Source: Trichodelitschia bisporula (Eukaryota). From it: a stretch of DNA of 64,000 bases. This document shows, in pieces, positions 1-64,000 of the stretch. Numbering within the stretch: the stretch's first letter is position 1; each line of letters opens with the position of its first letter. The DNA is taken from the NCBI GenBank assembly GCA_010356995.1, contig ML996703.1, positions 496,001 through 560,000 on the forward strand, read 5' to 3'. The notes under the pieces are model-generated. The model was not told where the DNA came from. It saw only the letters and a list, made by a program, of their open reading frames with translations, and did not search any database. The translations under genes and the position numbers were made by a program.

Positions 1-209
1 GAGCTGGACGCGCCAGACCTCACGCTTGTTCCGGAGACCGTACTCGCCGACAGTCTTCAACTCGCCGTCCCTATATTTCCATCAATCCATGATCAAACGA
101 CTTGAGCAGAGCAAGCTCCGTCTCAGTGGCCGAATGAAACGTACAGGCGAGCGGACTCGAAAGGCCGACGAGGGACCTTGTAGGTCTTGGAGTAGCTGCG
201 CGGCGCCAT
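1..209 (-). CDS. RPS9: 40S ribosomal protein S9 (uS4), 5' part; 3' end lies outside the window
   Basis: Exon 209-145 MAPRSYSKTYKVPRRPFESARL; GTACGT..TAG intron 144-71; exon 70-1 DGELKTVGEYGLRNKREVWRVQL. Typical uS4 N-terminus, missed by the ORF track. Confidence 0.96.
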
Positions 210-521
210 TTTGTCGAGAACCTACAACGTCGATGAAAGTTGGAGGTCGGGGTTGGCGATGTCGAGGCGAAGTGTTTGGCTTTTCGCGGAGGGAATGGTT
301 GTGGGCCAAGCCGGGCGCTTGGGCCATGCAGCGCCTCGCTTGCGTGTGGGGCCGAAGTTTTTCCGGCACACCAAACACCGATTCCAACATCCACCAAAAT
401 CCCGAGTTGTGAACAAGACACCCACTACTAACCCGCTGAGCAGCTGAACTCTGTAAGTTTTTCTCTGTATACGTACTGTCTAAGAAGTTAATAATTATCG
501 CAAGTCTCGCAACTTCTCACA
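210..521. promoter_or_regulatory. Bidirectional promoter region of RPS9/RPL21
   Basis: 312 bp between two divergent ribosomal protein ATGs; possible RPL21 5'UTR intron starting at GTAAGT near 453. Confidence 0.7.
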
Positions 522-1098
522 ATGGGTCACTCTGGAGGGTATATTCGACCACGCATTTGAAGCCATCAAAATACTGACTACAACAGTCTTCGGTCCGGTA
601 CCCGCTATGCCTTCTCTCGGGACTTCAAGAAGCGCGGTGCGATCGCCACGTCCATCTACCTGAGGCAGTACCGGTACGATTTGCGCTCCCCTCCATCAAA
701 CAGCCGCTCACAATGCTAGGGTCGGCGACATCGTTGACGTCGTCTGCAATGGTGCGGTACAGAAGGGTATGCCGTACAAAGTCTACCACGGCAAGACCGG
801 CGTTGTCTACAACGTCACCCAGAACGCCGTTGGTGTGATCCTCTACAAGCAGGTCGGCAACCGGTACCTCGAGAAGCGCGTCAACGTCCGCATCGAGCAC
901 GTCAAGCACTCCCGCTCTCGCGATGAATTCCTCGTCCGTGTCAAGGAGAACGCTGAGAAGCAGCGCAAGGCCAAGGCCGAGGGCACCACCGTTCACCTCA
1001 AGCGCCAGCCCGTCATGCCGCGTGAGGCCCGCACAGTCAGCCTGAAGACAAACTGGCCGGAGACCATCACAGCCGTGCCGTACGAGACGACTATTTAA
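522..1098 (+). CDS. RPL21: 60S ribosomal protein L21 (eL21), 2 introns
   Basis: Spliced [58 protein letters not shown]. Confidence 0.97.
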
Positions 1099-1570
1099 GG
1101 GCATATGGGTCGGGCGTTTTGTTTTCTCTACTGGCTTTGAGACTCCGCTACGTGTTTCATCGGCCGGGGGATTCATGAAGGAGTGAAAAGCACGTAGAGG
1201 AAGATTCAGCAGGTTTTCTCCTGGGCTATCAGGGATGCGGAATACCAGTCTGCATGTTCCTCCATGCCTTTTGTTGCCCATGATGCCGCGTACAGTGAAC
1301 CGACCTATCTTGATTTACTTTGGGGATCGGTGCTGCACAAAGGACACTAAATTCGACAGGCGAGAAATTATTCCCAAGCCTTAGGTCACGCCTCCTTGCG
1401 GTAAAAGCAGAAAGACAATATTCCCCCAAAGGAGGAACTCCCGAACCCCGTCGCTCCGATCCACATGAAGATTTCCAAGCCAGGAAATAAACAGATGGCC
1501 CGATCCGAACGCCAATGCAAACAACCCTTAAAGCAGATAACCAAGCAGATTCACCGCTGCCTAGATCATC

Positions 1571-2545
1571 TTACATGATAGCGCATCCACGAGCATTGTC
1601 GTTGGGATCCTTGACAGTCAGGGCAACCCGCGCGGCCTCTGTGAATGCCTCGTTGACGCCACGATTCTTCATCGCAGAACATTCTATATCTCGTAAGCAC
1701 TGGGTCACCGCACAGTAGTCACAACCTACCGAGGTAACGGAGCGCCTTGATCTTCTGAGCCACCTGCAGACCTTGCTTGTACTCTATCATGGGCCGCTTG
1801 GGTTCCGTCGATTCTTCCTGGTCATGGTCCTCGCTCGGCTCGCCCCGGAGATCGCATTTCAGCGCAACCAGAACCAGCTTAACGCCAGGACAGTTCTCAT
1901 CGATCTCGCTCTTCCATTTCGTTTCAATGTTTTCCAACGAATCGGGGGAATCCACCTGCCAGCGTATCAGCACGGCCACTGGTATTCAACAATACATACG
2001 CTGAAGCAGAGCATGATCGCATGCGTGTTGTCGTACGACAGCGAACGCAGGCGGTCGAATTCCTCCTGGCCCGCAGTATCCCACAGACTCAGCTCGACAT
2101 GCGTGTCGTCGATAAAGATGTCTGGTATCGGTCAGATGCTGAGAGCAATGATGGTATAGGGCCGTAAATTATACCGTGAACGTAATTCTCTGTAGTGGAC
2201 TGATTAACAAACGGAATGCATACAAAAGCGTAGAGTGCTTACCAAAGACTGTAGGCTCGCTGAAAAGCGGGTTGTCAGTAACACGAAGGCCACATCGCGC
2301 TGGACACTGCTTACTAGACTTGAGGGAAGTAGCTTGGTAACAATTAGCAACAACGATATGCAAAGGGGTGCAGGCGTACCCTCTAGTGAAGACGTTCAGG
2401 AGCGAAGTCTTGCCGCAGGCGCCATCACCGCTGCATGAGTGTTAGCCCATAGAGGCTCCATCAGAGATGCAAACACCGCCGCGCGATTGACGTACAGAAG
2501 GACCAGTTTGCGCTGCACAGTCTTCGATCCCCGAAAGCAATTCAT
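1571..2545 (-). CDS. RHO3: Rho3 small GTPase, multi-exon
   Basis: Spliced [77 protein letters not shown] (CAAX box); N-terminal Cys typical of Rho3. Confidence 0.95.
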
Positions 2546-3381
2546 GATTCCTGTTGGTGACGTGAATGGTGTAGGGATGGCGAAAACTGAAAGGGTTGTA
2601 CAGAGAGGAAGGACAGGCGTAGCGTTGTTCGCTATAGCTGGAAGTGTGATATCGCCGAGTCTCAGCCGTCATGAAGGTATGAATGGATGCGACGAAACCA
2701 AGACTACAGCAATTTGGTGATCGCCGCGGTGATGATTGCCGTGGTGAATGCTAGCGGATGATAAGAGCGTCGCAACTCGCAAAGGCCGTGAGGTTGTGCA
2801 TATTCCGTCCGAAGTGTAATCCTAAGTTGCCAAGTAAAGGTTAGGTCGAGCACGTCCGTGCTGGCTGGTTTTCTCCACTTCTAAGCACCGGCCACCGGCA
2901 GACCGGGCGCCCCAGACTGAGTTTGTGGCGCATCTAGTGGAGGAAGCTTCAATCAGGCCAATAAGGCAGCTCGTCAACGCGTCATGGCCGCTATTAACTC
3001 TTTCCATTTGCGGCAGGCCGTAGGATAGGCAAGAATCCAAATAGAGTGAACTGGATGCGCAATGCTTCTGCTTCCTTCCGTATCCCTTTACGATGTTAAT
3101 TCAAGAGACAAATTGTGCTGAGCCGGGTTGTTATCATGTCGGCATTGGCCATGAAGACCATCCTGTCACGTGAACACCTGCTTCCCTGCCACACCTGCGT
3201 ATCGATAACGCCGCTACCGTAGTACTGCGCACGCCAAACGACCATCACCAGGCTAGAGCTTCCCCATGCTTCCCCGCAACTTCCAGATTCTTGAGCCAAA
3301 CACCCCGCTTCCGTCAAAACCCCTCTCTGCCTCCAAAAACTGCCGATCCAGCTTCCACAGCTTTCAGTGTGTCCCACGGCC

Positions 3382-5127
3382 ATGTCTGACGACGACGACT
3401 TCATGCAGGACTCCGAGCAGGAGGAGTAAGTGTGCTCCGTCCGGAATGCACCTCCGCTTACACCTCTACAGCTACGACTTCGAGTATGAGGACGAAGACG
3501 ACGAGCAGACGGGTGATGTCGACATCGAGAACAAGTACTACAATGCAAAGCAGATCAAGGCGGACAGTCCGGAAGAGGCAATTCTAGAGTTCCTAGGCGT
3601 TCGTGAAAAGGAACCCGAGAAGGGAGATTGGTATGCTACCTGAGCAACCGCTCTTACAAACGGCACTGACCACTCTCTTAAATAGGGGCTTCAAAGGACT
3701 GAAGCAAGCCATCAAGCTGGAGTTCAAGCTCAAGCGCTACCACGATGTACGCCCCATACCACATTCTGTTAGCTGCACTAAACGATAACAGGCAGTCAAG
3801 CACTACCGGGAGCTCTTGAGCTATGTCAAGTCGGCCGTTACACGCAATTACTCCGAAAAGTCCATCAACAATATGCTAGACTTCATTGAGAAGACTGCGG
3901 AGGACGACAGCGCCTACCAGGCCATCGAGCAGTTCTACTCCCTCACCCTAGAGTCCTTCCAGAGCACAAACAACGAGCGGCTTTGGCTCAAGACGCTCAT
4001 TAAGTTAGCCCGGCTTTATTTCACCAAAAAGGCTTACCGCGAGCTGGTCGGCATGCTGCGTGAATTGCACACGGCTTGCCAGAAAGAGGATGGCACGGAC
4101 GATCCTAGCAAAGGGACTTTGTCGTTGGAGGTATATGCGCTCGAAATCCAAATGTACGCTGAGACACGCAACAACAAACGGCTCAAGGTAGGATACCTCG
4201 GTGTACAATGGCGTTACCTGTGCTAACGGTCGGCCTATAGGCTCTGTATGAGCGTGCCCTCCGAGTCAAGTCGGCTGTGCCACACCCAAAGATCATGGGA
4301 ATAATTCGGGAATGTGGCGGCAAAATGCACATGAGCGAGGGTGAGATCTTTATTGCTGAGCGATTCTTGTATGCTGATGCCACCTAGAGAACTGGAAGGA
4401 GGCGCGAAGTGACTTCTTCGAGAGCTTCCGAAACTACGATGAAGCTGGTTCACTACAGCGGATCCAAGCGCTTAAGTACTTGGTGCTCACGACCATGCTC
4501 ATGGGCTCCGACATAAATCCGTTCGACTCCCAGGAAACAAAGCCCTACAAAAATCATCCCGACATTGCGGCGATGACAAATCTGGTGGACGCGTACCAGC
4601 GGGACGACATTCACGCCTACGAGAAGATCCTGCAGTCAAACAAGGACCTCCTTGCAGACCCGTTCATCGCCGAAAACATCGATGAAGTCACGCGTAATAT
4701 GCGGACCAAGGCAGTGCTCAAGCTGGTCGCGCCCTACACACGTTTCACAGTGTCCTTCATTTCGAAGCAGCTCAAGATCTCGCTTCACGAGGTACAAGAT
4801 ATTCTTGGCTTCTTGATCGCGGACAGAAAATTGGACGCAAAGATCAACCAGCGGGACGGAACGGTAGAGGTAGACGACCAAGGGGACCTGAGTCGAGTTC
4901 ATGCCCTCCAGAATTGGTCAAAAGCCATTAGTTCGCTTTGGACGACGGTGCTCACCGATGGCGAGGGCTTCAGATCGGACGAGGGGCCGGGCTTACTGGG
5001 TGCCGGACAAGGAGTCTTCGTTACACCGCCGGGCGGTAAGGCCTTCAACGGGGCTAGCTCGAAGGTCATGAAGGACGGTAAGGGCAAGGGATTCTCGGGA
5101 AAGCAGCCGGGGGGCGGATTAAGGTGA
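3382..5127 (+). CDS. CSN2: COP9 signalosome subunit 2 (PCI domain)
   Basis: [61 protein letters not shown]; several canonical introns. Confidence 0.95.
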
Positions 5128-7577
5128 ATGACTTGCAGCGGCCGGCTGCAAGTGCCCAACAAAACGCAACCACTCGGAGATCATAGAGCGGGGCGGGTAG
5201 GGATGGGGTGGTGAAGAGTGTGGAGATGGGCTTCCTTTTTTTACTTGAGGGAGAACCGTCTCAGGTGCGATCTGGGTCTCACGGTTACAGCGCCCTCGCG
5301 GTAGCTAATTCCACTCGAATAGTTGAGACCTGCCGTCTTATGGCACAAAACCAGGCAATATTACCTCCATTTGGTGGAACCTGCTGGCGTCTTTGCTAAC
5401 CTTTTGCCTCACTGCTTTGGTATTCATGTTGTCCTAGCGCGGGTGGCCGCGGCACACCCACCGTCGTTGTCGTCGCCGAGGGACCACGACAACAGGGTGA
5501 AAGCATACGACCGAAGAAGGACGGCGTTACCGTGGGCTAGCATACTACGTACAGACTTAGGAGCGCATATGCCGGGCGGAGCGGGACGGCACATCAACGA
5601 CTGGGGGTTTTGATTGCAAGCTACGTGGATGGGCGAAGGAAGCTGGGGAAGCGGGAGGGCGGGAGCGGGAAGGAGCTGGGGTGGGGTGGGGGGGGGAGGG
5701 ATACGGTAGAAGCTGGGATGAGTAGCGGTGGATGGGCAAGTTGGATGGTGGTGGTGAGGAGGAGCAAAGAAGGTGAGAGGGTGGTTCATTGCTTGTCGAG
5801 GCAATTCGATGGCTGGCGTCGTCTCAATCTTCATGCTCCCACCCTTCCACACCTCTCTAGCTTGGCGCATGGATTTCGTACGATGCCGGCGTAATCAGCG
5901 AATCAAGGTGACGACGAGCATGCGAAATGTACGACGAAGAGAGACCCGGCTACTTGGACCGCGCCAGACTGGGGTTGCTTCCTTTTTCTATTTGTCCGGG
6001 GTTTGTGTGCTCCAATTCCATTCGCATCTCATCCTCATCCATCAATGTCGACCAAAAGGCGCCTTCTTCCTTGGACTGGCAAAAGCCAACCTACCCCTAC
6101 CGTCCGTGAAGACGTTCATGCCTGGTACATTCGGAATACGCATTCTTTACGTCCAAGCTTGGAGTACGAAAGGCGTTCTCTTGCTGGAGACAAGAAGGCC
6201 AGAGAGCGGTGGGTTGCTCGTACGGCGTGCCCATCCCCTCTTGTACGCCATCAGTTCGTTCAACCCCAACTACTCTGGCAGTCACTTGATGTGCATGAGG
6301 CGTTTGCTAGGGTGCGCAGGCCGGGACTGGAATAAACTGGGACTTTGATGCTCCGAAAGCACTCTTGCACGCAAGTCCCTCTTGGGTCGGGTAGTAGCTC
6401 GTCGTCGGTCATCGTGCACCTCCCTACCCCCCCCCCCTCCTTCGACTTGCCCATCGGTGCAACGGAAGGTTCTCATCGTTTCATAACGTCGGCGAAGGTG
6501 TTGCAAGAGCTTGTGCCTGGCGGCTGGGAATCGATAAGGGAAGCTCCCCGAGCGCGGCAGATCGAGCCGGGTCTGTGACTTCGTCGCCCAGATATATTGC
6601 CCGCAAGAGCCTTGAATCCGTCGCACAAAGCCAGAGTTGCGGAGTCTGCGCATACTAAAGTCGACCAGCACTGCCAGCAACAGCTTGAATGGATGCTTGT
6701 GCGTGACCCAAACTTCCGCTGCGTTGTTCAAACTTGTTGCTGCTGTGTTCGTGTCGCTGGTCTGCGCCAGATTTCCGTGGCCTCAGCCGCCTGGCTTCTT
6801 GGTTCCTCAACATTTGGCCCGAAGGAGAGTAGGACGTGTGGGAACGTTGTCGTCCACTTTTTGCCTCGCTCTGCTTTGGCCTGGGGTTTTTTCTGCTCTC
6901 TCTGCTTTCGTTGCTAGTCATTGCTGGTTTCTGCTATTGTTGCGCTGTCGGTACTGTCCGCTGGAGCTTTGCTGGTTGCTGGGTCGTGGTGTGTCGTCGG
7001 GACTCCCATTCTCACATCTCGATATCTCGACCTTTTTTCTATCTCCCCCCCCCCTCTCTCTCTCAATCGTTTTCTCGGCTCCTTCTGATCATATCCGGCA
7101 CCTCATCTTCGGCGATCGATAAAAGACTGGTTGTGTGCGAGGTTGAGGGCGAGTGCGCTTTTTTTTCGGTGTACCCTCTCGCTGTCCTTTGACAAAGAGA
7201 AGTCGAAGAGCCTCCACGCCCCATCCACTGTCCACATCGATCCAACGCCTTGCTGCGGTGAGAAGCCTCTTTCCGAGCCGTGCTCCCTTCCCCCTCCTCT
7301 CCACGTCCATTCCCATCCTCATCCTCGATCCTCATTTCTCTCCTCTCATCGCCCTTCTCTTCTCACTCCTCATCGTCCCTCCATCGCCTTTCCCCACGTC
7401 ACTTCCCCGTCTCCGATCGGCACCCTTTCCGGCAGCATTCCCATCCTGCTGCGTCTACTGTACTCCAAGCCGAGGAGCATCCTTTTTGATCGGAGAATAA
7501 ATCTCTAATTGAACAGACGGAGAAAAGGGAGGAAAAGAGAAAAATAATTCCCGATGCTTCATCGGCAAGGCCAAACA

Positions 7578-9738
7578 ATGTTCGCGGCACCCCTTCCTCA
7601 CTACGGCAGCGGGCTCTTCGGCGACAGCAGTGTCAGCGGACTCTCAACCCTTGCCTCCGTGGCCTCGCCCGCATCAGCAGCAGCGGCGCATGCTCAAGCA
7701 CAAGCACAAGCGCAAGCAGCAGCTTCGGCCGCCGCCTTTAGCACGCTCCACGGCCAAGGTCTGCCGCTGCCCTTTCGCCCTCCACCACCCCCCCCTCCGA
7801 CCTCAGCGGATCTTTCCGCTGCTGCCGCTTTTACTAGTCCACATCAGCACTCCCAGCATTCCCAGCACTCTCAGCACTCGCATCAACACCACCATCATCA
7901 CCACTCTTCATCTGCTGCCGCTCTTAACATGGAGGCTTTCGCACAGCAACCCGACGATGAGCTTGCTCAATTGCAGGAACTGTCCAACAAATGGGAGTCT
8001 GATGCTTCGGTGAGTTCGCTTGCTTTCCCCGCCTTCCCACCCATCCACCCACCCCCCACCCTCCCTCCCCGAACCGGCCTGGTACATCTTGCTAACCGCA
8101 CCGCTCTCTCTTCTTCTTCTAGGGCCCACTCGTCAGCGAACGTGTCTCAAGCTCTGCCATCACCACCGAATACGCCAACGCCGACCCTGTTTACCAGGCC
8201 AAGACAGCTGTAGGTCGTCCGACGGATGCTTCCCGCTAGCTGTCCCCTGCGTGCTGACCGTTTTCAGACTCTCCCGCAGAAGTATGCTCAGTACCGCACA
8301 TGCAGAGGCGACGGTCACTGCGGCTGGCGAGGTGCGTATTCCAACGCTTCACTGTCCCATATCATGATTTCACATGCTGATGACAGTCTGTAGCCGTTGC
8401 TTTCAGCTACTTCGAGACCCTTCAGCGGATGGGCAACCCTCACAAGTTCCTCGAGGAAGAGACAAGGCTCAAGTCCCTGCGCAACATTTTAAACGATGCC
8501 GGCTTTCAAGAGCATCTCTATGAGGATTTTGCGGAAGATATGTTTGACTTGCTCCGCGAGACGGCGGCTGCGAATGATGGTGGGGCATCTCTGCTGCAGA
8601 CTTTCAACGATCCGCACCGGTCCATGAGCGTCATCACCTATCTCAAGGTAAGCTCGTACATTGAGTCTCCGTATGCGCACAGTTTGCTAATTCAATAGCT
8701 TTTAACGAGCGCTTGGATCCAAAAACATCCCGACCAGTTCCAGCCCTTCCTCCACCAGCCCGTTAAAGCATACTGCCAGTCGCACATTGAGCCGGCCATC
8801 TGCGAAATTGAACATGTGGGAATGGACGCCCTGGTCAATGTCCTGGTCAAACCAGCCGGCATTGCTGTCGAGATCCTCTACCTGGATCGGACACCCGGTA
8901 CCGAAGTCAACACGTACCGGTTTGACCCAGTGGACCACAACAATGCCGCCTTGCCCAATCCGCCAACCTTTCGGCTGCTGTACAGACCGTACGTATGATG
9001 TATGCTTCTAGAAAATGGATGTTGACTCTATTAGGGGCCATTATGACATCCTTTACAAACTCGAGGACCTGCCGTCCATTGTCCCGCCGCCGATCGCACA
9101 TCCTGCGGAGCAGCGCGTCTTCCTAAACCACCACCAGTCCACCCAGGCGCTACCGTCGAAGCTCCCGTTCGACACGAACAACTTTGAGATTCCAGGACTG
9201 TCCATATTCTCTGGCCCTGCTGTTTCTGGGCCCGGTGTTGCTTGGGCACCTTATCCGACGTACGACTTCTCCGCAAGCCCAATTTCACCGCAACCCATCG
9301 CGCAGCCCATCACACAGGCGATTCCACAGCCGCGTATTGAAGCCACGCCGGCCTATGCACCCATTGCTGCACCTCCGCCGCCGCCGGTTTCCATCCCCAC
9401 TGAGTACTACAGTACAACCATGCCTCTGGAGCCTCCGGTGACGTCTCTCCCATTGTATCAGCCGTCGCCCATTGATCGCGGAGGGCCTTTCAGGCCGTCA
9501 ATTTGGGAGTACGAATCCTACTCAATGCCGCAAGCACCCCATCCACCGTTGTGCCAAACTGCAATTTTCAGAAAGTTAGTTTTAATTCGACGTGGGACGC
9601 TGCCTGCTAACAAGCTCAAGCTCGCACTACAACACGGCGCACTTCAACAATCCAGACTTCGAACCCGAGCAATGGCAGCCGGACACGGAGTACAATCCGT
9701 CGGACCGATCTCGCAAGAAATCGTCCCATTCGCAATAA
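7578..9738 (+). CDS. Otubain-like deubiquitinase (peptidase C65, OTUB1 family); start uncertain (7554/7578/7929)
   Basis: Spliced YRTCRGDGHCGWRAVAFSYFE (catalytic Cys loop), EILYLDR, LLYRPGHYDILY (catalytic His); Pro-rich tail ending SHYNTAHFNNPDFEPEQW..SQ*. Confidence 0.88.
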
Positions 9739-10793
9739 CATTACCTTCAAGTCAGCCTACGGCATCCCCCATAAAATACCCTTTCGGCCGCAGCGGCAAC
9801 GCGGATCCTTACTGATCAGCGTCTTTTATGCTTCATTCCGGCGGTCCATGTCATCTTCTATCGATTATCCTAGCATAGCGACGGGAACGAATCTCTATGA
9901 CCCCTTACGACATCACGACACTCCCAACATACTTCCTACTCGCCCCCTCCCCACCCAAAGACGGCATTCTTATCCCCGGGTTTCGGATGAACATAACCTA
10001 TTTTCTTTCCCGGACTTCACCGGAAATCAAGATAGCGGACATACAGCCTAGGGTCGCCCCAAGTGCCAGCAAAGGTGCACGTAGAATCAAACATTTACAT
10101 CAGTATCGACGACCGTCACGACCTTTTCCCTCATTCATTGGTGGCGCCTAGATCTATCTAGTCCGCCGGGTGGCACACAAGCGTGAAGTTGGAGCATCTG
10201 ACCTGAATGGGATGCCGGTGCTGGAGAGTCGTCGACTCGTATCGGCCTATCCATCCGGTGTCCGATATCCCTCTGCAAAAGATGGCGCCAATCTCAGGGT
10301 CCCGGATGGTTTGGAGGACATAGTGGCATGGCATTTTTCTGGCGTCCCCTCGGGGATCAAAAATTGGGTTTTGGGAACAGTGGTACCGGTCCGTTTGAAA
10401 AAGATGAATGGACAGCAGCATTCTTACCCCTTTCGGCACACCCTCGATTCGCCTTCGTTGTTTGGTCGAGAGTTAGACAATCTGGACAGTATCAAAAGTG
10501 AGGTAATGGATGTAGCTTGTAACGAGTTTGGTTTCGGTACTGTCACTTCTGTTCTCTGGTGCTCGGTGTTCCTGATGTGTGGAACTTGAAGCGCCACTGA
10601 TATGAGTAGGCGGCGCCGTTAATGTCATACATTAGGACTATGGACTCATAGCTGCGTGGACTAGAACCGACTGCAGGCGAGGTACGTAACGACCGGGCTC
10701 AAACTCCTCGCCAAAACACACAAGCTGCAAGTTAATAAGGACGAGCCAGCAAACTTCACCGAAATCCGTCCAACACCCTGCACCCTACGGCCA

Positions 10794-11637
10794 TCAGACA
10801 TACTCCTTGTCAACGTGCCGCCTCCGCCCAAAGCGGAAGAAACCACGCCGCCGACGTGTTCCAACCGGCGGCGGGCTCGCAACCGCCGTGCGCTCCCGCC
10901 GGTGGCTCGACCGTCCACTGGCGCAGAAGGTAAATGTAGCGAGCAGGAAGCATGCGGCGGCCGCCCACGTAAAGCCATAAGCCGAGGTGCCCAGTTTGGC
11001 ATCTTCGCCTGCGCGACGAAGGTGGTAGCGCGCCTTGACGCTCCAGGCCCTGCTTTGTTAGGTCGGGTACGAAAAGATGGGGAGAGGGACGTACGTCATC
11101 AGCGCTGCGGCTAGGGTCTGGAAAAACAGCGCGACGAAGGTGTTGAACCCGGATAGCCAGGCGCCGACGCGGGTGCATAGGGCCAGCACGCTGGTTAGCA
11201 GGGCGCAGACGGCGAAGAAGAGCGCGATGATGAAGAAGGCGAAGGCGAAGCGACTGAGGTAGTAGTAGGTGTGCGTGCCGACGAAGGCATTGGGGACGCC
11301 GGTGTTGGTGCCAAAGTTAGTGTGGTGCGAAGGGTCGAAGGGCAGGGCGGGCACGGGCGCGCCGCAGTTTGTGTTGTGCCCCTTGCTGTCGACGCCGCAA
11401 ATTGCGAAAGAGGTCCAGCGCGAGGGGTTACGGGGCGCATTTGGGATGTTGTTGGTCGTCGATTCGAGGAACCAGATTTGGTTCTCGGGCGTGCTCAGCG
11501 TGGTTCCGGAGAGGATGATGAAGAATTGGAAGAGCATCCCCCCCGCGAGGAGGATGATGGACACGAAGGCGAGGAGCGGGTCTAGTGATTGGTGAGTATG
11601 CCTTTACGAAAGGTCAAGGGCAAGACTTACGGGCCAT
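10794..11637 (-). CDS. SUR7: SUR7/PalI family tetraspan membrane (eisosome/MCC) protein
   Basis: ATGGCCC|GTAAGT intron, then TM1; loop RWTSFAICG..NCGAPVPALPFDP; YYYLSRFAFAF; three more TM helices; second intron before AWSVKAR..DKEYV*. Confidence 0.88.
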
Positions 11638-12798
11638 GGCCGATTATCAGATGCGCGTTGCACCGCAGCGGATGGAAGAATTACGATTACCGCTCGCAGC
11701 GTCTGGGGAGCTTGGACGGAGAAATATGAGTTTCAGGTGTCACGAAGAGCGAAGGGAGAGAGCGGGGCAGGGCGCAACCCAAGTGTCTCATATATCCCAC
11801 TTCCTATGGCCCGACGGCCAGGTCTTCAAGTATCGATCGTCACTCCCTTGGGTGTACGTCATTGGCAGGTCGCGAAAAGCTTGGAAGCTTGGGCCTTTTC
11901 GCGCACGGCTGACGATCCTGGCGCGACGGGGGGAGCAAAACGTGCTGCGTGGCTAGTGGTGCGGATCGACGAGGGTGCAAGGGCTGGGCAACGCTCTGTG
12001 TGGCTGCGCCATCTGCCCGCGAACAGGTTTATTTGAAGAGACTGGGGTGACAGGTCGAAGGGAGCCATTCACACCTTCCGGAGAGTGTCACGGCGCTCGA
12101 ATGCCTCCGGGGGTGGGGGGAGTGGAACGTGGAGGGGCATTTCAGCCTCGGTGACTTGCGCATCTGAGGCTCACCGTAACGTGGTGGGGCAAGACCCTGC
12201 ATTCCAGCGCTAAAGGCAGGCGCGGGTGGCACATCATTGACCTTCCTCAAATCCAACATCTGTCGCAATCACATCTCTACTCTACTGTACCGCAGACATC
12301 TTATAACTTCAGAAAATAACTTTCCTATGCAAATAGTCTCGTCTGTAATCACCCTCAGCTGCGGGATTTGCTGTTCTTCGTGTTTCCCGTTATAGCGTGG
12401 GTGGTGGGGACGCTGGTTACTTGCCGATATGCGTATCTGATCCGGGGCGTGGTTTGGACGGTTGGGACGAGCAAGCTTGGGTCAGGAGTGCTTATGTGGG
12501 CGACTGTTCTGTTGTTGGTTCCGGCTTCCAGAGGATCACTGCTGCGGACGGCTGCTGCGCTTGCGATGTAAAACCCGAGGTGCTGGAGCTGACTTGACAT
12601 TTTAGTCGTTTCTGTCCGTTGGTCAAAAGTGAGTTTGGTACTCGTTGTCGACATGGTTATCTCATACAGATTTGGATGGACGGCATCATCTCTTCCACTG
12701 CATGTCAGGGAGAGGTATGACAACATTATAGGAGCATACCTTTCCCCATCGAGCTTAACATCCGTCGCCATCATCTCAACACCAATCCCACCTTATCC

Positions 12799-13368
12799 TC
12801 AAGCCTCCTCCTCTCCCTCCTCCCCTTTAAGCACCTCCAAATCGACCCCCAATTCATCCGCCAACCGCTTCGCCCTCTCAACCCACCGCCTCACAAGCGG
12901 ATGCGCCCTCGCAACCTCCCTGAACGTAATCTCCCCCTCATCCCCCGGAACGTCAAACCGCCAAACCCCATCCTCGCCAAACCACTCCCTTCCAAACACC
13001 CTCTTCATATCCAACTCCTCCCTCACTCTCCCAGCCTCCCCCTGCAACTGCTCTTTATCCTCCTCCCTCGCTCCCCGCGCTAGGCCCTCGACTACGCCGA
13101 TGCACCACCCCACCTGCGCGCCCAGCTCGGCGCCGAGTGCGAAACCCTCATCGAACCCGGCTTGTACGTGCTCTGCCTTGGAGGCAGAGATTCCGTCTCT
13201 ATAGCCGGAGGTGTGGTGTGTGGCTTGTAGGCGGGGGATGTCCGAGATTTCGCTGGGGCCGGTGGCGAAGACGTCGTCGTCTGCTTCTGCTTGGGGTGGT
13301 GAGGGGGGCGGGGCGTCTGCAGGGGGAGAGGGGACGCTGGAGAAGCGCGAGAATGTGTCTATTAGCAT
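12799..13368 (-). CDS. YAE1: Yae1 family protein (Yae1_N, deca-GX3 motif)
   Basis: HHTSGYRDGISASKAEHVQAGFDEGFALGAELGAQVGWCIG; single exon. Confidence 0.88.
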   Translation of the reverse strand: MLIDTFSRFSSVPSPPADAPPPSPPQAEADDDVFATGPSEISDIPRLQATHHTSGYRDGISASKAEHVQAGFDEGFALGAELGAQVGWCIGVVEGLARGAREEDKEQLQGEAGRVREELDMKRVFGREWFGEDGVWRFDVPGDEGEITFREVARAHPLVRRWVERAKRLADELGVDLEVLKGEEGEEEA

Positions 13369-13584
13369 TGTGGAGGGTGGTGGTGAATTGGCTGACGTGG
13401 AGTGTTGTTGGTGGTAGTTTCAATGCGCGTGGTGGGGTTGAGGCGGGGTCACTTCCCCCACTTAAAATTTAAGTTGTTGCCCACTTATGCTCTGAAACAG
13501 TTGACGTCATAAGCAGAAATATATATCTCAGCCACATTAGATTCATAATCGGATGCACCAGAATTCGCATACAACATGCGCCTA

Positions 13585-15335
13585 TTACTCTCGCTCCTCC
13601 ACCTCCTCTAGCTCTCCAACTCCCTCAAGCAACCGTTCAAACTCCGCCATATCCCGACACCCCTCCTCAACGACCCACTTCCCCTCAATAGACTTCAGCG
13701 CCGCGCACGCCGCGCCCAAAACCAGCAGCCCGGGCGGCTGCGAGCCCAATTCCTCAACCGCAGCAACGACATGCTCCAGCGTCGAGCGGATAACCCGCTG
13801 ATCAGCGCAACTCGCACGCTCGACAATAGCCACCGGTGTCGAGGTCGGCCATCTCGCCTCCTTATGCGGAGGATCCACGCCATTCGTGAGGCCCTCAGCG
13901 TTAACTGCCGCCTCCGTACCGACCAACTGCTCCACAAGTGACGCCAGCCGATTCAATGCCATAAGAAAGATCACTGTCCGACTAGGCCCAAACTCTGGTG
14001 GCACCGTCTCCTTCCCCTTTCTGCCCACGCCCGTACACACTAGTACCTGGTCCGCGACGCCGCGCTGCGTGACCGGTACGCCGGCGAATAGCGGCGCAGC
14101 CAGCGCGCTCGTCACGCCGGGCAAAACGAGGGGCTCCCATCCGCGCTCCCGGAACCAGAGTACCTCCTCCCCGCCACGGCCGTAGAGGAAGGGGTCGCCT
14201 TGCTTGAGCCGCAGAACCGTATGGCCAGCCTGTAGGCCTGCGATCCCGAGCTGTAATAGCTCGTCTTGCGCGGCGTCGGCGTTGCCGGGGAATTTGCGCG
14301 CGATATGCACAGTTGTACGGCGGGGGATGAGGTCGAGGACGGGCGCGGGGACGAGTTTGTCGGCAAGGATTATGGTAGCGGTTTTGATGGCCGTGTAGGT
14401 TGCGCGAGTGAGGAGTTCGGGACTACCGGGGCCGGACCCGGCGAGGATGATTTGCGGTTTGCGAGGATTGGTTGGTTGCGGGGTCAGGAGGTCCGGGGGT
14501 GCGGATGTGAATGTTGAGGGGGCAGAGCGGTAGGCGGTAAGAATAGAGGAGACGTCCGAGTCGGAGATGCTGGCGAGGCGCTTGATTGGCCAGTACTCGC
14601 AGATCTGGGAGAGCCAACGTATTCTCCGGGTACGAGCGGCATCGTGGTCTTCCGGTGTTACCAGCTTGTTGAAGTTGGCTGGCTGAACGGTATCCTCTTC
14701 TTCGGCTTCGGCTTCTTCACCAGGTCCTAAAGTGACAACTTTGTCTTCTTCCCAGAGTTGTCGCCGCAACGACCCCAAGCGGGACACGGCAGAACCAATA
14801 TTCGCCGGCAGTGACGAGGCAATCTCACGCCGAATCCGTGAGGAGAGCTTACACCCACTGCCTGAGGTAGTAACACCAATCTGCAGCGGACCATCGGTAT
14901 GCGTGCTTAGAATGGTAAATGAAGAGAGCAGCGGCGCATCCGCCACATTAACCGGAATCCGCAATTCCCTACACAGCTTCACGATACGTGCACCTGACAA
15001 TATCAGTCATCAGCCCGCAGCAGCACGTGAGTCCTACTCTGCGGATTTTTTGCGCCCAGCGTGAGGAACACCACATCTACCACACTCCGCACCTCCTCGC
15101 GCCCCAGGTTAGTAAGGTCGTCATCGTGGAACTCGCGACGGAGCCATTGAACCTGGCCGTCGTCGACGCGCTTTAGGATCCCGCGGTGGACGACGGGACC
15201 CTCGGGTGCGATCAGAATAGGAACAGCGCCAACTTCGATAGAGCGAGCGCAGCGGGAGCCGGCCAGCGGGTTAGAGCCGATGATTAGGTGAACTTGCCGT
15301 GAGCAATCCACTGCTGTAAGAAGTGCGGGAGGCAT
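13585..15335 (-). CDS. MET1: Uroporphyrinogen-III C-methyltransferase / siroheme synthase
   Basis: N-terminal siroheme-synthase-like region (PVNVADAP, LQIGVTTSG) plus tetrapyrrole methylase (GSGPGSPELLT, RLKQGDPFLYGRGGEE, PGVTSA); intron 15037-14994. Confidence 0.93.
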
Positions 15336-15971
15336 GCCGATGCTGGAAGAGCCGTTGCCGGGAGTAAAGAGTTTTCAGTGCCGAGGTGACGGGGTTCAAC
15401 CGGAATCCAGATTCTGAGTGACCAGAATCACCGCCGATGCATGCAGATGAGAAGCGAAGGAGATGAGATGAGAACATTTTGGAAGTGTAGATTCGGTTGT
15501 ACATAAAATATCCACCTGGCGGCAAAGTGTGAGCATCAGACCCTGGACTTGGCGATCCCGTCATCGCGCTGGCGTCGAATTGGACGGTGCCGAGAGCGAA
15601 AATAATAGACAGCAAGGCTGGCCTGGTCCTTATGGCCAATCGGCGACAGGGGATTTGACTACCGGAACCACGAAAAGAAGTGAGAGATGGGAAGCGGAGA
15701 TGGCCGATTCCATCTTGCAAGGCGATGTTTGATGTTGTGTTGATCGAACGCGAACTCTGTACCAAAACAATGAGGTGTTTAGGATACATCTACGGATGTG
15801 CTAACTGCCTTTATTCACCCATTATCCACTACCGGCTCCTTAGCTAACTATCAGTGACGTCAGGACAGGTGATGCCACATATACTCCGTACACAAAAGCT
15901 TCACATTTCCTCTGGCTTACGCGACCAAAGCAAATCAACCAAAATCACAGAATCGTCCCCAACCTTCGACA

Positions 15972-16181
15972 ATGCCTTCCTCAGCCGAAAAAAGTCTTTC
16001 CCTCCTCGAGCGACTCGCTCAGATCATCGTGTACATCATCGCGTTCCCTTTCATCGCAGGCTTCATTGCCATCAAGAACGCTCTCACCAGATCCAAAGGC
16101 CACCATTCGCACCGCAACCAGCTCCCCGAATTCCATTCCATTGGCGGAGAACAGGAATCATTCTACGCGAAGGACGAATAA
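15972..16181 (+). CDS. Candidate 69-aa single-pass membrane microprotein
   Basis: ACA-ATG context; hydrophobic stretch IIVYIIAFPFIAGFIAI followed by basic residues; C-ending codon bias like neighbouring genes. Confidence 0.45.
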   Translation: MPSSAEKSLSLLERLAQIIVYIIAFPFIAGFIAIKNALTRSKGHHSHRNQLPEFHSIGGEQESFYAKDE

Positions 16182-16524
16182 CGACTTGAATGTCGGCTTA
16201 ACCCGGATGAATGTGAGGGCGTGTCAGTCATGTTGGGCCAACTCCGCTCGACAAGCCATAACGTCGGTTGAAGAGAACGGCAAAGTTTGGGAACCATCTG
16301 CTTTGGGATCCCAGAGGCTCAGTCGGCTACAGTAGCCACGAGGAGCCATTGGTAGCCATCAAGCTCGACCGGGAACGTACTGGCGGTTGGATGGACGCTG
16401 TTTGATGTTGATATGAGATGAGGGACACGGAACGGCTACGAAATCAACCTGGCCTGAAAGTACCAGACAAATCCCCACACAAAGACCCATTGTTCGCACC
16501 ATGTCCATTGAACGAGCCCTGCAC

Positions 16525-17485
16525 CTATTCGTCCCCATCCCTCCCCATGGCAATATCCAGCGCCTTGCGTCCCAACCCCACGCCCCGCTCCAGAGCATTC
16601 AGCTTCGCCAGCGCCGACATAAGATTCGGATCCTGACTCTCAACGCGTATCTTCTCCCGAACCTTGACCTCGTGCCCCTTATACGTAAAAGTTTGGCCCA
16701 GCTCGTCGTGGTGCTGCACGCGCACCGTCCCCAACGCAACAGCCAGTCGATTCAGGCTAAACGCAGAATGATAATCGGCAGGCGGCGTCGCGGGCTCCAG
16801 AGTGCGGATCTCGAGTCGCAGCGCCGCGTCCACGATGCTGAGGTGGAACGACACGTTCGAGGGAAGAGGCGGGTCGAACGTCTGCCTCGTCAGCTCCTCT
16901 TCATTCAACCCCAGAAGCGCATCTCACGTTATAATCCACCGGCTCCTGCCACCATTGCGTTCCCACGTCTCCCTCGCCCTTGAGCATCCTCTTTGCCTCG
17001 GCGAGATTAACATCTAGCAGCCTCATCTGCCCAGCGATAAACCCTGCATCCTTCGCATCCCCCGCCCAAGTACTAACATCCACAACATCAAGACAAGCAT
17101 CAATCCGTGATCTCACCGCCGCCAACTGCTGCAGCGCCAGGACCGGCGCGCCCGGCTCGCCAGACACGACCAGGGGATACGCAGCCAGTCCCTTCGGCGG
17201 CGGCAGGCTCCCAAGCCTTAACTTGACATCGCCCTTGACGATATGCGTGCCGACGCGTGTGACGTAGCCTTTGAGTGCTTCGGAGCGGTGGGAGGAAAGC
17301 GCAAGCGTGGACGGCGTGTCCGAGGGGGCGAGCAGCGCGGCGCATTCACTTAGCCCGGCTTTGAGCGACTGTAGCGTGTCTTGTAGTTCTGCGAGGAGCC
17401 AGTCGAGTTCGCGCGCGAGGGAGGAAGCAGTTTCTGCGGCAAGGGCAGCGGGCGCGATGGGCGGCCAGATGATGGTTGACATCAT
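16525..17485 (-). CDS. RAV2: RAVE complex subunit 2 / Rogdi leucine-zipper protein
   Basis: ELDWLLAELQDTLQSLKAGLSECAALL, LSSHRSEALKGYVTRVG, VREKIRVESQDPNLMSALAKL; intron 16927-16882. Confidence 0.85.
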
Positions 17486-18433
17486 GGTGGTGCTCGTGGG
17501 TTGGGGGAGAGCGTGGCGGTGCCCCGCGTTGCTCACTTCCCCTGGCTTGGCTGGTTAAGCTTCATCACCACGGCCGCACAACATGCGCGGCCAAAGCGAC
17601 AGCAGTCTGCAGACCCGTTGACATGTCGTGCAAGACATGTTTCGGGATCGTCGAAACGAAATGTTTCCTTGATTCAACTGGGCTGTTTCATGCCGATGGG
17701 AGCACTTTCGGGACGGGCGAGCCCGCATTGCAAACCCTTTGAACAGGAGATTTGAAAATCATGCCCATGGCAACCCAATCACTCCAGTCCATGAATCCAT
17801 CACCTAACAACAAGCCCGGCAGTCAAATCCGCATGAGGAAGGCTTCATACTTCACACCAAAGTCACCTCCGTGAGTCTCATCCATACAGCGTGATTGGGT
17901 CGGCATCGGTGTTTCTGAAACAAGGGAGACAAGCTCCACCGCAGCGGCCCGGCTGCCTCTCTGAGAACATTTATGTGCTCCCTATGGCTGCACCAACATA
18001 CCCGCCCGACGGCGAGCAATCAGGTCCCGTTCCTGGCATGCAAGTTTCAAACGTCCGCTTACCATCCCGCACCATCCCCGCATCTGGTGCGTTCTCCTTG
18101 CCTTGTGGGGCAGCTGAGGCTCCTCCAGGAGGCCAGTACCCCTAAGGGGTTCAAGGGACGCCAGGGCAGGCGGGCATCGTCAGTATTTGACTGTTGCGTT
18201 CCCTTCCGTCTCTGGGGTTTTGTCGCTCAAGTCTTCTGTTTCATTCCTTACAAGCATCGCGCAGGCTCGATCAGGCTGGTCCTCACACTCCTTCACGATA
18301 ATCCCCACAAAGAAAAACAACGTTCACTGTACACAAAGGGCTTGACGCCATTCACTACTTCTCTGAGAGAATCACTATCAGAACCGTTTAAATACCCTCG
18401 ACCTCGCCGCCACCAAAAACGCTCACCACCAAA

Positions 18434-19186
18434 ATGCATTCCTCTTTCATATTCGCCATGTTCGCGGCTTCGGCCATGGCTGCCCCGGCTCCGCGCTGCG
18501 GAAACCAGATTCGCAGCAGCGTCAGCGCCAGCGCGCTCCGATCGGCTACCACCAGCTCCCTCCGCACAGCTGGCACGGCCGGGACAACGGGCACGACACG
18601 CACAACCGGAACGTCCAATGCAGCGGGCACCCCCGGCACCAGCGCCTCCGGCCTCACCACCTCCCAAATCCTAGCAATCATGCCTCAGACCGCCTCTTGC
18701 GCCAACGAGCCGTACCCAGGTGAATGCCGGACCGCCGCACAAGCCGCGCCGCTCTTCGCCCAGTCTTTCACCAAGTACAAGATCACGGACCCGCACGCGC
18801 AAGCCGCCATCCTCGCCCTCGTGGCCTACGAATCGGGCCAGCTGAAGGCGAACATCGGGCACACGCCCCCAGTCCCGGGCAAGGGCACGCGCAACATGCA
18901 GTCGCCGACGTACAACTCGCAGTACGCCACGGCGCTGTATGGCGCGGCTAAGGTTGCTGCGGCGGGTTCGCCTGAGGCGGTCCTTGGGCTGGTGACGAAC
19001 GACGCGGATAGCTTTGCGTCGGCTGCGTGGTTCTTGACTTCTCAGTGTCCGCAGCTGCAAGCTGCGTTTGGGACGCAGCCTGAGCAGACGTGGGTCCAGT
19101 ACTTGACGCAATGTATTGGGACGACGGATAATGCGCAGCGCGATGCGTATTGGGTGAGCGCGAAGAAGGCGCTGGGTTTGGCTTGA
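18434..19186 (+). CDS. Secreted protein: signal peptide, Thr/Gly-rich linker, Cys-containing domain with possible lysozyme-like fold
   Basis: 250-aa single-exon ORF with strong codon bias; signal MHSSFIFAMFAASAMAAP; TA-rich element TTTAAATA upstream. Confidence 0.85.
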   Translation: MHSSFIFAMFAASAMAAPAPRCGNQIRSSVSASALRSATTSSLRTAGTAGTTGTTRTTGTSNAAGTPGTSASGLTTSQILAIMPQTASCANEPYPGECRTAAQAAPLFAQSFTKYKITDPHAQAAILALVAYESGQLKANIGHTPPVPGKGTRNMQSPTYNSQYATALYGAAKVAAAGSPEAVLGLVTNDADSFASAAWFLTSQCPQLQAAFGTQPEQTWVQYLTQCIGTTDNAQRDAYWVSAKKALGLA

Positions 19187-20847
19187 TCTTACTAGATTTG
19201 AGCTTGGTGTCGGAAGTGTTTCGAGATATCCAGCGCGGTACTTTGTTTTTATGTGGCTCGTTTGGAGCATGGAGCATTTGAGAGTAAGAATTAAAAACGT
19301 TGTAACACCTGTGATTAGCCTTTGATGATATCAAGGCAGACTTGCCATGTGAGAACCGTGCCACACCTTTAGATTGCAGCTTGTCAATCTCGAACCGACC
19401 CCGCCCACCCGTTCAATCGTTCCCTCCCACAAATCCAGAAAGCCGAATGATGCGGTGACCTCGTACTGCGCCTCAGTCGCAGGGCCGGCGACGAGCTCAA
19501 CTCTTTATCACGTGCTGACCTGCTGCGCTGGATCGCGACGCCCAGGCGCGGCAAAGGCTTGTTTAAACGCTGGGGCTAGTGGAGAGCGGGGCTGAAGGTG
19601 GGGCAACGGGTTTGGATTTTCATGTGTTAAGCGGAATCTGAAAGGATGTAGCGGGCGTGGGGGTTGGAAATAATGAACTTAAAGTCCTTGCTTGACAGTG
19701 ATACCATAGAATAGGCCGCTTCGTCAACGAAGGTGATATGGGGGTACGGAGGAGCAGTTTGGAGCTACCTCCATCTCCAAGACGAGGAGTAGCATGTTGA
19801 GGATGCGGGATTCTGATCAGGCGTCAGCAAACCAGCCACACTGCCGTACGGTACTGTACCGTAGCCTCCGTAAATCCTGCAAGTTGGCTCTGTCCCGCAG
19901 ATCTTTCCAAAGTCAAGATGACCATTGTACCTCCGTAAGGTGTGGTGAACAAGGTGACTGTGGCTGGGGGATCAAGGGACTACCCGTAAGAGACCAATGG
20001 GCACGTAATGCCGGCATTCCACGACGCCCGCCACGTCTTCTATGCGTTACGGAGATGCTTCATATTGGCCCTTGCCACTTGTTCGGAGGCTGGGCTGACG
20101 TGGCTCAGACATGCGTATCAGATCATTGAGGAGGACTGTGGCGCAGTTAATGGCTTTGAACGATACTCCGTAGACGGGGTAATACTAATGAATGTATCCA
20201 ACTGAGGAGAGCTAGAACAGAGAGTGGAGAGCAAGGGCGAGTTAATGAGGAAGGAAAGAATCATGTCGTGGCTGTTCGGGCAGGACAAAGGCGCAACGTT
20301 GTCCATCGTCATCCGACTATGCCGAGAGCTCCGGAGAATTACATCCGAGGACATTCTTCCCCACACTGTACATCCGTAGTGAAGCATTGTTGCAGGTCGT
20401 ACCTGACCTCCATACATCCGTACTCCGTAGTCATCTGTACCGTTACAGCTTTTTGTCGATTACCTTGCTTCGCTCTTTCCGATATCCAATCGTAGGACCG
20501 AAAAGGCATAGGGATTAAGCGCGTAGTGTGGCTTGTTGCTGCACACTAATTGGGGGTAGTTAACGCCCCTCGCCTTTGAGACACGGACCGGGGCGCGGGA
20601 CTCGATGCACACCTCTTAAGTCCAAGGCGCGCATGCACACTCTGTTGGCTGCTGCTGCTTCTCTCGTCCTCCTCACCATCCTCAACCCTACGCCGCAGCA
20701 AATCTCGCCCCCCTTCGCCTCCGTTACACTTCACCGCAGAGAACTACAATTGAAAAAGGTAGCGCGCATCGCTTCCTGTATTTGCACGCATTCACTTTCT
20801 TGTCGCATTGCTGACATCTTTCCGCTCCAGTTCGCTGTTCATCAATC

Positions 20848-21344
20848 ATGTCGGCAAACCAGTACTACGGCGGTGGTGCCCCTCAGTACCCACAACAGAG
20901 GTACGCTTTCACGACCGCAGTTATGCATCGTATCCATTGACCATACCGCAGCTATGGTCCTCCGCAGCCTGGCTATGGGCCTCCACAGCCCGGTTATGGC
21001 CCGCCGCAACCTGGCTACGGCCCGCCCCCTCAGCAGGTATGCCGCGCAACTTCGATATAGTGCTATGAAGGACCGAGAACTGACCTTATCATAGATGAAC
21101 TACCAGAATGGCCCGCCGCCTCAGCAGGTAAAGCAGAAGAAAGATCGCGGCTGTCTGGGTTCGCTGTACGTCCAAATCGCCACTCCATGGCCATCTATGC
21201 TAATTGTATCAAGTCTTGCCTGTCTCTGCTGCTGTCTCGTGTGTGAGGAGGGCTGCGAGTGCTGCGCTGGTAGGTAGACCCAAATGGTCGTAACCCTGCT
21301 AACAAGCTTCAGATTGCTGCGAATGCGCCGAAGACTGCTGCTAA
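20848..21344 (+). CDS. CYSTM-type Pro/Gln/Tyr-rich, Cys-rich-tail membrane protein (4 introns)
   Basis: Spliced MSANQYYGGGAPQYPQQS(YGPPQPG)x3YGPPPQQMNYQNGPPPQQVKQKKDRGCLGSLLACLCCCLVCEEGCECCADCCECAEDCC*; 5'UTR intron about 20759-20830. Confidence 0.88.
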
Positions 21345-22485
21345 GAGTCATCCATGACGAGACCGATTGGAAACTTCGCGAAAACCGTTCACCTCTAGCC
21401 ATCGCCGAGTTTGCTTTATGATTTTCAGTCCAGGTGCCCTTAGGTTATGTCCACGGTGTACATGCGATTTGTGTTTTTCCATGTCACGATAACGGTTTCG
21501 ATGAATCAAGGCGCTGTGTCCCGTTTCCTAAGCAACAAGCCTTTAGCTACAACTTCCTAATTCAAGCTCACCCTGTGGTCGTCTGACCTTTTCCGACCCA
21601 TGAAGTTGTTTGTGATTGGGCTCATATCGCTTCCCACGGGATGAGCTCGGCGATCGTTGAGCCAGAGAACCGTCGCCAGCTGCGCCACCCGCCCAGCGCG
21701 AAGCTTCGGATGCGCCCTTGATGTCGGTATCGGGTCCCGAAGCCATATCCACGAAGTTTCGGATGGAACTGGTGGCTGAGACACGATCTGCACCTCCGTC
21801 CGCCTTCTTGGGAAAAAGGTTTAATCTCCAGGAATTCAACAGATCAGCTGAATTATGTACCTTGGCACTGATCACCAACTTCTGACGGAACTAAGCTTCG
21901 CCGAAAACGATTACATATCACGAGGTTATCATCTATACTTTTACCTTTTTCAGTGCTATCCAGCTCATTACGTGTACGTAACCGGGCCCATCCTGGATGG
22001 CCAAGAATCAACGGTCCAGCAGCATGCGCCCGCCGTTGCACACCGTCCCACAAGCCTGGATGGTAGAAGCTATACCCGGCCACGATGCGCAGCGCGAGTA
22101 GCAGGACTTGGTCGAAACATTACTCCCGTCTTGCTTGTTATCGCAGCTCTTCGAAGAGGGTCTCGCTCCTGCCGATCACAGTTGGTGGAAGCAGATATGC
22201 ATAACGCGCAGCTGTAGCCAAATACAGCCTGTTTGGTCCGAATCGGACCCTCTAGAGCTGAGCATGACTTTCGGAGAATCAACCCTCTGAATGAGACTTC
22301 AATTGGGCAGTTCCTGATCCAGAAAGGTACTACCAGGCCTAACGTGCGCAGTCTATCCATCAATTGGTATCCAGAGTATACTGCGCTGCTCTCCAGTCCC
22401 AATACGATCACCATCCGCATCCGCATCCGCATGGTTATCGCGTTTCAACCCGCTCGCTATATCCAAGTGCCTCATCATCGTCATT

Positions 22486-24104
22486 ATGGTAAACTCTGTC
22501 GATCACGCCGGCGCTGTTTTGCCGCCTCTGAAGGGCACCATTGTCACAGGTCCTGATTTTGAAGTTCGCATGCCCGCGGATGTTTGGATTCCTGTCGAGC
22601 AGCTCATGAAGGAGAAGCGTCTCCGCCTTATCCTGGACTTGCGGCTGTGCTCAATTGCTGGACTTCTTTGCGCGTGGAACCTCATTGACAGTGGGATCAT
22701 TTCGAGCGCTGTCGTCACGAGCATGCTGGAGGACCTGGACCTCGATCATGGCAACCATTTGGCTCTTTCAATCATAGTCTTTACAATCACCGGCATCGCC
22801 TTTCATCTTCCAGGTACGGTTGCGACGCGTACTTTTGGCCCTCGGCGCTGGTTTTCGACTATCACGTTCTGGTTCGGAGTCATTACGCTTTCCTCTGCCT
22901 TCGTCAAGACCTGGCGCCAGATGATCGCTCTTCGCATTCTCCTTGGGATGTGCATGGCAGGCATTTATCCTGGAGTGACCTATCTCATCAGCACTTGGTA
23001 CACGCGTCGCGAGCAGCAGCTGCGGTTTGCTCTGCTCCAGGCTGGTGAGGTGTGCATTCTGGCAACGGGCGGCATTGTTAACTTCGGCCTGAATCATCAC
23101 GACGGCCACGGGGGGCTCAAGGGGTGGCAGTGGATGTTCATGATCCAGGGGATCATCACTTGCATCATTAGCGTTGTAACCTACTGGTGGATCGTCGACT
23201 TCCCCGAGGAAGCTAACAGGAATTTCAAGTTCTTCGATGAAGACGAGACTAGAATCATGATGGACCGCATCATACGCGACCGGGACGATCTACATCCTGA
23301 GGTCTTTACGTGAAGCGGGGTTCTGAAGAACTGGCGCGACCTGAAGATCTGGGGATTTTGCATTATGTTCTTTATCCAGAACGTGGTGTCAATGAGCATG
23401 TCATACTTTCTCACCTTGATCCTGAAGGATGGCATGGGCTTCAGTGCCAACAAGGCCATTCTGCTCAGCGCTGCGACCTACTACTGGTCAGCCATCCAGG
23501 CTCTAATTTCTTCCTTCGTCGGTGACAAGTACGGCATCCGCGGTCCGGTGATCGTTGTCAACGCACTCCTCTTGATAATAGAATTCTCCATGATGGGTTA
23601 CGTCGACCAGGTGGCCGTCCGGTACCTTGGCGCATATTTCGTCGTGGGAGCCTACGTCTCAAACTGGGCAGCGCTGAATGCATACCTGGCGAACAATATC
23701 GTCGGGTATGTCAGCTCTCTCGTACTTCATGCCGCTGCTAACTGGATAAGTCAGTGGAAGCGCGTTTTTGCGGCAGCTATGACGACTGCCTTCAATGGCG
23801 CTGGTGGCATCGCTGGGGCGTATATCGTGAAACAAAACGAGGCCCCGAAGTACAGTACTGCCGTCAAAAGGTCTTGGGCGTAAGCTATGAAGGAGATTAT
23901 CTGTATTAAAGGCTGACGCCGGCACAGGTCCCACATTTTGATGGTCACCTGTGTCTTTTTGTTTTCTCAATACTTCTTCAATGAGAATAGGAAACAGAAG
24001 CGCGAAGCGCGAAGGCAACGTGACTGAAAAGACGGTAAGCCATACTATCAATTTATAGTTCCAGGCTAAGCCAACGGTAGCCCGGCTTCCACTTTACGTA
24101 TTAG
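22486..24104 (+). pseudogene. MFS transporter (anion:cation symporter / allantoate-permease-like) with disrupting lesions
   Basis: FGPRRW, YLISTWYTRREQQLRF, GLKGWQWMF motifs; in-frame TGA at 23311-23313; 7-nt duplication at 23997-24010 shifts the frame before the terminal exon PGFHFTY*. Confidence 0.75.
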
Positions 24105-24760
24105 ATCATGAAGCCATACGCCAATGGTTCCACTGAGATCAGGCGTTTCTAGTCGATATGAAGTTGGGAGACCTAAGTTCGTTGTGTTTTAGCTGGAGAT
24201 GCCTTGTACCTAAGAAATTGATGATAGAATGAGTGGCGTCTAGAAGAAATCAGGATGATAACATGGAGCTTCACGTAATGTTCACCACCAGATGTCAATT
24301 GCGCGAATTGTAAATACCTTTGGCTGCCTTCAGCCTGAGTTGATCTCCGCAAGAATATTAATCCGGTGTCATCATAGGTTGTGATTGGCTGCACCTTCTT
24401 ATACCTCACAAGTCCAGGTGCCAAGGTGTTCCCCGTTATTGACTTGGCCTGGCTTTGCTCGTCAAGCTGTCGCATTTGCGCCTTAACCGTTGTTACCGCT
24501 CACTCATCCCCTCCTCCGCAGAGCCTCCTACCACCCTGAACAGCCCCATCCTGCTGAGGCTTCCAGTTGTTTGTCTATCTTCTTGATCTTACCGCTGACC
24601 TCTGCCTACCCTGTTTACGGCTCCGCCCGTTCCCCCTCTTCGGTCCCTCTTGTCCCCGAGTCCGCCGCTTTCTCCTCCCCGCCTTAATCCAACACCACAG
24701 TTCCCGCTGAGTCGGCTTCTTCCCTCCATGGTGCTTGCGGCACTGCGCCGGTAATAGATC

Positions 24761-27700
24761 ATGGGCTTCCTTGGTGTGTACAGGGCTATATTTGACTACG
24801 CCCCGCAAGATGACAACGAGCTGGCTATTCAAGAAGGGGATTTGCTGTTCGTCTTACACAAGGACGATAGCTGGTGGAAAGCGAAGAAGAAGGCACAGTC
24901 TGAGGATGAGGATGAGCCCGAGGGCCTGATTCCGAACAACTACGTTGAGGAGGTGAGTCGATCGGGCACCTGTGCAGTTCCGAGTTGGGTTATGCGACAT
25001 CGGCTGGGCTCCGCCAGGAACTGCATCTGGCAGTGAATGTACTGAATGGATGGTATAGGCGCAGCAAATAGGCCGTGCAAAGGCGCTCTTTGACTACACT
25101 CGGCAAACCGACGAAGAACTCTCATTCACCGAAGATGCGACCTTGCAGGTGTTTGACACCTCGGACCCGGTCTGGACGCTAGTCGGATTCAAGGGCGAGT
25201 ATGGATTCGTTCCGACGTCATATATTGAGATCGAAGAAAACGCACCGTCTGCCCCCAGCCGGTCACGCCCAACGCCTCCTGAACCTGTTCATGAGCCTGA
25301 ACCCGAAGATGACGAACAGCCGGGCCCGCCTACGCCAAGCTCATCCAACGGCCCGGCGCATGGCGCGGCTGTGGCAATTGCTGGTATCATCAAGCAGCAG
25401 GCCGGTGGCTCGAGTGGCATCGGTTCCCGGCGTATAACCTCTCCGCCGCCTGCTGTTGTTCTACCTTCGCGCACTCAGTTTACCCCTGAGGAATCGGAGG
25501 AGGAAGCACCCGCTCCTAGGTTGCCGCAGCGCCCGCCTTCGCAGACGTCGTCTCCGCAGGTCGCATCACCGCCTACCATGTCGCATCTATCTTCCCTACG
25601 CGAACCGTCAATGGGCGTTGTCTCTTCCCCGCCATATAACCGGCAGATGATGTCTCGTAACGCAGACGAGGAAGACGGCCTCCGGTCACCCGGTGGCTAT
25701 CACCTGTACAACATCCACGAGATGATGGAGGCCATAGGCAAGAGCAAGAAGATGCCAACTACTTTGGGAATAAACATTGCCAAGGGAATCATCATGATCT
25801 CCCCCGAACAGTCTAAGGACTCGCAAGAGTGGACTGCTGAGAAGCTGACTAACTACTCCATTGAGGGCAAGCACGTGTTCATGGAGCTGGTCCGACCTTC
25901 AAAAAGTATTCATTTCCATGCGGGCGCGAAGGACACTGCTCATGAGATTGTGTCCGCTTTGGGCGAGCTTGCAGGTGCTGCCCGGGCTGAAGGCCTGCGT
26001 GAGGTGATCGCGGCCGGTTCGGGCCATGGCCAAAAGAAAGGCAAAATGCTTTACGACTTTGTGGCAGATGGCGACGATGAAGTCAGCGTATCGGTCGACG
26101 ATGAGGTTATCATTCTGGACGACACTAAGAGCGACGAATGGTGCATGGTTCGACGTCTGAAGAACGGCAAGGAAGGTGTCGTCCCGCGCAGCTATGTTGA
26201 GATCACCGGCACTACCTCCATCCCCTCCCCAAGTACCAGCGGCCTTAACGCAGGTCGGTCGTTCGTCGAGCAGAACAGGATTGAGGAGGAGCGGTTGGCG
26301 AGTCAGGCAGTGCGTTCTACTAGGAACGAGTCTGTGGCAGAGGTAGGCCCTGGATTGAGGTTGCCCGCGCGCAATAGTAGTCTGATGTACGATGATAATA
26401 AGCGGCGCTCCACTTCGCGAGGTAGACGTGAAAGCAGCGAGCCGAAGACTCGTAAGTTCTAACTCATCCGCTGTTGCGTTGCATTACTGACAGCTTCAGT
26501 ACCCAATCCGAACAAGATCCGTACCTGGACCGATCGAACCGGTTCCTTCAGGGTTGAAGCCGAATTCACCGGACTTAAGGACGAGAAGATTCATCTGCAC
26601 AAGCTGAACGGCATCAAGATCGCAGTCCCGGTTACGAAGATGTCCATTCAGGATTTGGAGTTCGTGGAGAATGCTACTGGCGTGTCTTTGGACGAGCTGA
26701 AGCCGCTTTCTGACATCAAACGTAAGCGTTCTAAGGTCCAAAAGGAGCCCGCAGTCGGAGCCGTGATTGAAAAGAAGCCCGAATACGACTGGTTCGACTT
26801 CTTCCTCCAATGTGGCGTCAATCCCCAGATCTGCGAACGTTACGCAAACGCATTCCGCCGGGATCAGATGGGTCAGGAGGTCTTGCCGGATGTCAGCCCT
26901 GAACTGCTCCGGACCCTCGGCCTCAAAGAGGGGGACATTTTGCGCGTGATGAAGTTCCTGGATAACAAATACGGCCGACCTAAGCGCAGTGTGACTATCG
27001 GTGGCTCCTCCGTTATCGAAGACGGCGCTACAAGCCCGGGCGGGCTTTTTACAGGTCCCGCAGGTGCGCTGAAAGACAACACGCGGAAAGGCCGTCCCGC
27101 TCCTCCCGTTGAGACCAAGAATGAAGTGGATCCCGGAGTGTTCAAGCAGAAGGATCCCGAAGCTAAGAGTGATACTATGGCCACTCCCCTCGCTTCAGCG
27201 CCCCCGCCTGCGAAGTCGGTCGGGTTTGATGACAATGCCTGGACACCGCGGCAGCCGAGCTCACCGCCTCCAGCTTCCACCGCGGCCTCTGCCGCTCCAG
27301 CACCGGCACCAGCGCCTGCGCCAGCTCCTGCCCCCGCGCCGGTGCAGTCGATGAGCGAGAACCTCGCCGCGCTCGCTCTCCTCAACCCGCCCCTCGTACC
27401 AACTCCTGCCGCTCAGCCTACTGCTCCGCAGCAGGCTTCTCCGCAATTGCAGCCGGCCCAACTTACGCAAGCTCCCGGCGCTACTCCTTCGCTCTTTGAA
27501 CAGCTGGCGAAGGCGCCGCCCGCAGCACGGCCCCAGCAAGCTCAGCCTACCGGATACGGCCAGCCACAGCTCAACGTTCCCCGACAGCGTCCGACTGCTC
27601 CGCAGCAGCTCCACAGTCAAAACGCGGTTATCCCTCCTCCACCTCGCGCAGCTTCAGCACCGCAAAATGTTAACCAACAAAGCGCCTTCCAAGCTCCCCC

Positions 27701-28364
27701 TCTCCAGCCCCAACTCACCGGCTACCAACCCATGCTCCATCAGCCAATCTCCCCACCCGGTCAGAGCCTACAAGACCTCAACCAGCAGCGTTTTATGCCG
27801 CAGCAAACGGGCTACATGCCACCGCAACCCACCGGTTACGGTCAGATGCCAATGGGTCTCATGCCCCAGCCAATTGGTTACGGCCAGTTCCCGCTCCAGC
27901 CGCAGATGACCGGCTACGCGCCACAGTACCTAAACGGCCAGCCGACGGGCAGCCCCTTCTCCGATCCACCCCGCCCGCCCTTTCAGCCCCAGCCCTCGGG
28001 CCTGTCGCAGACCTACGGGCCGCTCCAACCCCAGCCGACCGGCATCAACGCCGTCTTGCCGCCGCCACTCGTGCCGCAGCAGACAGGTTTGGTTCCGCAG
28101 CAGACCGGTTTCGGTCAGCGTCCCGGATTTGGCATACCACCAATGCCGCCTATTCCCCAGGGCCCGACGGCACAGCCGCTGATGCCTCAGAAGACCGGGC
28201 CGCCACCGCCGGTCAAGTTTGGCGTTCAGCCTGGGGAGAAGAAGTTGGCGCCGCAACCGACTGGGCGGCGGGCGAACTTGGCACATGCTAGTAAGTGCTA
28301 TGGAGTGTCTTGAATGAATATGCTGCTGACTAGTGTAGCTCCGGCAAATCCATTTGGGTTTTAG
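24761..28364 (+). CDS. SLA1: Actin cytoskeleton-regulatory endocytic adaptor Sla1
   Basis: Three SH3 domains (AIFDY..WW..GLIPNNY; ALFDY; MLYDF..GVVPRSY), SHD1 (RTWTDRTGSFRVEAEF), SAM-like SHD2 (YDWFDFFL), QPTG repeats, terminal NPFGF*. Confidence 0.96.
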
Positions 28365-29296
28365 CTATGTTTTGTGTCCTTTCATGGCGCGTCTCAGGAC
28401 GCGGTAATGGTGGTGTTGCTTAACTGGCCGTTTGCTCCTCCTTTCACCTCCTTCCCAGATTCCCGCTATCCGGTTTCGCTTAGGAGCAGAACCTTGTTGT
28501 TGTGTTAGCGATTAAACTCTTCGGGCCTTCATTTGTGTTTTGTTTCTCCCCCTGGGGTGTCGTAGAGGGAAGCTGCATCGAAGCGCTTGGGTGTGGATTG
28601 GGATGGAAGGTGAGTGCGTTTGAGCTTGTAGTTGATAGCGTGGTGCAGGAGAATGGATGGCTTTGAGTATGGTACTTTAGCATCAACTTGAGTGCGAGGA
28701 ATGTATGTCAGTTTATTGATTGCAGTGAACGTAATGCTCATGTAGGTATGATCTCACAACTAACGAATATTTCAGTAGCTAAATCTTGCAGCACCCATCC
28801 CAACCCACCATCCTCAGCATCGTGACCCAGAAAACGTCAACAAGAAGTTCCATTCGATCCAAAAAAGCTAGCATTCATGAACATGCTGGATATACCACCT
28901 CTAACTCCGCACCAAATGCCACCACCATTGGGAATTCGGATAAAACGAACAGCGTACACACTGGCTAGTTCTAAGGTCTTTGTCCGGACAATCAAGCGCC
29001 AAATGCGGACATCTGGCCTTTGAAGCACACTTACTGCGCGTTGTGCTTTATGGAGAGGACTCAAAGTTGCCAAAGGATTGAACTCTATGGCTAGCAGTGG
29101 TCAACTTTCATACCACGCATGAAGCTCATCACCACCACAGCAGGGTATCTTTATCGTACAGCTTTTCCACCATGCTTCCGCAGCCATCTGCCCAATGTAC
29201 AGAACCAATGCCAATTGTGAAAAAGCAAGACTCATTTCCCATGGCTAAACATCTGCCAAATCGACATCCGCAAATAACCCGACAGTCAACATTTCG

Positions 29297-30005
29297 TCAC
29301 GAAGGCATAGTCCTAGAATGTTAGTACCGGCCTTTAAATGGGAGATCTGCACCATCCTTACCCGAGGTAGTCCTAGGTAATACGGTTAGCAAATTCCATG
29401 CCTCAAATTATAGAGCGCACTCACTTCTTTGATCGTCGCAATCGCATACATCGTGCCTAACTCGTTGCGAACCCCCTTGATCTTGATGCGAACTTGCGAT
29501 CCCTTTTCAATGACCTGCTCGCCATTATCCGACCACTGCGGCGGTGTTGCGTGGCCGTCGAACTTGATTTCCGAAGGAATCATCTACCTGGTTTAGTAAA
29601 GTGATCGAGGCGCAAATAGAACATACCGTCTTCGCAACGAAGGCTTGGAGCGGGCCAATCTCAACGAAGAAGCCAGCTTCAGAAACGGATGTGACTTCGC
29701 CGTCCATCTAGTGCACAGCGTCAGAAGCTATACTATGCAGGTTCCAGACTACGTACGACTTCTCCCTTGAATGGCTTCCAGACAACTGCCTTGTAGTGAA
29801 CATTGAACTCGGCGAAAGCCCGGCCGGGTATAACGCGTCCCTCAGAGAAGTCGTACTGGTCGAGGACACACACCACAAAGTAGTCGCCTACGTTTTTGCC
29901 TTCAACATCCTCTATTAGTTGCTCGCTTAGGAATCTTTGAATATTTGGTCCGAAAAAGGACGGGTGCAGGCTGATAAGCCGTTCTTCATCCTTGAGGAAG
30001 AACAT
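29297..30005 (-). CDS. RPB7: RNA polymerase II subunit Rpb7
   Basis: MFFLK..LHPSFFGP..WKPFKGEV/DGEVTSV..GFFVEIGPL..AIATIKE/DYLG/TMPS*; last intron has a TACTAAC branch site. Confidence 0.94.
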
Positions 30006-30545
30006 AGTGTTGCGATGATGGAATCCGAATCAGCGTCGAGATTGAGCGGCGCTGGCGTCGGCCGTGGATCAGCCGACGCAAGACTGAATCCTTGGTGTTT
30101 GCCGGCCTAGGTACAGAATCCACAGCTAAGCCAGAGCGTGAGGATGCCGGTAACACTTTTGCTGGGGAGAGATGGTCAGTACTGTCAGCTGTAGCTTGTT
30201 GGAGGTTGCAAGACAACGTAAACTGAATGAATGTTGTCAGGAATGGTCCTTGTGCAACAGCTCTCTTGGCATTTGATATGAGGCCCCTGCATTGGACTCA
30301 GAATGCCAAGATCCCAAATCCGTCCACCGAGGTTTTTCCGGTCAAATGTCATGTGAAATCCCTCGCGACTCGCACGGTTCGTCATCCGTGGGTATGCTGT
30401 GGTCTTGGGCTCTAAATTAAACTCTTGACACGCCCAGAGATTCCCCTCCTCGAGGTCACCGGTTGCACATCAAGCCTTTGGCTTACCATGTCCGCGTTGT
30501 CTTTGCGTTAAGGATCCCGAGAAGAAGTGGTTCTTGTTGTACAAC

Positions 30546-31339
30546 ATGTCGCTGAATCTCGAAAAGCAGTTGCGCTTCGTACGTGTTCGGTCCCGTCGTT
30601 TCGCCAGACTACTTACCCACTGTTCAGTATGGAGCATATCATCATAATCCGGTTCGGCAACCCTCAACCCTTCAAGAGCCAGGGGAGATGGTGTGGAGCG
30701 GCAACACCATTTCGCCTTGCCCACTCTTTCTCGGCTCTTGTGTTGACTCCGGACGTGCATTAGGTAAACATCGGGATTCACATAACCTGCGTTCCCTTGA
30801 TCTTGATGACCGCATTCTTGCTGGTATGTCCTCCTTGTATGCATTTGACGCAAGCTTATCGCCCCAAGGCCTCAAATTCGCCTGCCATAGCTGTTCCTGA
30901 CGCGTTCCAAATCCCCAACTTGCCCCTCAACGCCGGGACCATCGCCGCCTCTCTATATTCGGTCCTCTACATACTGATGGAGCCCGTTGCCGGCGCTGCA
31001 CTCTTCCCTCTGATTATGGGAGGAACAGCTTATGCTAACCATTTGCTGCAAACATATGGAGCCACGGCCAACTACTGGGCTCTTGGGCTGAATTTTGTCG
31101 CCTGGATAGCTCAGTTCGTTGGTCATGGCAAGTTCGAAGGCCGGGCACCTGCGCTCTTGGACAACCTCATTCAAGCATTTTTCCTGGCTCCTTTCTTCGT
31201 CTGGTTCGAGGTGCTCTTCTCTCTCGGCTATCGCCCAGAGCTCAAGGCGAGGCTCGATAAGGCTGTTGAGCAGGAAATCAAGAAGTTTCGTGAGGCAAAG
31301 GAGACGAAACAGGAGAATGGATCTTCAAAGGCAGAGTGA
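30546..31339 (+). CDS. MPO1: DUF962 / Mpo1-like 2-hydroxy fatty acid dioxygenase
   Basis: Spliced MSLNLEKQLRF/YGAYHHNP/VNIGIHITCVP; WIAQFVGHGKFEGRAPALLDNL..APFFVWFE. Confidence 0.88.
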
Positions 31340-32044
31340 GATTCTGGGGATGTCCCTGAGGTTGCAGATTACAGTCACAAGATGGAAGAGGTATGCGTAT
31401 TCATCTTTTCAATATTGACGGTTTCTATCCGATGTACATGGTTATGCTGTATACACCCCAAATGAGACGCGACTTTGGATTTCCAATTCTTTGAGGACAG
31501 AAGATGCTGTGGGTGGAGATCTGTCGGATGATGAAGAAGGGGGAAGTCGAGTGGGGGCGCTGTCAGCTCGTGTCGGGTATACCGTATAATTGAACCCCAC
31601 ATTGAAATTGGCGAGATTATCTAAACAGCGGAAAAATGCATGTTGCTCGTGGAGGCATCGGGACACTGAAATCGCCAGGGAGAGTACTTCAAAGGATTCA
31701 AGTGTCACAGCTAACTTGAAAGCTTTGTTTACTGCACCATCGTCACAGGGTCTGCGTCTCATGGCCGACGGGTCCCCAAGGCGCGAACGGAGCAAAGGTG
31801 TTTTTCAGGGCTCAACATCATTGGACCGGAAGATCCAGGCCTGTGTGACCCACTTTCCGAAATCACGTGGATGTGAGCGGCTTGGCGCAAGCTGGCTGCC
31901 CGAGGAGCAACTCTCGCTTTTCCTTCTCCAGACTCCGAGCGCTGTTTTTCATCACCACCCATCACCCATTCCACCATCATAACCTCTGCTCCAATACCAA
32001 TTGGTAGCGGAGTGCCTCAATAGAGCTTCTTGAGCACATACATC

Positions 32045-34082
32045 ATGTTCAGGAACGCCCTTAGACAGTCTTCGCGCGCGGTCGGTGCAGTCTCTGCGAC
32101 CGGCAGAGTTGCTGCCGTAAGTACCCCCCTCAACCATCCTTCACCACCTCTATCTTCTCAATGGTGATCATAAATGGCATCAAATACAATGATATCAACT
32201 GGTCGGCCGTTGTTCATGTTTTTATGGCATCGTTTCGGTTGTCCTTGCGACCTTGCCAGCTCCGCGACATAACCGAGCGCTAACTTTTTCTTTTGCGCCC
32301 TAGGTCCGGACGTCGCCGGCGGTCTACAACGCTGCATCCAAGCAACTTCGCGGATACGCTGCCGATGCAAAGGCCTCCCCAACTGAGGTTTCCTCGATCC
32401 TCGAGCAGCGCATTCGTGGTGTTCAGGAGGAGGCCAACCTTGCTGAGACTGGCCGTGTCCTGTCTGTTGGGTACGATTGCCTGACAAAGCGCATGTTAGA
32501 CAATCTCTAATACGACAATAGTGACGGTATCGCTCGTGTCCATGGCATGAACAATGTCCAGGCTGAGGAACTGGTTGAGTAAGTTATCGCAGTCCAGTTT
32601 TCGGCCATAGCTGACTATGAAGGTTCGCCTCGGGTGTCAAGGGTATGTGCATGAACTTGGAGGCTGGCCAAGTCGGTGTCGTGCTTTTTGGTTCCGACAG
32701 ACTTGTCAAGGAAGGCGAGACTGTTAAGCGGACTGGCGAGATTGTGAGTGTCCTTTCTCCACAATTTTTCATGCTAATGAGAACAGGTTGATGTCCCCGT
32801 CGGCATGGAGCTGCTCGGGCGCGTCGTTGACGCTCTCGGCAACCCGATCGACGGCAAGGGCCCTCTCAACACCAAGGAGAAGCGCCGCGCCCAGCTCAAG
32901 GCCCCCGGCATTCTGCCCCGGCACTCTGTCAACCAGCCGGTGCAGACCGGTCTGAAGTCCGTCGACGCCATGGTGCCTATTGGCCGTGGTCAGCGTGAGC
33001 TTATCATTGGCGATCGTCAGACTGGCAAGACCGCCGTCGCTCTTGACGCCATGTTGAACCAGAAGCGCTGGAACAACGGCAACGACGAGACCAAGAAGCT
33101 CTACTGCGTCTACGTTGCCGTCGGCCAGAAGCGTTCCACCGTCGCCCAGCTCGTCAAGACTCTGGAGGAGAACGACGCCATGAAGTACTGCATCATCGTT
33201 GCTGCCACCGCTTCCGAGGCTGCCCCTCTGCAGTACATTGCCCCCTTCGCCGGCTGCTCCATGGGTGAATGGTTCCGCGACAACGGCAAGCACGCTCTGA
33301 TCATCTACGACGATCTGTCCAAGCAGGCTGTTGCTTACCGCCAAATGTCGCTGCTGCTCCGTCGTCCCCCTGGCCGTGAGGCTTACCCCGGCGAGTGAGT
33401 ATTTTTTTATCATGCTATTTCTAATACTAATGATATGAACAGCGTTTTCTACCTGCACTCGCGTCTTCTCGAGCGTGCTGCCAAGATGAGCGACAAGCAC
33501 GGCGGTGGCTCCCTGACTGCTCTGCCCATCATTGAGACCCAGGGTGGTGACGTATCGGCCTACATTCCGACCAACGTCATCTCTATCACTGATGGCCAGA
33601 TCTTCTTGGAAGCCGAGCTGTTCTACAAGGGTGTCCGCCCGGCCATCAACGTCGGTCTGTCCGTGTCGCGTGTCGGCTCAGCTGCCCAGCTCAAGGCCAT
33701 GAAGCAGGTCGCTGGTAGCTTGAAACTCTTCTTGGCTCAGTACCGTGAGGTTGCTGCTTTCGCTCAGTTCGGCTCTGATCTGGACGCTGCCACTAAGCAG
33801 ACCCTCAACCGTGGTGAGCGTCTGACCGAGCTCCTGAAGCAGAAGCAGTACTCGCCCATGGCTGTCAACGAGATGGTTCCCCTCATTTTCGCTGGTGTCA
33901 ACGGTCATCTTGACCAGGTTCCCGTCGGCCGCATCCTTCAGTGGGAGGCTGACTTCCTGGCTCACCTGCGCAGCAACGAGTCCGAGCTTCTTGCCACCAT
34001 CGACAAAGAGGGTGCTCTTAGCAAGGACCTTGAGGCCAAGTTGAAGGATGTCGTTTCGAGCTTCACGAAGAGCTTCTTGTAG
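32045..34082 (+). CDS. ATP1: Mitochondrial F1-ATP synthase alpha subunit
   Basis: Presequence [24 protein letters not shown]-loop; PPGREAYPG; multiple introns. Confidence 0.98.
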
Positions 34083-35199
34083 ACTGGTTGGAGCAGAGTA
34101 TGTCCTTGATGTTGCACAATATCGCGGCGTGAGGATATACTGATAGCTTTGAGCAGTAGATGTAATATACAAAGCGTCCCTAGCCTCTTCATTGTTGTGA
34201 ATCCTTGGGTAGATGTATGGCTGCGGTGTTGTGAAAACACTACAACGGGAGCGTTCCAATTATTGATTTTATGCTACCGTCTTGTCTACGCGTCTCCTGT
34301 GATTCGGCAGCTATGGTAAAGCTCGACTCTGTATTTACATAAAATTTCAGCTTTTTCTTTGCTCTCCACTGCTAAGATGTTTGCAGTGCCGGCTTCTGCG
34401 TCGTGAAAGAATCGAATTTCACGCCCGAGACTGAGGCTGAGGTTGAGGCTATGTTCTGTAGCTTCGCGAGTTCTGGCTCGGTCTGGATGAAGATAACCGC
34501 GGTCTCCTGCATGTCCAGGGAGAAGATAGACGTTCAGTTGTGCACAATTGATTTGACATCAACTCTCGTCATATAGATGATCGGTCAATGTCGAGGTCTT
34601 GCCTAGCATCCGCGCAACAAAGTTCCGCAACCACGGATACGAACCATCGGGACTCGTTAGCGTCAAGGCCTGGCATCGGGAGCTCCTGTATGCTGAAAGC
34701 GAAGGTCCTCCAATGACCCTTCGTGAGAGATGCGATGGGCAGTCTGAACGGATATATCGTACGATTGACACTTGGGATACCATGGTTTTCTTCATGCCAG
34801 CCATTCGCACAATCCGGGTTGTTTAAGTGACTTCCAACCCGGTTCGCTACAGCAATCCTCGATCATACACCATAGATGGTAACCTTGCCGATTAGCAGCT
34901 CTGCACTTCTGTCGTGCCCGTGGGAATATTGAGACTACTGAAATGATTCACTTGTGGGTTTGCTGGCTCCTCTTGGCCTCTCAAGATGACGGCACCTTTT
35001 GTGAGATGTGCATACGGAGGTGGCTGTCCGTTGGGATGTGGCTTGTTAGTGGGGTCCTTGTCCAATTGGGGGCATCCTCCGCCACAGCGCTGGCAGAGCT
35101 GCATGGATAAACTCACCGCCCCTCGCAGCTCTACACCAGCGACACTCCACTCCTCAGCCTCTCCCACATTTGCAAACTTGCTTCAATTTACTTTCCAAC

Positions 35200-36827
35200 A
35201 TGCACGGAGAAGTACTGCACATTCACCTTGGGCAGGCTGGTACACAGCTGGGTAACAGCGCCTGGGAGCTGTGAGTATATAGTGTTTGGTTGTCTCGCGA
35301 CCCTGGACCCAGTATTCAACTAACTACCCCTACCAGCTACCTCCTGGAGCATGGCTTGAAGGCCGACGGCAAGCCTGACCCAGAGACTGCAGAAGCGATC
35401 GAGGGAGTCTCTTTTGAGACTTTCTTCACCGAAACTGGGAGCGGTAAATACGTCCCTCGTTCCATCTTCGTCGACCTGGACCCCTCCGTACGTTGAAATA
35501 TATATCCAACTCTCTGCGGAATCACACCTGTTGCTGACACCTGCCAGCCAATCGACGAAATCCGCACTGGTCCCTACCGCCAGCTATTCCACCCTGAACT
35601 CCTCGTCAGCGGCAAGGAAGATGCTGCCAACAACTGTGAGAGACAGCCGAACAGCTTGACTTGGAGAAGCTAACACGAAACACCAGATGCTCGCGGTCAT
35701 TACACCATTGGCAAGGAGCTCGTAGATGATGTGATTAATCGGATTCGCCGTGTCGCAGGTATGATTGGTCCCTCATCTGCGAGCTCTGATTGACGATCCC
35801 TAGACAACTGCTCTTCCCTCCAGGGCTTCCTCATCTTCCATTCCTTCGGCGGTGGCACCGGCTCGGGGTTCGGTGCGTTGCTGCTCGAACGACTTTCTGC
35901 CGACTATGCCAAAAAGTCAAAGCTCGAGTTCGCCATCTACCCAGCCCCGCGTGTCTCTACCTCTGTCGTCGAGCCGTACAATGCGGTACTTTCCACACAC
36001 AGCACCATCGAAAACTCCGACTGCACATTCCTGGTGGACAATGAGGCAGTTTACGACATCTGCCGTCGGAATCTCGACATTCCACGCCCTGACTATGAGC
36101 ACCTGAACCGTCTCATTGCTCAGGTTGTCAGCTCCATCACCTCGAGCCTTCGCTTCGACGGTGCGCTCAATGTCGACCTCAATGAGTTCCAGACCAATCT
36201 GGTACCCTACCCGCGCATCCACTACCCGCTGATCAGCTACGCTCCGGTCATTTCCACCAAGAAGAGCTCGCACGAGAGCTTCAAGGTTCATGACTTGACG
36301 TTCCAGTGCTTCGAGCCAAACAACCAGATGGTTGTTTGCGATCCCCGCAACGGCAAGTACATGGCCGTTGCGCTCCTCTACCGCGGTGATGTCGTGCCTC
36401 GCGATTGCAGCGCTGCAATTGCTGCTCTGAAAGCCAAGGCATCCTTCAACCTCGTTGAATGGTGTCCGACTGGCTTCAAGCTCGGCATCAAGTGAGTCGG
36501 CACCGTTGCTTTTAGTCGCATATTTTCTGACATTTTAACAGTTACCAGAAGCCGGTCCGCGTTCCCGGTGGCGAGCTTGCGCCTGTTGACCGCTCGGTTA
36601 GCATGCTTTCCAACACGACCGCTATAGCTGAGGCATGGAGTCGTCTTGATCACAAGTTTGACCTCATGTACTCTAAGCGTGCCTTTGTTCATTGGTATGT
36701 CGGTGAGGGTATGGAGGAGGGTGAGTTCTCCGAGGCACGCGAGGACCTGGCGGCCCTCGAGAAGGACTACGAGGAAGTAGCCAGCGACAGCGTTGATGAT
36801 GATGGACTCGCCGAAGCGGAGTACTAA
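35200..36827 (+). CDS. Alpha-tubulin, divergent alpha-2 (tubB-like) isoform
   Basis: [61 protein letters not shown]-terminal EY. Confidence 0.95.
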
Positions 36828-37383
36828 ACGGCGTCGGGTATTGAAAGCTTGATGAACACATCCGGAACTAGAGGTGCAATGAGTCCAGCGTAAATGATAT
36901 GGAGCGTTATGGCTAGCTGTCTTCCCTTCCGTTGGGCTCGGGTGGTGGAGAAGCGTAGTGGAGTCCTGGAAAGTGCTTCGAGCTCTCATTAAAGAGGCGA
37001 CCTGAGTGACGTTTGTCGCCAGATAACGCTTTGCTTCGAAAATATTCAGCGGATTATGCCAATGTCAGTGCAGGCGCTGTTAGTGTGCGAGTCTGAAGTA
37101 GTCGGAAGGTGACCCTTGCGCCTTTGCGGGCACGCCCAACAACCGTGCAGGCCGGTAGAGATCACAAGTGGAGTGATCATCCTTTCACCCAGCAGCTATT
37201 ATCCTTGCTTAGACCTTAATTCAACCTACTACGTACACGATCGAAAAGCTCGAAGAGCTCGAGAATAATCAAAAACTGCAGGGTCTCATCACACTCTAAA
37301 AAGCAACGTCACGGCATCTGAATTGACAAGCGTAGGGGGCGATCTTGCAAAACTCTCTACCGTACACAACACCCTCTGACATC

Positions 37384-38742
37384 ATGATTTCTTTCAATTT
37401 CGGTATCCCTCGGCTGGGGCTTAGCAGGCGTTCACCGTATATCGATATCCCTCCGGTACAAACCCCCGATATCGAGACGGCAGTTGAGAAGCAGCCGAGG
37501 ACCGTGAAGCACCTCGTGAAGGCAAACCATGCCAACAATTCTATCTTCTACCACAACCTCCAATTCTGCAATCATTTCCCGCACCTGGTGGCATCAGCGT
37601 ACCTGTTTGGGGCAGATAGTAGGCACCTCAATGATATCTACGACCATGAGAACAAGCAGCTGGAGCCTTGGGCGGACTCGCCGGGAGAGATTTCGCGGGA
37701 GGACTGGAGAGACTTTCTAGGGAAGAGAGAGTGCGCCCCTCCTCCCCTTCCACAGATACCGCCACCTCGGATGAAGCTGATCCTGCTAGGTACCAACGTG
37801 CGTTTGTCGACTTCTTTGAGGATCAGCTGGTTCTACACAGCTACGACTGGAAAGAGTTGATCCATGCCTATCTCCTGGATGGCAAAGGGCCTCTCATAAA
37901 CAACATGATCGGAGCACGTATGCCACCTCCTCCAGGTTTGGTTTCTTCAAGCTAATGTGCAAAACGTAGTCGGACATCCGTTGATTCATCTGGGCTACGC
38001 GTTTGAACTCTCGTCACCGACATTGGCCATCGAGGCGCTAGCCATGACAAGCTGTGCTCACAATTTCCTGCACAAGTATCTCGATGACCCTTCATATACC
38101 AAGCCTTCTATTCTAGCGGCGTCAACGCCGCTGGATATCCTAGGCAAGATCGCACAGGATCCACGATTTGACCTATTCTCAACGCCAGGCTCGGGCAATA
38201 TCGCGCCGTTGTTCGAGGCTCAGGAAGCGGCGGTCCTGGAGTACTGGAATGCGTGGGATCTCAGCAACGCGAAGGAGCAGTTCGAGAAAAGTCAAGAGGC
38301 AGCCGTGGCCATGCTGGTTGGAACGCATGAGTCCGACAGCAAGTACGACTTCTTTCTAGTGCACCTTTTGACTACATCGCATGCTGTGCGAATAGTCTTA
38401 CCTTGCATTCCGGCCCAGCATCAGATCTCGGTGGTTAAACAGTGGTGGCTTTTAGCTATTGCAGTGTACATCGCACAGCTGCGGCCCAAAATCGACCTGG
38501 GCCGAATCAACGGGGTCGACATAAAGGGTAGGGATTGGCAGTCCGTCGATAAAGCGGCGCTCACGGGCAAGGGCGCGCTCGATGCCCACTACGTCAAGGC
38601 TCTGAGGGCGATGAAGGAGGCTGCGAAGACGTGGGGTAACGAGAGGTACTACCTTAGCGCAGCGCTCGGGTTCATCGACGGATTTGGAGGTTGGGGTGGA
38701 TTTTCAAAGCAAAGCGAGACCGATAGCTACCACTACGAGTGA
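37384..38742 (+). CDS. Questin oxidase-like / AflY-HypA family (DUF4243) protein
   Basis: FCNHFPH, GHPLIHLGYAFE, YDFFLVHLLT, DAHYVKALR motifs; 2 introns. Confidence 0.82.
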
Positions 38743-39699
38743 GCTCCGAAGACGGGGCGACTCCGCTCTGCAGTAAGAGGCCGCCGGGAAAAGAAGAAGC
38801 ATTGATGCATATGTAAATCAAGCCATTTTGGGGCATTTTGATCATCGGGCGCTTCCGGCACTGTCGTTATTCGCCAACATGATGACAAGCTACTGTGAAA
38901 ATTCGGGTCAAAAGATGGGAGTTGGCCGTGATTGCTTACTGTGCATGCTGCACACGGAAGTCAAGCCAATTGCGGCGCCGCAATGATCTCGTAAGTGGTT
39001 CTGCGGGTTAATCAGCCTTTGGCCTAGGGAAAGGAGTACGAAGTTAAAAGAGTTTGCATTCAGGGCACAATCTGATAAGTTAAGACGACGATTTGCTCCA
39101 TCCCTTCCTACAGTACCACCGGACATCACCATCACCCATCGTCGAAACGGGAGGTCGGTGAAAGGACAACACAGACCACCCGACCCGGTCGGAGCGATTA
39201 CGTCAACGGCGACCCCTCATTCTACCTAGCAAGCAACGCTTTGTCCCTCCCTCTCCCACTCCCGCCTCTTCACCCCCCCCCCCCCAACTCCGTCATTCCA
39301 ACCACCACCTTTTTCCAAGCTTTCAGCGCTGGAGACAACCCCCAAAATAGACGCCACAGCATCAATTTCGTCACTTCCCCCGTTAAACTTCAAACGTCGG
39401 CCAGCCACACTCTCAAACACCGCCTTGGCTCTTCATTCCCGAACTTGCCCTTGCGGACAAACAGCCTTTCCCCGCCTCGGTACCGAACCAGCCTACTCCG
39501 CCCCCGGTCGACGTCACCTAGTTCAATGCAAGCTTTCCTGCCTGCAGCTTGTACCTAAAGCCTGCCGCAATCCCCCCCCCAACTCTACAGCATCGACCTC
39601 CCATCATCGACTTCTCAACAATCGCATCCCTGGTGCCCTTTGTCATCGCCTCACTCACTACTATCAACCCCTCGATTGCTCTTCGAGTTCAGGGCCAAA

Positions 39700-42600
39700 A
39701 TGTCTTCTTTGAAGAGGGCTCTGGGGAAGCTCAAGCCTTCATCCAGCAGCAACCCACCGAGCGATACTGAATCAAGCACCGAACTTCCGGGCAAGACGGC
39801 CTCCCCTCGGGGATCGACGACCCTCTCCCAGTCGCCTCGCAGCTCGATTACCTTCGGTCGCAAGAGTGAGACGTTCCCGCAAGCGGCGTCCTCCCCACGC
39901 AGTAGTGGCATTTTCTTCCGCAATAGTAAAGGCGAGAACTCCAGCCATCACAGTCCCGTTCGGGCTCTCAAGGAGAAGCTGCATATCGGCGATGATTCCA
40001 GCGATGATGTCGACGTGCCGCTCAATCGCGATGGTGAAAAAATGAGCAAGAACCAGCTGCGAAAGGCGGAGAGGCAGGCTGAGAAAGAACAACATCAGCG
40101 GGAGGTTGAAGAGCGAGTGGCGGCAGCTGCTGAAAGGCGGAAGCAGATGCAGGAACAGGCGCTCAAGGAAGAATCCAAGGAGTCAAGGGCGCGATACGGC
40201 AACTTCCCCATCAACCACTACGCTGGCGAGTGGAAGCACGAATCTCGCTTCAACATCCTGCATCTCACAGAGTCTCACATCGGACAGGAGATACTCTTCA
40301 GGGCTAGAATTCACAACATCCGCAAAATGAGCGCACATTTGGTCTTCTTTGTCTTCCGTCAACAGACAGCCACGATGCAAGGCGTTCTCCAGGAAGGTGG
40401 CGATATTTCGCGTTTCTTCTTATACTGGGCAGAGCATCTGGATGTGGAAACGATCGTGCTGGTCCGAGGCGTCGTGCAGATACCAAAGGCAAAGGAAGGA
40501 CAGGTCAAGGGTGCCACCATCAAGAGCTGTGAGCTTCGCGTCACCGAGCTCCACGTTGAGGGTCAAGTGACCGAACCCCTACCCTTTACCGTTCACGAGG
40601 CGGAGGTCACCCGAGCCGAGACGGAGGAGGATGGCGATACTCGGCAGATTATCACCGACCGAGTACGCCAGTCCAATCGCATCATCGATCTCAGAACGAC
40701 CGCCGCACAGAGTATTTTCAGGATTCAGTCTGGAGTATGCAACTTGTTCCGCGGATTCCTTGATTCACAAGGCTTCATCGAAATCCATACGCCGAAGCTG
40801 CAAGGTGCGGCAACTGAGTCTGGTGCTAGTGTCTTCAAGGTCAATTACTTTGGCCGTCCAGCCTTCCTTGCTCAGAGCCCGCAGCTAGCCAAGCAGATGT
40901 CCATTGCGGCCGACTTTGGCCGCGTATATGAAGTAGGTCCCGTGTTCCGAGCGGAGAATAGCAACACCCATCGGCATTTGACCGAGTTCACTGGGCTGGA
41001 TCTCGAAATGGCCATAGACGAACATTATCACGAGGTGCTTACTATGTTGGATCGTACCTTCAAGCATATCTTCAAAGGCATCTACGAGAACTACCGCCAT
41101 GAGATCGACGTTGTTCAGCACCAGTTCCCGCACGAAGACCTTGTGTGGATTGAAGAGACGCCACGTATCCCTTTCGCCGAGGGAATCCGGCTGTTGAACG
41201 ATTCTGGATGGCGGGACGAACATGGCAACCCGTTGCCAGAGGATGAGGATCTGGGCACCCGGGATGAGATTGAGCTTGGGCGGTTGGTCAAGGAAAAGTA
41301 TGGAACGGATTATTACATCCTCGACAAGTTCCCGGTCGGGGCCAGACCGTTTTATGCGATGCCGGATCCTCTTAATCCCAACGTCACAAACTCTTTCGAC
41401 ATCTTCCTCCGTGGACAAGAAATTCTTTCCGGAGGGCAACGTATCCATGATGCGCCCACGCTGATCAAACAACTCGAGAACCACAAGATCGATCCGAGGA
41501 GTATGGAAGAATATGTCCAGGGCTTTGAGTGGGGCGCGCCACCGCACGGAGGAGGTGGTATTGGTTTGGAGCGCATGGTGATGTTGCTGTTGAAGCTTGG
41601 TGATATTCGCCATAGCTCGCTCTTCCCTCGCGACCCCAAGTCCCTCCCGGAAAGGCCTCCGCTCAAGCTTCTCAGGCACCCAGAGCACAGTACCATGCAT
41701 CCTCCATGGGAAGGTAAAGACCGCGTGACGGCCGGCATCGACTTCCAACCGATTGAGAACCTCATCGCAAATTATGGTGATGCTTCCAATACCAGCTGGT
41801 TGGAACCGAGGACCCAGATCTGGCGTGACGAATTTACTGGCGCTGCTGTTGGCTACGTGCCACAGGACGGCTTCGCTATCACGATCGGCGACCCGCTCTG
41901 CCACGAATCGCAGTATCAAAAGACTATCGCGGGATACCTGCGTTTCATCAAGAAAGAACGCGGCCTCAAGCCGCTCTGGTTGCTGGTTGGCTCGTCTGTT
42001 GAAGAAGTTCTCGCGACCAAATTCAATTGGCGCACCTTCTCCGTAGTGGCCGAGCAGCGGCTTGACCCGTCACATAATCCGGCTCAGCATGATAACGACG
42101 TCCAACGCAAGATTAGGCATGCGGAGCGTGAGGGAGTTAAGATTTTTGACATCCCCATTGGTACCCCGGTTCCCCAGGAAATCCGCGACAAAGTTGACGC
42201 ACGTGTCGAAGACTGGCTCAAGAACCGCAAGGGCAAGCAAGTGCACTTGACGGATATCCACCCCTGGGAGGACATGCAGCACCGGCAGTACCACTACGCG
42301 ATGGATAAGTCGGGCACCATCTGTGCATTTGTCGCTTTGGCACAGCTGAGCCCGGATCATGGATGGCAGGTCAAGTACTCGCTTGACTTCCCTGGTGCGC
42401 CGTCGGGCAGCATTGAGTATGTCGTGATGCACGCGCTCAAGAAGGTGGCTGCCGATGGTTGCAACAGCGTAACGTTTGGCGGTGGTGCCAGTGCTTCCTT
42501 TACCCCGGGGCACAACATGAAGGGGACAAAGGTCAAGGTCCTGAGCAAGGCGTATCATGCCATTGTGAGTGAGCTGAAGCTCACGAATAAGACGGAGTTC

Positions 42601-42708
42601 AGGGAGAAGCTGGGCGCTCAAGAGGATCCGGTGTATGTTTGCTACCCTCCGCACGGGCTAGGGCCGCTGGGTGTCAAGGCCATCTTGACGTTCTTCGGTG
42701 ATGATTAG
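39700..42708 (+). CDS. erdS: Aspartyl-tRNA synthetase-DUF2156 fusion: ergosteryl-3beta-O-L-aspartate synthase
   Basis: OB-fold; eukaryotic AspRS motifs (LAQSPQ, FRAENSNTHRHLTEF, GAPPHGGGGIGLER, LFPRDP); then about 330-aa C-terminal domain with IGDPLC, VTFG, FREKLG, typical of DUF2156 aminoacyl-tRNA transferases; intronless. Confidence 0.9.
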   Translation: MSSLKRALGKLKPSSSSNPPSDTESSTELPGKTASPRGSTTLSQSPRSSITFGRKSETFPQAASSPRSSGIFFRNSKGENSSHHSPVRALKEKLHIGDDSSDDVDVPLNRDGEKMSKNQLRKAERQAEKEQHQREVEERVAAAAERRKQMQEQALKEESKESRARYGNFPINHYAGEWKHESRFNILHLTESHIGQEILFRARIHNIRKMSAHLVFFVFRQQTATMQGVLQEGGDISRFFLYWAEHLDVETIVLVRGVVQIPKAKEGQVKGATIKSCELRVTELHVEGQVTEPLPFTVHEAEVTRAETEEDGDTRQIITDRVRQSNRIIDLRTTAAQSIFRIQSGVCNLFRGFLDSQGFIEIHTPKLQGAATESGASVFKVNYFGRPAFLAQSPQLAKQMSIAADFGRVYEVGPVFRAENSNTHRHLTEFTGLDLEMAIDEHYHEVLTMLDRTFKHIFKGIYENYRHEIDVVQHQFPHEDLVWIEETPRIPFAEGIRLLNDSGWRDEHGNPLPEDEDLGTRDEIELGRLVKEKYGTDYYILDKFPVGARPFYAMPDPLNPNVTNSFDIFLRGQEILSGGQRIHDAPTLIKQLENHKIDPRSMEEYVQGFEWGAPPHGGGGIGLERMVMLLLKLGDIRHSSLFPRDPKSLPERPPLKLLRHPEHSTMHPPWEGKDRVTAGIDFQPIENLIANYGDASNTSWLEPRTQIWRDEFTGAAVGYVPQDGFAITIGDPLCHESQYQKTIAGYLRFIKKERGLKPLWLLVGSSVEEVLATKFNWRTFSVVAEQRLDPSHNPAQHDNDVQRKIRHAEREGVKIFDIPIGTPVPQEIRDKVDARVEDWLKNRKGKQVHLTDIHPWEDMQHRQYHYAMDKSGTICAFVALAQLSPDHGWQVKYSLDFPGAPSGSIEYVVMHALKKVAADGCNSVTFGGGASASFTPGHNMKGTKVKVLSKAYHAIVSELKLTNKTEFREKLGAQEDPVYVCYPPHGLGPLGVKAILTFFGDD

Positions 42709-43611
42709 TACAATGAAGCGGGGTGGGTAAAGGGGTTTACGGTTGTCATTCATTTAACGTTGTATTCCGCTCCGGTCGTAATGGTGGTGGAACGTAAAGC
42801 TTGAGTTGTTATCCCAAGTACCTTTTCCTGAGTTCGATGGATATACCATTTTGCTTTTGCAGTTGGTGTTTTGACGCTGATAGGAAAATCGGTTGGAAGT
42901 CCCAAGACTGACGCTTTCGCATGCATATATAATCTCGCTGAATCTGGTTTCATGAGCACGCTGAACTCATTGACGTCTGAGGCGGATGCGATCGCCCGGT
43001 AGCGTGCTGACTGCAGATGCAGATAACAGCCCACACGGAGCTCTCCCCGGGGAGGGAGGGGCCGGATAGTTAAACATCTCAGCCCGGAGAAGCTCGGAGG
43101 TATTGCAATTATGGTCAGGGGGAGCTAACATCACCAGAGTATTTCATCATAAGCTTAATCGCCTCTTCGTGCCTCTGTAAAACTATCCTATTCCTCAAGG
43201 CAGGCTACGTGAAATATACTCAGAGATTTAAGCTCATGGAGCCCAAGGGATATGGCAACCTCACATACTGACTGCGGGCCGATGCGCTGCACGCAACACT
43301 CGTCGAGCCGATCGGTTACCCCATTCGCATCCAGCGACTGCCAGACGTTGTACTTGCGGGGTTGGATGAGCATGGATGATTCACGGTGGCCCAGCATACT
43401 TTCCGGCTGGGGAAGATGACGTCGCGACAGGGTCGAGGCTCTGACGTAACCACATTGGAAGGGGAAGGTGCAGATGGACGCCAGAGTTTGATATCGCTCC
43501 ATATCGTTCCACTGCGAAGATCGCTTCATCTGCAACTTAACAAACAGCTGAAACCTTTTTGGTTCTAGTCCGCTGTTTGATATTACTTGATATATTCCCC
43601 ATACAATCACC

Positions 43612-45330
43612 ATGGCAACGCGCAAACCCGCCCTACCTGCTGTTGGCGAGTCCCAGACTATCCCTGCGCGTCATGGAGTGGCGACCTTCGTGCCTCGCGG
43701 GCATACTGTCACTGTACGCAACACCTATGGCTCGCAGGTCGTCGACATGTGGGCGTTTGCCCTGCATGAGCCACCGCGGGATGAAGACATTGATGAGGAA
43801 GGCAAAGAGGCAAAGGAGGAGAAGGATGCACAAGCCGCTCAGGGGGAAGAATTGAAGAGCAATCCGCCGATTAAGAAAGACAAGGAAGAGAAGAAGGAAG
43901 AGCAGAAGAGTGAGAAGGAGAAGACAGCGGAGGGTGAAAAGAGGGTTGCGGGAGATAACAAGAGCGATAAGGAGGCGGAGGAAGCGGCATCGCGCAGCTG
44001 GTCATCATACATGCCGACCTTACCGACCCCATGGTCGTCTCAGTCGCAGCCGAAAGAAGAAAAGGCCGTCAAAGAGCGGAACTGGGGATCTTACCTCCCG
44101 TCCGGCGTTGGCTTCAGCTCATATGTGCCATCTAAGGCGACGCTATCTGCCTTTGCTGCCTCCCGATACCGGGATCCAGATAAGAGTTACAAGGAGCAGC
44201 TGTACGATTTCAGCAAAACGCCCGTGGGGGCTGCGAGCCTGAGCGGTAGGTCGTGCGGGACGAAACACTACTCGAGCTGATCCCATCAAGGTATCACGGC
44301 GGCGGCATCGGGTGGCGGGTATGCCGGCTCGATTTACGCGGCGTATACAACCTATAGCCGTATGTCGGACAACGGTTCGAGCCCAGGCATGGAATTCCTT
44401 AGCATGGCCCACACACGAGATGCGCTGCAACGCTTGATACCGGGAGTTGGTGACACGCTTGTGTCGAACCTCCGTGCGCCTCTGCTCACGCTTCTCGAAG
44501 ACACGAGCCCAGGCACGCACGACACTTTGATGGCAGCTTGCGATCCGCAGTTGTACAAAGAGCTCGGTCTCGAGGACTGGGAGGCACACGGGAGCTGTGC
44601 TGAGAATCTGGTACTCGCACTCAAGGAGCTGAATGAACGCAATGGACTCAAGGGGAAGAATGCCGTCGGGAGCGATGTCTCTGTCAACTCTGTCCCTGCG
44701 CCGCTACATCTTTTCATGAGCGCACCATGGACGGAGGAGGGGGACGTGGAGCTCGGGAAACCGCAAGGAAAGAGGGGGGATTACGTCAAATTCCGTGCCG
44801 AGAGGAATACGGTGCTGGTGATGAGCGCTTGTCCACAGGACATGACTGGCATCAATGGGAAGAGGCCAATGGCAGCGAATTTCGTCGTGGAAGCACCCTC
44901 AGAGGACGACCAGAAGGCTACTGAAGAGGTCGAAGCCAGTACGCAAAACTCTGCCCAAACGGCTCAAGGTCGCGAGGCTGGAAAGGTTAGCAAATCTACA
45001 GGAGAAGGGGCAGAGAAGGTGATGAAAAAGGCGAAAGAAGGGGCGGATGGAAGCGACCGTTCGCAATCGAAACCGCAGACGAAGCAGCAGCAAACCTCCG
45101 CAGCGCTGAACACCACCGGGGATGCTTCAGCAAACCGTCGGGACAGCGTCGTATCCGACCGCCAGGAGACACCCGCAACGAAGCCAAAAGCAGCCAGGAC
45201 AAGTCAGAAGCCGGCGAAGCCTCAAACGGATGACATTGGCACAAAGCGCCCATCGATGGTTGGAGATAGTATACTGGGGAACAGCAGCGAACATATTGAC
45301 CCGACTATGCTGTTTACAAATAACGGTTAG
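43612..45330 (+). CDS. DUF1989 (urea carboxylase-associated family) protein with large insertion; 3' end uncertain
   Basis: GSQVVDMWAF..EFLSMAHTR..HDTLMAACD..SCAENL..PLHLFM..MSACPQD; intron about 44246-44290. Confidence 0.82.
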
Positions 45331-45741
45331 GTTAGGGGGGAGTGGATTACTGAACTGAGATTGGATTCCGTTTTTTCAAGCCTTACGCAGTCTGCCCATA
45401 CGACCTTCAGATTTGAATACTCAGATTTTGATAAATGTCGTTCTTTCTGTACGTCCGTATGCCACCTAAAATAACATAAAACATCTGGCACCGAGACTAC
45501 GATCGGTGTTGAGCTTCTAGCGAAAGTGATTCAGTCCCACCAAGATCCCCTCATGATCTAGGAGTTAACCAGAGAGCCGATCAACCGATATCCAACCACA
45601 CCCTCAACATTAGCATAATCACACATTAAATTATGCACATATCCAACGACCGAACGTGCCGTAATAGTCCGGCAACCCGGCCTGCAGGGCCAAGGGGGTC
45701 CAAGAATTTACCAACTCAGGCTTCACCTACCACCTCACCTC

Positions 45742-47017
45742 CTACGGTACCAACTTCGTAAGCAGTTTCCCCTTCGCCGTCGACCAAACCTCCTTCCGAT
45801 CCAGCTTCTTGTACGCCGGCCCCGTCGGGCCCGTATCGTACTTCCACGCCAGCGTGAAGATCTCGTCTTGGCGCGGGTCATCGACCTTATACCGCAAGTC
45901 GCCCCACCGGCCCACGTAGTACAGAAACCCGACCGGGGTTTCGGGATCGTACGGCGTGAAGATACCAAGCTTGGTGGTGTCGCGGCTCAGAACTTCGGGC
46001 TTCGGCGGCTGCGTCCCAGCTGGAACGGAGGCAGGTTGCGTCCACTTGTACCAGTACGCTGATTGGACGGGGTCCCACAGCGGACCGGCTTCGGTGTAGT
46101 CATTCACGAAGCCTGGCACGGGTAGGTGGAAGTCGGCGTTGTCATGGTTGTGCAGGCCGGTGACGGCGTAGTTGGCGTGTGAGCCGTTGGCTGAGAAGAC
46201 AAGGGGCTGGAAACGTTAGCACTGTGCATCGGTCCGTCACATGTGAGCCGATAGAGACGTACCCGTAGTCCGGTTTTGTCTTTCTGTAGCGTTTTGTAGG
46301 CGAAGGCCTGCCCGCCGGAGTGCTGCGAGAGCCAGACTGACTTCGGCTCGCCGTTCACGAAGCGAACCATGGTATGCTCCCAGTCGCCGACATGGTTTCC
46401 TGGCCGGGTCAGCGGATGGAGCAAATTAAGGAGTAAATCTCTCAGCTTACCAAGATTCTTCCCCAGCACAATGCCTCCCCAATTGAAAGCATAGAAGTAC
46501 ATGTAAAATGCATCAACGGTGCCATTGCCCTTCTCCACCACAATAACAGTGCACGTGGTTGCATCTTTCGTCAAGCCATCGACGTTTGGGGTAACCCCCT
46601 TGAGCCAGTTCGGCGTCTTGGAGATGTCGTCGTTTGAAGTGAGATAAACATTCGTGCCATTGGTTCCAGCCTCGTTCATCCGGTCCATAGTATCCAGATT
46701 GTACGGGTCTGGCTTCAGGTCTGGCAGGGCATTAAAATTCACTTTCGGTGTCGTGTTTGTTAGTTGCGCGCCGATGTCCGACGGCCCATAGATGTCGTCA
46801 GAGTGGAGATACACCAATGGTGCTGCAGTATGTGAGCGTTGCGCCACATGGTGGAGGGCCACGAGCCCAGCGTACCATATTTCACGACATAGTCGGGCAC
46901 TCCTTCGGGCGCATTCGCCTTGCCCGATATTAGAGGCGGGTCCACCATTTGACCGTTGGACTTTCCAAAGCAAGAGGTAAAGAGCGCAGCGATGCGAGCC
47001 ATATTCTTGACGCGCAT
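45742..47017 (-). CDS. Vps62-related protein; start uncertain
   Basis: VPDYVVKY/APLVYLHS; DAFYMYFYAFNWG; GNHVGDWEH; SANGSHANYA; GPLWDP; GRWGD; GPTGP; 3 introns. Confidence 0.87.
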
Positions 47018-48691
47018 CTTACCTGGGAGCGTGCGCTTTTAAACGCACGAGCGCGCCACACAGCTGAAGTGTGCTGAAAGGCTGAAGGCTGCAGGACAGC
47101 TGAGATGCACTGCAGCTAGGATCGCCGAGCTCAGCCTTTCCAGGAAGGAAACTCTCCGCCAATGACTGTAACGACGGTAACGACGGTAATGACGGTAACG
47201 ATGAATGGTCGATCAGAAACGCATGGACAAGCAGCTGAGAAACGTGCGCCTGATGTTGAGGCCAGGGAAGTGTGTTGTCGAGGAAGAGCATCGTGCAATG
47301 GCACGAGTGCCTAAATAGTATGTCTCGGAATAGGGGCCCGTCTAGAATTAAGGTTAGAAGAAATTGATAGAGGCAACATCTGAGGGCCAGTCTTAAGAGT
47401 GAAGAGATCGTCGACTTCGATGTACCAGCTTACATTAAACGTGCATTGGTTGACGCGAGATGAGTGGTCCGCTTTCGAGATGCCGATGGCCGGGATAGCG
47501 GCTTGGGACGCGGGACCGGCGGACATCCCCGTCGGCGTGGCCTCCACTGAGTCGTCGCTCCCATGACCTTCCAGATTCAACGTCGCCAACGGCATCATAT
47601 GGTGGACTACGGCATTCATGGTGATGCTGGAACGAAATCCATCCCCATGACGTCCTGATGCAGCAGGCGAAGTTCATGCTGTGCTAAAGTGCGGAGAGAA
47701 ATGCCGATATGCCTAGATGAGATCCTAGGAGCTGCCCCAGCTGACTGACATCAGGCCTGAGCTGCCGATAGGTCCTTCACTGCCATGCTTCGAAAGTCAA
47801 GTCAAGGCATCGGTGTCCGCTGGGCCAATGGATATGTTGGCGGTGGAAGTCATCCGGACAACTAAAGTTAGCAGACCCCACTTACGGTATGGAGGAGCCG
47901 TGCGTGCTGTCCGTGATTTTCATCTAACCTAGCACTGCGCGATTCTCCACGGCATACGTAACCTAGAGATGCGTGGTACGAGCCGCTTAGGAAAACCACC
48001 GACTCTCCTTTATAAGAAAGACAAAACCGCCTCTACAGCCGACTATAAGCATATCCACCGGAAGGAAGACAGCGGAGCAACGCTAAGCCATAACTGAAAA
48101 TGTTTCGCGAAGCGGACGCCTCCACCTAGTATCGATATAGGGAAGCAGGAGACGAAATGCTACCGCCACCGTTAGCATCTTGTGAATGGTCGCAGACAGC
48201 TATGCGGGCTGTCATATCGATCCTTATGCGTGCCTACATCTCCACCACCTGCTCCGCTTTAGGTATCCGCCTTTCACAAGGCATTGCGGTTGTAAAATCA
48301 TTCAGGCACTTGTCGTAATAGCTAGATCACCAACAGAAGTTCGCCTTGGAAAAGATTTTGTCACAGATCCCTGGCTTCTTGTCCCACCACAAGTTCCGAG
48401 GCGTCATCCTGGTGAACCGCGCCGTCTGGGGCTTGCCAGCGTCTAACCTTTGGAATAGCCTTGTTCTCATTGACTGCCAGGTATCTTTAGACCATATCCC
48501 ACATTTGAATCCGCAACATCCGGGCCTCTGCATTGCCAAACTGATATTACAGCAGCGCTTCTAGACAGCCTCCACTACTTCAACAGTCTCCGGTCTCTGG
48601 TGACGAGCCCCTGGTTCTATCATAACGGGCGTAGCGGATATACCTTTACTTGAGCTTCGTAGAACGAGCTGGTGTGGCTCGGTACGGGTAC

Positions 48692-48808
48692 ATAGGTGCA
48701 TCTGAGTTGTTTGAAGCATCTGAGGCAACTGCGCTGGGAATGAATAGACGATTCGAATCCAGAGTTGGTGCGGTCGCGGTTTAGAGTTTCTGCATGGCAT
48801 TTTTTGCG
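48692..48808 (-). pseudogene. Possible degenerate Zn(II)2Cys6 motif relic
   Basis: RKKCHAETLNRDR..CLRCFKQLRCTY with CGC at expected Cys1 and Cys3 positions; no downstream transcription-factor ORF. Confidence 0.25.
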
Positions 48809-50219
48809 GTTGACCTCCGGGTTGCGTGGCGTTTTGTACGCTACGGGTAGTTCTTGATGCTGGTGCGGTTGGTGATACTCGAGACTGAGACGAGCGATCT
48901 TAGATGGTGGCAAAGACTGTTCGATGCAGCTATCACCAACCTCCATTTTTGGATCCTGCGTTCTTCCTCCTGTTCCTGAAAAGCGGTCATTCATGAACCG
49001 TCCCAGGGGGTCCCCACTTTCCTATGCACCACACTCGCGATACACCAAGAGCAAGTGCTGCACGCCGCGCGGGGAAGCTTGTCGCAAAGCTTTGCATACG
49101 AAGCAATCGGAAGCACTGGCTAGTCCGCATCGAGACCAGACGAGCAACTTGGCGTTTAGCCCAACACTCAGCCAAGCCAACTCCCAAACCTCACCACTAA
49201 AGCGAAAAATCACCGACCGAAAGGCGGGCCGCAAAACTCATGCAAAGCATCACCAGCCGCCCGAGCTGCACATTCATGGAGAGCGTTTCAGCTCCTCGTG
49301 CCGCCTTTTCCTGTTCTTGCGCGCCGCGCTTGGAGTGATGGGAATAGCAATCACAGCTACACTCGATATATGCACTCGATGACCGCATGGAAAAACACGC
49401 CTTCATCAGTTCCTGAACCGTGAGCGAAACCGAGCTCTGATCGCCGTTTGTTTAGCCCGCACGAGCTGCCGCGTTGCAACAATGCCTTACTAACAGGCGA
49501 TCCCCCACCGTCGCGCAGGCCGCCTCATGTCCGTGCGGCGCCCGCACCACACCCGCAGGAAACAACTCTCGCCTGCCCCTTCCCCACGTCTCGGTCCAGA
49601 CCAACTCTCCCGCCTCGGCGTGCCGCATCGCAGACAGTGGAGCGCGGCCAAGCGGCCCAGAGCTGTTCTGGGCGGGCCGTGATTCGGGCAGTTAAGCTTC
49701 GCGCGCGGGCTTGAAACTGAGGGGCCGCGGTTGCGACCGTGATTACCCCGCCGAGAGGCGGCTCGCGGCTTCAGTGTACTTGGCTCAGGAGCTATGCTGC
49801 GCTATGCTACTCTTCGATTCTAGGCCTACGGAAGGTGGGTTGGGGCAGCTTGGCTGTGGGACTTCGCGATACTTGGCTGTGTGGGCTATGCTTGTTAAGC
49901 ATCTATTTTGTCGGGTTTGGGGGGCATGGCAGAGGACGAGCCACTTGGCGGCGCGTCTGAGAGGTTTCGATGCTAAGTGCCCCTTGTGGATCTCCTTGGG
50001 GATGTGGATATCGAGATGGAGAGGGGTTTATATAGCCCGTCGACATCGCGATGTTGAAGATCATCCACCAGCCAGCTTGAAGCTCAGCATCCTACCTTCT
50101 CTCGACTTACCTTCCATATCTTCGCTTCTTCTCTGTCGCAGGTCCGATAACCTTTCAGTATATAGATCTCCTTCATCACTTTTCAACACACTCCACTCAC
50201 ACCACCACCAACAGCAATA

Positions 50220-50900
50220 ATGCTTCCTCAATCCACCCTCCTGGCCATCCTCGCCACCCTCACTCTCACCTCCGCCCTCCCTCTCAACATCAACCTCGGT
50301 GCCTACTCACCCGCCCTGGTGGTCGGTGACGGTGAGATCTCATTCGGCAATAGCCCCGAGCGGGCCTCGCAAGTCCTCCAAACCCTCGCCTCAGGCGCAC
50401 AAAACGGCGCCGTCCCGCCCGGCACCGCCGCTCCCGCTCCCGCCGTCGCCGCCCCCGCCCCCGCCGCAAGGGAAGCCACCGTCCCGGCGCCGGTCCTCGC
50501 GTCGCCCATCGTCGTCGACGCCCAACCCGCAGCCCCGGCGGCCAAGGAAGCCTCAGCGCAGCCAGATCAGTTCATCAGCCACGCCATCACGACGGGCATC
50601 TCCAAGTACCCGAACATGGCGAAGAAGGAGAAGCGCAGCGTGAACCCGGTCGGCGCGAAGCTGCGCCGCGATCTCGATGGCTTCCGCGAGGCGCTGGCGT
50701 TTGCGCGCGATGCACAGAAGAATGCGCCTAAGGTCGAGCTGGGCTTTGGCATCACGCAGAATGCGGGGGTGTCCGTGCCCGCCAACTCGGCGGCGAATGG
50801 CGCGCTGCCGCCTGGTGAGGTGCGGGCCGAGAAGCGGGATGTTGAGGAGCGTGACGACCAGAAGCTGGGAATGACTCTGATTGCCATTTCCGAGATCTAG
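50220..50900 (+). CDS. Secreted protein of unknown function with dibasic (Kex2-type) sites
   Basis: 226-aa single exon; signal peptide MLPQSTLLAILATLTLTSA; strong GC3 bias; TATATA at about 50029. Confidence 0.87.
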   Translation: MLPQSTLLAILATLTLTSALPLNINLGAYSPALVVGDGEISFGNSPERASQVLQTLASGAQNGAVPPGTAAPAPAVAAPAPAAREATVPAPVLASPIVVDAQPAAPAAKEASAQPDQFISHAITTGISKYPNMAKKEKRSVNPVGAKLRRDLDGFREALAFARDAQKNAPKVELGFGITQNAGVSVPANSAANGALPPGEVRAEKRDVEERDDQKLGMTLIAISEI

Positions 50901-53769
50901 AGATGTGGAGTTCAGTGGCGACGGGTAGGGTACTGTGGAGCGGCTAAGGCGAAATCTCGGGCTCGGCTGGCTCCGTGTGGGTCGGGATCGGCATGCCGGG
51001 GCGGGTCTCGGCTGAGACAGTGTGGGGCTTGGCGCTGACTAGCCGAGTTGGGCAGGTCGTGAGCCAGTGGTACATACCATGGCGAGGGCATGGATGGCGT
51101 TTTCTTGGTGCTTTGAACTGTGTATATCTAGGCAGGCCTACTTGGTTAGCAATGGAACCAGAAGTGAAGCTACATCGAAGCACGTTGATTTTTGGATGCT
51201 TTTCGCGGCGTCGCGGGCTGAACTTGCGTGGGGAAGTATACGACTTCAGCCTTCGGAGTGGAAATGGCCATACGAGGCAGACTTTGGCAAGACTTTGGCA
51301 GGATCTATGCACTGAAGTTACTTTGCATGCCGTTTCTCTCGGTGATGTTTGTTCATCACGTTGAGCTTCGGGGTCTTGGGATGGCCGTTTCATCCATGAC
51401 TCGAGAGTTGCGCATACGAACGGCTGCAACGCTGCAGGGGCGAGATCCTTTCGGACAATGGGTGACATTTGGTAAGCCGGGATCAGAGGGAGCATGAAGC
51501 CTGACGATTACGCTCCTGATGGAATATAGCCCGGGCGATGCTGGGGGCGGAGATGCTGATTTAAAGCCTCGGAGATTCAGTTCATGCTGACAATGGTAAC
51601 GAGGACGAAGGCCTCAACGGCTCACGGTTGCCATGCATTCGCTAAGACGGAGCATGGCACATGGGAAAGAGTAAAACGTTTCACTAACATCCTTGGTCAT
51701 CGAGCCAGGTGATAAGTCACGAGATATCCCGTAGTATGACAGTGGATAACTCGCGTGGAGCAAAAACCATGGTTCATGCGATGAAGTCGCCCATCGGTGA
51801 CGATGTTGATTAGCCAAGGACCCGGTGCGCGCAAGTTCCCGTGTGGCGGGTAAGGGGGCACGAGCCACATGACAAGGTATGGCTAGGGAGCGTCAATCAT
51901 CGTAAGCGTCAACACCGTCGACAATTAGTTCCCGTAGTATCCGCTCGTCAACTTCTAGTTGGGAACTTGTTGTGCTTGTTTTGACGTCGATAGTGCCAAA
52001 TGTTGAACGAACAACAACCAGTTACCGACTTTTAGCGACATCTTCCTCTCATTTCACATCTCGTGTTTGACTTCCCCGCTCCTCAAGGTCCAGACCGATG
52101 GCGACGGGCCGAATGGCACACGGAGACAGGTCTCAGTGACCGGCAATGCGCAGGTATTTATAACCGCACGGGCTGTTCACAGTCAATGTTCGCCAGCTGA
52201 ATGGATGATACTACATCCCGTATAGTACCTCCTCGTCTGTTGGCGCTGCCAGCTTCAAGCCTTCAAGCGATGCGAGGTTTTGCGCGCTAGCAGTCCCATC
52301 ACCCTTAGCTGCAGTAACCAGAAAGACTTCGGCTTTCGCGGACTCCAATAATGTGCTTCTCCAGATACTCCCTCCTTCGCCTTACCGGGCTAGGGTTGGC
52401 ATCCAGGCGAAGTGGCGGCCAGGAACATCAAGCCATCTAGCCATTGACGCTGCTTTTAGAGCAGCCACAAGATCGGCTAGCCAATCCCGCGCAGAGAAAG
52501 ACTTTGTTTGGCCGCTGGTACCTTGCAGGGGCCGCGCATCTGGAATGCCCATGACTGCATGAAGAGCACAAATCGTGCATATTGCGCACTATTCGTAAGC
52601 TAAGCGCAAAAGCAGTGTCAAGCTTGCGATCCCGCAATCACACCCCACGCCCCGCTGTCATCCAGGGGCACAGTACCGTACTCAACCCCTCCTTCACCGG
52701 TAACCGGTCGCCGGACAGCTTCTCGTGCGGACGGCCCCTTACCCGTCCACCCCCTTTAGGGCGAAACACGTGCTGGTAATGTCAATATCGATGTCTCCTG
52801 AAAGTAAGCGTGCAGGATGAGGGTCCCACCTTCAGGAGGGAATCGGGAGTGCTCGACGAGAGCGAAGGCATTGGCCTTCACCGATCACCGAATGATATCA
52901 TGTCGACCCAGCTCTTCGATAGCTAGCCGCGATCGTCGCTCGCGTGAAATTCAAGACAGTCGATCCGGAGGCGAGCCAGTGTGCTTCTTATTCAAAGATC
53001 GTCTGGACCTAATTAAGCTTATCCCTTCTAGTCTCGCGTGCCTGTGCGAGGCTATTTGCAAGGCAGCCCGCAAGCCACGGACACGAGAAACACACTAACC
53101 CCATGCTAATCGCCAGTGGGGATTGCGAGTGGAGGCGCCAGGGCAGACTACCGTACGGTACGTTCGTGCCGCCATCCTGCTCCGAGGATAGTGCACGCCC
53201 CCATGAGCCCCCTCAGCTTCGCCATGCCAGGGATCAGACGACGCCTCAACGACAATGCGGCATCTGGAAACTGCAGGCACGGCTCATGCTCGCTAACATG
53301 GCGGTCCAGGACGACGCAGGTATGCCGGCCGGCCGTTCCGAAGGAGCATGCTGCCTGTCGAAGGCAGGCATATGGGCGTCAATATGCGCCACACCGCATC
53401 CTCCCTGCCATCATTCTGGACTGCGGCCTTTCCACTTCCAGCCTCGCGAGCTTGCGTTGCCGACTTGGACCCGCTACGGTTGAGAGAGTCCCAAGGCAGG
53501 GGCTTGAACTAGCTTCCGGCAGGCTGTTGGCGGTGGAGATGGCGCTCACGGTTGAACACGAAGGGGAATCATGGCGTTAATATGACTAGGAGGCCGCGCC
53601 CAGCGGCTTTTCTCTCCCATCTTGCTGAATTCTCACGAGCTGTTGTGTAGGTGATCATCTTTGCGGACTATTGTTCGCGTCCTTTCATTGTGTGTGAGAG
53701 CAGTCACGATCATTACGGCCTCGGCCATCCAGTCTTTCCCAAGTCGTTCATTTAGCATTATCGTTAATC

Positions 53770-56700
53770 ATGTATATCTCTGCTGCTGCTCTGCTCGCGG
53801 CAGCGTCGGTTGTTGTGCCGGCTGTGGCGGTGAAGACGTTCGACAGCACCTCAAGGAACAATGTTGTGGTGTATTGGGTAAGTCTGGTGATACTGGAGTG
53901 TATCCCCACTGACGAGACATAGGGTCAAGGTGCCGGTCAAGGCCAGCTGAGCGCCGTTTGTGACAACGACGACATTGACATCGTGGTCGTTGGCTTCGTT
54001 AACGTTTACCCGAGTGCGGCCACCGGCGGCTATCCGGGCACTAACTTCGGCAACCAGTGCAGCGGTACCACCTACCAGACGACAGTCAATGGTCAAACGG
54101 TCAGCACGGGGCTGCTAAACAGCTGCCCGGGTATCGGGCCGGGCATCAAAGCCTGCCAGGCCAAGGGCGTGAAGGTGCTTCTGTCGATCGGCGGCGCGGC
54201 GCCGGCGGACGGCTTCCTCGAGAGTAATGCCGCTGGGGTTGATTTCGCCAACTTCCTGTGGGGCGCCTTCGGCCCGTCAACCACTGCCTGGACCAACGCG
54301 GGTAAGCCGCGTCCTTTCGGCGACGCCGCTTTCGATGGCTTCGATCTCGACATCGAGACGGTCCGCGCTTCGGCGCCGAAGGATTCGAATGGCAATACCG
54401 TGACTGACTGGAAGACGCGCGGGTACACCGCGCTCGTCAACCAACTGCGGGCGAACCTCGACTCCGTGTCCGACACGCCGCGTTACCTGTCTGCCGCGCC
54501 GCAGTGCGTGGTGCCCGATGCGTATCTCCAAGATAGTATCACGAAGGGCCTGTATGACTTCATCTTCGTGCAGTTGTACAACACGGCACAGTGCTCGGCG
54601 AAGAGCGGCCTCTTCGACCTGAACAACTGGGTATTCACAAACCCGAACGTTCGCGTGTTCATAGGCCTGGTAAGTGGATTCACTCATTTAGGAGAAGGGG
54701 CATACTGACTTCTCTAGCTTGCTGACCCCACCGACGAGTACTACCTCACCCCAACCGAAGTGCGTACGCGGGCACTGCAGCAGAACAACGTCCCTAACTT
54801 CGGTGGCATTATGGTGTGGGACTCTGCGAGCAGCCAGGGCAACACCAAATGCGGCAAGGAGTACGCCAGCTGGATGAAGACGGTACTGAAGAGCCTGCCT
54901 TCTGGCACGTTTACCGAGACCTGTCCCGTGTCCAGCAGCATCAGGCCCTCGAGCTCTGTCTTTTCGAGCAGCATCAAGCCGTCCAGCTCCGTTTTCTCGT
55001 CCAGCATCAAGCCGTCCAGCTCCATCTTCTCGAGCAGCATCAAGCCGTCCAGCTCCGTTTTCTCGAGCAGCATCAAGCCGTCCAGCTCCGTTTTCTCGAG
55101 CAGCATCAAGCCGTCCAGCNNNNNNNNNNNNNNNNNNNNNNNNNNNNNNNNNNNNNNNNNNNNNNNNNNNNNNNNNNNNNNNNNNNNNNNNNNNNNNNNN
55201 NNNNNNNNNNNNNNNNNNNNNNNNNNNNNNNNNNNNNNNTCATCCAGCGTCAAGCCGTCCAGCTCCGTCTTCTCGAGCAGCATCATACCGTCCAGCTCCG
55301 TTTTCTCGAGCAGCATCAAGCCGTCCAGCTCCGTCTTCTCATCCTCGGCTCAGGCCTCGAGCTCCGTTTTCTCATCCTCCATTAAGCCCTCGAGCTCCGT
55401 TTTCTCGTCCAGCATCAAGCCGTCGAGCTCCGTCTTCTCATCCTCCATCAAGCCGTCAAGCTCCGTCTTCTCGTCCTCGGCCCAGGCGTCCAGCTCCGCC
55501 CTCCCGTCCAGCTTCTTCTCGAGCTCAAAGGCCTCGAGCGCCGCGTCGTCCAGCCTCCTCTCCTCGGCCAAGTCCTCATCCAGCGTGTTCAGCTCCTCTG
55601 CCGCCGCGAGCGCGAGCGCGTCTGCCAGCTCCGCCAGGTCGTCAAGCGTATTGAGCTCCTCTGCCGCCGCGAGCGCAAGTGCGTCCGCCAGCTCCGCCAA
55701 GTCCTCAAGCGTGTTGAGCTCCTCTGCCGCCGCGAGCGCAAGTGCGTCCGCCAGCTCCGCCCAGTCCAGCTCTGCGGCAGGTGCGTCCAGCGCAGCCCCC
55801 AGCTCGGCTAAGAGCAGCTCCGCATTCCCATCGTTCTCCATCCCCAGCGGCTTCAGCGCGAGCGCCAGCTCCGCCCTGTCCAGCTCTGCGGCAGGTGCAT
55901 CCAGCGCGGCCCCCAGCTCGGCGAAGAGCAGCTCCGCGTCCCCGTCGTTCTCCATCCCCAGCGGGCCCGGCTTCAGCGCGAGTGCCAGCTTCTCTGGCCT
56001 CCCGTCGTTCTCAATCCCCAGCGGCCCTGGCTTCAGCGCGAGCGCGAGCTCCTCGGCCCTCCCGTCGTTCTCCATCCCCAGCGGACCCGGTGTCAGCGCG
56101 AGCGCCAGCGGCAGCGCGTCCGCCTCTTTCTCCTTCTCCAACGGTCCGGTCTTCAGCTCGCGCCCCGCGCTCTCGGAGAAGAGCTCCAGCAGCGTGCCGT
56201 ACTACCCGTCCTCCAGCAGCAGCGCGCCCTACTACCCTGCCTCGTCATCCTCGTCATCGAGCTACACCGATGGCTACTACAGCTACGGGTACAGCATGGC
56301 GCCACCCAAGCCCTCGTCGTCGTCCGTATACGGCGCGCCTCCTTACCCGGGCAAGTCCTCATCCTCGTCGTCGGTGGCCTGGGTGTACCCCACGGGCTCG
56401 CCGCGCCTGACCACAAGCACCATCTACAGCACGCGCACGCGCACCATCACGCTCGGTGGCTGGCCGACGCTGACGACTGAGACCGTTTCCGTCGGGACGA
56501 CGGTGTGCGAAGCGGGCTCCACGCCGACGACTGTGTACACGACTACGACGATTTACAGCACGCGCACGCGCACCGTGACTGAGAAGGGTTATGTCAGCAC
56601 GAGCACCGATGTGGTCGTCATTGGTACTACGGTTGTGCCCGTTTACTCGGTCTCCACGCCCGCAGCGCCTGTCAAGAACGTGCCGTCGGGTGCGCCTGGG

Positions 56701-57063
56701 TATGTCTACTCGCCGGAGAAGCCGGTTGTTTCGGCACCCGCTGTTTCGGCGCCCGCTGGGCCGGGCTATGCGCCTGGTCCTGGGGGCGAGGCGAAGTCGG
56801 CGGCTGTGACTACTGTCGTCGTTGTGCCCGTGCCGGCTGCGGAGTACTACGCTTCCGTGAGCGCGGCGGGTGTGGCCAAGGGCACCGGGGTTGCGGTCAA
56901 GCCGGTGTATGGCACGGCAGCGCCGAGTGGGTATCCCGTTGGTGGAGGGAAGACTGGCGGGTCGTACGTCAGCCCCGAGAAGTTCACTGGTGGGGCTGGG
57001 CAGGTTGTTGCGGGGATTGGGGCGGTTATTGTGGGGGGTGTTGTTGCGGTTTTGCTGTTGTAA
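53770..57063 (+). CDS. GH18 class III (subgroup B, ChiA/Cts1-like) chitinase with Ser-rich stalk and probable GPI anchor
   Basis: Signal peptide, VYWGQG, LLSIGGA, catalytic FDGFDLDIE, SAAPQC, FGGIMVWD; introns 53878-53922 and 54670-54717; hydrophobic C-terminus. Confidence 0.93.
54931..55490 (+). repeat. 36-nt coding minisatellite (SSSIKPSSSVFS)n containing an assembly gap
   Basis: Tandem AGCAGCATCAAGCCGTCCAGCTCCGTTTTCTCG-type units flank a 120-N gap at 55120-55239. Confidence 0.93.
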
Positions 57064-57339
57064 GGAACCTCATTGTGGGTGGGAAAATGTGATGTTGGTT
57101 TGATGAGGTTGGGTGGTGGATGGTGGGAGTGGGAGTTCTCTTTGTGATAATGGGGTTCGTCTCGTTATTTTTTCGTGTATATTGAATGAAGATGTTTGGA
57201 TATCTACTTAGAATGGGTGGTGAAGGCTGTGGGTCCGGCGTCGCATCGCGTTTTCCTTTGTCTAGTTGCTTTTCACAATGGAGCAAATGAAGTCTCGAAT
57301 AACAATCCTCTTGACATGCAGTGGAGTTGACTGATGATT

Positions 57340-57390
57340 GGAGGAGGAGGAGGAGGAGGAGGAGGTGGCGGTGGTGGTGGTGGTGGTGGT
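57340..57390 (+). repeat. (GGA)n(GGT)n trinucleotide microsatellite
   Basis: Directly visible compound repeat. Confidence 0.9.
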
Positions 57391-58280
57391 TGAATGCGGG
57401 ATGTGAGTGGAAGAGCGGTACACAAGGAGCTGGTACCTTGCTTACCCGTCACGGCCGGGCCGGTACATGTGCATGACGCGGAAATCATGTACCTGTTCGC
57501 GGGTATGGGAGGACGAAGCAAGGGGAGGCTTTGACGCGCGGATGATGGCTTTGGAGGCATGGATCGTGGAGAGAGGTGGGTGAATCCTAGGCATTCGCTT
57601 CGTCAGCCGCATATCTCGACTTCTACTCCTCCTTGTTGCACATCGTGATCATGTCATTTAAGCCTCAACATCCACTGTCCTCCACGTCTCTCCGCTCACC
57701 GGAATCGTCATGATTGCCACGGCCATGCTCCCTCCCCACCTTTACGACCTTCTCGCCGCCCCTCCATCCCGCCCCACCATCCCCGGGGCAGGCTCATGCA
57801 GCCATGAGGCAGGGATACGCAAGAGTGCCAGCACATCAAAGTGGGCTTGGAAGAGAGAGAAAGAAAACGTCAGTGCCCGGATGCCGCAAACTCTGGGTAG
57901 TTCTGCAGTTTGTAGTTGGCAGGTTGCATGCAGTTCGCGGCGCTGCAGCTTCTCCACTCTCCACTCTCCACTCTCCACTCTCCACTCTGCTCTCTCATCT
58001 CCTCCCTCCTCTTTGTGCTGCAGACACTGTCTTTGTGCTGCAGACACTGCAGAATCTGCCTTTTCAAGCCCCGGAGCACGTTTGATTGATCACTGACAGC
58101 TGCGCGTCCTCCTCTCTGCCTTATCCTTTCGTGCTCCCATCGCTCGTCTGTGTCTTTGTCCTCTACTACATCGCTGAGAAGAGTTGCGTCGGGCCGTTGT
58201 CTCTGCCGGAGCGTTGCGTCTTGGCTATTGGGCGTCGTGTCTCGAGATTTCTTCCCTTCGCTGCATCGACAACTTCATCT

Positions 58281-58357
58281 CTTCTCCTCTTCTCCTCTTC
58301 TCCTCTTCTCCTCTTCTCCTCTTCTCCTCTTCTCCTCTTCTCCTCTTCTCCTCTTCT
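58281..58357 (+). repeat. (CTTCTCCT)x9 polypyrimidine tandem repeat
   Basis: Perfect 8-mer tandem array. Confidence 0.92.
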
Positions 58358-59076
58358 TGTCTCGTGTCTCCAAGGGAAGGACGGCGGAGGAAATGGTAAA
58401 GGTGTGAGGTTGTTGTTGGTTCTGCAGCGTGTCAATTGGCCATCATCGTTGTTGTCTTGACTCAATTAGCAGAGTGGTGGAGCTTGGACGACACGGAGCT
58501 ATCTCGCTTCTCTAGCTTTCTCTCCGCTCTCTTCTCACTCTACACCAACCTCCCCCACCGCCCCCACCGCCCCCACCAAAGCAAGAGAAGCTCTCTCCAC
58601 CAAGCGACCACTAAGGAAACTCCGTGATGCACAACTGCAGACCAACAAGACGATAGCTTGCAGGTAAGACACCTCACTGTTACTTGCTGTTCAGTTGTTC
58701 GCCTCGAAAAAACGCGCTTGGTCGCCTTGGAGCTGTTGCAAGTGGTGGAGAGAGCTCGCAGCTCGCGCTTTGCTTGCTGCGCGTCCTCCTCCACACCCCA
58801 GCCTCACAATATTCCCACACCAGCCCCCCCCCCCCATCCTTTCCAACTCAACTCCGTCACGCGTCCCATCTTCACTCCCTTAACACTCTGAACTTTTCCT
58901 TTGCCTTGACCTGCTCAAGCTACACACATACCCCAGCCTCAGCAGAGCCTCCACAAATGTTGCCTCGCACACTGACAGCTCCCCGTTCTTAGGACAAACT
59001 CCCCTTGTCCTCTCTCCTCAACTTCCTTCCTCTTCCCGTCTGAAAAGGCCATTGCGACACCAAACAATACACGAGC

Positions 59077-61716
59077 TTGAGCTCTCCCCCCCCCCCCAGT
59101 CCGGTGCCACGACATACCCTCCGTAGCCCGCCACCAGACCTGCCCGAGCCGAGTTCCGCAGGGCACGGCGTGAAGCTGCACTCCGCTTTCACATTGACCG
59201 GGCCACCGTCGCTGTCGCGACCTTCCACGTTGTCTTCCCTACACCCTCCTCCGTCCTCTAACGAGCTCCACGACATTGACGGCCACGGCGAGCAGGAATA
59301 TCTCACGTCTCTGCAGCAGAGTCAGCGCGCCGCTCTCGACACTTTTGGTCCACCTGTCCTCTCGCGCCCCTCCTCGTCTTCGGGTACGACGCTGCACTCG
59401 CTGCGACGCACCCCTAATCTCGAGGAGGAACAATTGCGACGCGTCCGCTCTGCATCCGTAGCATCGGCCAACCCTCCACCACTCCCACCAAGCGCGCAGG
59501 CGCAGCAGCAGCAACCGCGCCCCAACGTCCGCTTCGCAGAGGACGTCTCGGGAGGCTCGCACTCGCCGCATCCCGCCGTCCGCATCTCGCGCCGCACCGC
59601 CTCTGCCATCCTCGTCGCTCTTGAGGCCACCCGCACTCCCAACCCATTCACTCCCGTGCTTGAGGAGGAGAACGCCGATATGGCTGACCTGGGCGGCGGT
59701 GCCAGAGCTGCCAACGGCTCTGCCCGTACCACACAAGGCCCCGTCCCTGTTTCCGCGTCACAACCACAGTCAACCCGTGCTCCTCCCCCCTTCATGCCAC
59801 CGACGGAGATCATGCGTCGCCGGGGAGAGCGCGAGCAGCGCCGTCAACAGCAGCTTGAAGAGGAGAAGCGCGCGGCTGCTCCACCCGGTGCACAGGAGAC
59901 ATCCCAGAATCCGCAGCAGACGGAACAGCCGCAGCGGCTGCCTCAAAGCGGCCATCGTCGGACACAGACTGTGACGCAGGCGACATACCCCCCCCTGCAG
60001 GCTGGAGCGCAACCACAATCGTCAGCACAACGTACGCAGTCGGACCCCCAACCAGGCCGTCCACGTGCCACATCACAATCGCAACAGACGCCGCGGCCAG
60101 TGCCCACCGCCGGCCCCAGCGGCTCCCAAGCACGTCCACAAGCCCGTGCACAACAACCTCAGCAGCAGCAACAATCGCCTCCCTCACAGCGTGCGCCGCA
60201 ACCGCAATCGCGCCCCATCGCGGGCGGAGGAAGCACCCGAGCTCCTGCACCGGGCGCCTCGGAACCGAGCCAAGAAGCCGCACGCCGACCATCGAATGTC
60301 TCCTCCTTCCCGCATGCCTTTGAGCGCTGGGAAATCATGTCGTCGCACTGGGAGGGTCTGACGTCATACTGGCTGCACAGGCTGGAGCAGAACAAGGATG
60401 AGCTGCGGAAGGAGCCAATGCTTACGCAGCTGAGTCGGCAAGTCACGGACCTGTCGGCGGCAGGTGCGAACCTCTTCCATGCCGTCGTCGAGCTGCAGCG
60501 TCTCCGCGCCTCGTCCGAACGCAAGTTCCAGCGCTGGTTCATCGAGACGCGCAAGGACGCCGAGCGTGCGGGCGAAGTCGTCAAGCAGCTGGAGAACCAG
60601 GTGCTGGCCGAGCGGCGCGCGCGACAGGACGCGGATGCGCGCATCCAAGCGGCGCAGGACGGTGCGAGGGAAGCGCACACCCTCGTCAAAGAGATGCAAC
60701 GCGAGCTACGCATCAGCAAGGAGGAGTCGCGTCGAGCGTGGGAGGAGCTCGGCCGTAGAGAACAGGAGGAGCGCGACCGCACCGCCGCCCTGCGTGACGG
60801 CCAACCCATCGTCGTCGGCGGGTACCAGGTCTACCCACGCATGCAGCCCGGCCAGCCCGACGATGGTACTGAACAGCACGAGATGGCGGAGTACGGGTAC
60901 GGGCCCTCCGATGCCGGTGCCGGGCCGAGCGACGTCGGCGCCGGCGTCGGCCATGAAGGACTACCCTACGACCCGACCCGCTCCCCGGCGAACACAGACC
61001 CCTTCACCGAGCCCGCCCCCGCCGCGGGATCCTCGCTCGCCGGGCCCTTCCAGCCCGAATACCCCTTCCCAAGCGAAACGCCAGTGCAAGGCGCAGCGGA
61101 GGGCGCAGATGCGCGCTCCACCCTGCCCAGCCAACAACCGCCCACCACCACGAGTGCCGGCGACTTCTATCGCCTTGGCAACACGCACCTGGGTGCTGGT
61201 CCAGGCGCGCAAGAGGACCCGCACCCGTATGTTCCTGGCTCCGAGGATTGGGCGTCTAGCGCGGGCGAGGAGGATGACTACGCTACCGACGTCCAGGGCA
61301 ATGTGCTGCTGGACGCGGCTGGGCGGCCCGTGCCCTGGCGCCGGGGTGTCCAAGGCCCTGTCGAGGACGACGAGGGTGTGAGATACCCCGCCGTGCCGGC
61401 TATGACGTCGGCTGCAGTCCCGCCGGGGCGCCAGCAGCAGCCTGTCACGACGATGGCGGGTGTATCGCTCCCGCCGGCTGCGAGTGCGGGCGCGGTGTCG
61501 GCATCCGCGCCGCCTGCTGTTCCGCTTGCTGTTCCGCTGCCGCCTGGGAGTGTGGGCCCGGGACCGGATTATGAGGGGGATGGGTATGATGAGTGGGAGG
61601 AGCGGATGCGGCATCATCATCCGAGTCGGTTGAGTGATGTGCTAGAGATGGATGAGGATGAGCGGTCGCGGGTGAGTGAGATGGGGGAGGGGCAGGGGAG
61701 GGGAGCGCCGTTTTAG
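59077..61716 (+). CDS. Fungal coiled-coil protein of unknown function; first ATG at 59680, frame open from 59044
   Basis: Ordered core SSFPHAFERWE..HWEGLTSYW..DLSAAGANLFHAVVELQRLRASSERKFQRWF plus coiled coil, flanked by disordered P/Q-rich regions; C-terminal RHHHPSRLSDVLE. Confidence 0.85.
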   Translation: MSSPPPPSPVPRHTLRSPPPDLPEPSSAGHGVKLHSAFTLTGPPSLSRPSTLSSLHPPPSSNELHDIDGHGEQEYLTSLQQSQRAALDTFGPPVLSRPSSSSGTTLHSLRRTPNLEEEQLRRVRSASVASANPPPLPPSAQAQQQQPRPNVRFAEDVSGGSHSPHPAVRISRRTASAILVALEATRTPNPFTPVLEEENADMADLGGGARAANGSARTTQGPVPVSASQPQSTRAPPPFMPPTEIMRRRGEREQRRQQQLEEEKRAAAPPGAQETSQNPQQTEQPQRLPQSGHRRTQTVTQATYPPLQAGAQPQSSAQRTQSDPQPGRPRATSQSQQTPRPVPTAGPSGSQARPQARAQQPQQQQQSPPSQRAPQPQSRPIAGGGSTRAPAPGASEPSQEAARRPSNVSSFPHAFERWEIMSSHWEGLTSYWLHRLEQNKDELRKEPMLTQLSRQVTDLSAAGANLFHAVVELQRLRASSERKFQRWFIETRKDAERAGEVVKQLENQVLAERRARQDADARIQAAQDGAREAHTLVKEMQRELRISKEESRRAWEELGRREQEERDRTAALRDGQPIVVGGYQVYPRMQPGQPDDGTEQHEMAEYGYGPSDAGAGPSDVGAGVGHEGLPYDPTRSPANTDPFTEPAPAAGSSLAGPFQPEYPFPSETPVQGAAEGADARSTLPSQQPPTTTSAGDFYRLGNTHLGAGPGAQEDPHPYVPGSEDWASSAGEEDDYATDVQGNVLLDAAGRPVPWRRGVQGPVEDDEGVRYPAVPAMTSAAVPPGRQQQPVTTMAGVSLPPAASAGAVSASAPPAVPLAVPLPPGSVGPGPDYEGDGYDEWEERMRHHHPSRLSDVLEMDEDERSRVSEMGEGQGRGAPF

Positions 61717-62226
61717 CTCTCAGTTCCCGTAGCTGCGCTTTGATACCCCGGGTGATAGGAAGGTTGAGATGGGAAGGTTGTGTAATCTGGGGGTTTTTTT
61801 TTCTTTGTGTGGTAAAATCTCTCTTGTGGGTTGTGGAGTGGAAGTGGGTTCGGCATAGCGAGGTGTGTGGCGTGCTTGTTTTGTACGATAGACGGGATGC
61901 TCAGAATGGGGATTTGGGGCTGGGATGGAAGATGGGTACCAACCGGCCTGGTATGGGCTGTGTACTAGGTTAATGCATATTCTGTGTCGAATGTTGGGTT
62001 GCTGCTGCCTGTGACGCTGGTGCACGTGGGTGTGGGTGATGCCTGTTCGAAGTGGATCTCGATATCATTGAGCATGGACGCGCTACCGTATAACGCCGAA
62101 AATGAACACCTGCACATCGCAGAAAACAAGCAGTCTAGTCTACCGAAACAGTACAACAAGGGGAGGGGTATACGCATCATTCATCCATCCATCCTGATCA
62201 TCACACACCAGTAATCGTGAGGAGCA

Positions 62227-64000
62227 CTAAAATCTCTCCATCAAGTTCCGCCTTACCGTCCACATACGCGCCCTCTTGCCAAAGATAAACAGAGGCACAG
62301 TGAACACCAGCACGCCGAGCTGGATCCCCCCAATGGCCAAGAACACCTTCTTGCTCCCGTCCGCCTCGAGCCAGCGTGTGAAGAACAGGCTGAAGACCAG
62401 GCCATGGAAGATATCTGCGCGTCAAAGTCAGCATCTCAGGGTCTAAAACAGAAAAATACCGGGGAAGGGACCACTCACTCTTCGCAAAATTCAGCGTTAC
62501 CAACGCCTCCCCCGCATACGCCCGGTAACTATCCACGCAAAACGTAATCGCCGTCGTGCTCCCCAGCGTACACCCAAAACTAATAACGCCAAAGAAAACC
62601 GTCGGCACGATCCACGCATCGCGCTCCTCGGCACTCCACCCAAACCCCCAAAGCCCAATCGTCGTGCACAGCGCCACGGGAATGGCCATGACGAGGCGGA
62701 ACTCCGGCTCGTACACGCCGCCGTTGCGCCGCGACATGGCGCGGACAATAATGTCGGACACTTTGCCCGCGACGGCGGTGCCGAGCACGCCGCCGATGAA
62801 GGGCGAGATGTACACCAGGCCTGTCTGCAGCGCGGTGAAGTGGTACGTGTCGCGGGAGCGGTATATGCCGGATACGCTCTCAGAGAGGACGATCAGCCAC
62901 CCCACGCTGAGCGCGTACACGGCTGACGACCAGAGCACGGCGGGGTAGCAGTAGAGGATGAAGGGCCGCGCGGCGACGCGCAGCCAGGAGTCGGAGCAGA
63001 TGCGCCCGTTCCACGGGACGAGCGTCTCGAGGTACGGCTTCATGCCTGGTTCTGGGGGTTCGCCGGCGGAACCATGTGAAGGAGTGCGGGAAACGGCTTT
63101 AGGCTCGACAACGGAAGTCGGTGGAGAGGTAAGCGCAGGCGACGAGAGGACGCCGACGTGCTCAATGTCCTTCTTTTCGTCCTCGGCGTTGGCCGGGAGC
63201 ACGACGTGCCGCTCCTCTTGAGTCTTCTGCAAGTCCGCGGTAGGGGCCTCTCTGCCGCCCGTTGGTAGCGCAAAGTAGTCCGTCCCTTCATTCTCATCCC
63301 CAGCGCTCGTCTTCCCCTTATACCACGGCGAATTTAGATTGCGAAGGTCGGGGGTTGCGGGTTTCAGTGTGCTATTCTGCTCCACAGCCCATGCCTCAGG
63401 GTGATCCCAACTCGATGCTGGACGCGAAGTCTGAGCGGCGGGGTCGGTGGCGGGGAGCATGATCGGCGGCGGCCTTGCGCGGGTCGACTCCGGGGTGGCA
63501 GAGTCTAGAACTTCGACGGTAGGGATAGTGACTGCGGGATCGGACGCGAAGGCAACATGCACGGTGGGGTCATGGCGCTTTGTTTCCGGCGAGGGGAGCG
63601 TCGAGGGGAGCGCCGAGGTGTGAGCGGCATGTTTCGACGATTTGAGGCGGGAGAAGTGAGGCCGGGCAAAGCTGCGTACGGATTTGGCGGACGCCGGACG
63701 CATGGCATGTCTTGGTCGGGGCGTGCGGTCCCAGAAGGTCTCGGGGACGAAGAAGAAGAGGAGGAAAAAGCAGCCGCCGACGATGGCAGAGACGACCCTC
63801 AAGGACAAGGGTTAGCTGGCTACGGGGCTTGGGGCTTAGGTCTCGGGGGTGGGGGTTACCAGAAGGTCCATCGCCAGTCCATCGCCCCGATGATGGCGGC
63901 ACTGACGAGGGGGATGAGGTTCTTCCCTCCCAGCAGAAGCAGCGTGTAGATACCCAGCCGGTACGCACGCTCGTGCAGGAAGAAAATCTCGGCTATGGTG
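62227..64000 (-). CDS. MFS transporter (DHA1/HOL1-like), 5' end outside the window
   Basis: AEIFFLHERAYRLGIY, WRWTFW, VPETFW, large cytoplasmic loop, RRNGGVYEPEFRL, ..GKRARMWTVRRNLMERF*; 2 introns visible. Confidence 0.9.

Follow-up and report, generated by a model that had tools for sequence, protein, structure and literature searches.

The forward-strand gene at 59194-61716 probably encodes two proteoforms from one mRNA, an 840-aa protein begun at UUG 59194 and a 678-aa protein begun at AUG 59680. Coordinates are positions in the 64,000-nt forward-strand stretch of Trichodelitschia bisporula that was analysed (assembly GCA_010356995.1, contig ML996703.1, 496,001-560,000), here called the window, and the features are listed in Table 1. 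In the proposed mechanism, part of the scanning 40S subunits would initiate at the near-cognate UUG and produce the long protein, and the remaining subunits would pass about 490 nt that are free of AUG in all frames, start at AUG 59680 and produce the short one. Short motifs that are conserved, among them the basic Ser/Thr sites LRRTP and RISRRTAS, would lie in the first 162 residues of the long form and be missing from the 678-aa form. Ribosomes would truly initiate at the UUG, perhaps with additional starts at the neighbouring ACG or the CUG/GUG of a second motif (motif B), both products would accumulate and the ratio of long to short form would be expected to track start-codon stringency.

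Table 1. Features of the locus, in window coordinates
Feature	Position	Strand	Basis
9-codon ATG ORF, proposed uORF	58627..58656	+	closed by TAG 58654; no donor inside
Putative 329-nt leader intron	58664..58992	+	signals GTAAGA 58664-58669, CTGAC 58972-58976, TAG 58990-58992
Upstream box CCAGCC[AT]C, copy 1	58798..58805	+	conserved in curated loci
Upstream box CCAGCC[AT]C, copy 2	58933..58940	+	conserved in curated loci
ATG-free stretch, all forward frames	58960..59679	+	direct scan
Open, unconserved in-frame stretch, read as 5' leader	59044..59193	+	no ortholog aligns; holds ACG 59071, TTG 59077 and the C12 run
Motif A (TTC ACA TTG ACC GGG), with the proposed UUG start at 59194-59196	59188..59202	+	codon conservation in curated loci
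Long-form CDS, 840 aa	59194..61716	+	proposed
N-terminal extension, 162 codons	59194..59679	+	motifs TSLQQ, SRPSSSSG, LRRTP, PHPA-RISRRTASAI and PFTP..EEN in ortholog alignments
CTG of motif B (x-CTG/GTG-Ser-Arg), second conserved near-cognate	59212..59214	+	ortholog comparison; T at -3 in the window
Conserved first AUG	59680..59682	+	invariant in 27/27 and 46/46; first in-frame ATG in 50/50 ORFs
Annotated CDS, 678 aa plus stop	59680..61716	+	genome annotation; P0001 100% identical, 678 aa
Most conserved domain, a short helix and then one helix of ~125 residues	60280..60849	+	conservation and structure analysis

The main frame (position mod 3 = 1) runs from its last stop, TGA 59041-59043, to TAG 61714-61716. 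It spans 890 codons from stop to stop and has its first Met, ATG 59680, at codon 213. The forward ATGs around the site are at 58393, 58627, 58957 and 59680. A sequence-only reading of the window had described a stretch without ATG in any forward frame (58960-59679), a main frame open from 59044 to the first ATG, and interruptions in the remaining two frames at TAG 59124 and TGA 59171. Direct checks bore out all three, with further interrupting stops at 59078, 59195 and 59259, and the peptide that had been quoted for the extension was a correct translation. Only two gaps on the window's forward strand exceed this ATG-free gap of 723 nt, and no more than 1.3% of 720-nt segments were free of ATG. 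From the composition of the stretch itself, 5.2 ATGs were expected under a mononucleotide model and 3.0 under a first-order Markov model, and none was observed. Judged within the window alone, the gap is suggestive only; its significance comes from the orthologs.

The 71 of 80 metagenome loci matching the extension, together with the window, provided 50 non-identical stop-to-stop ORFs, many of them from near-duplicate loci, so that they represent closer to 20 than to 50 independent lineages. Ortholog alignment revealed conserved amino acids upstream of the annotated start: in 27 sequences, 23 of the first 212 positions were invariant, as was Met213. The extension motifs were also shared in an alignment of 46 orthologs, and they were kept between two fungal classes at 36-49% identity. 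Codon signatures were compared in 15 pairs of related loci over 150 nt on each side of the conserved TTG. Downstream of it, 11 of 14 gaps were multiples of 3 and substitutions at the three codon positions numbered 178, 172 and 237. Upstream, 31 of 43 gaps were not multiples of 3 and the corresponding substitutions numbered 272, 271 and 252. By these measures the coding signature begins at the TTG and the 150 nt before it behave as non-coding sequence. The comparisons indicate that the stretch upstream of ATG 59680 is coding and under purifying selection in the main frame. The layout of a UUG start with the first AUG some 490 nt further downstream appears to be retained in Aspergillus, Penicillium and Alternaria relatives.

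The absence of ATG upstream of the Met was conserved as well. In all 50 non-identical ORFs the first in-frame ATG followed the LRRTP motif, with the first Met at codon 108-243. No Met occurred in the 8,951 codons before the first ATG, against 1.40 per 100 codons downstream. Out-of-frame ATGs in the extension numbered 24 in 26.9 kb (0.89/kb), compared with 857 in 98.7 kb downstream (8.7/kb), a roughly tenfold difference, and 200 rounds of codon shuffling gave 109 +/- 9 such ATGs and never fewer than 85. The interval from TTG to AUG was free of any ATG in 18 of the 34 curated loci. The 20 residual ATGs in this interval were all in frame +1, all had a pyrimidine at -3 and opened ORFs of 6-42 codons; from their context, scanning subunits look able to bypass them. 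Forward ATG density was 13-16/kb at -800 to -600 relative to the TTG and fell to 0-1.8/kb over the last 150 nt. The ATG-poor zone thus begins 5' of the TTG already, which fits a contiguous scanned leader.

The AUG that closes this zone has a mostly weak context, with a pyrimidine at -3 in 44 of 50 ORFs and T at +4 in 40 of 50; AUG 59680 of the window has a good one (G at -3 and G at +4). A weak context in most orthologs would be unexpected for a main start and counts against the use of both starts. Taken together, a coding stretch without ATG, the conserved absence of ATG and a conserved first ATG are the signature of non-AUG initiation with leaky scanning.

Motif A was curated by hand in 34 of 46 aligned ORFs, and homology among the orthologs starts at this motif. 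Its Leu codon was TTG in 31 of the 34 loci and GTG in the other three, which belong to one clade. A purine stood at -3 in all 34 and a C at -4 in 33 (A and C, respectively, in the window), and +4 was never G. For comparison, TTG accounts for 16.9% of all Leu codons of these ORFs (n = 2,010), and its share is 0-12% at six further Leu columns that are conserved. The exact form of motif A was missing from 12 of the 46 ORFs (L004, L017, L040, L042, L044, L047, L050, L061, L063, L064, L070 and L072), which had CTG, ACG or motif B alone in its neighbourhood. Proteins starting MTSSGPP.., LTSSGPP.. or VTSS.. were considered as replacements of the TTG by ATG and not counted as evidence, because metagenome and Logan gene callers presumably accept TTG and GTG starts. 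No stable hairpin of the kind that might boost near-cognate initiation was found downstream of the TTG (mean z over 34 loci was -0.14, and +0.42 in a control segment). Like the missing G at +4, this weighs against initiation at the TTG. UUG is reportedly among the weaker near-cognate starts in Neurospora, in work on start-codon efficiencies by Wei et al. from 2013. CUG is generally the most efficient near-cognate start (Kearse and Wilusz 2017, PMC5666671).

These data shift the candidate start from where the sequence-only reading had placed it. Its two candidates, ACG 59071 and TTG 59077, are in frame and the latter has A at -3, but ACG 59071 has T at -3, neither lies in a region with ortholog homology, and the conserved TTG 59194 sits 117-123 nt further downstream. 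Its extension of ~200 aa was right as to protein-coding sequence upstream of the Met and too long: since the conserved candidate start is TTG 59194 and nothing further 5' is homologous, the extension measures ~162 aa. The run of 12 C at 59086-59097 sits in the leader and leaves the frame unaffected. The proposal of two isoforms through a near-cognate start and leaky scanning was supported by the coding extension, the conserved ATG absence in and out of frame and the conserved first ATG, with the start codon and the length of the extension corrected.

The frame could also receive an ATG by splicing. An ATG-bearing mini-exon would then be joined in frame at or just before motif A, the extension would be exon 2 of an ordinary CDS, and the ATG-poor zone would either be without meaning or result from leaky scanning past a weak AUG in exon 1. 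We consider this unlikely. Public models of several taxa do contain short upstream peptides that are conserved within clades and could be a real first coding exon, namely MTGxxxAxF in four Dothideomycete models and in loci L005 and L008, M-x-P-E-T in Penicillium and MTPTSHFQM in the A. fumigatus group. However, different acceptors are used for the mini-exon among models of one species, and the upstream ATG-ORFs vary: in Alternaria-like loci there are 22 codons in L012, 4 in L016 and no such ORF at this place in L039, and in Penicillium the frame changes between L075/L021 and L056 with the nucleotides still conserved. L005 and L008 have an ATG followed by 7 or 12 codons and GTGAGT, and differ by a 15-nt in-frame indel. 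In L008 the 12-codon candidate exon could be spliced, with the frame kept, to a GAG acceptor that lies 21 nt ahead of the TTG, and in these two loci a CTAAC branch point lies 18 nt before the possible in-frame GAG acceptor. TAG or CAG directly precedes motif A in several loci, and some AG occurs between the in-frame stop and the TTG in 26 of the 34 curated loci; the remaining 8 have none, so that an acceptor is impossible there. In the clade of L066, L077 and L080 the first AG after the stop is at a non-conserved place, yet conservation of the peptide sets in at the TTG. Joining an in-frame ATG in the window would require an intron of 670-1,930 nt, and the 10 AG sites between 59042 and 59262 all lack a CTRAY branch point. 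A mini-exon would also leave unexplained both the conservation of TTG/GTG and the depletion of ATG in the upstream 150 nt, which would then be intron.

Less probable still is non-AUG initiation spread over several near-cognate codons rather than placed mainly at the conserved TTG; the N-terminus would then be ragged, as has been proposed for cpc-1. In the window the frame, open from 59044 onwards, contains the near-cognates TTG 59077, CTG 59140, GTG 59170, CTG 59176, TTG 59194, CTG 59212 and ACG 59227, several of which have a purine at -3. Conservation among orthologs does not extend upstream of 59188, however, and many loci have an in-frame stop 3-10 codons ahead of the TTG that makes codons further upstream unusable there. 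Downstream, an ACG directly follows the TTG/GTG in many orthologs and the conserved CTG/GTG of motif B comes 6-30 codons later, with motif B alone in L061, L063 and L064. Three conserved near-cognate codons are likewise described for cpc-1 (Ivanov et al. 2017, PMC5487733). Use of AUG 59680 alone, with the upstream frame a leader conserved at the RNA level or an assembly artefact, is highly improbable. The annotation of this genome begins at that AUG, as do some models from A. fumigatus and Epicoccum, but amino-acid motifs are kept across two fungal classes, substitutions are biased to third positions, indels come in multiples of 3 and the frame is open in 50 independent assemblies.

Initiation at UUG 59194 together with AUG 59680 thus remains our preferred explanation. 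A wider proposal can be offered only tentatively: UUG may have been the sole start of the family's full-length protein since before the split of Eurotiomycetes and Dothideomycetes, a span that would include Aspergillus fumigatus, Penicillium and Alternaria, as a translational switch adding or removing a kinase-regulated N-terminal module on a coiled-coil protein. Because of the AUG-free zone of ~490 nt, the ratio of the isoforms would in that case directly report start-codon stringency, as set by stress or the balance of eIF1 and eIF5.

No function is known for the protein family. Neither the window protein nor any of five orthologs had a Pfam match above cut-off, a profile search of PDB gave no match (best E = 0.47) and Foldseek gave no match against PDB at E <= 0.001. 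Matches in the ESM Atlas were to unnamed Ascomycota clusters only, with a best score of 0.85. Among the literature searched, neither a description of the family nor a fungal screen listing it was found. Annotation pipelines find no consistent start for the family. Seven NCBI models in one search and one in another were flagged 'partial', and A. fumigatus models have 771, 761, 762 or 758 aa with differing N-termini, or 579 or 576 aa when begun at the conserved AUG. Public models of the family are cut back to the AUG, labelled partial or supplied with first exons that are probably invented, and under the proposed reading the conserved N-terminal module is consequently absent from databases or wrong in them.

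The extensions of the yeast genes GRS1 and ALA1 are short mitochondrial presequences, whereas the extension described here has 140-209 codons, is disordered and bears motifs, and the protein family is unrelated. Both yeast genes, with UUG and ACG starts respectively, are dual-isoform tRNA synthetase genes in which a near-cognate upstream of the first AUG gives the longer isoform and the AUG the shorter; the GRS1 codon is UUG, as here (Kearse and Wilusz 2017, PMC5666671). A non-AUG-initiated N-terminal extension is also known from cpc-1, the GCN4 homolog of Pezizomycotina (Ivanov et al. 2017, mBio, PMC5487733). As described there, cpc-1 of filamentous ascomycetes resembles the present gene in having a conserved extension of 160-180 codons that precedes the annotated AUG in frame, near-cognates conserved in good context, one of which alternates between CUG and UUG, purifying selection on the extension and automated annotations that disagree on the start (PMC5487733). 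In cpc-1 the extension shares its sequence with two overlapping, conserved AUG uORFs and is interpreted as a way around uORF control (PMC5487733). The present gene instead has a zone poor in AUG in every frame, and the ortholog comparison showed no conserved uORF. Its conserved codon is UUG, replaced by GUG in one clade, without G at +4. Cell-free translation, reporters and ribosome profiling back cpc-1 (PMC5487733); the evidence for the present gene is comparative. Human genes with conserved non-AUG N-terminal extensions were identified by comparative genomics (Ivanov et al. 2011, NAR, PMC3105428), likewise from upstream coding potential, the lack of an in-frame AUG and a conserved near-cognate; they belong to another kingdom and are other genes, and the present family is not known to be in that set.

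The mechanism itself thus has precedents in cpc-1 and other genes, to which the present gene would add another case in a family of no known function, and the surprise is limited accordingly. If true, few comparative cases from filamentous fungi would show as clearly a full-length protein that depends on a non-AUG start, combining a zone poor in AUG in all frames with a UUG conserved at codon level in two classes, to which major pathogens as well as industrial moulds belong. The gene would offer a natural reporter of start-codon stringency in these fungi.

Further upstream, the 9-codon ORF and the GTAAGA, CTGAC and TAG 58992 named in the sequence-only reading are all present as letters, and ATG 58957 does end at a stop, in the main frame at TAG 58990. 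No counterpart of the 9-codon ORF was seen in the ortholog loci, where upstream ATG-ORFs vary in frame and length. Alternaria-like loci have a similarly placed GTAAGT...TCTAAC...CAG. Among other splice signals considered around the TTG, TTGAC was rejected as a branch point (many loci have TTGTC or TTGCC), as was the AG of the Ser codon after motif A as an acceptor (L032 is without it). L077 and L080 differ by a 100-nt GTGAGT...CTAAT...CAG segment; taken as a spliced and unspliced pair they are uninformative for the TTG-adjacent region, because the segment lies too far upstream. Of the 34 curated loci, 27 had the box CCAGCC[AT]C at a distance of 100-450 nt on the 5' side of the conserved TTG. 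Both of its window copies fall within the putative intron, a position that would fit a promoter with transcription starting further downstream at least as well.

The main reading frame was bounded by a TGA at 59041-59043 and remained open to the TAG at 61714-61716 (890 codons), and its first Met was codon 213 (ATG 59680). Forward ATGs around this site were found at 58393, 58627, 58957 and 59680. The ATG at 58957 shares the main frame and is terminated by TAG 58990; both remaining forward frames contain stops. The features listed in the sequence-only reading were all present in the window, except that the A which it placed at -3 of the candidate start codons is a T at ACG 59071. The ATG-free gap of 723 nt ranked third by length on the forward strand of the window, where 3.0-5.2 ATGs were expected from its own composition and only 1.3% of the 720-nt windows within the 64 kb were ATG-free. 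Judged within the window alone, it is unusual but not decisive. Only three forward ATGs occurred in 57929-59680, versus 26 in 57100-57930. A further 484-nt ATG-free stretch (59812-60296), within a Gln/Pro-rich portion of the CDS, is probably compositional.

A search with the translated frame recovered 1,606 proteins at E <= 0.001 among 8,000 scored candidates, and the best 120 of these were mostly from Dothideomycetes. The window is of fungal origin. In the annotation of this genome, model P0001 has 678 aa and starts from ATG 59680; models of orthologs run to 800-1,100 aa. When a divergent metagenome locus was used as query instead (L075, which shares 98% identity with a model from Penicillium canescens), family members were detected in Penicillium, Aspergillus (A. 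fumigatus included), Talaromyces and Paecilomyces, so that the family is present in Dothideomycetes and Eurotiomycetes at least. Neither Pfam families, solved structures or named Atlas clusters nor Foldseek gave a match to it, and no description of it was found in the literature searched. Its best conserved part was predicted to fold into a short helix followed by a single helix of ~125 residues (mean pLDDT 84), probably a coiled coil. Spurious names are attached to some family models ("Reticulocyte-binding protein 2 homolog a", "Essential protein Yae1", "two-component sensor protein histidine protein kinase" and, in a 1,917-aa fusion, "chitinase").

The sequence-only reading took the stretch ahead of ATG 59680 for protein, and the ortholog alignment that it proposed as a check bore this out. 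Among 27 proteins, 23 positions ahead of Met213 were invariant, located in TSLQQ, SRPSSSSG, LRRTP, PHPA-RISRRTASAI and PFTP..EEN, as was Met213 itself. On this conservation, the ATG-less stretch is coding. A short motif, F-T-L-T-G-P-P from 59188 in the window, marked the upstream limit of homology. Ahead of this motif, N-termini predicted for the orthologs were unrelated to each other or to the window.

Scanning metagenome contigs yielded 80 orthologous loci, 71 of which matched the extension, and collapsing identical sequences left 51 stop-to-stop ORFs, window included. One (L037) was interrupted by an intron and lacked a Met. In the remaining 50 the first in-frame ATG was at codon 108-243, always past the LRRTP motif, and the absence of ATG upstream of the Met, which the earlier reading had also proposed to check, held in frame in every one. 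Before the first ATG there was no in-frame Met in 8,951 codons, with 1.40 per 100 codons downstream. Out-of-frame ATGs were also scarce in the extension (24 in 26.9 kb, 0.89/kb; downstream 857 in 98.7 kb, 8.7/kb), where codon shuffles gave 109 +/- 9 (minimum 85 in 200 shuffles), and the usual density was regained 9-129 nt past the conserved AUG. Elongation alone leaves depletion in the non-coding frames unexplained, but it is expected if scanning subunits traverse the stretch to reach the AUG.

The N-terminus alignment comprised 46 ORFs, after dropping L037 and four ORFs that were cut or frame-disturbed upstream (L002, L003, L009 and L038). We searched it for an in-frame TTG, CTG or GTG within 7 columns of the window Leu codon at 59194. 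A common motif (F/L/V/I, A/T/K/D, L or V, S/T/P/H), curated by hand, was found in 34 of the 46, though many loci are closely related and form ~20 distinct groups by eye. Its Leu/Val codon was TTG in 31 and GTG in three, with a purine at -3 in all 34, C at -4 in 33 and T at -5 in 29. Since just 16.9% of all Leu codons in these ORFs (n = 2,010) were TTG, the excess of TTG at the motif indicates constraint on the codon, beyond the amino acid alone; its share at six other conserved Leu columns was 0-12%. The 12 ORFs without the motif (L004, L017, L040, L042, L044, L047, L050, L061, L063, L064, L070 and L072) had CTG, ACG or a shifted TTG close by, some with only x-CTG/GTG-Ser-Arg.

The TTG marks a change in coding signature. 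Across 15 related pairs, 31 of 43 gaps in the 150 nt upstream were not multiples of three and codon positions showed no bias (272/271/252), while over the 150 nt that follow the TTG, 11 of 14 gaps were multiples of three and substitutions were highest at third positions (178/172/237). In many loci in-frame stops lie 3-10 codons ahead of the TTG. Forward ATG density dropped from 13-16/kb at -800 to -600 to 0-1.8/kb in the final 150 nt before it, as expected of a contiguous scanned leader. Between TTG and AUG, 18 of the 34 curated loci had no ATG; the 20 residual ATGs were all in frame +1 with a pyrimidine at -3, and opened ORFs of 6-42 codons.

Initiation at UUG 59194 would produce an 840-aa form, and leaky scanning onward to AUG 59680 the 678-aa form. 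From these sequence patterns, we consider it rather likely that this accounts for the gene. The core of the sequence-only reading, two isoforms arising by near-cognate initiation and leaky scanning, is thus supported by the orthologs, but with the start re-assigned from ACG 59071 or TTG 59077 to TTG 59194, and with an extension of 162 codons (140-209 in orthologs) rather than ~200 aa. Both earlier candidates are in the unconserved part, where initiation could append a few residues specific to the species. With initiation at the UUG, the C12 run at 59086-59097 falls in the leader, and its exact length is irrelevant to the frame. This explanation has weak points: UUG is reportedly a poor initiator, G was never present at +4 in the 34 curated loci, and a hairpin looked for downstream of the TTG gave no signal. 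Of 50 orthologs, 44 had a weak context at the conserved AUG.

The main rival, in which splicing would join a first exon with an ATG to the extension in frame, is in our judgement unlikely. Public models do possess clade-recurrent short upstream peptides (MTGxxxAxF in four Dothideomycete models, M-x-P-E-T in Penicillium, MTPTSHFQM in the A. fumigatus group), but models from single species splice the mini-exon to differing acceptors, or give up, and eight NCBI models are flagged partial. Starts were inconsistent in A. fumigatus (771, 761, 762 and 758 aa with differing N-termini; 579 and 576 aa from the conserved AUG), Epicoccum (826 and 675 aa) and Alternaria (808, 859, 793 and 1,065 aa). Same-species N-termini differed by up to ~200 residues among P0221, P0249, P0250, P0255-P0268 and P0271-P0282. 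In loci L005 and L008 an upstream ATG is followed after 7 or 12 codons by GTGAGT, with a possible in-frame GAG acceptor 21 nt ahead of the TTG. However, in 8 of the 34 curated loci the interval from the in-frame stop to the TTG lacked any AG. In the window, joining an upstream ATG exon in frame would require an intron of 670-1,930 nt, and all 10 AG sites in 59042-59262 lacked a CTRAY branch point. The upstream ATG-ORF of Alternaria-like loci had 22 codons in L012, four in L016 and was absent from that place in L039, and that of Penicillium changes frame from one relative to another despite nucleotide conservation. A spliced exon would also leave unexplained the codon-level conservation of the TTG, and the ATG depletion of what would then be intron.

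The uORF and leader-intron signals of the sequence-only reading were present, and the similarly placed GTAAGT...TCTAAC...CAG of Alternaria-like loci, with an ATG directly upstream of the donor, lends some support to the putative intron. An 8-mer box, CCAGCC[AT]C (often CCCAGCCACC), occurred 100-450 nt ahead of the TTG in 27 of the 34 curated loci, in both fungal classes, and adjoined a CCAAT-like stretch in Penicillium-like loci. The box is possibly an element of the promoter or the leader in this gene family. If it is a promoter element and transcription begins downstream, this would fit the data equally, and the uORF and putative intron would lie outside the mRNA. Some 500 nt ahead of the TTG, a 100-nt GTGAGT...CTAAT...CAG segment in L080 was exactly absent from its relative L077; either this is an intron that only one of the relatives has, or the L077 contig derives from a partly spliced transcript.

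The nearest described case is cpc-1 of Pezizomycotina, which has a conserved N-terminal extension initiated at near-cognate codons (Ivanov et al. 2017, PMC5487733). The two are alike in extension length (160-180 codons in cpc-1), conserved near-cognate codons and inconsistent annotation. Unlike the window gene, cpc-1 has conserved AUG uORFs within its extension region and is supported by experiments. The classical fungal examples of dual isoforms are yeast GRS1 (UUG) and ALA1 (ACG), both named by Kearse and Wilusz (2017, PMC5666671).

Positions of conserved elements and neighbouring features in the window
Feature	Position	Strand	Remarks
Conserved candidate start	TTG 59194	+	Context TTC ACA TTG A
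Second conserved motif, x-CTG/GTG-Ser-Arg	CTG 59212	+	Ortholog N-termini
Best conserved part of protein	60280-60849	+	74% mean column identity over 32 sequences
CCAGCC[AT]C box copies	58798-58805; 58933-58940	+	Both within proposed leader intron
Upstream neighbour	54718-57063	+	Long Ser-rich tandem-repeat ORF
Assembly gap (120 N)	55120-55239		Within Ser-rich repeat of upstream neighbour
Pyrimidine-rich microsatellites, (CTCCACT)n and (TCTTCTCC)n	57950-57990; 58280-58357		Intergenic
Downstream neighbour	62201-63811	-	536-codon open frame

Since the assembly gap lies within the repeat, the repeat number of the upstream neighbour is unreliable. By eye, the N-terminal part of this ORF resembles the end of a chitinase-type domain, and the downstream neighbour has membrane-transporter-like hydrophobic segments.
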